From: an uncultured Rhodobacteraceae bacterium
GTDB lineage: Bacteria > Pseudomonadota > Alphaproteobacteria > Rhodobacterales > Rhodobacteraceae
Assembly: GCA_965659715.1 (NCBI GenBank)
Contig: CBFHXE010000006.1
Span: 287 to 64,286, forward strand
Direction of reading: 5' to 3'
Length of the DNA stretch: 64,000 nucleotides
Each line of letters opens with the position of its first letter. The first letter of the stretch is position 1. Below the pieces are notes generated by a model. It did no database searches. It had not been told where the DNA came from and saw nothing but the letters and a program-made list of their open reading frames with translations. Of this stretch, positions 1 to 64,000 are shown piece by piece. Both the position numbers and the translations under genes were made by a program.

Positions 1-229
1 CGCAGCAATATATCGGAAGCCGCACTCCGTTTATGGTAATTGCGTTTGGATCATGGGAAAATTCGCCGGACCAGCGACCATGCACACTGTCAAATTCCAT
101 CAAATGGGCATGCATCTGCGGGTCGCCGACCACATCGTTTAAAAAGGCAATTTCTGAACCGGAGGCGAGCAATGGCTGCAACGCTAATTTTCCAATGCGG
201 CCTAAACCGTTCACTGCATAAGTTGTCAT
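1..229 (-). CDS. Glyceraldehyde-3-phosphate dehydrogenase, ArsJ-associated type (5' part only, runs off the window edge)
   Basis: Not in the ORF track. Manual translation from ATG at 229 gives MTTYAVNGLGRIGKLALQPLL...AHLMEFDSVHGRW, i.e. the GAPDH NGxGRIG and FDSxHG motifs. It lies directly downstream of arsR-arsC. Confidence 0.85.
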   Translation of the reverse strand, partial: MTTYAVNGLGRIGKLALQPLLASGSEIAFLNDVVGDPQMHAHLMEFDSVHGRWSGEFSHDPNAITINGVRLPIYCC

Positions 230-257
230 TGTATTATACCTATTTTCTTGGTGTCAG

Positions 258-1064
258 TCATAATCGTGCGATGGTATCCACAGCCCTTTGCCGTGAGGCG
301 CGGTCAAGGGTTTTAAACGGTAGGGCAACAAATCTATGAACGCGTTGATAAATGGTCTCAAAGGCTGCTTGAAACGCCACGCCCATCTCTGCATCAGAGC
401 CGCGCACCCCTGCCGGATCGGGCAGTCCCCAATGGCTTGATATCGGCGCGCCCTGCCACACGGAGCAATCTTCATTGGCCGCTTGGTCACACAGCGTGAA
501 AACAAAATCCATTTTCGGGGCCTCTTTGGCAAGAAGCTCTGCCGTTGATTTGCTCTGCAGGGGCCCGGTGTCATATCCTTTGGCCAAAAGCACCTCTATC
601 GCGTTTTTGTTTGGTTTTACCGCCGGATGCGTACCTGCCGAAAATGCAGCAAAGCTGTCGCCTGCAAGACGGTGCAAAATTGCTTCTGCAAACAGCGATC
701 GTGCCGAGTTTGCCGTACACAGAAACAAAACATTTTGCCGCGCCTGAGGCTGCGCCTCTGGGTTTGGCACGCATAGATCAGTGCGTCCTTTGCAACAATC
801 ATCGATTAAAAAAGCAAGCGCGCCCTGCATGGCGTCAATGCGCGCCTGATAGAGCAGGGATGTGCCTCGGCGCTCTTGCGCCAAAAGCCCTGCACGCAGC
901 AAAGCATTTAGGTAAACCGAAAGTGTGCTTGGTTTAACATCCAAAGCCGAAGCAATCTCGCCCGCTGCAAGCGCATCGGGATAGCGCCGCACCAGCAAGC
1001 GAAAAACCTCAATCCTTTGAGGATGACCAAGTGTCTGAAAAAACTCCGCAGGCTTTATTTCCAT
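258..1064 (-). CDS. ArsR-family repressor fused to a thioredoxin-type (LMW-PTP fold) arsenate reductase ArsC
   Basis: N-terminal ArsR HTH (LGHPQRIEVFRLL...AGEIASAL) ending in DDCCKG; C-terminal VLFLCTANSARS P-loop, TLCDQAANEDC and HWGLPDP. Confidence 0.9.
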   Translation of the reverse strand: MEIKPAEFFQTLGHPQRIEVFRLLVRRYPDALAAGEIASALDVKPSTLSVYLNALLRAGLLAQERRGTSLLYQARIDAMQGALAFLIDDCCKGRTDLCVPNPEAQPQARQNVLFLCTANSARSLFAEAILHRLAGDSFAAFSAGTHPAVKPNKNAIEVLLAKGYDTGPLQSKSTAELLAKEAPKMDFVFTLCDQAANEDCSVWQGAPISSHWGLPDPAGVRGSDAEMGVAFQAAFETIYQRVHRFVALPFKTLDRASRQRAVDTIARL

Positions 1065-1100
1065 ATTTCATGAAATAATAAAATATAAAACTGAATGCAA
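1064..1100 (-). promoter_or_regulatory. Probable leaderless ars promoter with overlapping ArsR operator
   Basis: Perfect palindrome TATTTCATGAAATA at 1064-1077 abuts the ATG. On the minus strand TTGCAT-N17-TATTTC places +1 at about the start codon. No SD sequence. Confidence 0.55.
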
Positions 1101-1139
1101 GTAGAGAATGATGATGAATTGACCAGTTCTGTTTTTATT

Positions 1140-1688
1140 TTAAGGAGAGAGCCACGCACCCTTCCAGCCGTCTGATGCTTGAAAAACAGCCCGCAAATGA
1201 GCCCCATCAAGGCAAAGGTAATCAATTGTGCGCACTAAGCAGTCTGCAACAACAAAATTTTCTTGCGAGGATGTAGTTTCATAAGCAAAAGGGCCCCGAA
1301 CAACTTGGCCAGTTGGCGGCGTTTTGCCGTAGGCAATCTGACTTGGACCCGGAACTTTGTTCCATTGCTCGGATGCATAGTCATCTTGGCGCAGGGCAAC
1401 CTGCACATCCAGCCGCAACTGCACATGGTGCGTTGGGTCCCAAACATGGATTTGCGCCTTTGGCATATGGCGTAAACTTGTTACTTTTTGCGAATCCACA
1501 TCAGTGTGAAATTCAAGCCGGCTTTGCGCCGGATCAGCGCGGCGCAAAACTACACTGCGGGCTTCGGGTTCGCCGTTGGGATTGATGGTGGCCAACACCA
1601 CCACACGCGCAGAGCTTTGTCCTTTAACGCCGGCCACAAGATAAGACCACGCGCGATTATAAAGCTCTGTAAGCTCGGGCGGGTTCAT
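1140..1688 (-). CDS. Pyridoxamine 5'-phosphate oxidase-family FMN-binding protein
   Basis: LATINPNGEPEARSVVLRR, FHTD..SQK, C-terminal W..AWLSP; start trimmed to the ATG at 1688. Confidence 0.8.
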   Translation of the reverse strand: MNPPELTELYNRAWSYLVAGVKGQSSARVVVLATINPNGEPEARSVVLRRADPAQSRLEFHTDVDSQKVTSLRHMPKAQIHVWDPTHHVQLRLDVQVALRQDDYASEQWNKVPGPSQIAYGKTPPTGQVVRGPFAYETTSSQENFVVADCLVRTIDYLCLDGAHLRAVFQASDGWKGAWLSP

Positions 1689-1963
1689 GCAATATTTCTC
1701 CCACAACAAGGGACTACATATCTTTAGAAAAAAGAAAGGCAGTCGTTGATTTATTGGACCTCATACCAGTTTGAGCGTCTCTTATCCGATAGACATAGAC
1801 CCGATACAACATATGGCCACTGTAGCGCCGCTTTTGCCAAACATTCTGGACACCGAAGCGGCCATTAAAAACTGGCAGCAAAACACGCTACCTGCTCTTG
1901 CGCTTGCTTAGGTGTTAAAGTATGGATGCGGCTCAAAGCAAAATCCACTTAGTTTTGTTCTCA

Positions 1964-2037
1964 GGCGAGTTGGCGGAGTGGTGACGCAGCGGATTGCAAA
2001 TCCGTGTACACCGGTTCGATTCCGGTACTCGCCTCCA
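1964..2037 (+). tRNA. tRNA-Cys (GCA)
   Basis: GGCGAGT/ACTCGCC acceptor stem, anticodon arm GCGGA-TTGCAAA-TCCGT, GGTTCGATTCC T-loop, encoded CCA; 74 nt. Confidence 0.97.
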
Positions 2038-2132
2038 ATCCTTGAAAACCTGACCTCAGCTTGCTATTGCCTCGGCTCAATTTTTGAGTAATTTAAATTT
2101 GCATAAAAATGAGTAAGAGGATTTAACCAAAG

Positions 2133-2657
2133 ATGGACGGCATCAAGGAAAAAACTTCAGTCACCAGCTACAGCTCTTTTGCAAAGTTATTGCATTGGGG
2201 TTTTGTTGTTTTATTCGTCTATGGAGTCATCAAACAAGTAGACTCCATCACTCAATTAGAAGACAACGCTTTGTTGAGATTTGAAGTTCTATTTGCGCTG
2301 GCTTTTTTGCTATTGCTGGCAGTGCGGTTCATCTATGTTAAAAAAACACAAAGGTCGTCCCTGCCAGAAGAAACACCCAAAATGCAAAAATTAGCCGCAA
2401 AATTGGTGCATTACGGCATGTATGCCTGCCTAGCAGGAATTGCAGGATCAGGTTTGCTGATCGGCTTTTTGTACGGACAAGGTTTCCAAAGCGGAATTTT
2501 GATCGAAAGTGTCATTGGGGTGCATGAGTTTTCAGTCTCTTTAATCTATTGGCTCATTGGGGTGCATATTATTGCTGCCATCTATCACCGTTTTTTGAAA
2601 GATGGTGTTTGGAACTCGATGGTTCCGGTTTTCAAAGAGCAAAACAAAGAAAGCTAA
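2133..2657 (+). CDS. Cytochrome b561 / cytochrome b/b6-domain membrane protein
   Basis: YS..AKLLHW, KLVHYGMY, VHE..., GVHIIAAIYH heme-ligand His pattern; 4 predicted TM helices. Confidence 0.8.
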   Translation: MDGIKEKTSVTSYSSFAKLLHWGFVVLFVYGVIKQVDSITQLEDNALLRFEVLFALAFLLLLAVRFIYVKKTQRSSLPEETPKMQKLAAKLVHYGMYACLAGIAGSGLLIGFLYGQGFQSGILIESVIGVHEFSVSLIYWLIGVHIIAAIYHRFLKDGVWNSMVPVFKEQNKES

Positions 2658-2953
2658 GCTGAGAAGTTTCTTAAAACGCCTTTATCCTGATGAAGTGACA
2701 TCTGATACAGCGCGCGGATAGGATCGCGCATCTCTAGATGTGAACCGTTTAAAAAGCCTCCTAGGTGGCCTGGCACTGATATGCGGCTCAAGCGCTATTA
2801 AATTTTGTGTCGCGTATCGCCAAAAGAATTAGGTTGAATTTAGCCAGCGGCCGACATCATGAAGAAAGCGATACCTGCGACGACTATTCTAGTTGACCTG
2901 AGGGGTGATATTTTGCCTAGTTGGTAAAATTTTTCGGCTCAGGAGTGCTTGGC

Positions 2954-5023
2954 GTGGCTGATAGTACCTATTCAATTCTTTTTGAACCCATGAAAATTGG
3001 GCCCGTAACCGCGCGTAACCGGTTTTTCCAAGTGCCGCATTGCAACGGGATGGGGCATCTAAGGCCGCAAGCCGATGCAGCAACCCGCGCGATCAAGGCC
3101 GAGGGCGGATGGGCAGTGGTGTGCAATCAGGAAACTGAAATTCATCCCAGTTCCGACCTTACGCCCTTTCCCGAAGGCAGGCTATGGGATGAACGTGATA
3201 TCCCTGCCCTGCAGTTGATGACCGAAGCGGTGCATAAACATGGCGCTTTGGCTGCAATTGAACTTGCCCATAACGGCAACCATGCCGGTAATCTGTCCAC
3301 CCGCTCAACCAGTTTTGCGCCCACAGACATGGCGATTGACCTCTTGGTACCCAAACAGGCCCGTGCGATGGATAAATCCGATATTCGCAATCTACGCCAA
3401 TGGCACCGCGCCGCGGCGCTGAGGGCCAAAGAAGCCGGATTCGACATCATCTATGTCTATGCCGGGCATCACATGGCCTTGGCTCAACATTTCTTGTTAC
3501 CCCAAATCAACGACAGAATGGATGAATATGGCGGCTCGCTTGATAATCGCGCCCGATTGATCCGAGAGTTGATCGAAGACACGAAAGAGGCAGTTGGGGA
3601 CAGCTGCGCAGTGGCATTTCGTTTTGCTGTGGATGAAATGGAAGGCGTAGATGGCATGCAGGCGACCGAAGAGGGCCGCGCCGTTGTTGAAATGCTGGCA
3701 GAGCTTCCCGATTTATGGGACGTCAATGTATCGGATTGGTCAAATGATTCTGCGACCAGCCGGTTCACGCCTAACGAAGGATACCAAACTCCCTACATTG
3801 ATTTTGTGCGCCAAGTCACTTCTAAGCCCGTTGTTGCAGTGGGCCGGTTTACCTCACCTGATCTAATGGTCTCGATGGTGAAAAATGGGATCGTTGATTT
3901 TATCGGTTCTGCACGTCCCTCGATTGCAGATCCGTTTTTACCAGAAAAAATCCGAACCGGGCGCATAGATGAAATTCGCGAGTGTATCGGCTGCAATATT
4001 TGTGTGGCCAGTGATAATATGGCAATGCCAATTCGGTGCACGCAAAACCCTACCATGGGCGAAGAATGGCGCCGCGGATGGCATCCAGAAAAAATAGCGC
4101 CCAAGGGTGAAGAGCAAGAAGCATTGGTTGTGGGGGCCGGTCCATCAGGGCTAGAGTGCGCCATGCAACTGGCTAAACGTGGGTATGAAATTACTCTAGC
4201 CGAGGCATCAGATGAACCCGGTGGGCGAGTGCGAATGGAATCGCAACTATTGGGTTTGGGCGCGTGGAAACGCGTGGTCGATCATCGTCTTTATGATTTA
4301 AACCAGCGCGCAAATGTTCAGCTGTTCCTTCAAAGCCGTCTGACTTTACCGGATGTTTTAGAATTGGGTATCGACAACGTCTTTATCGCAACCGGAGCCA
4401 AATGGAGACGCGATGGCGTTGGCCGCAGCGCGCGGCAACCTATCCCTATTTCTAACGAAATGCGGATACTGACGCCAGATGATATCATGGCTGGTAACAA
4501 GCCTGCCAAGGGGCCTGTACTGATCTATGATGATGATCAAATATATCTGGCAGGCGTTCTGGCGGATCACCTTAGCGACGCTGGTCATGATGTTGTCTTT
4601 GCAACTCCGGCAACAATGGTATCGCCTTGGACTGAGCATACATTGGAGCAGGCGAGGATACAAAAAACGTTAATAGAGCGTGGTATTGCGTTGCGCCTTG
4701 GTCAAAAGCTGACCCAAGTTTGGGCAGACAGCGTTGAGCTATCCTGCAGCTACACGGGCCAAACTCAGCAGCAATCCTGCGCTACGGTTATTATGGTCAC
4801 CGAGCGCCACCGCCAAAGCGGCCTTTACGACAGCTTAACCAGCCACCGCGCTGCTCATCCAGACAGCCTGCGAAATTTAGCCCTCATCGGGGACGCTGCA
4901 GCCCCTGGACTGATCGCAGATGCCGTTTATAGCGGCCATATGGCTGCTCGTGATTTTGAAAAAGACACCAAACTTATAGAGCAAGACCTTTTTCGACGCG
5001 AAGTCATTTCATTGAACAACTAG
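2954..5023 (+). CDS. Trimethylamine/histamine dehydrogenase-family iron-sulfur flavoprotein
   Basis: RNRFFQVPHC (Cys for covalent FMN), KAEGGW, DEYGGSLDNRARL, 4Fe-4S motif CIGCNIC-x11-C, GAGPSG dinucleotide fold; GTG start 8 nt after AGGAG. Confidence 0.88.
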   Translation: MADSTYSILFEPMKIGPVTARNRFFQVPHCNGMGHLRPQADAATRAIKAEGGWAVVCNQETEIHPSSDLTPFPEGRLWDERDIPALQLMTEAVHKHGALAAIELAHNGNHAGNLSTRSTSFAPTDMAIDLLVPKQARAMDKSDIRNLRQWHRAAALRAKEAGFDIIYVYAGHHMALAQHFLLPQINDRMDEYGGSLDNRARLIRELIEDTKEAVGDSCAVAFRFAVDEMEGVDGMQATEEGRAVVEMLAELPDLWDVNVSDWSNDSATSRFTPNEGYQTPYIDFVRQVTSKPVVAVGRFTSPDLMVSMVKNGIVDFIGSARPSIADPFLPEKIRTGRIDEIRECIGCNICVASDNMAMPIRCTQNPTMGEEWRRGWHPEKIAPKGEEQEALVVGAGPSGLECAMQLAKRGYEITLAEASDEPGGRVRMESQLLGLGAWKRVVDHRLYDLNQRANVQLFLQSRLTLPDVLELGIDNVFIATGAKWRRDGVGRSARQPIPISNEMRILTPDDIMAGNKPAKGPVLIYDDDQIYLAGVLADHLSDAGHDVVFATPATMVSPWTEHTLEQARIQKTLIERGIALRLGQKLTQVWADSVELSCSYTGQTQQQSCATVIMVTERHRQSGLYDSLTSHRAAHPDSLRNLALIGDAAAPGLIADAVYSGHMAARDFEKDTKLIEQDLFRREVISLNN

Positions 5024-5085
5024 CAAAAAGACATTGGGGTATGAATGTACGGCTTTTCTAGGATGAGCGTCAAAAATAAATGTAC

Positions 5086-6222
5086 TTACTCGGCTGGCGT
5101 GGCGCGCTGAGAGATATCTGTTCTCTGATCCGGTGAAAGGAATAATCCATAAATCGGTAATGTCATGCGCCCGATAGTACGTCTTAGTTGGCGTCGGCGG
5201 ATAACCAAAATTGCAAGTGAATAGGCAAGCCAAAATGCGCCTACAGACACCATAACAACCAAAAAACTTGCCAAAGGTCGATCAACAAAGATGATGCCAC
5301 CCATCACCGGGAATGCCGCGAGGGGAAGAATGGTGACTGTTGCCAAAGGGTTTGCAACTTTTCTGCTCAGTTTACCGCCAGATACGATTTGCCAAAATCG
5401 CATGATCAGTTGATGGAAATGCAATCTGTCTGGTTGATCAGCGCGCCCATTGGAAAAGCGGCGGCGACCAATGGCAAAAACTGTATCCATTACCGGCCAG
5501 AAAATAACCGAAAGCATTGCCCATGCTGAAATCTCAGGCTGCCGATGCATCAAGAAAATAATCATCCATCCCAAGATGAAACCAAGACTATAAGCGCCCG
5601 CGTCACCCATAAAAATTCGACCAAACGGAAAATTGAGTATAAATAGGCCAACAGTTGCAAACACAACCAACCAAGCCAAATGAGCAATCAATGGCTCATT
5701 AAACTTTGCCGCAATAAGAGCAAGCGCTCCAGCTGATAGAATAACCTTACCAGAAGCAAGCCCATTAACGCCATCAATTAGATTAATGGCATGGACCAGA
5801 CCGGTCACAGCAAATACTGTGAACAAAACGCCCAAAGGCCCCCACATGAAAATTAAATCTATCCCGGGTATGTCTAACCGATCAATCCAAATCCCAAATA
5901 CAAAAATCCCAAGCAGTGTGGCAAGTGCCGCAATAACAAGCCGCATGCGCGGCGCTGTTGACCGACCAAAATCTTCCAACAATCCGAAAATAAAAACCGG
6001 AACCGTGCACGCCAGTAATTCAAAATCAATTTTTTCACCGGATATCAAAATTGAAATAAAAATAGCTAATAATACGGCGCTCCCACCAAATCGCGGGGTC
6101 GGCAGTTGATGAGAGGATTGCGGGGCCAGCAGATGTCTGTCCACGCCATTAAACAGCGCCTGATAGGCCCAAATAAACAATAAGCCCAAAATAACAGACA
6201 GAATTGTTGCAAGAACATACAT
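5086..6222 (-). CDS. Glycosyltransferase family 4 (WecA/MraY-like polyprenyl-phosphate HexNAc-1-phosphate transferase)
   Basis: H..PTPRFGG, GLLED, AINLIDGVNGL, IFMGDAGAY, DRLHFHQ motifs; multiple TM helices. Confidence 0.9.
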   Translation of the reverse strand: MYVLATILSVILGLLFIWAYQALFNGVDRHLLAPQSSHQLPTPRFGGSAVLLAIFISILISGEKIDFELLACTVPVFIFGLLEDFGRSTAPRMRLVIAALATLLGIFVFGIWIDRLDIPGIDLIFMWGPLGVLFTVFAVTGLVHAINLIDGVNGLASGKVILSAGALALIAAKFNEPLIAHLAWLVVFATVGLFILNFPFGRIFMGDAGAYSLGFILGWMIIFLMHRQPEISAWAMLSVIFWPVMDTVFAIGRRRFSNGRADQPDRLHFHQLIMRFWQIVSGGKLSRKVANPLATVTILPLAAFPVMGGIIFVDRPLASFLVVMVSVGAFWLAYSLAILVIRRRQLRRTIGRMTLPIYGLFLSPDQRTDISQRATPAE

Positions 6223-6609
6223 TCCATACTCATCTTTAATCGATTTTTTAATTGTAATCTATTTATAAATGGGCACAAGAGATGGATACCTTTCCCCCAC
6301 ACTTAACTTTTGGCTTTTTTAAAAAGCGTCCACCCAAATTGCTCCCTGAGTAGGACGATAGCCCAATCAACCCAGACTTGCAATCAATTTGCAGTCTAAG
6401 ATACGTTAATGACTGAATACCGTGCGGTTTTAAAATTAAGATTGAAAGCCTGAATCTCTCTGACTTCTCTGTTTATAAATCTGCAACAATCCAATATGCG
6501 ATGCTAATTATCAACTAAACCGGAAATTTGCAGATGACCTCCAATTCCCCAAACGAATACAGAAAATTCTTTGCAATACCCACAACCCATGGATATTAAT
6601 CGCAAAAAT

Positions 6610-6645
6610 ACTCTACATATTGGTGAGACAAACTAGATATTGTCA
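6610..6645. promoter_or_regulatory. Tandem NrdR-box-like motifs upstream of the small membrane protein pair
   Basis: ACTCTACATATTGGTG and AAACTAGATATTGTCA; cores CTACATATTG (6613-6622) and CTAGATATTG (6633-6642) are 20 bp apart. Confidence 0.35.
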
Positions 6646-6782
6646 TTAATTTGTCGCAGTTGCCCAATTATTTTGCACTTTTTGCCAGAATTGTGATGAC
6701 TCGGCGGAATTTCGCCTATAGAAGGACGGTGAGACAAGATGTCTCGATAATAAAGAACTAAACAGAACAATCGGAGGGAACT

Positions 6783-7001
6783 ATGATTGATAAGATTAAA
6801 GCCGCAGTGGCTGCGCTAACGGATGTTGGCCTTGCACTTCTAGCCTTTGCAATTGTCGCGTCTTTGCTTGTTGGTGGAAACAACATGGCATTCTTGGGCG
6901 ATGTTGTTGGCAACATTACTGCACTTGTACAACAACTGGGGAACGCTGGCCTAGCCGGTTTGATTTCTCTGGGTGTGGTCCTGTGGCTGTTTAACAGGTA
7001 A
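6783..7001 (+). CDS. Small hydrophobic helical-hairpin membrane protein, unknown function (paralog A)
   Basis: Strong SD GGAGGG before the ATG; 72 aa with two hydrophobic segments; aligns without gaps to the next ORF. Confidence 0.85.
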   Translation: MIDKIKAAVAALTDVGLALLAFAIVASLLVGGNNMAFLGDVVGNITALVQQLGNAGLAGLISLGVVLWLFNR

Positions 7002-7034
7002 AAGCACTTCTCCCCCAAGAAAATGGAATAAAAT

Positions 7035-7277
7035 ATGTCCTCTCTCACAAGCGCTCTATCCAAGGCAACTGAAATGCTGTGGAAGGTGACCGAGATCGGA
7101 TTTGTGGCCAATTTGGTCATTATTTTAGTCTACATTCTCTTGGGGGAAACCAGTGGCAATTTTGTAATTTCAGTTGTTGCCAACATCATTCTTTTGGTTG
7201 ATGCCCTTACATATCAAGGTGTTGTAACCATTGTTCTGGCGGCATTTCTTTATCGCTATTTTACACAAAAGCTATAG
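7035..7277 (+). CDS. Small hydrophobic helical-hairpin membrane protein, unknown function (paralog B)
   Basis: 80 aa, starts 33 bp after paralog A; same hydropathy pattern and shared T[DE]xG, LxG, F, VVxNI, LV..L, G residues. Confidence 0.75.
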   Translation: MSSLTSALSKATEMLWKVTEIGFVANLVIILVYILLGETSGNFVISVVANIILLVDALTYQGVVTIVLAAFLYRYFTQKL

Positions 7278-7329
7278 CTCAGAGCGAACTGAACACCAAA
7301 CAAACAGCATGAAAATCCCAATGAACCGT

Positions 7330-8667
7330 TTAACTGGACGCGTAAATACCAGCGATACGGGTAAGCGCCTGTTCTATTGGTAATTCTTCACTGTGGCCGG
7401 TCCGGCGAGATGTCACTTCAACCACCCCGTTTTTCAATCCCCTCGGTCCGACTGTGATGCGCCAGGGAAGACCGATAAGGTCCACCGTTGCAAATTTGCC
7501 CCCTGCCCGCTCTTTACGGTCGTCATACAACGGCTCTAACCCAAGCGCAGTAAGCCCCGAATAAAGCGCCTCACAGGCTGCGTCGGTCTCTTCGTCGCCC
7601 TGTTTTAGATTTACGATACCACAGTGAAAAGGGGTGACGCCTTCGGGCCAGATAATGCCTTTCTCGTCATGGCTGGCTTCGATAATTGCGCCAACAAGCC
7701 GAGAAACGCCGATCCCGTGGCTGCCCATGTGCACAGGGATCTTATTGCCCTGATCATCGGTGACCAAAGCCCCGAGCTTATCCGAATATAGCGTTCCAAA
7801 GTAAAAAATCTGTCCCACCTCAATACCTCGGGCAGACCGCTGGCGGTCGGCGGGCAAGGCCTCAAATGCAGCGCTTTCATGGGTTTCACCGGTTCGGGCA
7901 TAAAGCGCGGTAAACTCTTCCATCACCGACTGGCACTGCGCCACATCATCATAGTCGATATCGCGCGCGCCGAGCCGGATGTCGGTTACCTTGCTGTCAT
8001 AGAACACTTCGCTTTCGCCAGTGTCGGCCAGAACTAGAAACTCATGCGTATAATCACCGCCGATCGGGCCGCTATCAGCGCGCATCGGGATTGCCTGCAA
8101 CCCCATACGCTCATAGGTGCGCAGATAGCTGACCAGATGCCGGTTATAGGCATGTAAAGCATCTTCTTTGCTCAAATCAAAATTATAGCCATCTTTCATG
8201 TAAAATTCGCGGCCCCGCATCACTCCAAAGCGTGGTCGGATTTCATCGCGAAACTTCCACTGCACCTGATAAAGTGTCAAAGGCAAATCTTTATAACTAT
8301 TCACATGGGCGCGAAATACATCTGTGAACATTTCTTCTGCTGTGGGAGAAAACAGCATATCGCGACCCTGACGGTCCTTCATCCGCAGCATTTCTTCGCC
8401 ATAGCCATCAAACCGTCCGCTTTCACGCCATAAATCAGCAGACTGCAATGTCGGCATCAACATTGGGATATGGCCAGCACGGATTTGTTCTTGGTGCACA
8501 ACATCCTCGATCTTGCGCATCACTTTAAAGCCCAGCGGAAGCCATGAATAAATCCCCGCACTGGCTTGTTTGATCATCCCTGCACGCAGCATAAGCCGGT
8601 GGCTGACAATCTGGGCTTCGCTCGGGTTTTCCTTTAAAACTGGCAGAAAATAGCGTGACAAGCGCAT
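7330..8667 (-). CDS. proS: Proline--tRNA ligase
   Basis: [53 protein letters not shown]. Confidence 0.97.
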
Positions 8668-8862
8668 GATGGCTCCTTTGCCTTGGCGTTTAGTTTCCTT
8701 TACGGAGAAATGGCCAAACTGACAAGGCAACCCTGCAGGAAACTTGCTGCAATATGATATTTCGGTCTGATCACCTTCAAAATTCTAACTTTCTCGGGCT
8801 CAGCTTGCATCTGGGCCACGTTTACGACAAATATGCCACCAGGGGTTCTTTGCGGAGTTATC

Positions 8863-9963
8863 ATGGCATTTTCAACTCGAGATCAATTGACATATTGGGG
8901 AATTGCTGGCGCGGCATTATTTGCTGTTCTTTGGTTTTTGGGGGATGTTCTTCTGCCTTTTGTTTTAGGGGCGGCGATCGCTTATTTCCTTGATCCCATC
9001 GCGGATAAACTCGAACGACTTGGACTGTCTCGTATCTTGGCAGTTTTGGTTATTTCTTTAGCCGTTGTGATTGTTCTATTACCTGCTGTGATTTTTGTGC
9101 TGTCCACCCTAACGGGGCAGATCGCTGCCATTGGAAGTCTAAGCGTGCCTCCTGATCTTATAAACGAAGTCGAGGCACAGTTGCAAAAACTCTTGCCCAG
9201 CGCGATGACCAGCGATCTTGATCTTGAAACTTCAATTGCTCAATTCGCTGAGTTTGTGCGATCCCGCGCAGAGCAGCTTTTCAATAGCTTTGGAGGCCAT
9301 ATTTTTGGAGCTTTGATGTCTTCGGCAGCGTCATTGTTCAATATAGTCCTGCTGTTGGTCATTGTCCCAGTGGTGACGGTCTATCTACTTTTGGACTGGG
9401 ACAGAATGATTGCACGACTTGATACCTTTCTGCCGCGCGACCACGCGCCATCGGTGCGCCGCATCGCCAGCGAAATCGACCACACTCTGTCGTCTTTTGT
9501 GCGGGGTATGGGCTCTGTCTGCCTCATACTGGGCAGCTACTATGCCATTTCTCTTTGGCTTGTTGGGTTAAACTTTGGGCTTGCCGTTGGGTTTTTCGCG
9601 GGCCTTGTGACCTTTATTCCCTATCTCGGTTCATTGGTTGGCGGAGCCTTGGCCATCGGCTTGGGGCTCATTGAGTTCTGGGGCGAATGGGGCAAATTGG
9701 GGCTGGTCGCTGGAATTTTCTTTCTTGGCCAAGTGATTGAGGGCAATTACCTCACCCCGAAACTGGTGGGTAAATCGGTTGGGCTTCACCCTGTTTGGCT
9801 GCTATTAGCACTATCGGTCTTTGGTGCACTGTTTGGATTTTTGGGAATGCTTATTGCTGTCCCTGTGGCCGCCACACTGGGTGTTTTGGTGCGCTTTGGC
9901 CTCGATCAATATAAAACTGGACGGCTTTACAAAGGCCTGTCGGAAACCGATAAAAAACCGTGA
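8863..9963 (+). CDS. AI-2E family (PerM) transporter
   Basis: LLPFVLGAAIAYFLDP, FIPYLG, EGNYLTPKLVGKSVGLHPVW. Confidence 0.92.
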   Translation: MAFSTRDQLTYWGIAGAALFAVLWFLGDVLLPFVLGAAIAYFLDPIADKLERLGLSRILAVLVISLAVVIVLLPAVIFVLSTLTGQIAAIGSLSVPPDLINEVEAQLQKLLPSAMTSDLDLETSIAQFAEFVRSRAEQLFNSFGGHIFGALMSSAASLFNIVLLLVIVPVVTVYLLLDWDRMIARLDTFLPRDHAPSVRRIASEIDHTLSSFVRGMGSVCLILGSYYAISLWLVGLNFGLAVGFFAGLVTFIPYLGSLVGGALAIGLGLIEFWGEWGKLGLVAGIFFLGQVIEGNYLTPKLVGKSVGLHPVWLLLALSVFGALFGFLGMLIAVPVAATLGVLVRFGLDQYKTGRLYKGLSETDKKP

Positions 9964-10646
9964 CACCCAAGCAACTTATTTTGGATCTGCCGAGCCGGAC
10001 TGCATTAGGAAGAGGCGACTTTTTCGTAAGTAAAAGTAATACCATTGCGCTGTCCTTAATAGAAGACTGGCAAAACTGGCCAGGCGGCAGGCATACACTC
10101 AGTGGACCGCAGGGATCGGGTAAAACGCACCTGGCGCATGTCTGGGCAGAGATCAGCAATGCTAACATTATCTCAGCACATGATATTCGCACCTACGACA
10201 ACGCAGATTTGGTCCGAGCCAATCTAGTTATTGAAGATATCCCAGAAGTGGGTGAAGATACGGCCGCCCAAGAGCAACTTTTTCATCTGCACAACCTGTT
10301 TGCTGCTGAAAAAAAGTTTTTGCTGTTCTCCGGCCGCGGCACGCCGCTAAACTGGAAAATTACATTGCCTGATTTAGCTTCGCGCCTGCAAGGCGCGCGG
10401 AATGCCCAACTTAAAGAGCCAGATGATGCGCTGTTTTCCGCGTTGTTGGCCAAGCTTTTTGCAGATCGACAAGTCTATCCTGCACCCGATGTGATCCAAT
10501 ATCTGGTGGCGCGATTAGAGCGATCGTTTGCCGCCGCTCAAACCTTTGTGGAAAAGTTTGATGCCGCTGCGATGCGCGAAAAGCGGCCAATGACCCGCAG
10601 CCTCGCTAGTAAAATTCTAAACGCTGATAGCAGATCAGAATATTGA
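9960..10646 (+). CDS. hda: DnaA regulatory inactivator Hda/HdaA
   Basis: QLILDL beta-clamp motif, GPQGSGKTHL Walker A, LFHLHN, LPDLASRL; GTG start overlaps the upstream stop. Confidence 0.88.
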   Translation: MTPKQLILDLPSRTALGRGDFFVSKSNTIALSLIEDWQNWPGGRHTLSGPQGSGKTHLAHVWAEISNANIISAHDIRTYDNADLVRANLVIEDIPEVGEDTAAQEQLFHLHNLFAAEKKFLLFSGRGTPLNWKITLPDLASRLQGARNAQLKEPDDALFSALLAKLFADRQVYPAPDVIQYLVARLERSFAAAQTFVEKFDAAAMREKRPMTRSLASKILNADSRSEY

Positions 10647-10712
10647 CCTGCGCCGCCAGCATCGGCATAGAGGACTTAAACTGCGAGCCAAGGCGACTTA
10701 AAGGACCCCTTT

Positions 10713-12263
10713 ATGACCTCACACTCTTCGACATCGGATCATGACTGGGATCAGATCGAGCCGCAGATATTTTTCGATCAAGCCAAGCGTCGGCTTTCCA
10801 AAGTTGGGGTCATTGATGTGGGGTCAAACTCTGTTCGGCTTGTGGTTTTTGATGGGGCAGCGCGGTCTCCTGCTTATTTTTATAATGAAAAGATCATGTG
10901 TGCGCTTGGCGAAGGTCTGGCAGCCACCGGTCATCTAAATCCAGAAGGCCGGGTACGGGCCATAAAAGCCATCAACAGGTTTCGCCATTTGGCCAAAGCC
11001 ATGGATATCCCCGACCTCACTGCTGTGGCCACTGCGGCAGTACGCGATGCAAAAGATGGCCACGCGTTTTGCGCGGATGTGTTGCAGGCCACGGGTCAAA
11101 AAATAAGAATTATCAACGGTAAAGAAGAAGCCCGCCTTTCTGCGCAAGGTGTGCTGCTTGGGTGGCCTGGCGCCTATGGTCTCGTCTGCGATCTAGGCGG
11201 ATCATCGATGGAACTGGCAGAGATTTTTGACGGTAAGGTTGGCAAGTGTGCGTCCTCTCGCATTGGACCTTTCAAACTTATGGATATCGCTGGCGGCAGG
11301 GCTGAACGGGGCAAAGCTATTGCAAAATCCATCACAAAACTGGCCAAGAAAATGGGCCCGCAACACAACCGGTTGTTCCTTGTTGGTGGTTCTTGGCGGG
11401 TGCTTGCCCGGGTGGATATGGTGCGCCGGAGCTATCCGCTTTCTGTACTGCATGAGTATCGGATGACACCGGAAAGTGTCGCTAAAACACTCGATTATCT
11501 GAGCACTGCAAATTTGGAAGAGCTGCGCCTAAAGTGTACTGTATCCGCCGCTCGCATGGCGCTGGTGCCTTATGCCGCCGAGGTTCTAAAAGGTATCCTT
11601 GAAACGTTTGAGCCAATTGATATTGCCGTCTCCAGTTATGGCATCCGAGAGGGGATGCTATTTGAGCAAATGCCAAAAGCCATTCGTGATCAGGATCCGC
11701 TGATTGAAGCCTGTGCCTTTTCCGAAGCCAAGGACAGCCGCGTTCCCGGATTTGGCCAAAGGTTGTTTGACTTTGTAAAACCCTTGTTTCCCGACGCAGA
11801 TATAGAGCTAGAGCGGTTGATCAAAGCGGCCTGTCACCTGCATGATGTCAGTTGGCGCGCGCATCCCGACTACCGCGCCGAAATTTGCTTTGATAATGCA
11901 ACACGGGCCAACCTAGGTGGGCTGAAACATTCTGAGCGCGTGTTTTTGGGCCTATCGCTAATGCACCGGTACCGCAACAAACGTGAGGGCGCGCGGTTTA
12001 CAGATCTTTTCACCCTATTGTCGGACGGACAGACGCAGCAGGCCGAAGTGCTGGGCAAAGCCATGCGACTTGGGGCTATGATGTGGATTGCGGGGGATGA
12101 AAAACGTGCGCGCCTGCACTGGGACGAAAACACCCGCCTGCTGCGCCTAAGCCTGCCGCCTGAAGCAGCGCCGCTTTATGGTGAAGTGGCAAAAGCGCGC
12201 CTAAGCTCATTGGCGACATCGCTAAAAGCCGAATTTGAATTTGTCACCAGTGATCAAATTTAG
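10713..12263 (+). CDS. ppx: Ppx/GppA exopolyphosphatase
   Basis: IDVGSNSVRL, ATAAVRDA, EEARL, DLGGSSME, GIREG, LHDV. Confidence 0.93.
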   Translation: MTSHSSTSDHDWDQIEPQIFFDQAKRRLSKVGVIDVGSNSVRLVVFDGAARSPAYFYNEKIMCALGEGLAATGHLNPEGRVRAIKAINRFRHLAKAMDIPDLTAVATAAVRDAKDGHAFCADVLQATGQKIRIINGKEEARLSAQGVLLGWPGAYGLVCDLGGSSMELAEIFDGKVGKCASSRIGPFKLMDIAGGRAERGKAIAKSITKLAKKMGPQHNRLFLVGGSWRVLARVDMVRRSYPLSVLHEYRMTPESVAKTLDYLSTANLEELRLKCTVSAARMALVPYAAEVLKGILETFEPIDIAVSSYGIREGMLFEQMPKAIRDQDPLIEACAFSEAKDSRVPGFGQRLFDFVKPLFPDADIELERLIKAACHLHDVSWRAHPDYRAEICFDNATRANLGGLKHSERVFLGLSLMHRYRNKREGARFTDLFTLLSDGQTQQAEVLGKAMRLGAMMWIAGDEKRARLHWDENTRLLRLSLPPEAAPLYGEVAKARLSSLATSLKAEFEFVTSDQI

Positions 12264-12321
12264 GGCAAATTTTCGTTCAAGAGGAATTTATGTGCGTGGC
12301 GTCTAAAGCCAGGCGTGGGCT

Positions 12322-13488
12322 TTAGAGCGCTACCAATTTAATATTGCCTGCCTCAATTCCATTTTGTGTGACTGTAACAACCGCGACCTGACTGCCGTCA
12401 AAAATGATAGCAAATTCCGCTTCTGTTCCCACAGCGCTGCCTTCTGCAGGTGGCATTTCTTCCAATTCTAGCAACGGCTCAGACGAAGGATCACTGAGTT
12501 CACTTGCTATATAATAAATTTCAATCGAGTCTTCATTTTCATTAAAATCAAGAATTTGTGCCGTATCGCTGCTTTCATTCGCGATTACCACAAAGGTATC
12601 ATCTCCGCCTCCACCTGTGGCTATATCCTGGCTCTCAACAACAATGGCATCATTGCCCGCACCGCCATCAAGAATGTTATGGCCTCCCCAGCCAAATATC
12701 GCATCATTGCCTGCACCGCCACTGAGCGAGTCGTCGCCTGCACCGCCATACATAAAGTCATCGCCTGCACCGCCCTCAAGAGTGTCGTTGCCAACCTCAC
12801 CATTCATCGCATCATCGCCATCACCACCTTTCAGCAGGTCATCGCCAGCCCAGCCGAACATAATATCATGCCCTTCACCGCCATCGAGAGTATCGTTGCC
12901 AGCCCAGCCATCCATCAGATCATCGCCCAAACCGCCAAACAGAAAATCGATGCTGTTCCCGCCATCAACCAGATCGTTGCCGTCATCCCCGAAGATAAAA
13001 TCGGTACCATTGCCCCCAAAAAGTTGATCGTCACCCCATTCGCCCGCCAAAAAGTCATCCCCATTGCCGCCATTTATGGTGTCATCAGAAGGCTGGCCAC
13101 TGTTTGGCGTTTCAGAGTTACCCGCGTCACCGAATAGGACATCATGGCCTTCGTCGCCTTTGATAAAATCGCTGCCAGAACCGCCAACTATCCCATCATG
13201 GCCCAATCCGCCGTCAATCTCATCATTCCCACTGCCGCCGTCAATCTGATCGTTTCCGGCATTTGCATGGATCGTATCATCACCATCCAAACCGTTGATG
13301 CTATTGTGCCCAGCATCGCCAAAGATAATATCATCGCCGTTTTGTTCGAAGCCGGTTTCTAAATCTGCTGTATCACTGGAAGACGCATTTGCGTTTTTAT
13401 CTTCATTGTCATCGTCGTCAAAATATCCCAAATTTTCGACAGCGATCCAGCCAATGGCTATTGGAAGCAACATCAGTAAGCCAAGCAT
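12322..13488 (-). CDS. RTX/hemolysin-type calcium-binding repeat protein with N-terminal hydrophobic segment
   Basis: Many GGxGxDxLx nonapeptides; C-terminal ILDFNENEDSIEI; MLGLLMLLPIAIGW N-terminus. Confidence 0.85.
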   Translation of the reverse strand: MLGLLMLLPIAIGWIAVENLGYFDDDDNEDKNANASSSDTADLETGFEQNGDDIIFGDAGHNSINGLDGDDTIHANAGNDQIDGGSGNDEIDGGLGHDGIVGGSGSDFIKGDEGHDVLFGDAGNSETPNSGQPSDDTINGGNGDDFLAGEWGDDQLFGGNGTDFIFGDDGNDLVDGGNSIDFLFGGLGDDLMDGWAGNDTLDGGEGHDIMFGWAGDDLLKGGDGDDAMNGEVGNDTLEGGAGDDFMYGGAGDDSLSGGAGNDAIFGWGGHNILDGGAGNDAIVVESQDIATGGGGDDTFVVIANESSDTAQILDFNENEDSIEIYYIASELSDPSSEPLLELEEMPPAEGSAVGTEAEFAIIFDGSQVAVVTVTQNGIEAGNIKLVAL

Positions 13489-13762
13489 GATTTCTCTCAC
13501 TACTATAAATAAAATATATTTAAGGATCAAAAATATACCCTTACAGGTATATCAAATCAAGTCGATGACATCGTCCCATAACATTAGCGAAACAATCCAT
13601 TTCAAATAGGTTTATTGATCCACTATCTTGCTGTTTCTGTGATTAAGTTACATCAACCCTTACCCGTCACAGGATTAGAGCAATCAATTAAAAAGTGTCC
13701 AGAGCGAATAATGGGCTGCGAATCGACCCGTCATGAAACAACCTTTAATGTCATCAGTGGGG

Positions 13763-14443
13763 TTAAACACGCTCCGCAACAATTTCATCAAAGGCTTGAT
13801 TGATCTGGCTCATACGCCGCTCAGCAAGTTTCACCGCCTCTTCCGGGACGCCGCGGGCAATCATTTGATCTGGATGGCTTTCACGCGCCAAGCTCTTCCA
13901 AACCGATTTTATTGTTTCAAAACTATCGTCCGGACTGACCCCTAAAACTATATATGGATCTGGAGCTTCATCCGTCACATACCGGGCACGCAGCATGCGA
14001 AATTCGCGGCTGGTAAGGCCAAATATTTCCGCAACAGTTTCCAAAAATACATTTTCACTGGGATGATAATGTCCATCAATGGTCGCAATATGGAAAAGTC
14101 CATCCAGCAAATCTTTCAAGATCTGATTGCCACGGCCAAACATCGCACTGATCCGCCGAGCGTAAAATTCATAGCCAGAAACATCCTGACGGGCCAGATC
14201 AAATACGCGGGCAGCTTGGGTCATTTGTGACTTTGGAATGTAAAATACCTGCCGGAATGCCGTGACTTCATCCTTGGTCACCACGCCATCTGCCTTGGCC
14301 ATTTTTGCCCCTAGCGCAATCACTGCAATCGTAAACCCGACAGAACGTTCGGGCGGGGTGCGCAAGCGGTCAAAAACCGCCGAAAGAGCTTCGCCTTTTG
14401 TAAGTGCTTCAATGGCTTGTGATATGCGTGTCCAAATTGACAT
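13763..14443 (-). CDS. djlA: Co-chaperone DjlA (TerB-like domain plus J domain)
   Basis: AKMAKADG..., DPYIVLGV, HPD motif. Confidence 0.92.
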   Translation of the reverse strand: MSIWTRISQAIEALTKGEALSAVFDRLRTPPERSVGFTIAVIALGAKMAKADGVVTKDEVTAFRQVFYIPKSQMTQAARVFDLARQDVSGYEFYARRISAMFGRGNQILKDLLDGLFHIATIDGHYHPSENVFLETVAEIFGLTSREFRMLRARYVTDEAPDPYIVLGVSPDDSFETIKSVWKSLARESHPDQMIARGVPEEAVKLAERRMSQINQAFDEIVAERV

Positions 14444-14485
14444 GGAATGAGCTTAAACTGATCCCATCCGATTGTCAGCGTGCAA

Positions 14486-14983
14486 TCAGAGAAATTTCTG
14501 CAAAAGAACCAAATCCAACCATCGGTCAAATTTACGCCCCACCTGCGGCAAGACTGCAACCTGCGTAAAGCCGAGCGATTTGTGAAATGCGATACCTGAA
14601 GGGTTTTCCCCACTCACCCCAGCCCAAAGCGTGTGAACACCGGCAGTGCGGGCATGGCCCATAAGGGTTTGCATCAATCGCCGCCCAAGACCGTAGCCCC
14701 GCGCGCGCTCTGCCAAAATAATCGAATGCTCCATGGTGCGCGAATATCCAGGACCACCACGAAATTGGAAATAGGTATTAAACCCCATTATCCCTTGGCT
14801 GTCCTCTGCCAAAAAGAACCCCCTGTCATCCCGATTGCAATCCTGGATCTGTTGCTCAAGCCCAGAAATTGTTTTTTGCTCGGATGTAAACGTGAATGCA
14901 CTATCACGGATAATAGGGTTCCAAAGTTCGGCAATGGCTTTAGCGTCATCAGGTGTGGCTAAACGTATGGCTATCTCAGACAT
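14486..14983 (-). CDS. GNAT N-acetyltransferase (phosphinothricin acetyltransferase-like)
   Basis: FRGGPGY..TMEHSI, RGYGLGRRL, FHKSLGF, VGRKFDRWLD. Confidence 0.9.
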   Translation of the reverse strand: MSEIAIRLATPDDAKAIAELWNPIIRDSAFTFTSEQKTISGLEQQIQDCNRDDRGFFLAEDSQGIMGFNTYFQFRGGPGYSRTMEHSIILAERARGYGLGRRLMQTLMGHARTAGVHTLWAGVSGENPSGIAFHKSLGFTQVAVLPQVGRKFDRWLDLVLLQKFL

Positions 14984-15585
14984 TTCATGCCCCAAGGTGT
15001 ATCAATTTCAATTTCAAAAGATGGCTGCTCGGCATATTCCACAACCACACGGGGATCTTTGAGCAAACCTTGTAGAAATTGCGCGAGCTTGTCATGGCTA
15101 GGATGGTTGATTTTTAACTCTCGCAGGCGGCAACCTTGATCAGGCAAGCTTCTTGCAGGAGACGGCAGATCTGCCCAGTCGATCAATGCCGGAGCGCAAC
15201 CGTCGAGCGGCAAACAGCCATTTTCGGGCACTGTTATCTGCCATCTGATGTCACCGCGACGAACCTCAACCATAGGCCCTGTTCCAGCCAAAGCACGCGG
15301 TAAATCAGTCTTTGGCTCATTGGTTTTACAAATCCAATTGGTCGGCCGTGGCGGTCCAGAAAACCGATCAAGATTAAACCACCGGCAACGTGGCACTGCG
15401 CCAGAGGAAGGGTCAATAGCAATCACTTCAAGGTAAATATCGCCTAAACCAAGCAATCTGTTGTGGGTTGCAAAAAGAGGATGCTTACCACCCGCCGCCA
15501 TTGAAACGCCCAGCGTCGTTTCAACATAATCCACCCCTTCCCCAAGGGTTTCCGCAGCTATGGCAATATGGTCAAGCGTCAGCAT
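14971..15585 (-). CDS. VOC/glyoxalase-like domain protein
   Basis: LDHIAI, GGKHP.FATHNRL, YLEVIAID, PALIDW. Confidence 0.85.
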   Translation of the reverse strand: MLTLDHIAIAAETLGEGVDYVETTLGVSMAAGGKHPLFATHNRLLGLGDIYLEVIAIDPSSGAVPRCRWFNLDRFSGPPRPTNWICKTNEPKTDLPRALAGTGPMVEVRRGDIRWQITVPENGCLPLDGCAPALIDWADLPSPARSLPDQGCRLRELKINHPSHDKLAQFLQGLLKDPRVVVEYAEQPSFEIEIDTPWGMKCLR

Positions 15586-15668
15586 AGGCAATTTTATCCA
15601 CAACTCCTGACCTTAGCGCAATTGAAAATCGCCCTTTTCAACTCATAAAGAGCGCAATTCTCTGCAGC

Positions 15669-16865
15669 TTAAGTCACGCGCGCCTTGATCTTAAACTCAG
15701 CCTTATCCCATAAATTACCCTGCATAATTTCGGTTAAAATTTCACACCCGGCCAGAACATCATCCCGATCCAAATACAGCGGTGTGAACCCAAATCGCAT
15801 AATATCTGGTGCCCTAAAATCACCAATGACACCGCGCTCAATAAGCGCCTGCATCGCAGCATACCCATGCTCAAAGTGAAACGAGACCTGAGAACCGCGT
15901 TCAGCTGGGTCTCGGGGTGAAGCCAGCGTGAGCATTGGACAGTTTTTTTCGACAGTCTCGATAAAGAGCGTACTTAATTCTATCGAACGTTCGCGCAAAT
16001 CAGCCATGTCTACCCGATCCCAAATATCGAGTGCAGCCTCAAGGCTGGCCATAGCAATCACCGAAGGTGTGCCCACACGCATTCTCTCAATACCTTCACC
16101 TGCTGCATAGCTTGGCTCAAACGCAAACGGGGCCGCATGTCCCAACCAACCGGACAAAGCCGGACGGGCACGGCCCAAATGGCGTGGAGCCACGTAAATG
16201 AAGCCCGGCGCGCCGGGGCCACCATTCAGATATTTATAAGTGCAGCCGACGGCAAAATCAGCCCCGCACCCCATTAGATCAACCTCAAAGGCCCCTGCGG
16301 AATGCGCTAGGTCCCAAACCGTAAGCGCCCCGACCGCATGCGCCTTGGCCGTAAGGTCGCGCATATCATGGCGCCGCCCTGTGCGGTAATCAACTTCTGT
16401 GATCAGCGTGACTGCGACCTCATCGGTAATATTCTTGGCAATATCTTCTGGGGCAACAACGCGCAACTCATGGCCAGCATTAAGCGACTTTATCAAACCT
16501 TCGGCCATGTAAAGATCTGATGGAAAATTCCCACTATCAGAAAGAATAACACGCCGATCGGGACGCATCTCAAGCGCCGAGGCAAGCGCTTGGTAGACCT
16601 TGATCGATAGGGTATCACCAACCACCACATGTCCGCGCTCTGCGCCGATCAACCGCGCAATCCGATCTCCAACGGACACCGGCTGCTGCATCCAACCGGC
16701 ATTGTTCCAGCCGGTGATCAACATCTCGCCCCATTCACTTTCCATTATCTGGCTAACTTTTTGGACGGCAGCTTTCGGCAAAGGGCCAAGCGAGTTGCCA
16801 TCTAGATAAATCATCCCTTGCGGCAGATTAAAATGTGCTTTTGTGTCGGAAAAATTGGTCTTCAT
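15669..16865 (-). CDS. kynU: Kynureninase
   Basis: IYLDGNSLG, NFPSDLY, WDLAHSAGA, GCTYKYLNGGPG (PLP Lys). Confidence 0.96.
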   Translation of the reverse strand: MKTNFSDTKAHFNLPQGMIYLDGNSLGPLPKAAVQKVSQIMESEWGEMLITGWNNAGWMQQPVSVGDRIARLIGAERGHVVVGDTLSIKVYQALASALEMRPDRRVILSDSGNFPSDLYMAEGLIKSLNAGHELRVVAPEDIAKNITDEVAVTLITEVDYRTGRRHDMRDLTAKAHAVGALTVWDLAHSAGAFEVDLMGCGADFAVGCTYKYLNGGPGAPGFIYVAPRHLGRARPALSGWLGHAAPFAFEPSYAAGEGIERMRVGTPSVIAMASLEAALDIWDRVDMADLRERSIELSTLFIETVEKNCPMLTLASPRDPAERGSQVSFHFEHGYAAMQALIERGVIGDFRAPDIMRFGFTPLYLDRDDVLAGCEILTEIMQGNLWDKAEFKIKARVT

Positions 16866-17611
16866 ACCTGACCCCCTGCAATATTAATTGTTTGCCCGTT
16901 GACGCTTGCGGCTGCGGGCGCGCAAAGCCAAAGGGCGGCCTGTGCAACTTCATCAGCATCAATTAATCTTTTGTGCAGGTTTGAGCCCACCATCATTTCC
17001 ATTGCTTGTTCCTGAGAAAAACCACGTTTTTGGATCGCGTCAAGGTTTGCGTCGATAATAGGAGTATCAACATATCCAGGGCAAAGGGCATTAAACGTAA
17101 TTGACCCACCAAGATATTCTTCTGAATAAGAGCGGATCAAACCGATGAGCCCATGCTTGCTGGCGGCATAGGCGCCACCGCCTTTAAGCCCTCTGATCCC
17201 CGCAATTGACGAGACGCCAATCACCCTGCCCCAATCGGCGGTTGCCATCGAGCGCATGGCTTCACGAATTGTGATAAAGGCACCATCAAGGTTGGTGGCC
17301 ATGATTTTGCGCCAAAGATCCATTTCAGTTTTCTGCAGCGCCCGACCTTCGGCAATACCTGCGTTGGCAACACAAATTTGGATAGGCCCTCTGGCTTCCA
17401 CGGCCTGGGCAATGGTGTCGCGCTGTGCGTCCTCATCCGTGACATCCATTGCCAGTGGATAAATCCGCTCATTAGCCACCTCTTCCAGCACCGCAAGCCT
17501 ACGGCCGGTGATGGTGACGAGGGCCCCCTCGGAGGCCAAAGCGTGCGCAATTGCCAACCCTATTCCGGTCCCGCCCCCGGTCACCAAAGCATGTGCACCA
17601 TTTAATGACAT
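16862..17611 (-). CDS. SDR family oxidoreductase
   Basis: TGGGTGIG, ANAG, YAASKHG. Confidence 0.92.
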   Translation of the reverse strand: MSLNGAHALVTGGGTGIGLAIAHALASEGALVTITGRRLAVLEEVANERIYPLAMDVTDEDAQRDTIAQAVEARGPIQICVANAGIAEGRALQKTEMDLWRKIMATNLDGAFITIREAMRSMATADWGRVIGVSSIAGIRGLKGGGAYAASKHGLIGLIRSYSEEYLGGSITFNALCPGYVDTPIIDANLDAIQKRGFSQEQAMEMMVGSNLHKRLIDADEVAQAALWLCAPAAASVNGQTINIAGGQV

Positions 17612-17901
17612 CGCAAATTCCTCCTGATCACAAAACTCATATCAATCCTTTAACAAAGCGCAAGCATCTAGGTTGCTTTGCGCGACAGTAATTTGCCACT
17701 TAAGCCTGTTCAAGCTTGGGCCAATGAAAGCCTTGGGACAGTTGCAAATAAATATAACTCTTACGAAAAGATCTAAAATCAGACCAATGGAGAATTCCGA
17801 CACGTAAATATCCAATTACGGCATTCACATTTGCGCGTGTTGGCTGTAACTAACACCGCACATAAGATCAAATTTAAAAAATATTCGCGGAGAGAGTGCC
17901 A

Positions 17902-19473
17902 ATGAAAATCGGAACGCCCAAAGAAACTCTTGTTGGCGAAGCACGAGTGGCAATGACCCCAGAAAGTGCGCTGCAACTGCAGAAACTTGGCCACGAATGC
18001 TTAATAGAAACTGGCGCCGGACAGGCTGCGGGATTTTCTGACGCTGTTTACAAAGATGCTGGTGTAAAGGTTGTTAAAACAGCGGCCGCCCTTTGGAAAG
18101 CCGCGGATACAATTGCAAAAGTCCGCCCGCCGAATGAAACTGAGGCAAAGCGGTTAAGCGATGGCAAGACTTTAATTTCATTCTTTTTTCCTGCGCAAAA
18201 CGAAGAACAAATGGCGCAGATTGCAGCCAGAGGTGCCAGCGTGATCGCCATGGATATGGTACCACGAATTTCGCGGGCACAAAAAATGGATGCGCTTAGT
18301 TCTATGGCGAATATCGCCGGCTATCGGGCGGTGATTGAGGCTGGAAATAATTTTGGCCGGTTTTTCACCGGTCAGGTGACGGCCGCTGGCAAGGTGCCGC
18401 CTGCAAAGGTATTGATTGTCGGGGCCGGCGTGGCCGGCTTGGCTGCTATTGGCACGGCTACATCGCTTGGCGCTATCACCTATGCTTTTGATGTTCGTCC
18501 GGAAGTGGCCGAACAAATTGAATCGATGGGCGCCGAGTTTGTTTTTCTAGACTTTGAAGAGTCTCAGGCAGATGGTGCTGAAACCGGCGGCTATGCTGCG
18601 CCGTCCAGTCCAGAGTTTCGCGAAAAGCAATTGGAAAAGTTTCGCGAACTGGCCCCCGATATTGATATCGTGATCACCACAGCGCTGATCCCCGGTCGCG
18701 ATGCACCCAAGCTTTGGCTGGCCGATATGGTCGCCGCGATGAAACCCGGATCGGTGGTGGTCGATCTTGCAGCTGAGCGGGGCGGAAATTGCGACCTGAC
18801 CGTTGCCGATGAAAAGGTTATCAGCAAGAACGGTGTGACCATTATTGGATACACCGACTTCCCAAGCCGGATGGCGTCGCAATCCTCAACGCTTTATGCC
18901 ACAAATATCCGCCATATGATGACGGATTTGACGCCTGAAAAAGACGGCAAAGTTAACCATGATATGGAAGATGACGTCATCCGTGGGGCCACGGTAACCC
19001 ATGACGGCGCTGTCACCTTCCCACCGCCGCCGCCCAAAATTCAGGCCATTGCAGCCCAAAAGAAAGAGCCTGTCAAAGAGCCCACGGCCGAGGAAAAACA
19101 AGCCGCCGAGGCCGCCGCATTCAAAGATGCCACAAAAAAACAAGTGGGCATGCTGACCATAGGGGCGGTTTTGACGCTTGTCATTGGGGCCTATGCACCC
19201 TCCAGTTTCATGCAGCACTTTATTGTGTTTGTCTTGGCCGTGTTCGTTGGCTTCCAAGTGATCTGGAACGTAAGCCACGCACTGCACACTCCCCTTATGG
19301 CGATCACCAATGCCATTTCTTCAATCATCATTCTGGGCGCTTTGATGCAGATTGGCTCTGGTTCGTTTCTTGTGCTTTTGCTTGCAGCCCTGTCGGTCTT
19401 TATGGCCGGTATAAATATTTTTGGTGGTTTCCTTGTTACACGGCGAATGCTTGCTATGTTCCAGAAATCTTAA
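17902..19473 (+). CDS. pntA: NAD(P) transhydrogenase subunit alpha
   Basis: E.RVAMTP, RAQKMDALSSM, GAGVAG, LHTPLMAITNAISS. Confidence 0.97.
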   Translation: MKIGTPKETLVGEARVAMTPESALQLQKLGHECLIETGAGQAAGFSDAVYKDAGVKVVKTAAALWKAADTIAKVRPPNETEAKRLSDGKTLISFFFPAQNEEQMAQIAARGASVIAMDMVPRISRAQKMDALSSMANIAGYRAVIEAGNNFGRFFTGQVTAAGKVPPAKVLIVGAGVAGLAAIGTATSLGAITYAFDVRPEVAEQIESMGAEFVFLDFEESQADGAETGGYAAPSSPEFREKQLEKFRELAPDIDIVITTALIPGRDAPKLWLADMVAAMKPGSVVVDLAAERGGNCDLTVADEKVISKNGVTIIGYTDFPSRMASQSSTLYATNIRHMMTDLTPEKDGKVNHDMEDDVIRGATVTHDGAVTFPPPPPKIQAIAAQKKEPVKEPTAEEKQAAEAAAFKDATKKQVGMLTIGAVLTLVIGAYAPSSFMQHFIVFVLAVFVGFQVIWNVSHALHTPLMAITNAISSIIILGALMQIGSGSFLVLLLAALSVFMAGINIFGGFLVTRRMLAMFQKS

Positions 19474-19488
19474 GAGAGGACGAAGACA

Positions 19489-20931
19489 ATGGACATCGGA
19501 TTTACAACAGCAGCTTATGTAGTTGCAGCTGTTCTCTTCATTCTCTCGCTCGGAGGTCTTTCCGGACAGGAAAGTGCAAAACGTGCGGTTTGGTATGGCA
19601 TCGTGGGCATGGCCCTTGCCGTATCAGCGACACTAATCGGCCCGGGGTCTGGATTTTGGCTTTTGTCATTGGTCCTAATCGCCATTGGCGGCTATATCGG
19701 TATGCAATTGGCCCAACGGGTGCAGATGACTCAAATGCCCGAACTTGTGGCCGCCATGCACTCACTGGTTGGCCTGGCAGCAGTTTTCGTTGGCTTTAAT
19801 GCGGACTTTGAAATCGAAAATGTTCGTGTCGCACTTGAACAGAGTAGCGAAGGCATCTCTGCCCTTACAGGATTTGCAGCTGTGGTGGCCAAAAAGACTG
19901 CCGTTGAAATTAACATTCTTCGGGTCGAGCTGTTTTTAGGCATCTTTATCGGCGCCATTACATTCACCGGTTCCGTAGTGGCTTACGGCAAACTTGCCGG
20001 CCGCGTAGACTCCAAAGCAGTGAAACTTCCAGGCGGTCATGCGTTGAACGCTGCAGCCGCTTTTATTTCAGTCTTTTCATTGATTTGGTATTTCAATTCA
20101 GGTGATTTCTTGCCGCTGGTCATCATGACAATTGCTGCGCTCTTTATCGGCTGGCATCTTATTATGGGGATCGGCGGAGCCGACATGCCGGTTGTTGTTT
20201 CGATGCTCAACTCTTACTCTGGCTGGGCAGCTGCGGCGATTGGCTTTTCGCTTGGCAACGATCTTTTAATCGTGGTTGGCGCTTTGGTCGGATCTTCCGG
20301 TGCGATCTTGAGTTATATCATGTGCAAAGCGATGAACCGCTCTTTTGTATCGGTGATCCTTGGCGGCTTTGGTGGCACAACCGGGCCGCAAATGGCTGTA
20401 GAAGGTGAGCAGGTCGCCATCGAAGCCGATGGTGTGGCCGCAGCGCTGAATGATGCCGACAGTGTGATTATCATCCCCGGCTATGGCATGGCCGTGGCGC
20501 AGGCGCAGCAGGCGGTCAGCGAGTTGACAAAGCGGCTGCGGGCCAAAGGAAAATCCATCCGTTTTGCAATCCATCCGGTGGCAGGCCGTTTGCCCGGGCA
20601 TATGAACGTGCTTTTGGCAGAGGCCAAAGTTCCCTATGATATCGTGCTTGAAATGGATGAGATAAATGATGATTTCCCTGAGACTGATGTGGCGATTGTC
20701 ATCGGTTCAAACGATATTGTGAACCCGGCTGCACAGGATGATCCAAACAGCCCGATCGCAGGAATGCCGGTACTGGAATGCTGGAAAGCGAAACAGGTCT
20801 TTGTGTCAAAACGCGGACAGGGCACGGGATATTCCGGCATCGAAAATCCACTGTTTTTTAAAGAAAACACACGGATGTTCTATGGCGACGCCAAAGAATC
20901 ATTGAATAAACTTCTCACAATGATCGAGTGA
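19489..20931 (+). CDS. pntB: NAD(P) transhydrogenase subunit beta
   Basis: [45 protein letters not shown]. Confidence 0.97.
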
Positions 20932-20950
20932 GTTAAGCTCAGGTTAAAAC

Positions 20951-20995
20951 AAAAACCCCACCCCTTAAAACCTATTGGGGTGGGGCGCAACTTTT
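20951..20995. terminator. Bidirectional terminator between pntB and scpA
   Basis: CCCCACCCC (20956-64) / GGGGTGGGG (20977-85) stem flanked by A and T tracts, between convergent genes. Confidence 0.7.
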
Positions 20996-21001
20996 AGATC
21001 T

Positions 21002-23131
21002 TTAAGTGCGGGTCGCGCGGATCAATTCTAAAATTTCTTGCGCTGCAGTGGGTATATTGGTTCCCGGACCAAAGATTGCCTTGACGCCTGCGGACTTTAA
21101 AAAGTCATAATCTTGTTGCGGGATAACACCACCGCAAATTACCAGAATATCGCCAGCATCACGCGCTTCAAGCACCTCGATGAGCTTGGGCGCAAGCGTC
21201 TTATGTCCGGCCGCCTGACTGGAAATTCCGATCACATGGACATCATTGTCAATCGCATCCTGCGCAGCTTCATCAGGGGTTTGGAAAAGCGGGCCAACAT
21301 CGACATCAAAACCGATATCAGCAAAGGCGGTGGCAATAACCTTCGCGCCCCGGTCATGTCCATCTTGCCCCATTTTAACCACCAGCATGCGCGGCCGGCG
21401 GCCTTCCTCTTTGACAAATTGCTCAACTGACTGTTGGATTTTTTCAAACTCTGTGTCGCCTTCATAGGCTTTGCCATAAACCCCCGCTAATGTTTTCACT
21501 TCAGCGCGGTGGCGCCCAAACACTTTTTCCATAGCCATGCTAATCTCTCCTACGGTTGCGCGGGCACGCGCGGCCTCAACTGCGGCTTCGAGTAAGTTCC
21601 CGCCCTCTGCGGCACGACGCGATATTTCCTCAAGCGCCGCATCGCAGCACACAGCATCACGACCTTCTCGGATTGCATCTAACCGCGCGATCTGCGTTTC
21701 GCGCACCGCAGCGTTGTCTATATCGCGAATTTCAATGTCATCCTCTTGATCAAGTCGATACTTGTTTACCCCCACAATCACTTGCTCGCCGCGATCTATA
21801 TTGGCCTGCCGCTGTGCTGCGGCCTCTTCAATGCGCAGCTTTGGCATACCGCTGGCCACGGCCTTGGTCATCCCCCCCATGGCGTCAACCTCTTCAATAA
21901 GCTGCCAAGCCGCATCGGCCAGATCGGCGGTTAGCTTTTCCACATAATAAGATCCGGCAAGTGGATCGACCACATTGGTCACGCCGGTTTCTTCTTGCAA
22001 GATAAGCTGAGTGTTGCGTGCGATACGCGCAGCAAATTCGGTCGGCAATGCAATCGCTTCATCCAAAGCGTTGGTATGTAGCGACTGGGTGCCGCCCAGA
22101 ACAGCGCTCATTGCTTCATAGGCTGTACGTACCACATTGTTATAGGGGTCTTGTTCTTGCAGGCTGACGCCTGAGGTCTGACAATGGGTGCGCAGCATTT
22201 TTGAGCGCGGGTTTTTCGCTCCGAGGTCGGTCATGATGCGATGCCATAGTAGCCGCGCAGCACGCAGCTTTGCAGCTTCCATAAAGAAATTCATCCCAAT
22301 GGCAAAAAAGAAAGAAAGCCGCCCTGCGAAGTGATCTACATCCATACCGCGTGCAATGGCTGTTTTGACGTATTCTTTACCATCAGCCAAAGTAAAGGCA
22401 AGTTCCTGCACCAAATTCGCCCCGGCCTCCTGCATATGGTATCCAGAGATCGAAATAGAATTGAACTTGGGGATTTCGTTTGAGGTATATTCGATAATAT
22501 CCGCCACAATGCGCATTGAAGGTTCGGGCGGATAAATATAGGTATTACGCACCATAAATTCTTTTAGAATATCGTTTTGAATGGTGCCGGACAGCTTTGC
22601 TTTGTCATGCCCCTGCTCTTCTCCGGCGACAATAAAATTTGCCAGAACCGGGATCACAGCCCCGTTCATTGTCATTGAGACAGAAACTTGATCCAAAGGG
22701 ATGCTATCGAAAAGAATTTTCATGTCTTCGACGCTATCAATGGCAACTCCAGCCTTGCCGACATCCCCGATCACCCGCGGATGATCGCTGTCATAGCCGC
22801 GGTGTGTGGCCAAATCAAAGGCCACCGAAACCCCTTGCTGGCCGGCGGCAAGTGCTTTTCGGTAAAATGCATTCGATGCCTCAGCGGTGGAAAAACCTGC
22901 ATATTGGCGAATGGTCCAAGGACGGCCAGCATACATCGTTGACCGAACCCCGCGTACAAATGGCTCTTGGCCCGGTAAGCTGTCTATATGATCCAGTCCA
23001 GAGACATCTTCGGATGTATAAAGCGGATTGATATCAATACCTTCAAGCGTTTGCCATGACAGATCCTCTAGGCTTTTTCCACGCAGCTCTTTTTCGGCGG
23101 CCGTGCGCCATGACTGTTTACTATTTGCCAT
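21002..23131 (-). CDS. scpA: Methylmalonyl-CoA mutase
   Basis: [37 protein letters not shown]12-binding motif. Confidence 0.97.
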
Positions 23132-23259
23132 TTCTCTCTCCTCAGCGGGTCTGCAAGCTGGGCGCAGCGGCCCAGTTTGTAAAATTTTTCGTTTGTTTCG
23201 GCGCCCAGCCCTTCGCAAATGCCTCTGGCTGAACTATATCAAAGACAAAGGGAGTTCGT

Positions 23260-23685
23260 ATGAAACAATTGATTTTGGCAGCAATACTGTCAGCGACCGC
23301 CGCAATCGGATTTGCCGATAAGCACGCTGATCTATTCCAGCCAGTGACATCAGAAACGGATCTAAAAACATTTGCATGGCAGAACCGTTTGATTGTTGTT
23401 TTTGCCAATTCAAAAGAGGACGTCCGGCTGCAAACCCAAATCGAATATCTAAAAATAGATCCGGCAGCTTTGACAGAGCGAGAAATCGTGGTTTTAACAG
23501 ACTCCGACCCAGCAATGGACAGTCTGTTGCGGCAAAAATTCCGCCCCCGTGGGTTTACGCTTTTGCTCATCGGAAAAGACGGACAGGTTAAACTACGCAA
23601 ACCATTTCCATGGGATTTGCGCGCACTGAGCCGGGCAATTGATAAAATGCCCATGCGCCGGCAAGAAATCAAAGCCAAGAAATGA
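23260..23685 (+). CDS. DUF4174-family secreted protein
   Basis: Signal peptide; W.NRLIVVFA, LLIGKDG.VK, IDKMPMR..E. Confidence 0.85.
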   Translation: MKQLILAAILSATAAIGFADKHADLFQPVTSETDLKTFAWQNRLIVVFANSKEDVRLQTQIEYLKIDPAALTEREIVVLTDSDPAMDSLLRQKFRPRGFTLLLIGKDGQVKLRKPFPWDLRALSRAIDKMPMRRQEIKAKK

Positions 23686-23746
23686 TCCCCTCTTGGGCGA
23701 TGTAATCTGCGCCCGGAAATATGATATGATGTGGCGGGGGCCATCC

Positions 23747-25747
23747 CTATTCAAACTCCATTATCACATCATCCACGGCCAAACTGTCACCGGCAGCGGC
23801 ATTGACGCGCCCTACAATCCCTTTGCGCTCGGCGCGTAGGATATTTTCCATTTTCATTGCTTCGACGGTGCACAAAGCCTGACCTTCTTCGACCTGCTGA
23901 CCCGGTTCAACATCGATTTTAACCACCAATCCGGGCATTGGGCACAGCAGCAGCTTTGAGGTATCGGGCGGTTGTTTTTCCGGCATTTTATCGGCCAGTT
24001 CGGCCTGACGCGGGGTGCGCACATGCACTTTTAAATCCGCGCCCCGGCTGCGTACATGAAAGCCGCCTGGGATCTTGGCGGTCTTCATTACCAAGGGCGC
24101 GCCGTCCACCATCATTTCCGCCAGAGCCGTCCCGGGGGTCCAATCAGAGGACACGCGCAACTCTGCCTTATCGGCAAAGCGCACGGTAGAGCCCTGCGGA
24201 TCCGCGCTGATCACAATCTCATAACGCTGCCCGCCTAGTGTGACCACCCAGTCATCACCAACTTTGCGTTCATGATTATCGAGCCGGCCCGATATTTTTG
24301 CACGGCGGATTTCAACCACACGGTGCATCGCCGCGCAGCTTGCAGCTATTTGGCGCAACATAGGCTCAGTCAATTGCGCGCCGGTAAATCCATCAGGATA
24401 TTCTTCGGCGATAAAAGCTGTCGTAATGGCGCCGCTGACAAATTTGGGATGATCCATAACCGCGCTTAAAAACGGCAGGTTATGACCAATGCCTTCGACC
24501 TCAAATTGATCAAGTGCCAAGCGCATGTGTTCAATCGCCTCGGCGCGGCTTGGCGCCCAAGTGCAAAGCTTGGCAATCATCGGATCGTAATACATGCTAA
24601 TTTCACCACCCTCATAGACCCCGGTATCGTTGCGCACAACAAAAGCGTCAGTGGCGATTTCAGCAGGTGGGCGATATCGGGTCAAACGACCAATAGAGGG
24701 CAGAAAATTACGATAAGGATCTTCGGCATATAGCCGGTTTTCAATTGCCCATCCCGTTAAGGTGACATCTTTTTGGGACAGTTTGAGCGCTTCTCCATTT
24801 GCAACCCGGATCATTTGTTCCACCAGATCAACGCCAGTAATCAATTCGGTGACCGGATGTTCAACCTGCAAACGGGTGTTCATTTCCAAAAAGTAAAAAT
24901 TCTTTTCGCTATCGACAATGAACTCCACCGTTCCTGCACTGGTGTATCCAACGGCGCTGGCCAATGCGCAGGCCTGCGAACCCATTGATTTACGGGTTAC
25001 TTCATCCAGAAAGGGAGATGGGGCCTCTTCAACCACTTTTTGGTTTCGCCTTTGGATCGAGCACTCACGTTCGCCCAAGTAAATGCAATTTCCATGCGTG
25101 TCAGCGAGCACCTGAATTTCGATATGCCGCGGCTGGGTGACAAATTTTTCGATAAAGATACGATCATCGCCAAAGCTGCTTGCTGCTTCGTTTTTTGACG
25201 ATTGAAAGCCCTCGCGCACCTCATCATCACTCCATGCAATGCGCATCCCTTTTCCACCGCCGCCGGCCGAAGCTTTGATCATCACAGGATAGCCAATATC
25301 TTGGCTGATACGCACAGCTTCTTCTGCATCTTCAATCAGCCCCATATAGCCCGGAACTATGCTTACGCCTGCATCTTGAGCGATTTTTTTACTGGTTATC
25401 TTATCGCCCATGCTCTCAATTGCACCCTGCGGAGGGCCGATAAATGCAACACCTTCTGCGGCTAAAGCGGCGGCAAACTTTGGGTTTTCCGACAAAAATC
25501 CATATCCGGGGTGGACCGCTTGCGCCCCGGTTTCACGAATAGCGTTCAAGATATTTTCGATCACGATATAGGACTGGTTTGCAGCCGGCGGGCCAATATG
25601 CACTGCCTCATCCGCCATTTCAACGTGTAGGGCATTACGGTCTGCATCAGAGTACACAGCCACAGTTTTAATCCCCATCTTGCGCGCGGTTTTGATCACC
25701 CGACAGGCAATTTCACCACGGTTTGCAATCAAGATTTTATCGAACAT
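23747..25747 (-). CDS. pccA: Propionyl-CoA carboxylase alpha subunit (biotin carboxylase plus carrier domain)
   Basis: KILIANRGEIA, HPGYGFLSEN, EMNTRLQVEH, EAMKM. Confidence 0.95.
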   Translation of the reverse strand: MFDKILIANRGEIACRVIKTARKMGIKTVAVYSDADRNALHVEMADEAVHIGPPAANQSYIVIENILNAIRETGAQAVHPGYGFLSENPKFAAALAAEGVAFIGPPQGAIESMGDKITSKKIAQDAGVSIVPGYMGLIEDAEEAVRISQDIGYPVMIKASAGGGGKGMRIAWSDDEVREGFQSSKNEAASSFGDDRIFIEKFVTQPRHIEIQVLADTHGNCIYLGERECSIQRRNQKVVEEAPSPFLDEVTRKSMGSQACALASAVGYTSAGTVEFIVDSEKNFYFLEMNTRLQVEHPVTELITGVDLVEQMIRVANGEALKLSQKDVTLTGWAIENRLYAEDPYRNFLPSIGRLTRYRPPAEIATDAFVVRNDTGVYEGGEISMYYDPMIAKLCTWAPSRAEAIEHMRLALDQFEVEGIGHNLPFLSAVMDHPKFVSGAITTAFIAEEYPDGFTGAQLTEPMLRQIAASCAAMHRVVEIRRAKISGRLDNHERKVGDDWVVTLGGQRYEIVISADPQGSTVRFADKAELRVSSDWTPGTALAEMMVDGAPLVMKTAKIPGGFHVRSRGADLKVHVRTPRQAELADKMPEKQPPDTSKLLLCPMPGLVVKIDVEPGQQVEEGQALCTVEAMKMENILRAERKGIVGRVNAAAGDSLAVDDVIMEFE

Positions 25748-25761
25748 AGGAAAGGTCCTTT

Positions 25762-26112
25762 TCAGTCACGATCAAAAGCTTCTGGGAAAGTCGATTGAAT
25801 AAGTGGTAAGTCCAAGATCAGTTGTGCCTCATAACTGGCCGGATCAAAGGGCTCGTCATACGCTTTAACTTCGCGTTCAAATAGCCAACTTAAACGCCCC
25901 GCATCCAAATTTCCGCGCTCAAAGGGCTGATCCCAAAAATGCTCCATCAAGGCCCGAACAAACCCCGTATCCGCACGCCTATCTGCTGGTTTACGGTCTT
26001 TGAAGCGATCGCGCCGTACCAGTGGCGTGATCCCCTTGGGATTAGGGCGACGGATGGTGAATTGAAAATCTGTTCCCGGCAGCCGGCCGGGAAAGCCGCG
26101 GTGTTTTAACAT
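25762..26112 (-). CDS. Conserved hypothetical protein between pccB and pccA
   Basis: MLKHRGFPGRLPGTDFQF...RGNLDAG.LSWLF.REV; co-oriented within the pcc cluster; start trimmed to the ATG at 26112. Confidence 0.7.
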   Translation of the reverse strand: MLKHRGFPGRLPGTDFQFTIRRPNPKGITPLVRRDRFKDRKPADRRADTGFVRALMEHFWDQPFERGNLDAGRLSWLFEREVKAYDEPFDPASYEAQLILDLPLIQSTFPEAFDRD

Positions 26113-26208
26113 TGCACACCCCGCTGGCTGCAGGTCTTTACAAAAGCTATGGTTTGATCTTTTTTCATCTGATGCCTCTGCGCCCGGATTGCGCAAAATG
26201 TTGTTGCG

Positions 26209-27741
26209 TCACAGCGGAATATTATCGTGCTTTTTCCACGGGTTTTTTTGCTGCTTGCCGCGCAGCGATGCAAACGCTCGGCTAACGCGGCGGCGGGTTG
26301 AACGGGGTTGGATAACTTCGTCGATAAAGCCGCGCTCGGCAGCGACAAATGGATTGGCAAAGCGGTCTTCGTAATCTTGGGTGTGCTGCGCGATCTTTGC
26401 TGCATCCCCTAGATCAGCGCGGTGGATAATTTCGGTTGCGCCTTTGGCACCCATCACGGCAATTTCGGCGGTTGGCCAAGCATAATTAAAATCACCGCGC
26501 AAATGCTTTGAGGCCATCACATCATAGGCCCCGCCATAGGCTTTGCGGGTGATCACGGTCACTTTCGGGACGGTTGCCTCTCCATAGGCAAACAGCAATT
26601 TAGCACCATGTTTGATAACCCCACCGTACTCTTGCCCGGTTCCAGGCAAAAACCCGGGCACATCCACCAAGGTCAGGATTGGAATTTCAAAGGCATCACA
26701 AAAGCGCACAAAGCGCGCTGCTTTTCGTGAGCTGTCAATATCCAAACAGCCTGCAAGCACCATCGGCTGGTTGGCTACAACCCCAACGCTTTGGCCTTCC
26801 AGCCTTATAAAACCAGTGATAATGTTTTTCGCAAATTCTTGCTGTAATTCATAAAAATCGCCCTCATCAGCTACTTTTAGAATAAGCTCTTTCATATCAT
26901 AGGGAGTGTTGGCGTTATCCGGCACCAATGTATCGAGCGAAGGCTCAACCCGGCCAGGCTGATCAAAGAAGGGCCGCACGGGGGGCTTTTGGCGGTTGTT
27001 TAGCGGAAGATAATCCACCAACCGGCGCACTTCGGCAAGCGCCTCGACGTCATTTTCAAAAGCCCCATCGGCAACCGATGATTTTTTGGTATGGGTGCCT
27101 GCGCCGCCCAGTTCTTCGGCGGTTACCACCTCATTTGTCACCGTTTTCACAACATCCGGTCCAGTGACAAACATGTAGGAACTGTCTTTGACCATAAAGA
27201 TGAAATCCGTCATGGCCGGCGAATACACCGCGCCGCCAGCACAAGGCCCCATGATCACACTAATCTGCGGCACCACACCCGATGCCAGAACATTGCGTTG
27301 AAATACCTCGGCATAGCCAGCAAGCGATGCCACACCCTCTTGGATGCGCGCGCCGCCTGAGTCATTCAAACCAATAACCGGCGCGCCATTTTGCATGGCC
27401 ATATCCATTATTTTGCAGATTTTCTGGGCGTGGGTTTCCGATAGCGACCCACCAAAGACAGTGAAGTCCTGCGAAAACACATAAACCATCCGGCCATTAA
27501 TTGTGCCCCACCCCGTAACCACACCATCCCCTGAAGGGCGCTGCTTTTCCATCCCAAAATCAGTGCAGCGATGGGCAACGAACATATCAAACTCTTCAAA
27601 GCTATCCTCATCAAGCAAAAGATCAATCCGTTCGCGTGCGGTGAGCTTGCCTTTGGAATGCTGCGCATCAATCCGCTTTTGGCCGCCGCCTTGGCGTGCC
27701 GCTTTGCGCCGCGCTTCAAGTTCATGCAAAATATCTTTCAT
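26209..27741 (-). CDS. pccB: Propionyl-CoA carboxylase beta subunit
   Basis: [44 protein letters not shown]. Confidence 0.95.
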
Positions 27742-27805
27742 TACCATGCCCCTTGCGTCTTTAACCGCCCTGATAGCGCGTATAAAATTTATCGCAAAGC
27801 ATTTT

Positions 27806-27861
27806 TCGGCAAATTTGCAAATAATTGTAAATTACTTTTTGCAAACTTGCAAATTTGCTAA
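27806..27861. promoter_or_regulatory. PccR operator array (TTTGCAAA-type octamers) upstream of pccB
   Basis: TTTGCAAA 27814-21, ATTGTAAA 27824-31, TTTGCAAA 27838-45, CTTGCAAA 27846-53, TTTGCTAA 27854-61; matches the PccR/PrpR/RamB-family motif. Confidence 0.8.
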
Positions 27862-27913
27862 CTCAATGAATTCGGTGTTTCATTTGCCCATTTGATCAAA
27901 AATTCTGGACAGC

Positions 27914-29158
27914 ATGTCAGAAACTGAATACGAAGTACAAATGAGCAACATTCCCAACGCTCGGTTTTTTGACCATAGCACACAACCTCATATAGCAACG
28001 CTGATCATCCTTTCGAGTATTTCAGCTTTGGCATCACATATGTTTCTGCCCAGTCTGCCCCTGATGGCCGTACATTTCGAAAGTACTCCCGCTGTTTTGG
28101 GGCTCTCTGTTAGCATTTTTCTTGGTGCAAGTGCCATTCTGCAATTGGCGGCAGGTCCACTTTCTGACCTCTATGGCAGAAGACCAGTAACTTTATGGGC
28201 ATTGGTAATATTTACAGTAACCAGTGCATTCATTGCCTACGCACCTAATATTGAAACATTTTTAGCTTTAAGAGCTATACAAGCAATTGCTGCATGCTGT
28301 GTTGTTGTCTCACGTGCAGTTGTGCGTGACACCACTGAAACAGCTGCTTCAGGATCTAAATTAGGCTATGTAACCATGGGAATGGCCCTTGTCCCAATGC
28401 TCAGTCCAATACTTGGTGGATTTTTGGACGGCTGGCTTGGCTGGCAATCCAATTTTTGGTTTCTAACCTGTATAGGTGCTTTGATTTGGTTAATCTGCTA
28501 CTTTGATCAAGGCGAAACAGCACCGCCATCGACCCATAAAATTACCAGTCAATTTGCTGAATACGCCGAATTGCTTAAAGCGCGTCGTTTTTGGGGCTAT
28601 TGCATATCCTCAGCCCTTGGCGCGGGTGCTTTTTTTGCCTTTCTAGGCGGAGGCCCTTTCGTTGGATCGGTGGTATTTAATCTAACACCAGAAGCCCTTG
28701 GTATTTACATTGGGGTGCCGGCAATTGGATATATTATTGGCAACTTTCTTTCTGGCCGTTTTTCAAGACAGATCGGGATCGATAGAATGGTGCTGTGGGG
28801 TTTGCTGGTCACTATGGCCGGGATGTCGCTATCCTTATTGGTAAGCTACGCTGGCTATGGCAGTGCGACAAGTTTTTTTGGCCTTATGACTTTTGTTGGC
28901 TTGGGCAACGGGATCACCATGCCTAATGCAACTGCTGGCATGCTGTCCGTTCGCCCGCACCTTGCAGGTGCCGCCTCTGGGCTTGGCAGCGCGATCATGA
29001 TCGGTGGCGGGGCTGCCTTGTCAGCAGCCAGTGGTTTAATCTTAAAACCCGGAAGCAGCGAAATGCCCTTGGTCTGTCTGATGTGGCTCTCCGCAGCCGG
29101 CGGTGTGCTCTGCATCCTATATGTTCGCCGCCGCAACGCTACGCTACGCGACAAATAA
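27914..29158 (+). CDS. Bcr/CflA-family multidrug efflux MFS transporter
   Basis: FLPSLP, GPLSDLYGRRPV, SRAVVRD, about 12 TM helices; alternative start at 27941. Confidence 0.92.
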   Translation: MSETEYEVQMSNIPNARFFDHSTQPHIATLIILSSISALASHMFLPSLPLMAVHFESTPAVLGLSVSIFLGASAILQLAAGPLSDLYGRRPVTLWALVIFTVTSAFIAYAPNIETFLALRAIQAIAACCVVVSRAVVRDTTETAASGSKLGYVTMGMALVPMLSPILGGFLDGWLGWQSNFWFLTCIGALIWLICYFDQGETAPPSTHKITSQFAEYAELLKARRFWGYCISSALGAGAFFAFLGGGPFVGSVVFNLTPEALGIYIGVPAIGYIIGNFLSGRFSRQIGIDRMVLWGLLVTMAGMSLSLLVSYAGYGSATSFFGLMTFVGLGNGITMPNATAGMLSVRPHLAGAASGLGSAIMIGGGAALSAASGLILKPGSSEMPLVCLMWLSAAGGVLCILYVRRRNATLRDK

Positions 29159-29174
29159 ACCTTGCCCCCTCTAG

Positions 29175-29213
29175 TTTGCAAAGTTAGAAAATTTATAAAG
29201 CTAATTTTGCAAA
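29175..29213. promoter_or_regulatory. PccR autoregulatory operator sites
   Basis: TTTGCAAA 29175-82, TTTATAAA 29192-99, TTTGCAAA 29206-13 just before the pccR ATG. Confidence 0.75.
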
Positions 29214-29223
29214 GGCCCACACC

Positions 29224-30624
29224 ATGAGGAGACGAAAAATCTATGCTGGGGCAAAGCTGCGTGATCTGCGGCAACGGCTTTCGCTTACTCAGAAATCTTT
29301 TGCAGCAAAGCTTGGGGTGTCTCTGCCCTACCTTAATCAAATGGAGAATAATAACCGACCGGTCTCGAGCGCCGTTTTATTGGCGCTGGCGCAAGAGTTT
29401 GGTTTTGATGTAACTGAACTTTCAACAGGTGATAGCGAACGTCTTGTGAGCGATATGAGGGAAGCTTTGGCCGATCCTATCTTCGCAGAAACCCAACCGG
29501 CTCTGGCCGACGTGCGACTTGCCGCCTCAAACGCGCCGGTGTTAACACGCGCATTTTTAGAGCTCCATCGCGCCTACCGGCAAACCCAAGAACGCCTTAT
29601 GTCGCTCGACGAAGCCTTGGGGCGGGACGATGCAAGGCTGCAGCCGAGCCCATGGGAAGAGGTCAGAGATTTCTTTCATTATTGCGATAATTATATAGAC
29701 GCGGTGGACCGCAGCGCCGAAATTTTTGCCAAAGAGTGCGATGGGCCAGACTGGGTCAGAAACGCCGCTGAAGACCAACTTGAAAAGCACGGGGTGCGGC
29801 TGCGCTACGGCGATCACCCTGCGCTGCGCCAATTCGACACAAATAGCCGGACGCTGAGCCTTTCAGTGCACAGTAGCCCGCAAACCCAAGCCTTCCAAAT
29901 GGTCTTGCAACTGGCTTTGATCACCCAAAACCCTTTGATTGAAGCAACTTTGGATCTTGCGCGTTTTCAAACCCACGAAGCCCGCGCCATCGCTAAAATA
30001 GGGCTGGCGAACTACTATGCAGGAGCAGCTCTGATGCCCTATGGGCTATTTCTTGAGGCGGCTCAGTCAGAACGCCATGATCTAGAGCGTCTCGCCACCA
30101 AATTTGGGGTGTCGGTTGAACAGGTTGCGCACAGGCTGTCGACATTGCAGCGCCCCGGAGCCAAAGGCATACCTTTCTTTTTTGTCCGTGTTGATCAGGC
30201 GGGTACAATCACCAAAAGGCACTCAGCCACCCGGCTGCAGTTTGCCCGCTTTGGTGGGGCTTGCCCGCTTTGGAATGTGCACCGCGCGTTTGAAACACCG
30301 GGCCGGTTTTTACGTCAACTGGCGGAAACACCGGACGGGGTGCGCTATATATCGTTGGCGCGCGATGTCTCGAAAGCGGGGGGATCTTTTGGCGCACCCG
30401 TGCGACGTTTTGCAATTGCTCTAGGCTGCGAGATTAAACATGCTAGCGCTCTGGTTTATTCAGATACGCTGGATATGAACAACCCCGATGCGTTTGAACC
30501 GATTGGCATATCGTGCCGTCTATGCGAGCGAAAGAGTTGCCATCAACGCTCTGTTCCACCACTTGAGCGCAATCTTTCGGTCGATCCGAACAAGCGCGAT
30601 ATTCTTCCCTATTTCATACGCTAA
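29224..30624 (+). CDS. pccR: Short-chain fatty acyl-CoA regulator (PccR/PrpR/RamB family, XRE HTH)
   Basis: XRE HTH (LTQ..FA..LGVSLPYLNQME), HRLSTLQRPG, GGACPLW, C-terminal CRLCERKSCHQR. Confidence 0.88.
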   Translation: MRRRKIYAGAKLRDLRQRLSLTQKSFAAKLGVSLPYLNQMENNNRPVSSAVLLALAQEFGFDVTELSTGDSERLVSDMREALADPIFAETQPALADVRLAASNAPVLTRAFLELHRAYRQTQERLMSLDEALGRDDARLQPSPWEEVRDFFHYCDNYIDAVDRSAEIFAKECDGPDWVRNAAEDQLEKHGVRLRYGDHPALRQFDTNSRTLSLSVHSSPQTQAFQMVLQLALITQNPLIEATLDLARFQTHEARAIAKIGLANYYAGAALMPYGLFLEAAQSERHDLERLATKFGVSVEQVAHRLSTLQRPGAKGIPFFFVRVDQAGTITKRHSATRLQFARFGGACPLWNVHRAFETPGRFLRQLAETPDGVRYISLARDVSKAGGSFGAPVRRFAIALGCEIKHASALVYSDTLDMNNPDAFEPIGISCRLCERKSCHQRSVPPLERNLSVDPNKRDILPYFIR

Positions 30625-30860
30625 GCTTGTTGATCGGTTTCAATTTGAGCCTTTAGGATATGGCAGAGCAACGCCAAGTGATCCAGCGCCAAATAATCTT
30701 GTGAGCCAGCTTTTTCCAGCTGGTGTTTACGATCTAAAAACTCGCCGTGCGCCTTTACCAGACGGTCATAATAAGGGTCGTTCACCGCCGGCATTAATTC
30801 CACGGACTTAACGCGCTTTCTAAAAAGTTGGTCAAAGTTTAAAACATAAGAGAGCGTCAT
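30621..30860 (-). CDS. Small hypothetical protein, possibly a divergent DUF465/YdcH-like coiled coil
   Basis: ATG with upstream AAGG; helical pattern D.YY.RL...H.E....HQLE...L......LK.QI. Confidence 0.5.
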   Translation of the reverse strand: MTLSYVLNFDQLFRKRVKSVELMPAVNDPYYDRLVKAHGEFLDRKHQLEKAGSQDYLALDHLALLCHILKAQIETDQQA

Positions 30861-31107
30861 AACGAATTACCTTACAAGGTTTTAAAAAGATAAAACCACC
30901 ATAGACTGAATTGTCGGTGGCATCTTTAGACAGTTTCGCAAAGCAAAGATTGCAATTTTAGAGATTGAGATTGCACAGTCTGACTTTGTCGCAGTCCTTT
31001 GACATAAAGATCTGCCCCTGACCAAACCCCAAAGATAATCAGTATCCAGCCGGCATGTTCCTTTAAGGAATTGATTGCAATAATTAAACAGAGCGTAGCG
31101 GCAAATA

Positions 31108-32763
31108 TTATCGCTGTTGTTGCCAGTCTTTGGCAATCCAAGGGGCCGCATTGTTTTTTGCCAATGGCGCGCGGCCTAGGATATGATCACTGGCTTTTTC
31201 ACCGACCATAATGGACGGGCCATTCAGGTTGCCGTTGGTGATTTGCGGAAAAACGCTGCTGTCGGCCACGCGCAATGCGTCTACTCCGATCACGCGGTTT
31301 TCCGGATCAACCACCGCCAATGGATCATCAGGGCGGCCCATTTTGCAGGTTCCGCAAGGATGATAAGCGCTTTCCACATGCTGTTTAATAAACGCATTCA
31401 GCGCTTCTTCTGTCCGAACCTGAGGCCCTGGCTGGATTTCATGTTTCACATAGGGCTGAAAGGCTTCTTGCGCAAAAATCTCACGGGTCAATCTTATTGC
31501 CGCGCGAAAATCAGACCAGTCTTTTTCGCTCGACATATAATTAAACAGAATTTTCGGCGGCTCAGCCGGATCGCCAGACCGCAAAGTCACAGACCCACGC
31601 GATGGGCTACGCATCGGGCCAACATGGGCCTGAAACCCATGCCCTTCAGCCGCAGCTTGACCATCATAGCGCACGGCAATGGGCAAAAAGTGATATTGCA
31701 GATCGGGGTATTCGACCCCAGCCGCCGATCGGATAAACGCGGCGCTTTCAAATTGGTTTGAAGCGCCAGGCCCGCGGCGCGCAAATAGCCACTGCGCCCC
31801 AACCCAGGCTTTTCCAAGAAGGTTCCAGTATTTATAGAGGCTGATAGGTTGGCTCGCAGCCATTTGAATATAGAGCTCTAGGTGATCTTGCAGATTCTGG
31901 CCGACGCCGGGACGGTCTGCAGACACATGAATGCCATGCTCTGCCAAATGTGCAGCCGGGCCAATTCCGGACAGCATCAAAAGCTTTGGAGAATTGATCG
32001 AAGATGCGGCGATAATCACCTCACGACGCGCCGAAATCGTCTCAATGCGGCCTGAGCGGGCAATCTCAACCCCAGTTGCACGGCCCTCAACAAGAACAAT
32101 TTTTCGCGCGAGCCCACGAACAAGGGTGCAGTTTTGGCGTTTAAGGGCAGGCTTGAGATAGGCATTGGCCGCCGACCAGCGCCGGCCTTTGAAGATGGTG
32201 TGTTCCATCGCGCCAAAGCCCTCTTGCTGATGCCCGTTATAATCCTCAGTGACCGGGTATCCAGCCTGCCGCCCCGCTTCGACAAAGGCCGTGACCAATG
32301 GGTTGCTACGTTTGCCGCGGGTGACATGCAGCGGGCCGCCTTTTCCCCGCCAGTCCGGATCACCGCCATGACCTGCATCATCCCAATGCTCCATGCGCTT
32401 GAAATACGGCAAGACGTCCGCATAACTCCAACCATCTGCGCCCATCTCGGCCCATGTATCATAATCGCGTGCGTGACCGCGCACATAGACCATTCCATTG
32501 ATGCTAGAGGATCCACCAATCACTTTTCCGCGCGGACAGGCCAGTTGACGCCCCCCCAGATGCGGCTCGGGCTCTGACCAATAGCCCCAATCATAGCGTG
32601 GCATATTCATCGGATAGCTTAAGGCGCCGGGCATCTGGATCAATGGACCAGCATCTGATCCACCAAACTCAATCACAATCACCGATGCACCTGCGGCGCT
32701 AAGACGGTCCGCCATTGCGCAGCCGGCACTTCCCGCCCCAACAATCACAAAATCCGCCTGCAT
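31108..32763 (-). CDS. betA: Choline dehydrogenase
   Basis: [49 protein letters not shown]. Confidence 0.95.
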
Positions 32764-32824
32764 GGTTTTCTCCACCAAATTTCGCTCGTCGATAACATGC
32801 GTATTTGATCAGGTAAATAAAAAC

Positions 32825-32840
32825 TTAAATGGTCATTTAA
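32825..32840. promoter_or_regulatory. Probable BetI operator
   Basis: Palindrome TTAAATG-GT-CATTTAA in the divergent betA/betI intergenic region. Confidence 0.65.
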
Positions 32841-32900
32841 TTTTTTATCTTGCTCTCGAATTTTATTGCAAAACACAGCACAAAGCGGCACACCCACCCC

Positions 32901-33497
32901 ATGCAACGCGTCAAAATACGAGACATCCGCAATGCCGAGTTTATCGAAGCCACTTTGCAAGCGGTGCATAAACACGGGCTTGGTGCGGTCACAATGAGTG
33001 AAATCGCTCAGGAAACCGGCGCGACTGCGGCCAGCATCAATTATTATTTTGGCTCTAAGGAGCGGTTGATGGAAGCAACCATGCGACATCTTCTGGGGCT
33101 TTTGCGTGCAGCAGTGGTGCGAAATTTAAACGCTGCAAGCAGCCCATTGGACCGGCTCTATGCCACTTTGGACGCGAACTTTGATGATCAGTTGTTTACG
33201 GCAGAAAAATGCAGCGTTTGGGTGCAATTTTGGGCTGCTGCGCCCTATGCGCCAGCCTTGGCAAGGTTACAGCGGCTCAACCGGGCGCGCGTGGCCAGCC
33301 ATTTGCGGCATGATCTTAGGCCATTAATGGATAGGGATCAGGCCGTGACAATCCGGCAGACCTTGCAATCTTATATGGACGGTGTTTGGCTCAATACTGC
33401 CCAAAATGCTCTGGCGGTAAATCCGGCGTTGGCCCGCCGCGATGCTCGCGCCGTGCTTGATCTGTTGCTCGCATCGGATCAGTCGCCGCGCGGATAA
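32901..33497 (+). CDS. betI: TetR-family choline-responsive regulator, BetI-like
   Basis: TetR HTH (VTMSEIA...SINYYFGSKERL.EATMR), W..FWA; located between betA and betC. Confidence 0.8.
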   Translation: MQRVKIRDIRNAEFIEATLQAVHKHGLGAVTMSEIAQETGATAASINYYFGSKERLMEATMRHLLGLLRAAVVRNLNAASSPLDRLYATLDANFDDQLFTAEKCSVWVQFWAAAPYAPALARLQRLNRARVASHLRHDLRPLMDRDQAVTIRQTLQSYMDGVWLNTAQNALAVNPALARRDARAVLDLLLASDQSPRG

Positions 33498-34990
33498 CGC
33501 TGTGCCTCTTCCAATTGATTGAGATCCATATGATTGCGCATAAAGCGCTCAGATGCCTGTTGTAGCGGTTGGTAGTCCCAAGGGTAATACCCGCCTTGCC
33601 TCAAGGCTTCATAAACCACCCAGCGGCACGCCTGACTTTGGCGCACTGCGGCATCGAATGCATCCAGATCCCAGCGCGCATCCACTTCGGCACTAAGTTG
33701 CGCAACAACCGCCTGATGCTCTGGCATGGTCGCCAGATTATTAAGCTCGTTCGGATCTGTCTCAAGATTGAACAATTGGTCAGGATCAATCGCACAGCGA
33801 TTGAATTTCCAATCTCCCATACGCAGTGAAACCATGGGGGCGTATGAGGCCTCAGCGGCATATTCCATCATCACCGGGGTGTGACGCTCAGCGCCTTGGC
33901 CCAGCGGGACAAGACTTTCACCTGCGGTCCACGGCGCCACTTCAGCCATGTCCACCCCTGCTAGATCACAAAGCGTCGGGCAAACATCTATGGTCGATAC
34001 TGGCACATCAACCACGCCCGGGGTCATGTCAGAACTGCTGATCATCAAAGGCACGCGCGCCGAGCCCTCGAAAAATGACATTTTGAACCAAAGACCCCGC
34101 TCTCCGAGCATATCCCCATGATCGGAAACAAAGAGGATATTTGCGCTTTGGCCCGTTGCATCAAGAACCTCAAGAATGTCACCAATTTTATCATCTAGAT
34201 AGCTGATATTGGCAAAATAGGCCCGCCGTGACCTTTCAATCATCGTCTCTGTAATCTCGTAAGACCGCCAGTCATTGGCATCAAAAATGCGCTGTGAATG
34301 GGCATCTTGGTCCTGATAGGGCATGGCGGCCACTTGCGGCTGCAAATGCGCGCAATCGGCATAAATATCCCAGTATTTTTTTCGGGCAACATAGGGATCA
34401 TGGGGGTGCGTAAAGCTCACGGTTAGGCACCATGGCCGCTCATCAGAACCCCGCGCCAGATCATAAAGTTTGCGCGTGGCATGGTGGGCGACCTCGTCAT
34501 CATATTCCAGCTGATTGGTAATTTCAGCAACGCCAGCGCCGGTCACCGAGCCCATATTATGATACCACCAGTCAATGCGTTCGCCCGGCTTTCTGTAATC
34601 TGGCGTCCAGCCGAAATCAGCCGGATAAATATCGGTTGTCAGCCTTTCTTCAAACCCATGCAGTTGATCTGGCCCAACAAAGTGCATTTTTCCTGACAGG
34701 CAGGTATGGTACCCAGCGCGGCGAAGATGGTGAGCGTAGGTTGGGATAGAAGAGGAAAATTCCGCCGCATTATCATAGACCTGGTTTTTTGACGGCAATT
34801 GACCCGACATAAACGCTGCCCGCCCCGGTGCGCACAGCGGGCTCGCCGTATAGGCATTTGCAAACCGCGTTGATCGCTCGGCCAGTCGTTTAAGGTTCGG
34901 GGTGTGAAGCCACTCTGCCGGCCCGTCGGGAAACAGCGTACCGTTCAATTGATCAACCATCAGAATCAGTATGTTTGGTTTGCGGGTCAT
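33479..34990 (-). CDS. betC: Choline-sulfatase
   Basis: PNILILMVDQ, CAPGR sulfatase motif, GKMHF, RIDWWYHNM, WDYQP, MRNHMDL. Confidence 0.95.
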   Translation of the reverse strand: MTRKPNILILMVDQLNGTLFPDGPAEWLHTPNLKRLAERSTRFANAYTASPLCAPGRAAFMSGQLPSKNQVYDNAAEFSSSIPTYAHHLRRAGYHTCLSGKMHFVGPDQLHGFEERLTTDIYPADFGWTPDYRKPGERIDWWYHNMGSVTGAGVAEITNQLEYDDEVAHHATRKLYDLARGSDERPWCLTVSFTHPHDPYVARKKYWDIYADCAHLQPQVAAMPYQDQDAHSQRIFDANDWRSYEITETMIERSRRAYFANISYLDDKIGDILEVLDATGQSANILFVSDHGDMLGERGLWFKMSFFEGSARVPLMISSSDMTPGVVDVPVSTIDVCPTLCDLAGVDMAEVAPWTAGESLVPLGQGAERHTPVMMEYAAEASYAPMVSLRMGDWKFNRCAIDPDQLFNLETDPNELNNLATMPEHQAVVAQLSAEVDARWDLDAFDAAVRQSQACRWVVYEALRQGGYYPWDYQPLQQASERFMRNHMDLNQLEEAQRYPRGD

Positions 34991-35916
34991 TTTGGGCCCT
35001 CTGAGGTGGTTGAAGGAGGGGCTGGGGTTAATCTTCGGCGCTGACCAGCTGTTTCACGCCAACTCAGAATGCTAATCGACGTCAAAATAATAGTTCCGCC
35101 TGCAATTACCCAAATATCTACGCCCTCAGCAAACACCAAAGCGCCCAAAAGCACAGACCATATCAGTTGCAAAAAATTAATCGGCTGGGTGACATTCACA
35201 GGGGCGGCAGCCAAGGCACGCGTCATGGCATAGTGGCCCAAAGTAGCTAAGCCTGCGACCACAAACAGAATCAAAACATCAAACAAGCCTGGCGGCACCC
35301 AAACCGACCAAGCCAAGGGTGCCAATCCCAGTGTTGTCACAAGCGACAGCATCACAACCACAACAGAGGCCGAAACTTGATCGCTGGCCCGCTTTGCAAG
35401 CAGATAAGAGCACGAAAAGAAAAACGCATTGGCCAGCATGGTCAAATGACCTGCGCCTACCTCGCGAAATCCGGGCCGTAAAATAATAACCACCCCAACC
35501 AATGCCACCATCACGGCCACCATGCGATCAAGAGCCAGTTTTTCGCGCAAAAATACCGCTGCGCCAAACATCACGCACACCGGTGTCAAATAACTCATGG
35601 CAGTGACATCTGCGATCGGTATTCGCGCCATGGCAAAAAACCACAATGTCACACCAATAGAATGCGCAGCCCCGCGCCCAACAAATACCCACATCAATGG
35701 TTTGGTGATGGCGCCGCGCTGCCAGCTGCGGCGAAATTCAGGGATCATTGGCACCAATAGCACCAAGCCCAGCGCATAGCGTAAAAAGGCTGCTTCAGCA
35801 GCGGGAACCCCGGTGCCAAGATACTTGACCAAAGCGGTGACACCGACAAACAGTAGTCCACTGAAAGTCATCCACAGAATTGCACGAATGGGCTGATCAT
35901 CACTTGAAGCGCTCAT
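34987..35916 (-). CDS. DMT/EamA family transporter
   Basis: About 10 TM helices; FLREKL, ILRPG. Confidence 0.88.
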   Translation of the reverse strand: MSASSDDQPIRAILWMTFSGLLFVGVTALVKYLGTGVPAAEAAFLRYALGLVLLVPMIPEFRRSWQRGAITKPLMWVFVGRGAAHSIGVTLWFFAMARIPIADVTAMSYLTPVCVMFGAAVFLREKLALDRMVAVMVALVGVVIILRPGFREVGAGHLTMLANAFFFSCSYLLAKRASDQVSASVVVVMLSLVTTLGLAPLAWSVWVPPGLFDVLILFVVAGLATLGHYAMTRALAAAPVNVTQPINFLQLIWSVLLGALVFAEGVDIWVIAGGTIILTSISILSWRETAGQRRRLTPAPPSTTSEGPK

Positions 35917-35954
35917 CCCCCGAAAAGGCGTGAATTTATAAGGTTGTGCAAGTC

Positions 35955-36551
35955 TTATTGCGACAAAATTAAACCAAATGCGATGCTAAACATCACAGCT
36001 GCAATCCCGATATCCAAAACCTGCCAGGCGCGTGGCCTTGCAAAAAAGGGTGCAAGCAGCTGTGCGCCATATCCCAGAGTAAAGAAAAATACAAAACTTG
36101 CTAGGATCGCGCCAAGGCCAAAGACCTCTGGTTGTGGTGATTGCACTGCAATCGAGCCTAGTAAAATAACCGTATCAAAATAAACATGCGGGTTGAGCCA
36201 AGTCAGCGCCAAACAGGTCAGCACCGCAACCCTTAGGGTGCTAAACTCACCGGCCGCTTTAAGGCCCGTTCCGCCGCGCCAAGCCGAATGGAGACTTTTC
36301 GCGCCATACCAGACCAAAAATATCGCCCCGCCATACCGCATAACGTCGATTATAATAGGCACTGATTGGACAAACCGACCAAAGCCGCTCACCCCAAGAT
36401 AAATTAACAGAGCATCAGAAAGAGAACAGGTCAGGCAAACAATGAAAACATAGCGCCGCAATAAACCGGCGCGCAGAACGAAAGCATTTTGAGCCCCAAT
36501 CGCTAAAATTAACGATAAACCCAGACCGAAGCCTGAAAAAAAAGCCTGCAT
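35955..36551 (-). CDS. LysE/ArgO amino acid exporter
   Basis: LILAIGAQNAFVL, LTWLNPHVYFDT. Confidence 0.93.
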   Translation of the reverse strand: MQAFFSGFGLGLSLILAIGAQNAFVLRAGLLRRYVFIVCLTCSLSDALLIYLGVSGFGRFVQSVPIIIDVMRYGGAIFLVWYGAKSLHSAWRGGTGLKAAGEFSTLRVAVLTCLALTWLNPHVYFDTVILLGSIAVQSPQPEVFGLGAILASFVFFFTLGYGAQLLAPFFARPRAWQVLDIGIAAVMFSIAFGLILSQ

Positions 36552-36599
36552 AAATTTCCCTGCGCCTTTTCAGAATACTAAGGCGCAGGTTAGTCTAGA

Positions 36600-36935
36600 T
36601 CAAACTGATGCGACAGCCTTTAATTTGTGATCTTCGGGAACGGCGGCCACATACGAACCTGCTTTGGTGCTAGGAGCATGGGCTAAAAGGCCGCGTGCCA
36701 AGAGGTTTTTTAAACTGCGGTGAAAGGTTGGTTGTGTCATTTTAAATACCAATGAATGCGCTTTTATATCATCCGAGCGTGCGACTCCCTTACTATTCGC
36801 AATCACACTTTGAACCGCATAAAAAACATCTTTTTCATTTTGAGATAAATCTCCAAGTCCGAGATCACGCTCCATACCGAGCAACAGCGCGCGTAATTGT
36901 GCGACATTTAAGTATCTATGGGTTGGCAGTCCCAT
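36600..36935 (-). CDS. Small winged-helix-like hypothetical protein
   Basis: LSQNEKDVFYAV...MTQPTFHRSLKNLLARGLL resembles a wHTH; AT-rich upstream region. Confidence 0.65.
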   Translation of the reverse strand: MGLPTHRYLNVAQLRALLLGMERDLGLGDLSQNEKDVFYAVQSVIANSKGVARSDDIKAHSLVFKMTQPTFHRSLKNLLARGLLAHAPSTKAGSYVAAVPEDHKLKAVASV

Positions 36936-37094
36936 GATTGAAAAAAGCCCTTAGTATATTTTTTATATCCTTTTGTATATTATTTAGAAACTAATTGCAA
37001 TATTTTTGCTGAGATGTTCTTAAAATTTCGTAGGCCATGCCAAAAACCACAAGCCAAAGCTATGATCTATCCACGTAGTGCATTTTTGGACTGC

Positions 37095-37835
37095 TTAAAG
37101 CTGCTCCATAACCTCGTCGGCGGCTTCAAAATTCGATGTGACCCTTTGCACATCATCATCATCTTCCAAGGCATCGATAAGCTTCATAAGCTTTTGCATG
37201 CCTTCGAGATCAAGTTCAGTGGTGGTGGTCGGCTTCCAGATTAGCTTGGTGGACTGGCTCTCGCCCAATTCGGCTTCAAGCGCGCTAGACACTTCATTAA
37301 GGTCTGTATCAAGACACCAGATGATATGCCCATCTTCAGAGCTTTCAACATCTTCAGCGCCGGCTTCTATCGCGGCCATCATCACCGTATCACCGTCCCC
37401 GACCTCGGCGCCATAGCTGACCTCACCTTTGCGTTCGAACATAAAACCAACTGATCCGGTCTCGCCCAGATTACCGCCGTTTTTGGAAAACGTAGATCTG
37501 ACATTTGAGGCGGTGCGGTTACGGTTATCTGTCATTGCCTCGACAATCACGGCGACACCATTTGGACCATAACCTTCATAACGGATTTCTTCATAATCAT
37601 CGCCATCTCCGGCTGTGGACTTTTTGATGGCCCGCTCGATCACGTCTTTGGGCACTGAACTTGATTTAGCTTCTTTCACGGCCAATCTAAGACGGGGATT
37701 TTTTTCCGGATCGGGATCCCCCATTTTGGCGGCAACGGTAATTTCTTTTGACAGCTTTGAAAATAGCTTAGAACGCGCAGCATCCTGACGGCCTTTTCGG
37801 TGCTGGATATTCGCCCATTTTGAATGACCGGCCAT
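37095..37835 (-). CDS. yebC: YebC/PmpR family protein
   Basis: [30 protein letters not shown]. Confidence 0.96.
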
Positions 37836-37922
37836 GGTCTCCTCCACTTCATCTTTTGTTTGCGTTCTCTATAAAACAGGCAACCGCCCGGGGGCAAGTC
37901 GCTATCCAACCCGCTCCTGCGT

Positions 37923-39695
37923 TCAGAGCGGCCAGATCAGCGGGATCATCACCGAAGAAATCAAGCCAATGCTGAGGTTTAAGGGAATGCCAACGCGCAT
38001 AAAATCAGTGAACCTATACCCCCCGGGCCCATAGACCATCATATTGGTCTGATACCCGATCGGAGTGGCAAATGATGCAGAGGCCGCAACCATAACAGCC
38101 ACGACAAACGGTCGCGGATCAACCCCCAAGGCCTGAGCCAGCGCAATCGCTATCGGGGTTACGACCACTGCCACAGCATTGTTGGACACCAATTCGGTTA
38201 GCACCGAGGTGATTAAATACAACATCCAGATCATTAGAATTGGGGGCATTTGCGACAGCATTGGCAAGAGCACATTGACGATCAATTCGACCGCGCCAGA
38301 GGCTTGTAAGGCCGCGCCGACTGCTAACATCGCAAAAATCAGTGTAAGTAGCCGGCCATCGACAAATGAGAAAGCCTCATCTGCATCAATTGCACGCAAA
38401 AGCAATACCGCGGCCACGGCCAAAACAGTTAGCAAGAATATTGGCGCCACCCCCAGTGCTGCCAATCCAACAACACCCAAAAGTGCCCCGACTGCCACCG
38501 GCGCGTGACCGCGCCGATAGGCCCGGGCGGCAGGTCGGGATACATCCACGAGCCCCATCTCTTGTGCAAGTCTTTGGATATCTTCGTTGGCGCCTTCCAA
38601 CAGTAAAGTATCCCCAACCTGCACCACTAAATCATCAAGCTGTCTGCCAATGCTTTGGTTGCGCCGGTGCACTGCAAGCGGATAGACACCAAAGCGGCGC
38701 CTTAGCCGCATTTGGCCCAGCGACCGTCCAACCATTTTGCAACCCGGCGTGATCAGCGCCTCAACGGTCGTTGTTTCAACCGCCGACACCTGATCCACCC
38801 GTTTGAGGTTTTTATCTCGCTGCAGGCTGAGCAATTCAGCAATTTGGGTGCGCAGCACCACCCGATCACCCAACTTGAGGCTTACCCCTTGCAAATTACG
38901 GCGCAAAGAGGCGTCACCCCTGATAACATCAACCAAACGCACGCCATCCCGTTTGAAAAGCTCAACCCCCATCACGTCGCGGTCTATCAAGGTTGAATCA
39001 GGAGGGATCACCACCTCGGTGAAAAACTTCATTTGGGTTTTATCAGATAGCAAATTGGCCATACTATCCCGATGAGGAAGCAACAAAGGCGCAATGAACC
39101 GCAAATAGATCATTCCCCAAATCACCAAGATTACTCCTAAAGGGGTCACCTCGAATATGGTGAAACCCGCCAATCCCTCGGCCCGCGCCACCCCGTCCAC
39201 CAATAGGTTTGTAGAGGTGCCAATTAATGTCAGCGTACCGCCAAGAATGGCTGCATAAGACAAAGGGATCAGCAGCTTGCTGGCCGAAATATCCAAGCTG
39301 CGCGCCAATTGAACGAAAACCGGGATCATCACAACAACAACGGGGGTATTTGACACTACAGCCGAGGCCAAAGCAACGAACCCAATCATAAGTCCTATTG
39401 CGCGCCGGGGGTGGTGCTTGGCCTGTGCTTCGGCCAGCGAAGTGAGCGCATCCAGCGCACCAGTGCGCACCAAAGCCCCCATCACAATAAACATTGCTGC
39501 GATTGTCCAAGGCGCCGGGTTGGACAGCACTGCGAGGGCACTATCGTATGGCAACACACCGCTGATCAGCAATACGGAAACGCCAGCGATTGCCACCACT
39601 TCGGTTGGATAAGTTTCGCGGAAAAACAGCACAAACATCACAGCAACAACTGCCAACGCCGTCAATGCGGGTAAAATATCAATTGTTTCCAACAC
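37923..39695 (-). CDS. SLC13-family permease with TrkA-C domains
   Basis: SNTPVV, GGTLTLIGTSTNL, SNNA, SFATPIGYQTN. Confidence 0.92.
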   Translation of the reverse strand: MLETIDILPALTALAVVAVMFVLFFRETYPTEVVAIAGVSVLLISGVLPYDSALAVLSNPAPWTIAAMFIVMGALVRTGALDALTSLAEAQAKHHPRRAIGLMIGFVALASAVVSNTPVVVVMIPVFVQLARSLDISASKLLIPLSYAAILGGTLTLIGTSTNLLVDGVARAEGLAGFTIFEVTPLGVILVIWGMIYLRFIAPLLLPHRDSMANLLSDKTQMKFFTEVVIPPDSTLIDRDVMGVELFKRDGVRLVDVIRGDASLRRNLQGVSLKLGDRVVLRTQIAELLSLQRDKNLKRVDQVSAVETTTVEALITPGCKMVGRSLGQMRLRRRFGVYPLAVHRRNQSIGRQLDDLVVQVGDTLLLEGANEDIQRLAQEMGLVDVSRPAARAYRRGHAPVAVGALLGVVGLAALGVAPIFLLTVLAVAAVLLLRAIDADEAFSFVDGRLLTLIFAMLAVGAALQASGAVELIVNVLLPMLSQMPPILMIWMLYLITSVLTELVSNNAVAVVVTPIAIALAQALGVDPRPFVVAVMVAASASFATPIGYQTNMMVYGPGGYRFTDFMRVGIPLNLSIGLISSVMIPLIWPL

Positions 39696-39708
39696 TGCGC
39701 AGCCCTCT

Positions 39709-40608
39709 TTAGGCTATACTCGCAGTTTGCCGCCGGGGCGCAACCAAAAACATACCTAAAAGCATGATTAGCAAAGCGCCCCAGAACCAAAGGCCCGGGC
39801 GCTCACCCAAAAGAATAATGGACCAGAAAACCGCAAATACCGTAACCGCATAGCTCACTTGCGACGCAAAAACCGATCCTACTCGGCCAACCAGCCAAAC
39901 ATATGTGGTATAGACAAACACATGCAGCAGTGAGGATAAAAAAAGTGCATAATCGGACGCCGACCAAGGCTGCCTTAGGTCTATCCACTGGCCGCTAGCA
40001 AGGGTTGTAGGGAAGATTAAAATTACCCCTAAAATACAGGCGCCGAACAAGGTTTCCACAGGATCAAGTCCTTGAGTGCCATATTTCGCAACATAATTTC
40101 CCTCAAAGCCGTAAAAAAGTGGTGCCACCAATCCCAAAAGGATAAAGCCGATAGTGGCGCTTTCCGATAGCCGCGCCTCAGGACCGATGAGAATCAAAAC
40201 GCCGATAAACCCTAACACCAATCCCCCTAACCGTCGGAGTTGAAAACGATCGTTCCCCATCATCAGGGCAATGGGAAAAGCAAACATTGGTACTGTTGAA
40301 ATCAAAATACTCAATACGCCACCCGGCAAATAGATTGCGGCGGTATAAGACGCCGAATTAGGCAGAATTGTTCCTACGAGGGCAATTATCAGAAAAAGCC
40401 TGAGGGTTGCCGGAGTGATTTTAGGCCATCTACCTCGCAACGTTTGCACGACGCCCAAGAGGAAAGAACAGATTGCCAATTGCCAAAATATCAAACCAAA
40501 ATGCTGATAACCAGTTGAGACAGCAATTTTTGTCAACGGAATGGTCATGCCCCAGCCGGCACCCATAGCCAGCAGTACTAAGAACGGCCATACTCGGGCG
40601 AGGGTCAC
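39709..40608 (-). CDS. DMT/EamA family transporter
   Basis: About 10 TM helices; start overlaps the upstream stop. Confidence 0.85.
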   Translation of the reverse strand: MTLARVWPFLVLLAMGAGWGMTIPLTKIAVSTGYQHFGLIFWQLAICSFLLGVVQTLRGRWPKITPATLRLFLIIALVGTILPNSASYTAAIYLPGGVLSILISTVPMFAFPIALMMGNDRFQLRRLGGLVLGFIGVLILIGPEARLSESATIGFILLGLVAPLFYGFEGNYVAKYGTQGLDPVETLFGACILGVILIFPTTLASGQWIDLRQPWSASDYALFLSSLLHVFVYTTYVWLVGRVGSVFASQVSYAVTVFAVFWSIILLGERPGLWFWGALLIMLLGMFLVAPRRQTASIA

Positions 40609-41417
40609 GGGGTGTTTTGGGCCAAGCGGCCACCAACACGGATCATATTGACGTTTTGTGCCAGACCCGTAGCGTCATCCGTTTCCACATAAAGCCCACA
40701 AAGTGTCGCTTCGCCTGCCGCTGGTGTGAAGCGGGCCTTGGACATACCCGTGATAAACCGGCGCAGCGGCTCGGCTTTGTCCATGCCGATGACGCTATTG
40801 TAGTCACCACACATGCCAGCATCACTTTGATACGCGGTGCCAGAGGGCAAAATCATTGCGTCAGCTGTTGGCACATGAGTATGCGTTCCCACCACGGCGC
40901 TCACTTTGCCGTCACAAAAATGCCCGACTGCCATTTTTTCCGAGGTTGCCTCGCAATGAATATCAACAATGCTGGCTTGAATTTGCCCGCCTAGCGGATG
41001 ACGGCGCACAACCTCATCCAGCGCACTAAAGGGGTCATCAAATGGGCGTTTCATAAACACCTGCCCCAGGACTTGCGTAACCAAAACCCGCCGCCCGCGG
41101 GCATCAGAGGCGATGTAGACACCCCGCCCCGGCGCCGATTTGGCAAAATTGAGAGGCCGTATAATCCGTGGCTCTTGCTCAATAAAGCTCAGCATATCTT
41201 TTTGATCAAAGGCATGATCACCAAGGGTGATACAATCAGCGCCCGCTTGCAAAAGCCCTTTGGCATGATCTGAGCTGAGGCCCAATCCGCTGGTGGCATT
41301 TTCACCGTTCACAATGACGATATCGAGCCTCAGCTCGGCGCGCAGACGGCCAAGATGCTCACTCACAGCCGCACGGCCCGCGCGGCCCATCACATCGCCC
41401 AAAAATAATAGTTTCAT
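40605..41417 (-). CDS. YmdB-like metallophosphoesterase (TIGR00282 type)
   Basis: LGDVMG, NGENA, GDH, DIHCEATSEK, GTHTH. Confidence 0.93.
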   Translation of the reverse strand: MKLLFLGDVMGRAGRAAVSEHLGRLRAELRLDIVIVNGENATSGLGLSSDHAKGLLQAGADCITLGDHAFDQKDMLSFIEQEPRIIRPLNFAKSAPGRGVYIASDARGRRVLVTQVLGQVFMKRPFDDPFSALDEVVRRHPLGGQIQASIVDIHCEATSEKMAVGHFCDGKVSAVVGTHTHVPTADAMILPSGTAYQSDAGMCGDYNSVIGMDKAEPLRRFITGMSKARFTPAAGEATLCGLYVETDDATGLAQNVNMIRVGGRLAQNTP

Positions 41418-41466
41418 AACTTTCAGCCCTAGGGGTCAACGCCGCAAAGCGCAAGTAAAACTGATG

Positions 41467-41937
41467 TTAAGCAATCGAATATTTCGCTGCATATTTGATT
41501 GGAAAGTTAACTGAGCGCGCAATAAAGCAAAACTGATGCACCTCATGGTGCAGCTCATCCGCAATCTTTAGATCTGCACCAGCACGCAAAGTGATTTCTG
41601 GCTTGAGGGTTGCGGAAATAAACCGACTTGCGCCATTTTTGAGGGTTTCGCCTTGGGCAAGCGGAGTATCACAATATCTTTCAACAATAATACCGGCGTC
41701 TGAGGCCAAATGCAGATACCATAGCATATGACATGCACTGAGGGCCGAGATCAGCATATCCTCGGGATTATAAAGTTTCGGGTCCCCCCCCAAAAAGGAA
41801 TCGTTCGAGCATTTTACCACAGGCTTGCCTGGACTTGCCATATCCCAACTGCGGTCATAAGAGCGATAACCCGATGTTCCTTCGCCGAGGTTTCCAGTCC
41901 AGGTGATGGTAGCACTATAGTCATGCACAGCGCTCAT
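41467..41937 (-). CDS. OsmC family protein
   Basis: NPEDML..ALSACHMLWYL, HQFCFIARSVNF. Confidence 0.92.
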   Translation of the reverse strand: MSAVHDYSATITWTGNLGEGTSGYRSYDRSWDMASPGKPVVKCSNDSFLGGDPKLYNPEDMLISALSACHMLWYLHLASDAGIIVERYCDTPLAQGETLKNGASRFISATLKPEITLRAGADLKIADELHHEVHQFCFIARSVNFPIKYAAKYSIA

Positions 41938-42506
41938 GATTTCGCTCCGGTCATATCGATAATCTCAATTTCAGTCACGATCATGTCCAAAGGTTGATCC
42001 GTGGGCTCAAGCGGCAAGGCCTCGGCGACCTGATCTGCATAGGCAAAGCCGATCGCCAATGTTGCACGCCGATTGCGTAAAAGTTCAAGCGTTCGGTCAT
42101 AAAATCCGCCCCCATAACCAAGCCGCCCACCGCAGAGATCAAAAGCGACCAGTGGAACAATCACAACTTGGGGTTCGAAAAACGCATCCACTGCAGGAAC
42201 TTTTGCGCTAAAAGGGCCCTCTTTCATCTCACAGTCTGGTTCCCAGCGGGAAAATTTTAATGGCGCGCCTTCTGCTTGGATGACGGGAACCCCGACCCTG
42301 CCATGAGCGCTGGCTTCTGCCATGGCCGGTCGTGGATCAATTTCGGTTCGGATTGGCATATAGCCAGCCAGTGGCACCCCGCGATACCCCGCCAACACGG
42401 ATGAAAGCAGCCCAGCGCCGGTTCCGCTATCGGCTGCATGCGCCAATTTACGGCGTGCAAACGCCGCCTTGCGCGCCGCTGCTTTCAACTCTTCGAGCCG
42501 GTTCAA
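41934..42506 (-). CDS. 5-formyltetrahydrofolate cyclo-ligase
   Basis: VPLVAFD..G.RLGYGGGFYDRTL. Confidence 0.94.
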   Translation of the reverse strand: MNRLEELKAAARKAAFARRKLAHAADSGTGAGLLSSVLAGYRGVPLAGYMPIRTEIDPRPAMAEASAHGRVGVPVIQAEGAPLKFSRWEPDCEMKEGPFSAKVPAVDAFFEPQVVIVPLVAFDLCGGRLGYGGGFYDRTLELLRNRRATLAIGFAYADQVAEALPLEPTDQPLDMIVTEIEIIDMTGAKS

Positions 42507-43894
42507 AACAACACCAGCGCAGCCAGCCCGAGAAAGGCAAAAAAGCCAACAACATCTGTGACCGTGGTCACAAAAGCGCCTGACGCGAGCGCTGGATCAA
42601 TCCCGATTTTATCAAGCAAGATCGGCACACCGGTTCCGGCAAGCCCTGCAATAAGCAAATTGAGCACCATGGCCAAGGCGATCACATACCCAAGTTGCGG
42701 GGATCCATACCAGATCATACCGATGACCCCCATCACCACGGCAAACACTGCCCCGTTGATCAACCCAACCAAGGCTTCGCGTCGAATAATGCGCAAAAAA
42801 TTGGACCCTGTAAGGTCTTTGGTGGCAATGGCGCGCACCGCAATGGTCAGACTTTGGGTGCCAGCATTGCCGCCCATTGAGGCAATAATTGGCATTAAAA
42901 CTGCCAGCGCCACAAACTGCGCTATCGTCGCCTCGAACTGCGCAATGACCAAGGATGCGGCCACAGCTGTGACCAAATTAACCGCCAGCCACGGAAACCG
43001 CTGGCGTGTGGTTTCCAGCACCGTGTCGCTCAGCCGGTTGTCACCGACCCCGGCAAGCCGCAGAATATCCTCTTCGTGTTCTTCATCAAGCACAGCCATT
43101 GCATCATCAATTGTGATAACACCGATAAGCCGACCATCTGCACTGATCACTGGCGCTGAAATAAGGTGGTACTGATTAAACGCATAGGCCACATCTTCTT
43201 CGTCTTGGGCCGCCGGTATGGTGCGAAAAGTTTCTTCCTTGATGGACATCAGCGGCATGTCACGCTGCGACGACATCAACCGGCCAAGTGTAACGTTGCC
43301 GATCGGATGTATTTTGGGATCTACAAGGATCACATGATAGAACTGCTCGGGCAGTTCCTCTGCGTTTCGAAGGTGGTCAATGGCTTCGCCAACGGTCCAA
43401 TACTCAGGTGCAAACACCACTTCGCGCTGCATCAAACGGCCGGCGGAAAATTCCGGATAGGTGAGGGATTGCTCGACAGCGATACGGTCACTGTCATCTA
43501 AAGCTTCAAGGATCGCTTCTTGCTGAGGTGTTTCCAAATCTTCTAAAAGATCGACAACCTCATCGCTTTCCAGCTCTCGCACCGCACCTGCTAGCACCTC
43601 GGGTGATAGAAGCGTAACGACCTCTTCGCGCAGCCCTTCGTCAAGCTCGGCCAGAATATCGCCGTCAAATTCGCGGTCGTAAAGCGCAATAAGCCGGCGG
43701 CGGTCATAAGCGGTGATTTGTTCTAAAAGATCGGCCACATCGGCGGCGTGCAGCGGTTCAATCAATGTGATCAGTTGATCTCGGTCCTGCACTTCGACCG
43801 CATAAAGGATGGCTGAAACAGCACGGCGGTCAAGTACATAGGCAGCCACATTTGCATCATGATCTGGCGCCATTAAGCTGTCTTGGTTTTGCAT
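42503..43894 (-). CDS. mgtE: Magnesium transporter MgtE
   Basis: CBS pair, MPIIASMGGNAGTQS, DPALASGAFVTTVTD. Confidence 0.96.
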   Translation of the reverse strand: MQNQDSLMAPDHDANVAAYVLDRRAVSAILYAVEVQDRDQLITLIEPLHAADVADLLEQITAYDRRRLIALYDREFDGDILAELDEGLREEVVTLLSPEVLAGAVRELESDEVVDLLEDLETPQQEAILEALDDSDRIAVEQSLTYPEFSAGRLMQREVVFAPEYWTVGEAIDHLRNAEELPEQFYHVILVDPKIHPIGNVTLGRLMSSQRDMPLMSIKEETFRTIPAAQDEEDVAYAFNQYHLISAPVISADGRLIGVITIDDAMAVLDEEHEEDILRLAGVGDNRLSDTVLETTRQRFPWLAVNLVTAVAASLVIAQFEATIAQFVALAVLMPIIASMGGNAGTQSLTIAVRAIATKDLTGSNFLRIIRREALVGLINGAVFAVVMGVIGMIWYGSPQLGYVIALAMVLNLLIAGLAGTGVPILLDKIGIDPALASGAFVTTVTDVVGFFAFLGLAALVLF

Positions 43895-44030
43895 GGTAGG
43901 ACCTTTCGCACGTTGCGACCTTGATACTAACAACAGTTACAAAAAAACAATGACAATCCCCTAGTTTACGGGACCAAAGATGATCTTTATGGTAAATTCG
44001 CTGACATTCACAAGAAAGCGCATTTAAACC

Positions 44031-45341
44031 ATGGCTGCAAGCACCTGCGACAAACTTTTGCTCGGGCAAACCCTGCGCTTCATGGACAACCCTTTTGAAC
44101 AAGGCATAGAGGCTGCCACGCAAACCAACAGCAAGGGCGGTATTTTAATCAGGGAGGGAAAAATTAAAGCCATCGGTGCGGGCGATGAGTTGCGCGCGGC
44201 TCACCCTCAGGCCGAAGTTATTGAGTACGGCGACAAACTGCTGGTCGCGGGTTTCGTCGACGCGCATGTGCATTATCCGCAAACTGCGATTATCGCCAGT
44301 TGGGGCAAGCGGCTGATTGACTGGCTGAACACCTATACATTTCCAGAAGAAATGCGCTTTGATGATCCGCACTATGCCGCGATGATTGCCGAACGTTATC
44401 TGGATTTAGCGCTGTCGCATGGCACTACGGCTTTCTCCAGCTACTCCACCATCCACCCGGTCAGTGTTAGCGCGCTTTTCGAGGCTGCCGCCAAACGCGG
44501 CCTGTGTGTGGTTGCGGGTAAAACCTGCATGGACCGAAATGCCCCCGAAGGCCTGTGTGACACGCCGCAATCAGCTTATGATGACAGCAAAGCACTGCTG
44601 CAGAAATATCACGGCAAGGACCGGTTAAACTATGCCATCACGCCAAGGTTTTCGCCCACCTCAACACCCGAACAGCTTGCCGCATTGGGTGCGCTTTGGG
44701 CTGAGCACCCCGAATGCTTGATGCAAACCCATCTGAGCGAACAAGTTGATGAGATTGAGTGGGTGCGCGCCTTGTTTCCAGAGGCCCGCGATTATCTGGA
44801 CACTTATGAACGTTACGGCCTGCTGGGCGCGCGGGGTGTTTATGGCCATGCGATTCATCTTGAGCCGCGCGAAAAAGACCGCCTTAAAGAAGTTGGCGCA
44901 GCGCTGGTGCATTGCCCAACTTCAAACGCATTTATTGGCTCTGGCCTGTTTGATATGGGCGGGCTTATGACAGCAGGCCAGCGCATTGGATTAGCCACTG
45001 ACACTGGAGGCGGGTCCAGTTTTTCGATGCTGCGCACCATGGCTAGCGCCTATGAGATTGGCCAGTTAAACGGCACCGTGCTGCATCCTGCCGAACTGAT
45101 GTGGCTGGCCACTACGGGATCGGCCAAAGCCCTGCACCTTGATCCGCAAATCGGCACACTTGATCCGGGTAGGTTTGCAGATATCGTGGTATTGGATCTG
45201 CAATCAACTCCGGCAATTTCTCAACGCGCAGTTCGAGCCGATGACCTATGGAGCGCATTGTTCCCAACCATTATGATGGGCGACGACCGCGCCATTAACG
45301 CGGTTTGGGTACAGGGAAATTTGGTAAAGACGCCCGCATAG
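44031..45341 (+). CDS. guaD: Guanine deaminase
   Basis: GFVDAHVHYPQ, WLNTYTFPEE, AITPRF, QTHLSE, HCPTSN, GDDR. Confidence 0.95.
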   Translation: MAASTCDKLLLGQTLRFMDNPFEQGIEAATQTNSKGGILIREGKIKAIGAGDELRAAHPQAEVIEYGDKLLVAGFVDAHVHYPQTAIIASWGKRLIDWLNTYTFPEEMRFDDPHYAAMIAERYLDLALSHGTTAFSSYSTIHPVSVSALFEAAAKRGLCVVAGKTCMDRNAPEGLCDTPQSAYDDSKALLQKYHGKDRLNYAITPRFSPTSTPEQLAALGALWAEHPECLMQTHLSEQVDEIEWVRALFPEARDYLDTYERYGLLGARGVYGHAIHLEPREKDRLKEVGAALVHCPTSNAFIGSGLFDMGGLMTAGQRIGLATDTGGGSSFSMLRTMASAYEIGQLNGTVLHPAELMWLATTGSAKALHLDPQIGTLDPGRFADIVVLDLQSTPAISQRAVRADDLWSALFPTIMMGDDRAINAVWVQGNLVKTPA

Positions 45342-45510
45342 CACTGACGTTATCCGTCATTTCCTCGGCCCGAAGTTGACCGCTTCCGTTGTATGCGTTC
45401 TATGAATGACCGATTTCTCGTGCTAAGGTCAGCGCAAGGTTACACAGTTGCTTAGTTATTTTCCGCTAGAGAATTTTATAATTTCATAACCAAATATTTG
45501 ACACTTTCTT

Positions 45511-46284
45511 ATGAAAACGTATCACCAAGACGGCAACCACAGAAAAAGCGCCTTTTCCGGATTGCAGAAGGATTATGAGGCTGCGCGGCCACAGTATCCC
45601 CTAGCCGCGTTGGAGCTTATAAAGCAGCATTGCCGGTCACCAGGCCTGATTTGTGATATCGGTTGCGGCACAGGAAAATTGACACGGCAACTTGGCGCAT
45701 TGTATCCCAATACCGAAATTCTAGGATTTGATATCAACGCAGATATGGTCTCCGCCGCTAAAAATGCGGGTGGCGCTGGAATATGCTATGCAGTTTGCCC
45801 TGCCGAAGACCTTCCTCTTGCTCAGCAGAGCGCAGATATCATAACTGTGGCGCAAGCGGTACATTGGTTTGACCGGCCTGCCTTTTTTAGGGAATCCTTG
45901 CGGATTTTATCCACACGCGGCGTGCTTTTCCTGATCGAAAACAATCGCAACTGGAAACGAAGTGTGCTTCTTGCCGGCTATGAGGATTTACTTGAAGAGC
46001 TGTCGCCAAATTACTCGCGGCTCTATCGCGGCTTTGATGGCGCGGGTGAGGCCAAAGAGGTAGGATTTAGCCAAGTAAGCACCCAGCGCTATCCTTGGGT
46101 GCGCAAAATATCGCCAAAGGGTTTTGAACAAATGGCCCGATCTTCAACCCACTATCAAGCAGCTTTAAAAGCCAACCCAGAGGCGACAGAAGCTGCGCTC
46201 AATGCGCTGCTTTCCGCATCCGGTGATGCCGATGGTCAGATCACTGTAGAGTATGAGATAAAAATTATTGCGGCAGCTTTGTGA
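45511..46284 (+). CDS. Class I SAM-dependent methyltransferase
   Basis: Y..ARPQYP, DIGCGTG, VAQAVHWFD. Confidence 0.88.
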   Translation: MKTYHQDGNHRKSAFSGLQKDYEAARPQYPLAALELIKQHCRSPGLICDIGCGTGKLTRQLGALYPNTEILGFDINADMVSAAKNAGGAGICYAVCPAEDLPLAQQSADIITVAQAVHWFDRPAFFRESLRILSTRGVLFLIENNRNWKRSVLLAGYEDLLEELSPNYSRLYRGFDGAGEAKEVGFSQVSTQRYPWVRKISPKGFEQMARSSTHYQAALKANPEATEAALNALLSASGDADGQITVEYEIKIIAAAL

Positions 46285-46306
46285 TCCAAACCTAAAATAG
46301 TTTTGA

Positions 46307-47647
46307 TCACATCAGGTTTCGTGCCAACCGGTTTTGCTCGGCAATCACGGCTGGCAGGTCAAGCTTTGCAAAGGCATGATCGCGGATAATCTGTTGTCCT
46401 TCCACAAAGAGATGTTTCACCGTCATTGGGCCGGCAAGCAAAAGCGCGGCCGGGTCCCAGCTTCCGGCAGACTCGAGGCTTGAGACATCCCATATGGCCA
46501 GATCGGCGCGTTTGCCCGGTGCAAGCCTACCGCATTCGGGCCGGCCCAAAATATCGGCCCCGCCCCGGGTGGCGAGTTCCAATGCTTCGCGCGCCGACAT
46601 GGCATCTGCCCCCAAGGACACACGCTGCAACAACATGGCTTGGCGCGCTTCAAGAATTAAATTGCTGCTGTCATTGCTGGCCGATCCGTCAACGCCCAAA
46701 CCAACAGGTACCCCGCGATCTCGCATCTGCCGGATCGGCGCAATGCCTGATCCCAATCGGCAATTTGAGCAAGGACAATGGGCCACGCCGGTTTTGGTTT
46801 CTGCAAAAAGCGCCTGCTCTGAAGCGTCAAGTTTTACACAATGCGCGTGCCAGACATCTGGGCCAACCCAGCCCAGATCTTGTGCATATTGCCCCGGGCG
46901 GCAGCCGAATTTTTCTAATGAGTAATCAATATCTTCTTGGTTTTCGGCCAGATGCGTGTGCAGATGAACCGACTTATCACGCGCCAACAGCGCCGCCTCG
47001 CGCATCAAATCGCGGCTGACCGAAAAGGGCGAACACGGGGCAATTCCAACCCGAATAAGCGCGGACGGATCACGGTCATGAAAGCGGTCAATCACGCGGA
47101 TGCAGTCTTTTAGGATGTCATCTTCTTTCTCAACCAGATCATCAGGCGGCAAACCACCATCACTTTCGCCGATGCTCATGGAACCGCGGGTGGCATAAAG
47201 CCGGATGCCAACCTCATGCGCCGCCTGGATGGTATCATCAAGCCGCGCGCCATTTGGATAAAGATAAAGATGATCCGAGCTGAGCGTACAGCCAGATAGG
47301 GCCAATTCAGCCAAACCCACCATAGCTGATACGCGCATTTCATCCGGACCAAACCGCGCCCAGATCGGATAGAGCGTTTGCAGCCATCCAAAAAGCAAAG
47401 CATCCTGCGCCTCTGGCACGGCGCGGGTGAGGGTTTGATAGAGATGGTGGTGCGTGTTGACCAACCCCGGCGTGACCACACAGCCGCACGCGTCAACAAG
47501 TTCAGCCGCTGGGCTTTGAGATGTTAGGTTGTGACCCAACTCGATAATTTCACCACCCCGTATGCGGATGTCAGCGCCGCGCAACTCTTGGCGCTGGTCA
47601 TCCATCGTAAGGATATGATCGGCATTTTGAATAATGAGGTCTTGCAT
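46307..47647 (-). CDS. 8-oxoguanine deaminase / AtzB-like amidohydrolase
   Basis: PGLVNTHHHLYQ, APCSPFSV, HTHLAE, HCPCSN, GVDGSASND. Confidence 0.9.
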   Translation of the reverse strand: MQDLIIQNADHILTMDDQRQELRGADIRIRGGEIIELGHNLTSQSPAAELVDACGCVVTPGLVNTHHHLYQTLTRAVPEAQDALLFGWLQTLYPIWARFGPDEMRVSAMVGLAELALSGCTLSSDHLYLYPNGARLDDTIQAAHEVGIRLYATRGSMSIGESDGGLPPDDLVEKEDDILKDCIRVIDRFHDRDPSALIRVGIAPCSPFSVSRDLMREAALLARDKSVHLHTHLAENQEDIDYSLEKFGCRPGQYAQDLGWVGPDVWHAHCVKLDASEQALFAETKTGVAHCPCSNCRLGSGIAPIRQMRDRGVPVGLGVDGSASNDSSNLILEARQAMLLQRVSLGADAMSAREALELATRGGADILGRPECGRLAPGKRADLAIWDVSSLESAGSWDPAALLLAGPMTVKHLFVEGQQIIRDHAFAKLDLPAVIAEQNRLARNLM

Positions 47648-47648
47648 T

Positions 47649-48488
47649 TTATTTGGCTGCAACCGCATAGGGCGCAAGCAAGGGAAGGACTTCATCAAGC
47701 AGCTGTTGATTGGCGCAAGCCACCACCTGACCACCAAGATGCGCAGGGCCGCCCTGCCAATTCGTCACCACTCCACCCGCCGCCTCAACCACCGCGATCG
47801 GTGCCTGAATATCATAGGCGTTTAAACCCGCTTCGATCACCAAATCAATCTGCCCAGCGGCCAGCAAGGCATAGGCATAGCAATCAGCGCCATACCGCAC
47901 CAAATTGGCACAATCAGCCACAGCGCGAAACCCTTGGTAATCTGCCTTGGTGCCGACCTCAGGGTATGTTGAAAACAATGTTGCTTGATCCAACTTATTG
48001 GCTGGCCGCGCCGCCAGAGTACGTTTGCCCAAAGGGCCATTATAGTAGGCTTGGCCAAACCCGCCGACAAACCGCTCGCCAATATAAGGCTGATCAATGA
48101 TACCCAAAAGTGGGCCGGACTGATCAGACAGAGCGATTAAGACCCCCCATGTGGGAGTGCCACTGATAAATCCGCGCGTGCCATCAATAGGATCAAGAAC
48201 CCAACTTAACCCCGACAGGCCAGACGATCGGCCGAACTCTTCGCCCCAAATTCCATCTTGAGGGCGCTTTGTCGCAAGAACGTCGCGCATCGCCTGTTCT
48301 GCGGCCTTATCGGCAGCAGTAACAGGGTCAAAACCTGCAGCATCCTTATTTTCCAAGGCAAGATCAGAACCCCTGAAATAGGGTAAAATGGCCTTTTTCG
48401 CAGCCTCGGCCATTTCGTGAGCCACAGAGATTAAGTCCGTTTGTTCATCCGCAGAGATGGGATTGCGCAAGCTGTTTGACACGCTCAT
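47649..48488 (-). CDS. hisN: Histidinol-phosphatase (inositol monophosphatase family)
   Basis: FDPVTAAD, GEE, WVLDPIDGTRGF, DCYAY. Confidence 0.85.
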   Translation of the reverse strand: MSVSNSLRNPISADEQTDLISVAHEMAEAAKKAILPYFRGSDLALENKDAAGFDPVTAADKAAEQAMRDVLATKRPQDGIWGEEFGRSSGLSGLSWVLDPIDGTRGFISGTPTWGVLIALSDQSGPLLGIIDQPYIGERFVGGFGQAYYNGPLGKRTLAARPANKLDQATLFSTYPEVGTKADYQGFRAVADCANLVRYGADCYAYALLAAGQIDLVIEAGLNAYDIQAPIAVVEAAGGVVTNWQGGPAHLGGQVVACANQQLLDEVLPLLAPYAVAAK

Positions 48489-48536
48489 GGACGCTTTTTG
48501 CCCTTTTAAAGATGCCTGACCCATATGCAGGCTGGT

Positions 48537-48908
48537 TTAAGCAACGTCACTCAGAACCCGTGCAAGATCAAACAAACGGCGACGTTGATTTTCTGGAATT
48601 GAGTAATAAGACCGAACTAAATCCAAGGCCTCTTTATCACCCATTAAATCCGCTGGAACAGATTCACTAGACCCAGCAGCTGCCACTTCCTGCTCAATGC
48701 CTTCAAAAAAGAAGTTTACCGGAACATCCATGGCCTCCGAGATGTCCCAAAGCCGTGACGCACTGACCCGGTTCGCACCTGTTTCATATTTTTGGATTTG
48801 TTGAAATTTTATACCAACTTGCTCAGCCAATTGCTGCTGAGTCATGCCAACCAACCAACGACGTTGACGAATTCGTTTACCCACATGTAGATCAACTGGG
48901 TGCGCCAT
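48537..48908 (-). CDS. XRE/Cro-family HTH regulator (conserved alphaproteobacterial type)
   Basis: HPVDLHVGKRIR, FQQIQKYETGANRVSASRL. Confidence 0.93.
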   Translation of the reverse strand: MAHPVDLHVGKRIRQRRWLVGMTQQQLAEQVGIKFQQIQKYETGANRVSASRLWDISEAMDVPVNFFFEGIEQEVAAAGSSESVPADLMGDKEALDLVRSYYSIPENQRRRLFDLARVLSDVA

Positions 48909-49183
48909 ATAATATTCCTTTTTGCTCCCCTCTTTTAATTAAGAGGTGTGTCATCGCGCGATCATCGCCCGATTTTGAAAATTACTGCGTCGCGCATCCC
49001 GTCAACGCAAATCGATCATATCAGAACCATCTAATCACGCAAGAGCTTAAAGAAACCTAAGCGAATCGCAGAAATATTTCGTTCAATTTTTGCGGGTATA
49101 CTCTTGGGGTTGCAAAATATTTGGCTATTTGATTTCAATCTTGCTGATATTGCAGTAAATGCAGCAGCAAAAGTGAGTATAAA

Positions 49184-50143
49184 ATGCAGGCACTTCAAGT
49201 CACACAGTTCGGGCAAAACCCGCAGGTTAGCACCATTGACACCCCAAAGCCGGCTTCAGGCCAGGTTCGACTAAAAATACTTGCCTGCGGCTTGAACTTT
49301 GCCGACCTTTTGATGATCAAAGGAACGTATCAGGACACCCCACCAGTGCCTTTCACGCTCGGATTAGAATTGGTGGGTATTGTCGACGCCTTGGGGCCCA
49401 AAACGTCAGGGCCAGCAATTGGAACGCGGGTCGCGGTTTACAGCGGCCAAGGCGGTTTGGCGCAATACGGCTGCTTTGATGCCACGCGGTGCCTGCCTTT
49501 GCCAGACGGCGTTCCGACCATTGAAGCCGCAGGATTTCAAATTGCTTATGGGACCAGTCATGTGGCTTTGTACTACAAGGCCCGCTTGCAGCCGGGCGAA
49601 ACCTTGCTTGTGCTTGGGGCGGCTGGCGGCGTCGGGCTCACTGCGGTTGAACTGGGTAAGTTAATGGGCGCTAAAGTTATTGCTGCAGCCCGCGGCCAAA
49701 AACGGCTGGATATTGCGGCAGCCGCTGGCGCAGATCATTTGATCGATTCGGAAACCACAGATTTGCGTGAAGCGGTCAAAGCACTTGGTGGCGCGGATGT
49801 GGTCTATGACCCGGTTGGCGGCGATCAATTTGCCGCAGCTTTTCGCGCCTGCAACCCCGATGGTCGCATGATTGTCATCGGCTTTGCCAGCGGCACGGTG
49901 CCGCCCATAGCAGCCAATCACATGATGGTGAAAAACATCACCGTCCAAGGGGTGAATTGGGGCGGATATATGCGGTTTAAACCACAAGTGCTAACCGAAA
50001 GCCTTAGAACCTTGATCGATTGGTATCAGGCTGGACGGCTTAAGCCGCATATTAGCCATATAGTGCCCTTTGAGCAGGCCGTTGAGGGTTTGGATCTGCT
50101 ACGCACCCGTAAATCTACGGGGAAAGTGGTGATCACACTTTAA
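49184..50143 (+). CDS. NADPH:quinone oxidoreductase (MDR) family protein
   Basis: GLNFADLL..G.YQ, GAAGGVG, YDPVGG, STGKVV. Confidence 0.92.
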   Translation: MQALQVTQFGQNPQVSTIDTPKPASGQVRLKILACGLNFADLLMIKGTYQDTPPVPFTLGLELVGIVDALGPKTSGPAIGTRVAVYSGQGGLAQYGCFDATRCLPLPDGVPTIEAAGFQIAYGTSHVALYYKARLQPGETLLVLGAAGGVGLTAVELGKLMGAKVIAAARGQKRLDIAAAAGADHLIDSETTDLREAVKALGGADVVYDPVGGDQFAAAFRACNPDGRMIVIGFASGTVPPIAANHMMVKNITVQGVNWGGYMRFKPQVLTESLRTLIDWYQAGRLKPHISHIVPFEQAVEGLDLLRTRKSTGKVVITL

Positions 50144-50280
50144 AATTGTTCATGCTATGCGAAAAATTTATAAAACAACTGTTTTCTCGTCTTGAAACCC
50201 GCTATAGGTTTGCCAATATCTATTATAACGGATTTCGCATCGCGCGAGGTCTTCTGTATTAAGACGAACCGGAGGTTAAA

Positions 50281-51057
50281 ATGGCAGAATATAAAACCGT
50301 ACAATCCGCAGTCGGCGCCCGCGCTGCTGAGATTGACGAGGGCCTGCGCGCCCACATGAATAAAGTCTATAGCACCATGTCCATCGGCATGTTGATCACG
50401 GCGTTGGCCGCTTGGGCGATAGCTGGGCTTGCCACAACGACTGATCCAGCTCTGTCCGTTGGTACGATGAGAAACGGCACAATGCTAACCGGACTGGGTG
50501 TTGCTATATACACCTCTGCCCTGCGGTGGGTTATTATGCTTGCACCACTGGCGATGATCTTTGGCTTTGGCGCTGTGATGCAACGGGCCTCTGCAGGTGC
50601 TGCGCAGTTGTTTTTCTTTCTGTTCGCGACGCTGATCGGCGTTTCGCTCAGCTCGATCTTTATCTTCTACACAAGCTATTCAATCGTTCAGACCTTCTTG
50701 GTGACCGCTATCGCTTTCGCTGGTCTATCGCTCTGGGGCTATACGACCAAGCGTGATATTTCCGGTTGGGGATCGTTCCTGATGATGGGAGTGATTGGTA
50801 TTTTGGTGGCAATGATCGTTAATATCTTCCTTGGCTCACCAGCGATCATGTTCGCAATTTCAATTCTGGGCGTGCTGATTTTTGCGGGCCTCACCGCCTA
50901 TGATACGCAAAACATCAAGAACACCTATCTTGCGCATGCGCATCACGGTGATCAGGAATGGCTCGACAAATCGGCCATTCACGGTGCGCTGAACCTCTAT
51001 CTGGATTTCCTAAACATGTTCCAGTTCTTGCTGATGTTCATGGGCAGCCAAGAATAG
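50281..51057 (+). CDS. Bax inhibitor-1/YccA family membrane protein
   Basis: IDEGLRAHM.KVY, GYTTKRD, LTAYDTQ, GALNLYLDF. Confidence 0.94.
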   Translation: MAEYKTVQSAVGARAAEIDEGLRAHMNKVYSTMSIGMLITALAAWAIAGLATTTDPALSVGTMRNGTMLTGLGVAIYTSALRWVIMLAPLAMIFGFGAVMQRASAGAAQLFFFLFATLIGVSLSSIFIFYTSYSIVQTFLVTAIAFAGLSLWGYTTKRDISGWGSFLMMGVIGILVAMIVNIFLGSPAIMFAISILGVLIFAGLTAYDTQNIKNTYLAHAHHGDQEWLDKSAIHGALNLYLDFLNMFQFLLMFMGSQE

Positions 51058-51078
51058 AGGCACTTACCTCATAATTCC

Positions 51079-51110
51079 AAAAGGCCGGACATAGCGTCCG
51101 GCCTTTTTTT
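51079..51110 (+). terminator. Rho-independent terminator after yccA
   Basis: AAAAGGCCGGAC-ATAGC-GTCCGGCCTTTTTTT. Confidence 0.85.
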
Positions 51111-51185
51111 AAGAGTGCAAAAGTATATGACAGTGTTTTTTCGGACATCGGCATAGCAATGGGCCACGTCATGTCCAGAAAAAAC

Positions 51186-51215
51186 AAAAGCCGCCCAGAT
51201 GTCTGCGCGGCTTTT
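51186..51215 (-). terminator. Terminator after rpmG
   Basis: AAAAGCCGC...GCGGCTTTT stem with a T tract on the minus strand. Confidence 0.7.
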
Positions 51216-51237
51216 CATAAAAACGATGTCGAAAAGG

Positions 51238-51405
51238 TTATTTGATTTTACCCTCTTTATATTCGACATGCTTGCGCACAACCGGATCATACTTTCGGAC
51301 CACCATTTTTTCGGTCATGGTGCGCGCGTTTTTCTTGGTCACGTAAAAGTGGCCAGTGTCCGCGGTCGAGTTCAGGCGGATTTTAATTGTGGTCGGCTTC
51401 GCCAT
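51238..51405 (-). CDS. rpmG: 50S ribosomal protein L33
   Basis: Below the ORF-track cutoff. Manual translation gives [55 protein letters not shown]; SD AGGAG. Confidence 0.97.
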
Positions 51406-51542
51406 TTTTCATCTCCTGCGTCGGCCAAATGTCAGGCCGGTGAAATTCTATCCTGAAGCATGCCTTTTAGCGATGCTGACGCTACTGTCAACCATGATGA
51501 GGCAGAATTCGAAGCTCTCCCGCAGAAACCCTCAAAAAAGAT

Positions 51543-51932
51543 GCGCGGAGAACCTATAAGCCGGATTCTGTCCCGGGGTTACCCCCCTTGGATGACCATT
51601 CCTCTGAACGCAGGATTGCCCCTGCGCCTCTAGCTGCCAACCCGAACCCTTGGGCCAAAGCAGCCCTGCGGTGATATCGGCGCACCGATCAACCCGCACA
51701 AGGTTCCTATTCGGCATTGCTCCCGGTGGGGCTTGCCATGCGGGCGCTGTTACCAGCCCCCCGGTGGGCTCTTACCCCACCCTTTCACCCTTACCCGTGC
51801 GCGCACGGGCGGTTTGCTTTCTGTGGCGCTCTCCGTCGGGTTGCCCCGCCCGGGCGTTACCCGGCACCGTCGCTTTGTGGAGTCCGGACTTTCCTCGAGC
51901 CTTACAGCCCGCGGCCATCCAGCCCTCCGCGC
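51543..51932 (-). ncRNA. rnpB: RNase P RNA, class A
   Basis: Minus strand has GAGGAAAGTCCGGACTCC near the 5' end and ACAGAATCCGGCTTA near the 3' end; terminal P1 pairing GCGCGGAG/CTCCGCGC. Confidence 0.96.
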
Positions 51933-52018
51933 GCCTTAGGGGTTAATTGGCTTGGGTATGCTCGTCAACGCTTAAACGTTATTTCGTGCTGATCGCTTTG
52001 GCGGAAACCATAGCGTCG

Positions 52019-52636
52019 CTAACCTTCTGGCAGCGCCAAACGGAAGGGCAAAGGATCCCATGTGCAGGCAAAACCATCCCCATCCGGATCAAGCCCCAGC
52101 CAGTCACGTTTTGGGCCACCACGCTTTAAAAACATCTCTTGTGCAGCCGTTGAGGACGTATACTGACCACATCTATAGCGGTGATTATATTCGCTTACCA
52201 ATCCCGAGCGTGGGTACAAAGGCGCGCCAACCGGATTGGATGTCAGCAGTGCATATTCAACAACATTTGGAATATCGGTGCCTGGGCGTACCGGCAGTTC
52301 AGTGGGTTCAATGAGAACGTATTGCATCCGGTTAATCGCCAAACGCTCGGCATCGCTTTCAATGGTTTGCCGGTTTGAGACCGCCTCAAAGTCATTTTCA
52401 TCCGACAGCGCGATGCTTGTGGCATTTGGCAAGCTTGTTTCTTCCACCTCGGCAGGTTTTCTGTCCACAAGCGCTACAGTGTCTTCCAAAACATTGATGG
52501 TATCAGCAACCACAGCAATCCCCGCGGCCGTTGTATCCGCCAATTTTGGCGGCAAAGCCTCAAGCCCGCTTTCGGGTATCGTCGGCTCACAGCCGGCAAG
52601 GCCCAAAGCAACGCAGAATAAAACAACCTTTCGCAT
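52019..52636 (-). CDS. Lipoprotein with C-terminal Excalibur-like Ca-binding motif
   Basis: Lipobox LAGC; C-terminal C..Y.S...AQ..F...GGP..D..GLDPDGDGFAC. Confidence 0.75.
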   Translation of the reverse strand: MRKVVLFCVALGLAGCEPTIPESGLEALPPKLADTTAAGIAVVADTINVLEDTVALVDRKPAEVEETSLPNATSIALSDENDFEAVSNRQTIESDAERLAINRMQYVLIEPTELPVRPGTDIPNVVEYALLTSNPVGAPLYPRSGLVSEYNHRYRCGQYTSSTAAQEMFLKRGGPKRDWLGLDPDGDGFACTWDPLPFRLALPEG

Positions 52637-52658
52637 GCAAATCTTTCCTTTGCTCACG

Positions 52659-54149
52659 TTACACAGATGACCACCAATTGTCAGGTTTTGCGCTAAAGCC
52701 AGCAGCGCTTTCCAGTGCATAAGCGGTGTTCAACAAATCCCCTTCTTGCCAAGGCTTGCCGATAAGCTGCAAACCCAAAGGCAAGCCTTGTGCATCCAGC
52801 CCTGCCGGCACAGATATCCCGGGCAATCCAGCCAAATTAACCGTGACCGTAAACACGTCGTTGAGGTACATCTCAACTGGATCAACCTCGGCCATATCCC
52901 CAAGCCCAAAGGCGGCAGAAGGCGTCGTTGGCGTTAATATTGCATCTACGCCAGAGGCAAACAAATCCTCAAAGTCTTTCTTGATCAGAGCACGCACACG
53001 CCGCGCCCGATTGTAGTAGGCGTCATAAAAGCCGGCCGACAGAACATAGGTCCCGATCATAATGCGCCGCTGCACCTCAGCGCCGAACCCTTCGGCGCGC
53101 GATTTTTCATACATTTCGGTAATGCCATCACCGGCGTCCAGCTGCGCGCGGCGACCAAAGCGCACCCCATCATAGCGGGCCAAATTCGATGAAGCTTCCG
53201 CCGGCGCAATCACATAATAGGCAGGCAGCGCGTATTTGGTATGGGGCAAACTGACATCAACCACCTCGGCGCCGGCGTCTCGCAGCATCGCAGACCCGTC
53301 TGACCACAGCTTTTCAATCTCATCCGGCATCCCATCCAAACGATACTCTTTGGGGATACCAATCTTTTTGCCGCGGATATCTCCGGTTAGAAGCACTTCA
53401 AAATTTGGCACCTCTAGCTCGGCGCTGGTGCTGTCTTTGGGATCATGGCTGCACATCGCCTCAAGCATAATCGCGGCATCGCGCACCGATTTAGTCATCG
53501 GGCCAGCCTGATCAAGCGAACTGGCGAACGCCACAATGCCCCACCGCGAGCAGCGCCCATAAGTCGGTTTGATACCGACGATACCCGCAAAGGCTGCAGG
53601 CTGGCGGATTGAGCCACCCGTATCCGTACCGGTGGCAGCCAAACACAGATCTGCGGCCACTGCAGCAGCAGAGCCCCCGGATGATCCGCCAGGCGTAAGC
53701 TGTTTGTCACCTAGTTTCCAAGGATTAACCGCATCGCCGTAGATGGAGGTTTCATTGGAAGAGCCCATGGCAAACTCATCCATATTCAACTTGCCGATCA
53801 TGACCGCGCCCGCGTCAAATAGATTTTGGCTTACGGTACTTTCATATTCGGGGCGAAACCCGTCCAAAATTCGGCTGGCGGCCTGACTGGGCACCCCTTT
53901 GGTGCAAAACAAATCCTTGATCCCGATCGGCAGGCCGCACATGGACGGTGCATGACCTGGGGCCAAACGGCTGTCGGCAGCTGCCGCCTGATCAAGCGCC
54001 AGCTCTGGCGTATGGTGGACCACCGCATTCAGCGCCCCGCCGCCCCCGGCGGCCCGCAAACAGGCCTCGGTTAGCTCTACAGAAGTTATATCTTTGCTCC
54101 GCAAAAGATCGCGGCCCGCAGCAAGGGTCAAGCTGTTGAGATTTTCCAT
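52659..54149 (-). CDS. gatA: Asp/Glu-tRNA amidotransferase subunit A
   Basis: [42 protein letters not shown]. Confidence 0.97.
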
Positions 54150-54436
54150 TACTCGACCACCTTTGGAACCGCAAAAAATCCCTCACGCGTATCAGGTGCA
54201 TTGGACAGAACATCCGCTTGCTGATCGCCGTCGGTAATGACATCCTCGCGGCGCTTTAGACGCTGCGGGGTCACTGATGTCATCGGTTCGACATCGCTGA
54301 CATCGACCTCATTAAGCTCATTGATAAACCCAAGGATCATATTAAATTCATCTGCAAGAGCAGGCAGCGCATCCGCCTCTACTCTGATCCGCGCCAGTTT
54401 TGCAACTTTGGCCGCTGTAGCCGTATCAATCGACAT
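54149..54436 (-). CDS. gatC: Asp/Glu-tRNA amidotransferase subunit C
   Basis: KVAKLARI...VEPM...LSNAP...FFAVPKVVE. Confidence 0.96.
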
Positions 54437-54467
54437 CCGGAACTCCCAAAAAACCTGTTTAAATCCT

Positions 54468-55124
54468 TTACCCTTGCTGCCCGCCGCCTGCAAGCATATG
54501 GCGCCGATAAACCTCAATCATCCACCCCAGCATTGCGGCATTGATCAAATGCCATAAAAAATGCGCGCCCTGCGGCCAAGTTGTGCAGAGCTGCAAGTCT
54601 ACGGTTCGAAAGCCCAATGACACAGATAAAAGCACCACCCCGCCCCACAGGCCGAGCGCCACCTGCGGCAACCTGCGCTGCAAACCGATTGCATAAACCG
54701 CAATTAAAATCGGCACTGGCATATATCCAAGACTGCTTCCCAACCCCTCAATATCTTTAAATATCCAAAACACTGCGGCTGCGTATGGAAAAAACAAAGC
54801 CAAGCCCACTAGGGACAATAAACGTGATAATTGCCAAAACTGCTGGTTGGCGAGATAAATATAATAAAGCACAAACAGCAAAATGGGCGTTACATCCACA
54901 ACCGCCGCCCAACGTTGCGGAACGCTGTGAAAAAGTGCCGAACCCAAACCGATCGCTGCGACCAAAATAACCAGCGTCCGCGCACCCGAACCCGGCTGTG
55001 CACGCGGCCATAGCCAATAGGCCACCACCAAAAACGCACCGTTGATAACCAAATTAACCGGCTCAGCCAACAGCCCCGCATCCAAACGCTCACAATAGCC
55101 ATCGACAAAGGCAAACCAGCCCAT
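54468..55124 (-). CDS. Ceramidase-domain (CREST superfamily) membrane protein
   Basis: YCER, AEPVN...N, GLGSALFH, GAHFLWH. Confidence 0.85.
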   Translation of the reverse strand: MGWFAFVDGYCERLDAGLLAEPVNLVINGAFLVVAYWLWPRAQPGSGARTLVILVAAIGLGSALFHSVPQRWAAVVDVTPILLFVLYYIYLANQQFWQLSRLLSLVGLALFFPYAAAVFWIFKDIEGLGSSLGYMPVPILIAVYAIGLQRRLPQVALGLWGGVVLLSVSLGFRTVDLQLCTTWPQGAHFLWHLINAAMLGWMIEVYRRHMLAGGGQQG

Positions 55125-55275
55125 AGCCTTAATCCTTTTTCTTTGTTCAAATACTCCTGCCAGAGGCGAATTTAAAGCACTGGTTGTTCGCTGCATCTCA
55201 GGCTAAAGTTACTTGCAAATTGGCCGCAGCCCCCTCAGGCTCTGATTATCCTTTCTGCGCCAACAGGAGAGCACT

Positions 55276-55968
55276 ATGAAAATAATTTGGCTTGGACATG
55301 CCTCTTTTCGCATCGAAATTGCGGATCAGATTTTATTGATTGATCCATGGCTCACGGGCAACCCCATGTTGCCCACTGACCGGCATCAAGAGGCTATAAA
55401 AGGCGCAACGCATATTCTTTTAACCCACGGGCACTTTGATCATATTTCTGACACGCTGCCACTGGCGAAAGAAAACAGCATTCCCGTTGTCGGACAATAT
55501 GATCTCATTGGCCATTGGATGGAAACCGAAGGTATAGAAGGCATCGGGTTTAACAAAGGCGGAACAGTCTTGTTGGGCGATGTGGCAGTCACAATGGTGC
55601 ACGCGGTGCACAGCTCCACTATGGGCACCGCTGAGGGCCCAAAATGCATCGGCAGCGAATGTGGCTTCATGATATCAGCCGAAGATCATACAATCTATGT
55701 CTCGGGCGACACCGACGTGATGGCAGATATGGCCATTTTCAATGATCTTCACGCGCCCGATATAGGCATCTTGGCATCCGGGGGCCATTTTACGATGGAT
55801 ATGAAGCGGGCGGGATATGCTGCAGCCAAGTTTTTTAATTTTAAAACCATCATTCCCTGCCACTACCGGACCTTTCCCATCCTTGAACAATCTGCAGAAG
55901 AGCTGGCGCGCGCAGTGCCCTCAGCGCAGGTTATCGAGCCTGAAATTCTTCAACCAATCACGCTATAA
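55276..55968 (+). CDS. Metal-dependent hydrolase (UPF0173, MBL fold)
   Basis: WLGHASF, LIDPW, THGHFDH, SGDT, IPCHY. Confidence 0.92.
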   Translation: MKIIWLGHASFRIEIADQILLIDPWLTGNPMLPTDRHQEAIKGATHILLTHGHFDHISDTLPLAKENSIPVVGQYDLIGHWMETEGIEGIGFNKGGTVLLGDVAVTMVHAVHSSTMGTAEGPKCIGSECGFMISAEDHTIYVSGDTDVMADMAIFNDLHAPDIGILASGGHFTMDMKRAGYAAAKFFNFKTIIPCHYRTFPILEQSAEELARAVPSAQVIEPEILQPITL

Positions 55969-56016
55969 ATCGGCAGTTTTACGGCCGGACGACACTCAAC
56001 TCAAAAAGGAAAATAC

Positions 56017-56367
56017 ATGACAACCATTACACGTATCGCAACAGGTCAGCGCATGAGCCAAGCCGTGATCCATGGCCAAACTATCTATTTGGCTGGTCAG
56101 GTTGGCACTCCGGGCACATCGGTATCAGCCCAAACCCAAGAGATCCTAGAAAAAATCGAAAGCCTGCTGGAACAGTCCGGATCCGATAAGACCAAGATCC
56201 TCAGCGCCACCATATGGATGGCATCCATGGATAGCTTTGACGAAATGAACGCTGTTTGGGATGCTTGGGTCCCCGAAGGCCATGCACCGGCCCGCGCCAC
56301 AGGAGAATCGGCGCTCGCCACACCAGAGCATTTGGTTGAAATTCTGATCATTGCAGCCAAGGCCTAA
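56017..56367 (+). CDS. RidA family protein (YoaB-like)
   Basis: RMSQAV, YLAGQV, MNAVWDAW, PARA. Confidence 0.93.
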   Translation: MTTITRIATGQRMSQAVIHGQTIYLAGQVGTPGTSVSAQTQEILEKIESLLEQSGSDKTKILSATIWMASMDSFDEMNAVWDAWVPEGHAPARATGESALATPEHLVEILIIAAKA

Positions 56368-56387
56368 ACCTGAGGCAGCGCTGCGGC

Positions 56388-57071
56388 TTAGTCACACCAG
56401 GTAACCACCTCATCGAGCCCCGCCCGATGGGTTCGAAATTTATTGGCCGAGTGATCAAGGTCTGCATAGCCAAATGAAATAGCGCATAAAATATCCCGGT
56501 CCTCAGGAAGGTCGAGCTTCTCGCGCACCACAGGCGACAAGCCTGCGATCGCAGCCTGAGGTATCGTGGCAATGCCCAGAGCCTGCGCGGCAAGCGTGAA
56601 TGCCGTGACATAAGCTCCGCAATCAACTGCGCCGTAGGCCCCCAGTTCTTTTGGTGTGGTGATAATTGCCACATGCGGGGCACCGAAAAAGCGATAGTTT
56701 TCCATCATTTGCTGCAGGGACGCCGCGCGGTCCCCTTTGGTGACCCCAACCGCTTCATAAAGCTGCCAACCGCAGACCGAACGGCGGTGCTTATATTCAC
56801 CGCTATAGCGCTGGGGAAAATCAATATCCGGCGACTGCATACCCTTTTGAGCCGCTTCTAATAGCGCTGTTCCCAAAGCAGCCAGGGTTTTTCCCCGACA
56901 CACAGTGACTTTCCAAGGCTGCGAATTGCACCAAGATGGCACCTGCTGCGCTGTCAGCAGGATTTGCTCAATGACCTCTTTGGGGACAATCCCTGGCTCG
57001 AATGCACGGCACGAATGGCGTGATTTCAGCAATCCGTCTAAAACGTCATGTTCAGATTGATCTTGGGGCAT
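56388..57071 (-). CDS. Nitroreductase family protein
   Basis: RHSCRAF, PSWCNSQPW, FFGAPH. Confidence 0.92.
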   Translation of the reverse strand: MPQDQSEHDVLDGLLKSRHSCRAFEPGIVPKEVIEQILLTAQQVPSWCNSQPWKVTVCRGKTLAALGTALLEAAQKGMQSPDIDFPQRYSGEYKHRRSVCGWQLYEAVGVTKGDRAASLQQMMENYRFFGAPHVAIITTPKELGAYGAVDCGAYVTAFTLAAQALGIATIPQAAIAGLSPVVREKLDLPEDRDILCAISFGYADLDHSANKFRTHRAGLDEVVTWCD

Positions 57072-58164
57072 CTGTTTCTCTCTTTCTGAGCTCTTCTAAT
57101 ATATCTTGGCGATCTGCGTCTTTTGGACGAATTTGCGCAGGGGCTTGTGGGGCCCATGTTGAAAACCGCGGTGCAGGGGCTGGTTGCAAATGTCCTTGGA
57201 TGTGCTGCCAAATACCGCGCGCCGCCATATGCGGGTCTTTAGTGGACCCATCAGGCGACAGGACCGGTGCGACACAGGCATCCGTACCAGCAAACACCTG
57301 TGCCCAGTGATCTTGGGTCTGCCCGACAAAAATACCCGCAAGCCGCGCGCCTAATTCAGGCCAAAGGGATTTCTCAAACTGATTGAGAAAATCTACATCC
57401 TGATCCAACTCAAGCAGCTTCAAAAAAGCAGCATAGAATTTTGGCTCAAGGCATTGCACGGATATAAATCCACCGCCCTTGCACGCATAACAGCGGCTCC
57501 AATGCGGCCCGTCCAACGTGCTTTGGCCGCGCTCGGTTTTCAATCCGCCTGAGCTGCGCAAAGACAGCAGCAAAGCCATCATATGGGCCGTTCCGTCCAC
57601 GATCGCCGCATCCACCACAGCGCCCTGATGCGTTTGCCGCGCATTGATCAAGGCGCTGAGCATGCCGACAACCAGATACAGCGCCCCGCCTCCAATATCA
57701 CCCACAAGTGTCGGCGGCGTAAACGGAGGTTCATCTGGGTTTGAGGCGTACCATAACGCCCCCGTCAACGAAATATAGTTCAGGTCATGGCCGGCTTGCT
57801 GCGCGCGCGGTCCCGATTGGCCCCAACCGGTCATGCGCCCATAAACCAGACGGGGGTTGAGCGCCCCTATATCATCCGGTCCAAGGCCGAGGCGCTCCAT
57901 CACACCGGGGCGAAACCCTTCAATTAAACCGTCAGCTGTCGACATTAGCTTTCGCGCTATTGCAATGTCTTCGGCAGATTTCAGGTTTAGGGCAATTGAC
58001 CGTTTGCCGCGATCAAGGATATTCTCTGACGGTTTACCGGGGGTATCTCCACCCGACTTACGGTGAATGACAATTACTTCTGCGCCCAGATCAGCCAGCA
58101 TCATAGCCGCAAAGGGCGCCGGCCCTAGCGCTTCAAATTCAATAATACGAAGTCCCGAAAGCAT
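57052..58164 (-). CDS. CaiB/BaiF CoA-transferase family (alpha-methylacyl-CoA racemase-like)
   Basis: LGPAPFAAM.LADLGA, EGFRPGVMERLGLG, AGHDLNY, GDIGGG. Confidence 0.92.
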   Translation of the reverse strand: MLSGLRIIEFEALGPAPFAAMMLADLGAEVIVIHRKSGGDTPGKPSENILDRGKRSIALNLKSAEDIAIARKLMSTADGLIEGFRPGVMERLGLGPDDIGALNPRLVYGRMTGWGQSGPRAQQAGHDLNYISLTGALWYASNPDEPPFTPPTLVGDIGGGALYLVVGMLSALINARQTHQGAVVDAAIVDGTAHMMALLLSLRSSGGLKTERGQSTLDGPHWSRCYACKGGGFISVQCLEPKFYAAFLKLLELDQDVDFLNQFEKSLWPELGARLAGIFVGQTQDHWAQVFAGTDACVAPVLSPDGSTKDPHMAARGIWQHIQGHLQPAPAPRFSTWAPQAPAQIRPKDADRQDILEELRKRETDAPRSI

Positions 58165-58319
58165 TTTTCACCTCGTGCAGTCTCATCTCATAGGTTTTGA
58201 ATAAACCACTGCAAGGAGCAAGCAAAAAGCGCATTAGATAAACACTTCCCACCGACAAACCTTTCAGCAAGGCAAATAGGCGCTCTAACCTATGCACTGA
58301 AAGGGTGAACCCCTGTTTG

Positions 58320-60674
58320 TTAAGGTGCCAAAAGATTCGGCACGATCGTGACTAGGGAAGGTGCCATCCACAATAGACCCAAACCAACCATCTGGATGAA
58401 TACAAAGGGAATCACACCGCGATAGATATGGCCTGTTGTTACTGATTTCGGCGCCACTCCGCGCAAGTAGAACAAGGCGAATCCAAACGGCGGCGTCAGG
58501 AACGAGGTTTGCAAATTCACCGCGATCATAATCGTTACCCAGAGGGGATCGAATGTTCCCCCATAAATGACCGGCCCCACAATTGGGATTACAATGTATA
58601 TGATCTCGAGGAAATCAAGGACAAAGCCAAGAATAAACAGAACCAGCATAACGATCAGAAACACGGTAAATTCGTTATCGAACGATCTGAGGAACTGCTG
58701 GATATAATGCTCGCCGCCAAAGGAAATCACCACCAGATTCAAAACCTGAGATCCGATCAAAATCGCAAAAACCATCGAAGTCACTTTTGTGGTTTCGCGC
58801 ACCACCGGGTTCATAACTCCGGAGCTGAAAAGCACCCAGCATGAAAACAAAAGTCCAAAGATTGCATAAAGATACGCTGCATAGGCAAAAAAGAACGCGA
58901 TCCATGTTTCCGCCGACACCTCTTGGGTATTGATCCGCAGATCAAAATTAATTCCAAACAGGATCATGATTATCAACGCAAAGGTTGATTGGATCACAAT
59001 TTTTCCGCTTCTGCCCTGATCATTAAGCTTGCGATAGGCCGCAAGCATGATCGCCCCTGCCGCCCCAAGCGCCGCTGCGGGTGTCGGATTGGTAATCCCG
59101 CCAAGAATTGACCCCAGCACTGCCACGATTAAAACCAAAGGTGGAAAAACCACTCGGATGAGTTCAATTTGGGCCAACCGGCCAACAGCGGACCTTGCCC
59201 CCAAAATCACCAAAATCACTGGTATTGCCAAAGCGGCCCACGCCATGCCCGAAGATGTCAACGGTGATATTAGCACGATGTCCGCCATTAGCATCAGCAC
59301 AACACCAAGACCGCCCAGAAGCAATGGATAGGTGCTTTCGCGTGGCGATGCACCCCGCGCCGCGGCCAGAGTAATCGCGGCCAGCAATGCAAGTATCAAA
59401 ACGCCTGATCCGATCGGGGGGGCGGATTTCACTTTTTCATCCAGAAGAATCTCAATTTCTTCTTCGCTCAACTTGACACTTTCCTTAACGCCGCCAGCCG
59501 CATCAATGTCGACCTGCTGCTGTATCGCTGCATCCCACGCCTCTTGGCCATGGAGCTCAATCATCGATGCCTGACATTCAGGGCTGACGTTGGTCCGCAG
59601 TGTCGCCTCTTCCCCGATATCTGAGAAGGTATCGACAATGACCGATTGGCTTCCGGCTACACCAGCAAAGTTAAACGCAACCGATCCGGCAATAAGTGCA
59701 GCAGGTACAAACAAAAACCATGTCAGTGCATGGCGCGCAGTTGTGCCACTTTCATTGGCCGCGCCCATGCTGACTGCAGGCGCTTTTTGGGGGTTCAAAA
59801 GAGCATAGATAAAGGCATAGGCGGCATAGAGGAATGCAAGCATTATTCCCGGCAAAAGTGCCGCCTGAAATAAAGATCCAACAGACACCACAGCCGGTTT
59901 GCCCAGGTAGGTCAGCGCGTCCGTACAGCCTGCAGCTTGCGCGCGCGCTTCCTGCGCGGCTGAATACAGATCGCCAGTCAATGTCCCCAATAGTACAATC
60001 ACAATCGAAGGCGGAATAATTTGCCCCAAAGTGCCCGAGGCCGCGATCACGCCTGTGGAAAGTTCTGGCGAATAGCCATTGCGCAACATGGTCGGCAGTG
60101 AAAGCAATCCCATGGTCACAACGGTCGCGCCAACAATGCCTGTAGAAGCTGCCAGAAACGCGCCAACCACCACAACAGATACCGCAAGGCCGCCGGGAAG
60201 CGGGCCAAACACCCGCGCCATTGTGGTCAAAAGATCGTTTGCAATTTTAGATCGCTCAAGCGTGATCCCCATTAAGACGAACATCAAAACCGCCAGCAGT
60301 GTTTCAATCGACTGCCCCGCCAAAACCCGTTCATTCATACGGTTGGCAATGAACGATATCTTGCGGTTAAGAGCTGTTTGCCATCCCCCTTCAAACACCG
60401 GTTCAGCTATTCTAGGCAAATCCGGATATCGAAATACCGAAACAGTCTCTGGATTGATCCCCGAAGCGAGCAATTCAATATACATCTGCGAAGACGTATC
60501 GATCGCCTGATGAATGAGCAATCCCGCGCTATCAAGTACCGCAATAATACCAAAGGAAATCACCCCGGCACCGCCAATTGCAAAAGCCACAGGGAAGCCA
60601 GACAAAATACCGCCAAAAAGGCAGAAAAAAACAATGATTAGGCCAATTTCGACGCCATCAAGTCCAAATAACAT
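58320..60674 (-). CDS. TRAP transporter large permease (DctM), extended form
   Basis: AASTGIVGATVV, SGTLGQIIPPS, NLQTSFLTPPFG; 784 aa. Confidence 0.94.
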   Translation of the reverse strand: MLFGLDGVEIGLIIVFFCLFGGILSGFPVAFAIGGAGVISFGIIAVLDSAGLLIHQAIDTSSQMYIELLASGINPETVSVFRYPDLPRIAEPVFEGGWQTALNRKISFIANRMNERVLAGQSIETLLAVLMFVLMGITLERSKIANDLLTTMARVFGPLPGGLAVSVVVVGAFLAASTGIVGATVVTMGLLSLPTMLRNGYSPELSTGVIAASGTLGQIIPPSIVIVLLGTLTGDLYSAAQEARAQAAGCTDALTYLGKPAVVSVGSLFQAALLPGIMLAFLYAAYAFIYALLNPQKAPAVSMGAANESGTTARHALTWFLFVPAALIAGSVAFNFAGVAGSQSVIVDTFSDIGEEATLRTNVSPECQASMIELHGQEAWDAAIQQQVDIDAAGGVKESVKLSEEEIEILLDEKVKSAPPIGSGVLILALLAAITLAAARGASPRESTYPLLLGGLGVVLMLMADIVLISPLTSSGMAWAALAIPVILVILGARSAVGRLAQIELIRVVFPPLVLIVAVLGSILGGITNPTPAAALGAAGAIMLAAYRKLNDQGRSGKIVIQSTFALIIMILFGINFDLRINTQEVSAETWIAFFFAYAAYLYAIFGLLFSCWVLFSSGVMNPVVRETTKVTSMVFAILIGSQVLNLVVISFGGEHYIQQFLRSFDNEFTVFLIVMLVLFILGFVLDFLEIIYIVIPIVGPVIYGGTFDPLWVTIMIAVNLQTSFLTPPFGFALFYLRGVAPKSVTTGHIYRGVIPFVFIQMVGLGLLWMAPSLVTIVPNLLAP

Positions 60675-60694
60675 ATTCGTCTAAGCCCCTTTGT

Positions 60695-61630
60695 TTAATG
60701 CGTGCCTTCGACGGCGTCTTCGCCATCATCAAGGATATCTTTATCAAGGTATTTGTTTTCGCTGGCAGCGCCTTCTTTCCATTCAAGATAGGAGCGCATG
60801 AAAAAGGCCCAAGCGTGGATAAACACCATACCGGCAAAGGCCACCATGAGAATTTTGAAGAGGAAATAGCCAGTGAACCCGTTTGGTGAAAACCCAATTG
60901 TTTCAACATTCCAGCGCAAGGCGCGCGATTTCATCAACAGCCGCTCAAGCTGGTCGCTGGCCGAAGGTTTGGGAACGATCAGGTGCCGCCACATGAAAAA
61001 CCAGCCATACATCCAGATCAGCACTGCCATCGGCATCATGAACAGCAGAGAACCGACCATATCGATAACTTTTTTCGTGCGGAATTTCACTCCGGCATAG
61101 ATAAGATCAACCCGGACATGACCACCTTGAACAAATGTGTACATTGCGCAAAGCGTGACAACGATCGCATTATATAGTTTTAATTCCTCAGCGTACCAAC
61201 TGATATCAAATTGTAATGGCACTCCGATGCTCAAAATGATGTCCGGCCGTGTGAAAATCCGTTGCATGATCACAATCAATACTTGTTGAAGGACCATGAT
61301 CAGACCAGCCCATGCAAAAATACGGCCGACCGTATTTGCAAAACCCTCTAAAATCCTGACGCACCCCCATAAAAACTCGCGTTTGAAGGTGCCAATAACG
61401 AAAATCACTATGAAAAATGCAAAAACTGCGAAGAAAAACTCAACAGATGCGCCATAATAAACAAAGCGCATAATGGCCTTTTTGTCAGTCCAGTCCAACC
61501 AAAGCCCAGGATGGGTAACGGCATAACCGAAATTGTAAAACGCCATGACAAAGTTCTGGAAAATCCAGATCAGCCCACTGCCAAGCGCAGATAAAGCGTC
61601 CGATAGCCCGATAGTTGCTTCTTCCTGCAT
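60695..61630 (-). CDS. TRAP transporter small permease (DctQ)
   Basis: GGHVRVDLIY motif; located between the SBP and DctM genes. Confidence 0.9.
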   Translation of the reverse strand: MQEEATIGLSDALSALGSGLIWIFQNFVMAFYNFGYAVTHPGLWLDWTDKKAIMRFVYYGASVEFFFAVFAFFIVIFVIGTFKREFLWGCVRILEGFANTVGRIFAWAGLIMVLQQVLIVIMQRIFTRPDIILSIGVPLQFDISWYAEELKLYNAIVVTLCAMYTFVQGGHVRVDLIYAGVKFRTKKVIDMVGSLLFMMPMAVLIWMYGWFFMWRHLIVPKPSASDQLERLLMKSRALRWNVETIGFSPNGFTGYFLFKILMVAFAGMVFIHAWAFFMRSYLEWKEGAASENKYLDKDILDDGEDAVEGTH

Positions 61631-61672
61631 GTCTCCCCGCTTCTGCTGGTTTTTTTACCCAACTAAGAAACT

Positions 61673-61701
61673 GTAGGGCCTCTCACAAAGAGAGGCTCTA
61701 C
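61673..61701 (-). terminator. Stem-loop between the TRAP SBP and DctQ genes (mRNA stabiliser or partial terminator)
   Basis: GTAGGGCCTCTC-ACAAA-GAGAGGCTCTAC. Confidence 0.65.
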
Positions 61702-61722
61702 TCTTTTAGTTTTTAAAGCAGT

Positions 61723-62808
61723 TTAGCCACCCAGCACGCGCATACGCTGGCTCACATAATAGCCATCGGATTTGTTAATCCATGACGCTGATGTTGCCAG
61801 TGACGTCTCAAAGCTTTCGCGAATGGTTGCGAACAGGTCATCATCCATGTTCTCATCCATCACCTCGGCCGATGCTTTACCAAACGCATCCCAAACATCG
61901 TCTGAGAATTGCAGCGCTTTGACGCCTTGTGATTGCAGACGTTCGAGAGCTGCACCGTTGTTAGACAGTGTTTCTGACAGTTGGTAATGAGTAACGGCCA
62001 TTGAAGCATGGCGCAAAATTGCCTGATGCTGAGCTGTCAGATCATTCCAAACATCCAAGTTAACCGAGGCAGCCAAACCTGATCCTGGCTCATGGAAACC
62101 CGCTGTGTAGTAGATTTTGGCAACTTCTTGGAAACCGGCACGTTCGTCGGCTTGTGGGCCAACCCACTCCAAACCGTCCAGAGCGCCAGAAGACAGGGCC
62201 TGATACAGTTCACCGCCAGGGATGTTTTGAACTGATGCACCCAGTTTGCCAAGCACTTTACCGCCCAGACCTGGCATCCGGAATTTCAATCCGTTGAAGT
62301 CATCGGCGGATTTAATTTCCTTACGGAACCAGCCACCGGACTGCGAACCTGAGTTACCGGCGAGAAGACCTTTAAGGTTGAAAATCTGGCCCAGTTCGTC
62401 ATGTAATTGCTCACCGCCGCCATGGTAGTACCAGTTGGTCAGCTCTTGCGCGGTCCCGCCAAAAGGCACGGCCGTGAAATACGCATAACCAGGGTGCTGG
62501 CCAATAAAATAGTAATCCGCCGAATGGTACATATCTGCCTGACCCGATGATACCGCGTCAAACACTTCAAGTGCGCCAACAAGCTCACCCGGTGCTTTTT
62601 TGTCAATCGTCAATTGACCGTCTGACAACGCGCCAACCATCTCAACCATATAGCTGGCTGCATCATCCAAAACCGCAAAACCGCGCGGCCAAGACGTAAC
62701 CATTGTCAGAGTCCGCTTGCCAGTTGCATAAGCCGGAGCTGCCAAAGTAGAGGCCGCTGCTGCGCCACCACCAAGAGCAGACGTTCTTAGAAAAGATCTA
62801 CGATCCAT
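61723..62808 (-). CDS. TRAP substrate-binding protein (DctP/TakP-like, Tat-exported)
   Basis: MDRRSFL Tat signal, AVPFG, LKFRMPGLGG, EWVGP, GFHEPG. Confidence 0.94.
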   Translation of the reverse strand: MDRRSFLRTSALGGGAAAASTLAAPAYATGKRTLTMVTSWPRGFAVLDDAASYMVEMVGALSDGQLTIDKKAPGELVGALEVFDAVSSGQADMYHSADYYFIGQHPGYAYFTAVPFGGTAQELTNWYYHGGGEQLHDELGQIFNLKGLLAGNSGSQSGGWFRKEIKSADDFNGLKFRMPGLGGKVLGKLGASVQNIPGGELYQALSSGALDGLEWVGPQADERAGFQEVAKIYYTAGFHEPGSGLAASVNLDVWNDLTAQHQAILRHASMAVTHYQLSETLSNNGAALERLQSQGVKALQFSDDVWDAFGKASAEVMDENMDDDLFATIRESFETSLATSASWINKSDGYYVSQRMRVLGG

Positions 62809-63011
62809 GTATTATTCCTCCCAAAGTTCCAGAACGACTCTTTTACCGCTCTGATGATTATAGACTTAAGATGATATGCTCAAACTGCCAAAAGGCAATA
62901 CCGATTAATACTTAAAGCCAAGTAATATCTCTAAAGTCTGGTCGAAGCACGTAAGACTCTCCAACAGCTTTAGCACTTTGCAAGAGTGTTTTTTCCGGTC
63001 GCAAGACTTGA

Positions 63012-63534
63012 ATGATTTTTTAAACAGAAAATTTGGCCTACCAACGGTCATAAACTGTCAATTTTTACCACGACCCCAATGGATTTTCCGTTGCCGGGAT
63101 TTCAGTATTGTGTCAATGCAATCCAAGCGAATGGCTGAGCAGGAAATCCAGTCGCTGGAAAAACCTCTCATTTACGAGAATATATGCGAAAAAAGCAGAA
63201 TTGCGGAACTATGTTAAGCAATCCACTTCGTTTTTACTACTTCGACGGCCGCGCTGGCCAGATGATGACGCCTCAAAAAAGAAGCGGATGCAAATCCTTT
63301 AGGCAATGATCTATGGCACGGTTAGATTTTTTTCGTCTACGATTATGACGGTACAAATTTGATCAGCACGCGACAAACTGAGACGATTAAAAAAACTGGA
63401 AAGGTCTAACCGATAGTCAACTCATACCAAAGGTTGATAAACTCATTCGTATTTCTCGCCCAACACCTGCTCAAAAGCCTGTTCTTCATGCGCTGGAACA
63501 TGAAGGTCTACAAGGCACTGTCGGCGGTCAATAA
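63012..63534 (+). pseudogene. Degraded Cache-domain sensor histidine kinase, probably fused by deletion to the 3' end of its response regulator
   Basis: Consecutive fragments in shifting frames: PTNGHKLSIF, SVAGISVL, QSKRMAEQEIQSLE, AKKAELRNYVKQ, PDDDASK..MQIL*AMIYG, FFVYDYDGTNLIS.RQT, KNWKGLTDSQ..PKVDKLIRISR, then HALEHEGLQGT..*. Confidence 0.75.
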
Positions 63535-63562
63535 AGAGCTTCGCCGCCAGTCTTGATTGGTT

Positions 63563-63940
63563 TTAGGCGTCAAATACTTTTTTTGCTGCTCGAAAACATT
63601 CAAGCGCTTGCGGTACGCCGCAATAAATTCCGATCACATGGATAATTGCGCGCACTTCGTCTTGGGTCACGCCGTTGTTAATAGCGCCGCGCAAATGCAA
63701 TTCCCATTCGTGCATTTTGCCCAGCGCGCCAATCATCGAAAGGTTCATCATCGAGCGTGTTTTGGCATCTATGACATCATCGCCCCAGCCAAAGCCCCAA
63801 CACCATGCGGTCATTGCTTCTTGGAATGGACGGGTAAACTCATCGGCAGCTGCCAGATTGTTTTCCACATACTCAGCGCCCAAAGTTGATTTGCGCTGCT
63901 CAAGACCTTTTAGAAAAAGGTCTTCATCAAAAACTGCCAT
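63563..63940 (-). CDS. Carboxymuconolactone decarboxylase family protein
   Basis: GL..R...LG..YV, WCWG..W, RSMMNL, LHLRGA..NG, IYCGVP. Confidence 0.92.
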   Translation of the reverse strand: MAVFDEDLFLKGLEQRKSTLGAEYVENNLAAADEFTRPFQEAMTAWCWGFGWGDDVIDAKTRSMMNLSMIGALGKMHEWELHLRGAINNGVTQDEVRAIIHVIGIYCGVPQALECFRAAKKVFDA

Positions 63941-64000
63941 TTTTTGCTCCTTTGCACGATAACACTTCGGCCGGCTCGCTTAACACGGACGAAGTTAACC

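Follow-up and report, generated by a model that had tools for sequence, protein, structure and literature searches.

A conserved tandem pair of small paralogous membrane protein genes with a covarying RNA helix at its junction, predicted NrdR boxes upstream and single copies in large phages

The window, that is, the whole 64,000-nt stretch of DNA from an uncultured Rhodobacteraceae bacterium analysed here, carries two small genes, A and B, in tandem on the forward strand, which are flanked by a glycosyltransferase family 4 gene and by proS, a class II aminoacyl-tRNA synthetase gene named by sequence, both on the minus strand. The initial annotation gave the coordinates, lengths and translations of the two ORFs correctly, and rightly saw no assembly machinery nearby, since the flanks consist of the glycosyltransferase and the proS-type synthetase genes. 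Each of A and B is present as a single copy in its own genome. The genes and their translation signals are as follows.

6783 to 7001, + strand: ORF A, encoding a conserved 72-aa two-TM hairpin protein, major-type subunit
7035 to 7277, + strand: ORF B, encoding an 80-aa diverged paralogue of A, minor-type subunit
6773 to 6779, + strand: strong SD of ORF A, GGAGGGA
7022 to 7040, + strand: RBS region and start codon of B, predicted to be mostly paired via a stem extension in this genome

The strong SD of A and the weaker one of B had been pointed out before, and the difference extends beyond the window: five or six positions of AGGAGG are matched in 58/79 A genes versus 24/79 B genes among the best 80 of 98 GTDB loci, all of them alphaproteobacterial. 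The structured leader that had also been ascribed to A was not recovered, as its SD is about half unpaired.

The proposal that A and B are gap-free paralogues stood up well. They share 15 identities over 59 residues (16 over 72), and the alignment score was reached by 0/2000 shuffles. Pairwise BLASTP alone gives a weak match (E 0.002), while hhalign between the two family profiles gives 97.2% (E 3.6e-11) and, with a wider A profile, 98.7% (E 2.3e-16), so that the profile similarity, on which the proposed paralogy depended, is significant. The layout described earlier (amphipathic helix, TM segment, amphipathic helix, TM segment, basic tail) was also seen by hydropathy and hydrophobic moment. 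In A, an amphipathic helix (residues 1-14) is followed by a first TM segment (15-30), a loop with a second amphipathic helix (39-53), a Gly-rich turn LGxxGLxG, a second TM segment (56-70) and the basic tail. The charge bias across the family places the N and C termini inside and an acidic loop in the periplasm, the inter-TM loop holding 0.7 (A) and 0.2 (B) K+R versus 1.8 (A) and 2.1 (B) D+E, with the basic residues at the termini and the TM segments nearly uncharged. Conserved positions in the A family are Gly, Leu, Phe37, Asn44 and Asp/Glu14, and the family alignment contains no cysteine in A and no invariant residue of catalytic type. The top coevolving pairs (21-70, 24-66 and 22-69) fit an antiparallel TM1/TM2 hairpin, the signal being weak (Meff 156), and there is a weak indication that its two halves are related to each other as an inverted repeat (hhalign 35%, score 17.1 versus at most 14.7 in 30 column shuffles). 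Monomer models of A and B are all-helical with a pTM of about 0.5; with these models, neither Foldseek against PDB and viral structures nor VIA-align (best Z 5.9 and 6.9) gave anything above background, and a complex prediction with four copies of A scored 0.05 and was non-discriminating.

In line with the candidate undescribed system proposed earlier, searches of Pfam, NCBIfam, PHROG, PADLOC and PDB gave nothing significant for the family, and the Atlas matches are unnamed clusters only, one of them 51% viral. It is large nevertheless: a profile search returned 383 family clusters at 50% identity and, at E <= 0.001, 3655 clusters (90% identity) among 7996 scored candidates. A literature search of full texts found no description of the family; small proteins without a word to search for are hard to find, and a mention in a table is possible. 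The hosts are mostly uncultured, the closest named relatives are marine Rhodobacteraceae, and named isolates such as Cognatishimia coralii D5M38 and Frigidibacter sp. RF13 are among the carriers. With the genome of the window included, carriers make up 10/401 genomes of the same family and 2/401 of the phylum, and plasmid records contained no family match.

B comes directly behind A at 79 of the 80 best GTDB loci (out of 98), and the locus of the lone exception stops 96 nt past A; of 44 metagenome loci, 34 hold an A+B pair and 10 a single gene (two of these truncated). Flanking genes vary by lineage, and no conserved neighbour of A+B was found in the same 80 of 98 loci, where the commonest one, an MmcB-like gene upstream, occurs in 23/80. 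Mean identity in this set is 72% for A versus 40% for B. Compared with three close loci, dN/dS ranges from 0.06 to 0.16 for A and from 0.07 to 0.24 for B; judged by their sequences, A and B are real genes under purifying selection. A quick tree of 77 rows, built from few columns and with the careful search unfinished, sets 30 B rows apart as a clade of their own (SH-aLRT 98 for the separating branch); phage and single copies are A-type.

Transcription, which the initial annotation needed for its proposal, was seen in RNA libraries, of which we examined 7 of the 15 listed runs, belonging to 6 studies, together with a further run whose kind is unrecorded. In 7/7 RNA runs, A is covered by metatranscriptome contigs; these runs had been picked for holding this stretch, and contigs show presence, only hint at level and cannot show ends. 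In four runs the contigs begin between 6731 and 6742, near the predicted start, with none upstream of 6731. In two studies they stop at 7144 and 7135, and in three other runs they continue through B. One contig spanning A and B (6737-7276), which differs from the window at 12 sites, has a depth of 917 versus 5 for a proS piece in the same run, contig depth being a poor measure. The upstream glycosyltransferase gene is uncovered in the RNA runs, from which nothing is concluded. The A transcript is apparently abundant.

The junction between the two genes contains a predicted long-range RNA helix with the following arms.

7009 to 7022 (core 7011 to 7020), + strand: 5' arm of the helix, in the intergenic spacer
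7136 to 7149 (core 7138 to 7147), + strand: 3' arm of the helix, within the B codons for Leu-Leu-Gly-Glu

A C-rich tract is present in the spacer of 34/74 loci by a strict rule versus 5.1 expected, and in the window the spacer is predicted to pair with 7138-7147 (z -3.0). For the 74-locus set, 3 duplicates and 1 locus without the motif were dropped; a subset of 63 loci, with near-duplicates left out and the window added, was aligned by plain MAFFT, and RNAalifold returned from it, unaided, exactly one 14-bp helix, which is the same one. Of 882 helix cells, 89.9% are paired, compared with 44-61% in slid registers, and compensatory changes on both sides occur in 10/14 helix pairs, with 137 double changes in total. 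The paired percentage and the covariation score were each reached by 0/500 shuffles, and the count of pairs by 24/500. Moreover, the duplex of a spacer with its own B beats that with the B of other loci in 73/74 loci, and that with synonymous recodings in 72/74. The helix core lies a median of 21 nt before the B start, and the SD of B is predicted to be less open than that of A in 61/73 loci. Rfam has no match for the helix.

Two other roles of this region were considered and set aside. Pairing of the C-rich spacer with the SD of A itself was rejected, own pairing being better in only 38/74 loci. Strict translational coupling by a terminating ribosome is unsupported, because the helix survives a ribosome footprint over the A stop in most loci.

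The long-range helix lacks generality, as own pairing is better in only 16 of 32 more distant loci (15 at p <= 0.05), and many hosts carry A alone; both points count against the scaffold reading given below. A soil clade instead possesses a strong local intercistronic hairpin after A, with z < -2 in 19/26 paired loci versus 2/11 single-copy loci used for comparison. Two structural solutions at one junction suggest selection on the A:B ratio, and both the long-range helix and the soil-clade hairpin likely give far more A than B. An abundant A with a low-copy B had been proposed in the initial annotation, and that part, the design, is favoured by the higher identity of A than of B, by a helix that brackets the B initiation region, by the soil hairpin and by phages with A only; the specific analogies drawn from it are unsupported, as described below. 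In all, A and B very probably form a conserved two-gene unit with an RNA structure at its junction that may set their ratio.

Ratio-setting operons such as E. coli malEFG and Rhodobacter pufBALMX likewise carry a conserved structure after their first gene. Unlike in those operons, one arm of the helix here falls between the genes and its partner some 130 nt further on within B, so that the B initiation region is enclosed; the two genes are paralogues, and the helix is one without an Rfam match. According to PMC5927463, protective structures lie at a mean of 107 +/- 56 nt inside the downstream ORF; the helix found here ends about 101-115 nt into B, a position that fits a role in mRNA decay. In four loci (L061, L066, L073 and L076), the B start lies 7 nt after the A stop and the 5' arm falls within a Pro-rich N-terminal extension of the B frame, which implies a later start for B or an arm that is now coding.

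Upstream of A, a putative promoter and candidate NrdR boxes were identified.

6613 to 6622, no strand assigned: predicted NrdR box 1 core, with all six conserved positions (C4 A6 A8 T9 T11 G13)
6633 to 6642, no strand assigned: further box of NrdR type, a strict match; its 20-bp distance from box 1 is not the one usual for a pair
6644 to 6653, no strand assigned: predicted NrdR box 2 core, a relaxed match; its 21-nt spacer from box 1 is that of the published short class
6696 to 6722, + strand: predicted promoter, with a -35-like element at 6696-6701 and a -10-like element at 6717-6722
6702 to 6716, + strand: GCGG..GC imperfect dyad in the promoter, conserved in most Rhodobacterales loci

A motif TGAC..GCG..GC is found 76-107 nt upstream in 43/79 loci, and the 1.5 Mb of locus sequence contain it at no other place. 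In the window, only 15 nt separate the -35-like and -10-like hexamers, and the dyad could be a second operator or part of a promoter for a non-standard sigma factor.

The NrdR box was defined by C4 A6 A8 T9 T11 G13, following PMC13584703 and bioRxiv 10.1101/2024.05.27.596032, and the published pair rule places boxes at 14-17 or 24-27 bp. A strict box is present in 48/75 promoters (4.1 expected) versus 47/724 (6.5%) own-genome intergenic controls, a strict plus relaxed pair in 14/75 promoters versus 3/724 controls, and a pair by the published rule in 19/75 loci versus 2.0 expected, with 56/75 lacking such a pair; these counts overstate the enrichment because the loci are related. The window has two strict boxes, and the pair is formed by those at 6613 and 6644, the second of which is relaxed. 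The boxes overlap the -35 element or closely precede it, and they recur at about 10-bp steps from it. The own genome contains an nrdR gene (TIGR00244 over cut-off) and, by the same test, 28 such pairs, 9 of them intergenic, the class II RNR promoter being among them. The box motif and the 31-bp pair geometry resemble those of NrdR regulons as given in PMC13584703, whereas the target here is a membrane protein pair rather than an RNR, the sites are predicted, and most of the promoters have one strict box instead of the canonical pair. According to PMC5343134, NrdR regulons average 3.2 genes. Of three other intergenic NrdR-type pairs in genome G000 (C19:32278, C108:564 and C12:10577), which are possible further regulon members, one precedes an HNH-nuclease-like gene and one an smc-like gene (both by sequence appearance), while the remaining pair is not close to any gene.

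As for other regulators, GANTC sites occur upstream of A in 53/74 loci without being positioned, and a link to GcrA was therefore dropped; CtrA, LexA and FnrL motifs upstream of A showed no clear excess. Perfect DnaA boxes, by the generally known motif, are present in 9/74 promoters (L011, L015, L016, L028, L041, L043, L046, L058 and L059) versus 1.6% of controls, at scattered positions in about five lineages, and none is in the window.

Relatives of A are also carried by phages. In IMG/VR, 164 stretches encode relatives (query P0305), of which 80 were kept, in 22 groups; viral scans with queries A1 and P0230 gave no relatives, and annotated phage records contained no family match. The phage copy is single, with A alone, in 80/80 kept stretches. 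In 21 phage loci A comes directly after gp23 and is followed by a conserved gene, uvsY and uvsW, with a terminator and a late-type motif in the gp23-A interval, while other copies are located near clpP on contigs of up to 364 kb. In 3/22 groups A is next to nucleotide genes, the neighbours of this type being genes for a phosphoribosyltransferase, dUTPase, class II RNR, PRPP synthetase, a PnrA-like binding protein and Amt. One phage island (L155-L171) carries class II RNR, phosphoribosyltransferase, A, an ammonium transporter, and PRPP synthetase or the PnrA-like binding protein. In the 70 nt preceding A, 46/57 unique phage cases have a TAAATA-type motif versus 3.6 expected, the relaxed motif having been picked after inspecting the sequences; it resembles T4 late promoters, and the exact T4 late consensus was found in 0/80 phage loci. 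NrdR boxes are not enriched in phage upstream regions (6/58).

Our reading of these features, which is tentative and could well turn out otherwise, is that A and B might build an abundant inner-membrane scaffold made up mostly of A with little B, which NrdR would couple to replication and phages would deploy late. NrdR would switch A+B on when DNA precursors run low. The helix would lower B output by hiding the B initiation region and might, in addition, shield a cleaved A-only message from 3' exonucleases. With its N-in/C-in hairpin, an amphipathic helix for each membrane face and a Gly-rich second TM segment, A could self-associate into rings or patches, which B would nucleate or cap, and such assemblies might stiffen or seal the membrane during cell replication and growth. 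Phages would express A late, so that the host membrane is kept intact while virions mature. The patchy distribution is unexplained by a general growth function.

The wider picture goes further and is, as a whole, rather doubtful: uncultured bacteria of water and soil would share a widespread, so far undescribed membrane assembly of two subunits; as a non-enzyme member of the NrdR regulon, this assembly would be a mass-produced structure or pore tied to the dNTP pool, with its A:B ratio fixed by a helix in B codons, and would serve as a late gene of T4-like and jumbo phages. Taken singly, the control elements are new instances of familiar types; the family and its control logic together fit no known system. 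A large family with no database name, apparently strongly transcribed in seawater, occurs in mostly uncultured hosts and large phages, and the locus offers handles on it, since the covariation-supported RNA element predicts the subunit ratio and NrdR predicts when the genes are on. If true, the state of the nucleotide pool would be connected with membrane physiology through an assembly that a dNTP sensor controls and that phages reuse late, a link of which no example was found in the literature searched.

The main rival to the scaffold is a nucleoside pore, in which A would be an oligomeric inner-membrane facilitator for nucleosides, nucleobases or similar compounds, with B as its regulator, induced through NrdR at low dNTPs and borrowed by phages for genome replication. 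NrdR control, seen as box enrichment in host promoters, points to nucleotide handling more naturally than to a scaffold, and the nucleotide genes adjoining A in those three phage groups, the suggested inverted repeat within A, which would be typical of transport proteins, and conserved polar residues at 13, 14, 27 and 44 agree with it. We nevertheless regard it as unlikely, as the TM segments have almost no charge, 19/22 phage groups are without nucleotide neighbours, host neighbours are not nucleotide genes, and the phage promoters look late and are unenriched in NrdR boxes. An extreme transcript excess is, besides, more typical of structural proteins. A role in phage-host conflict would make A a superinfection exclusion protein or a holin/antiholin-like factor of lysis timing in phages and, in hosts, a barrier to DNA injection that is derepressed through NrdR when infection drains dNTPs. 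Class II holins such as pinholin S21, and T4 Imm, are phage-encoded proteins of 65-95 aa with two TMs and the termini inside, which A resembles in size and topology, and the position of phage copies behind gp23, a terminator and a late-type motif, as well as the patchy host distribution, would suit such a role. It is improbable, however, considering that A and B form a strongly conserved chromosomal operon in housekeeping neighbourhoods rather than defence islands, have no PHROG, Pfam or PADLOC match, and apparently yield a very abundant host transcript, which is hard to square with a holin, and that no endolysin is among the named recurrent phage neighbours.

Quite improbable, too, is an extracellular protein-lipid filament with A as its major and B as its minor subunit, which would be distantly related to the VirB2, CedA1 or TedC pilins, domesticated, and used to scavenge DNA or nucleotides. 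Apart from the major/minor design, the likeness to VirB2/TrbC, CedA1/CedA2 and TedC pilins lies in about 70-80 aa with two hydrophobic helices and an amphipathic helix, and CedA1/CedA2 are tandem small two-TM proteins as A/B are, CedA1 being unprocessed and having a tandem paralogue according to PMC9905601. Weak Pfam matches to TrbC/VirB2 (4/44 B, best E 0.018) and to TrbL/VirB6 (6/129 A, best E 5e-4) occur among members, and TedC matches the B model with Z 6.0 (rmsd 5.1 over 78 aligned residues, within background, the model having a pTM of about 0.5). Against a set of 29 TrbC/VirB2 pilins, though, hhalign gave 0.7% for A and 17% for B, no better than reversed controls (up to 21%), and the inter-helix loop, acidic in A/B, is basic in those pilins, about 60% of which carry RR there. 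VirB4 was not found in 8/13 carrier genomes, three of those single-contig, nor TrbC in the genome of the window, and neither a VirB4/CedB ATPase nor a VirB6/CedA pore gene is a recurrent neighbour in the best 80 of 98 loci. The pilin analogy of the initial annotation thus fails these tests, and its analogy with inovirus-like coats likewise fails those applied to it: although the second half of A resembles an inovirus major coat protein in its amphipathic helix, TM segment and basic tail, PF05356 (Phage_Coat_B) matches A at E 0.16 and 12.4 bits, below the 23.5-bit cut-off (1/37 members at E 0.088), Zot was not found in 5/5 carrier genomes, the two TM segments of A are equally conserved, which would not suit a cleaved leader, and the viral carriers of A are large tailed-phage contigs.

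MscL (PF01741) shares with A/B a cytoplasmic amphipathic N-helix, two TMs, a periplasmic loop and basic residues after TM2. It differs in length, A/B being half as long, and hhalign gives only 0.7-1.3%, with no Pfam match. MscL is present in 14/15 non-carriers and also in 7/13 carriers, so that a strict replacement of MscL by A/B was rejected.

A few loci depart from the usual gene content. L005:1471-2223 (G036) has two A-type genes 255 nt apart, an independent duplication of A and not an A+B pair. At L054:6265-6511, a frameshift splits B in the assembly while A is intact. The single A-type gene at L091:1504-1710 (G103) looks degenerate or C-terminally truncated; it is followed by a terminator-like hairpin and lies between ubiA-like and dapD-like genes.
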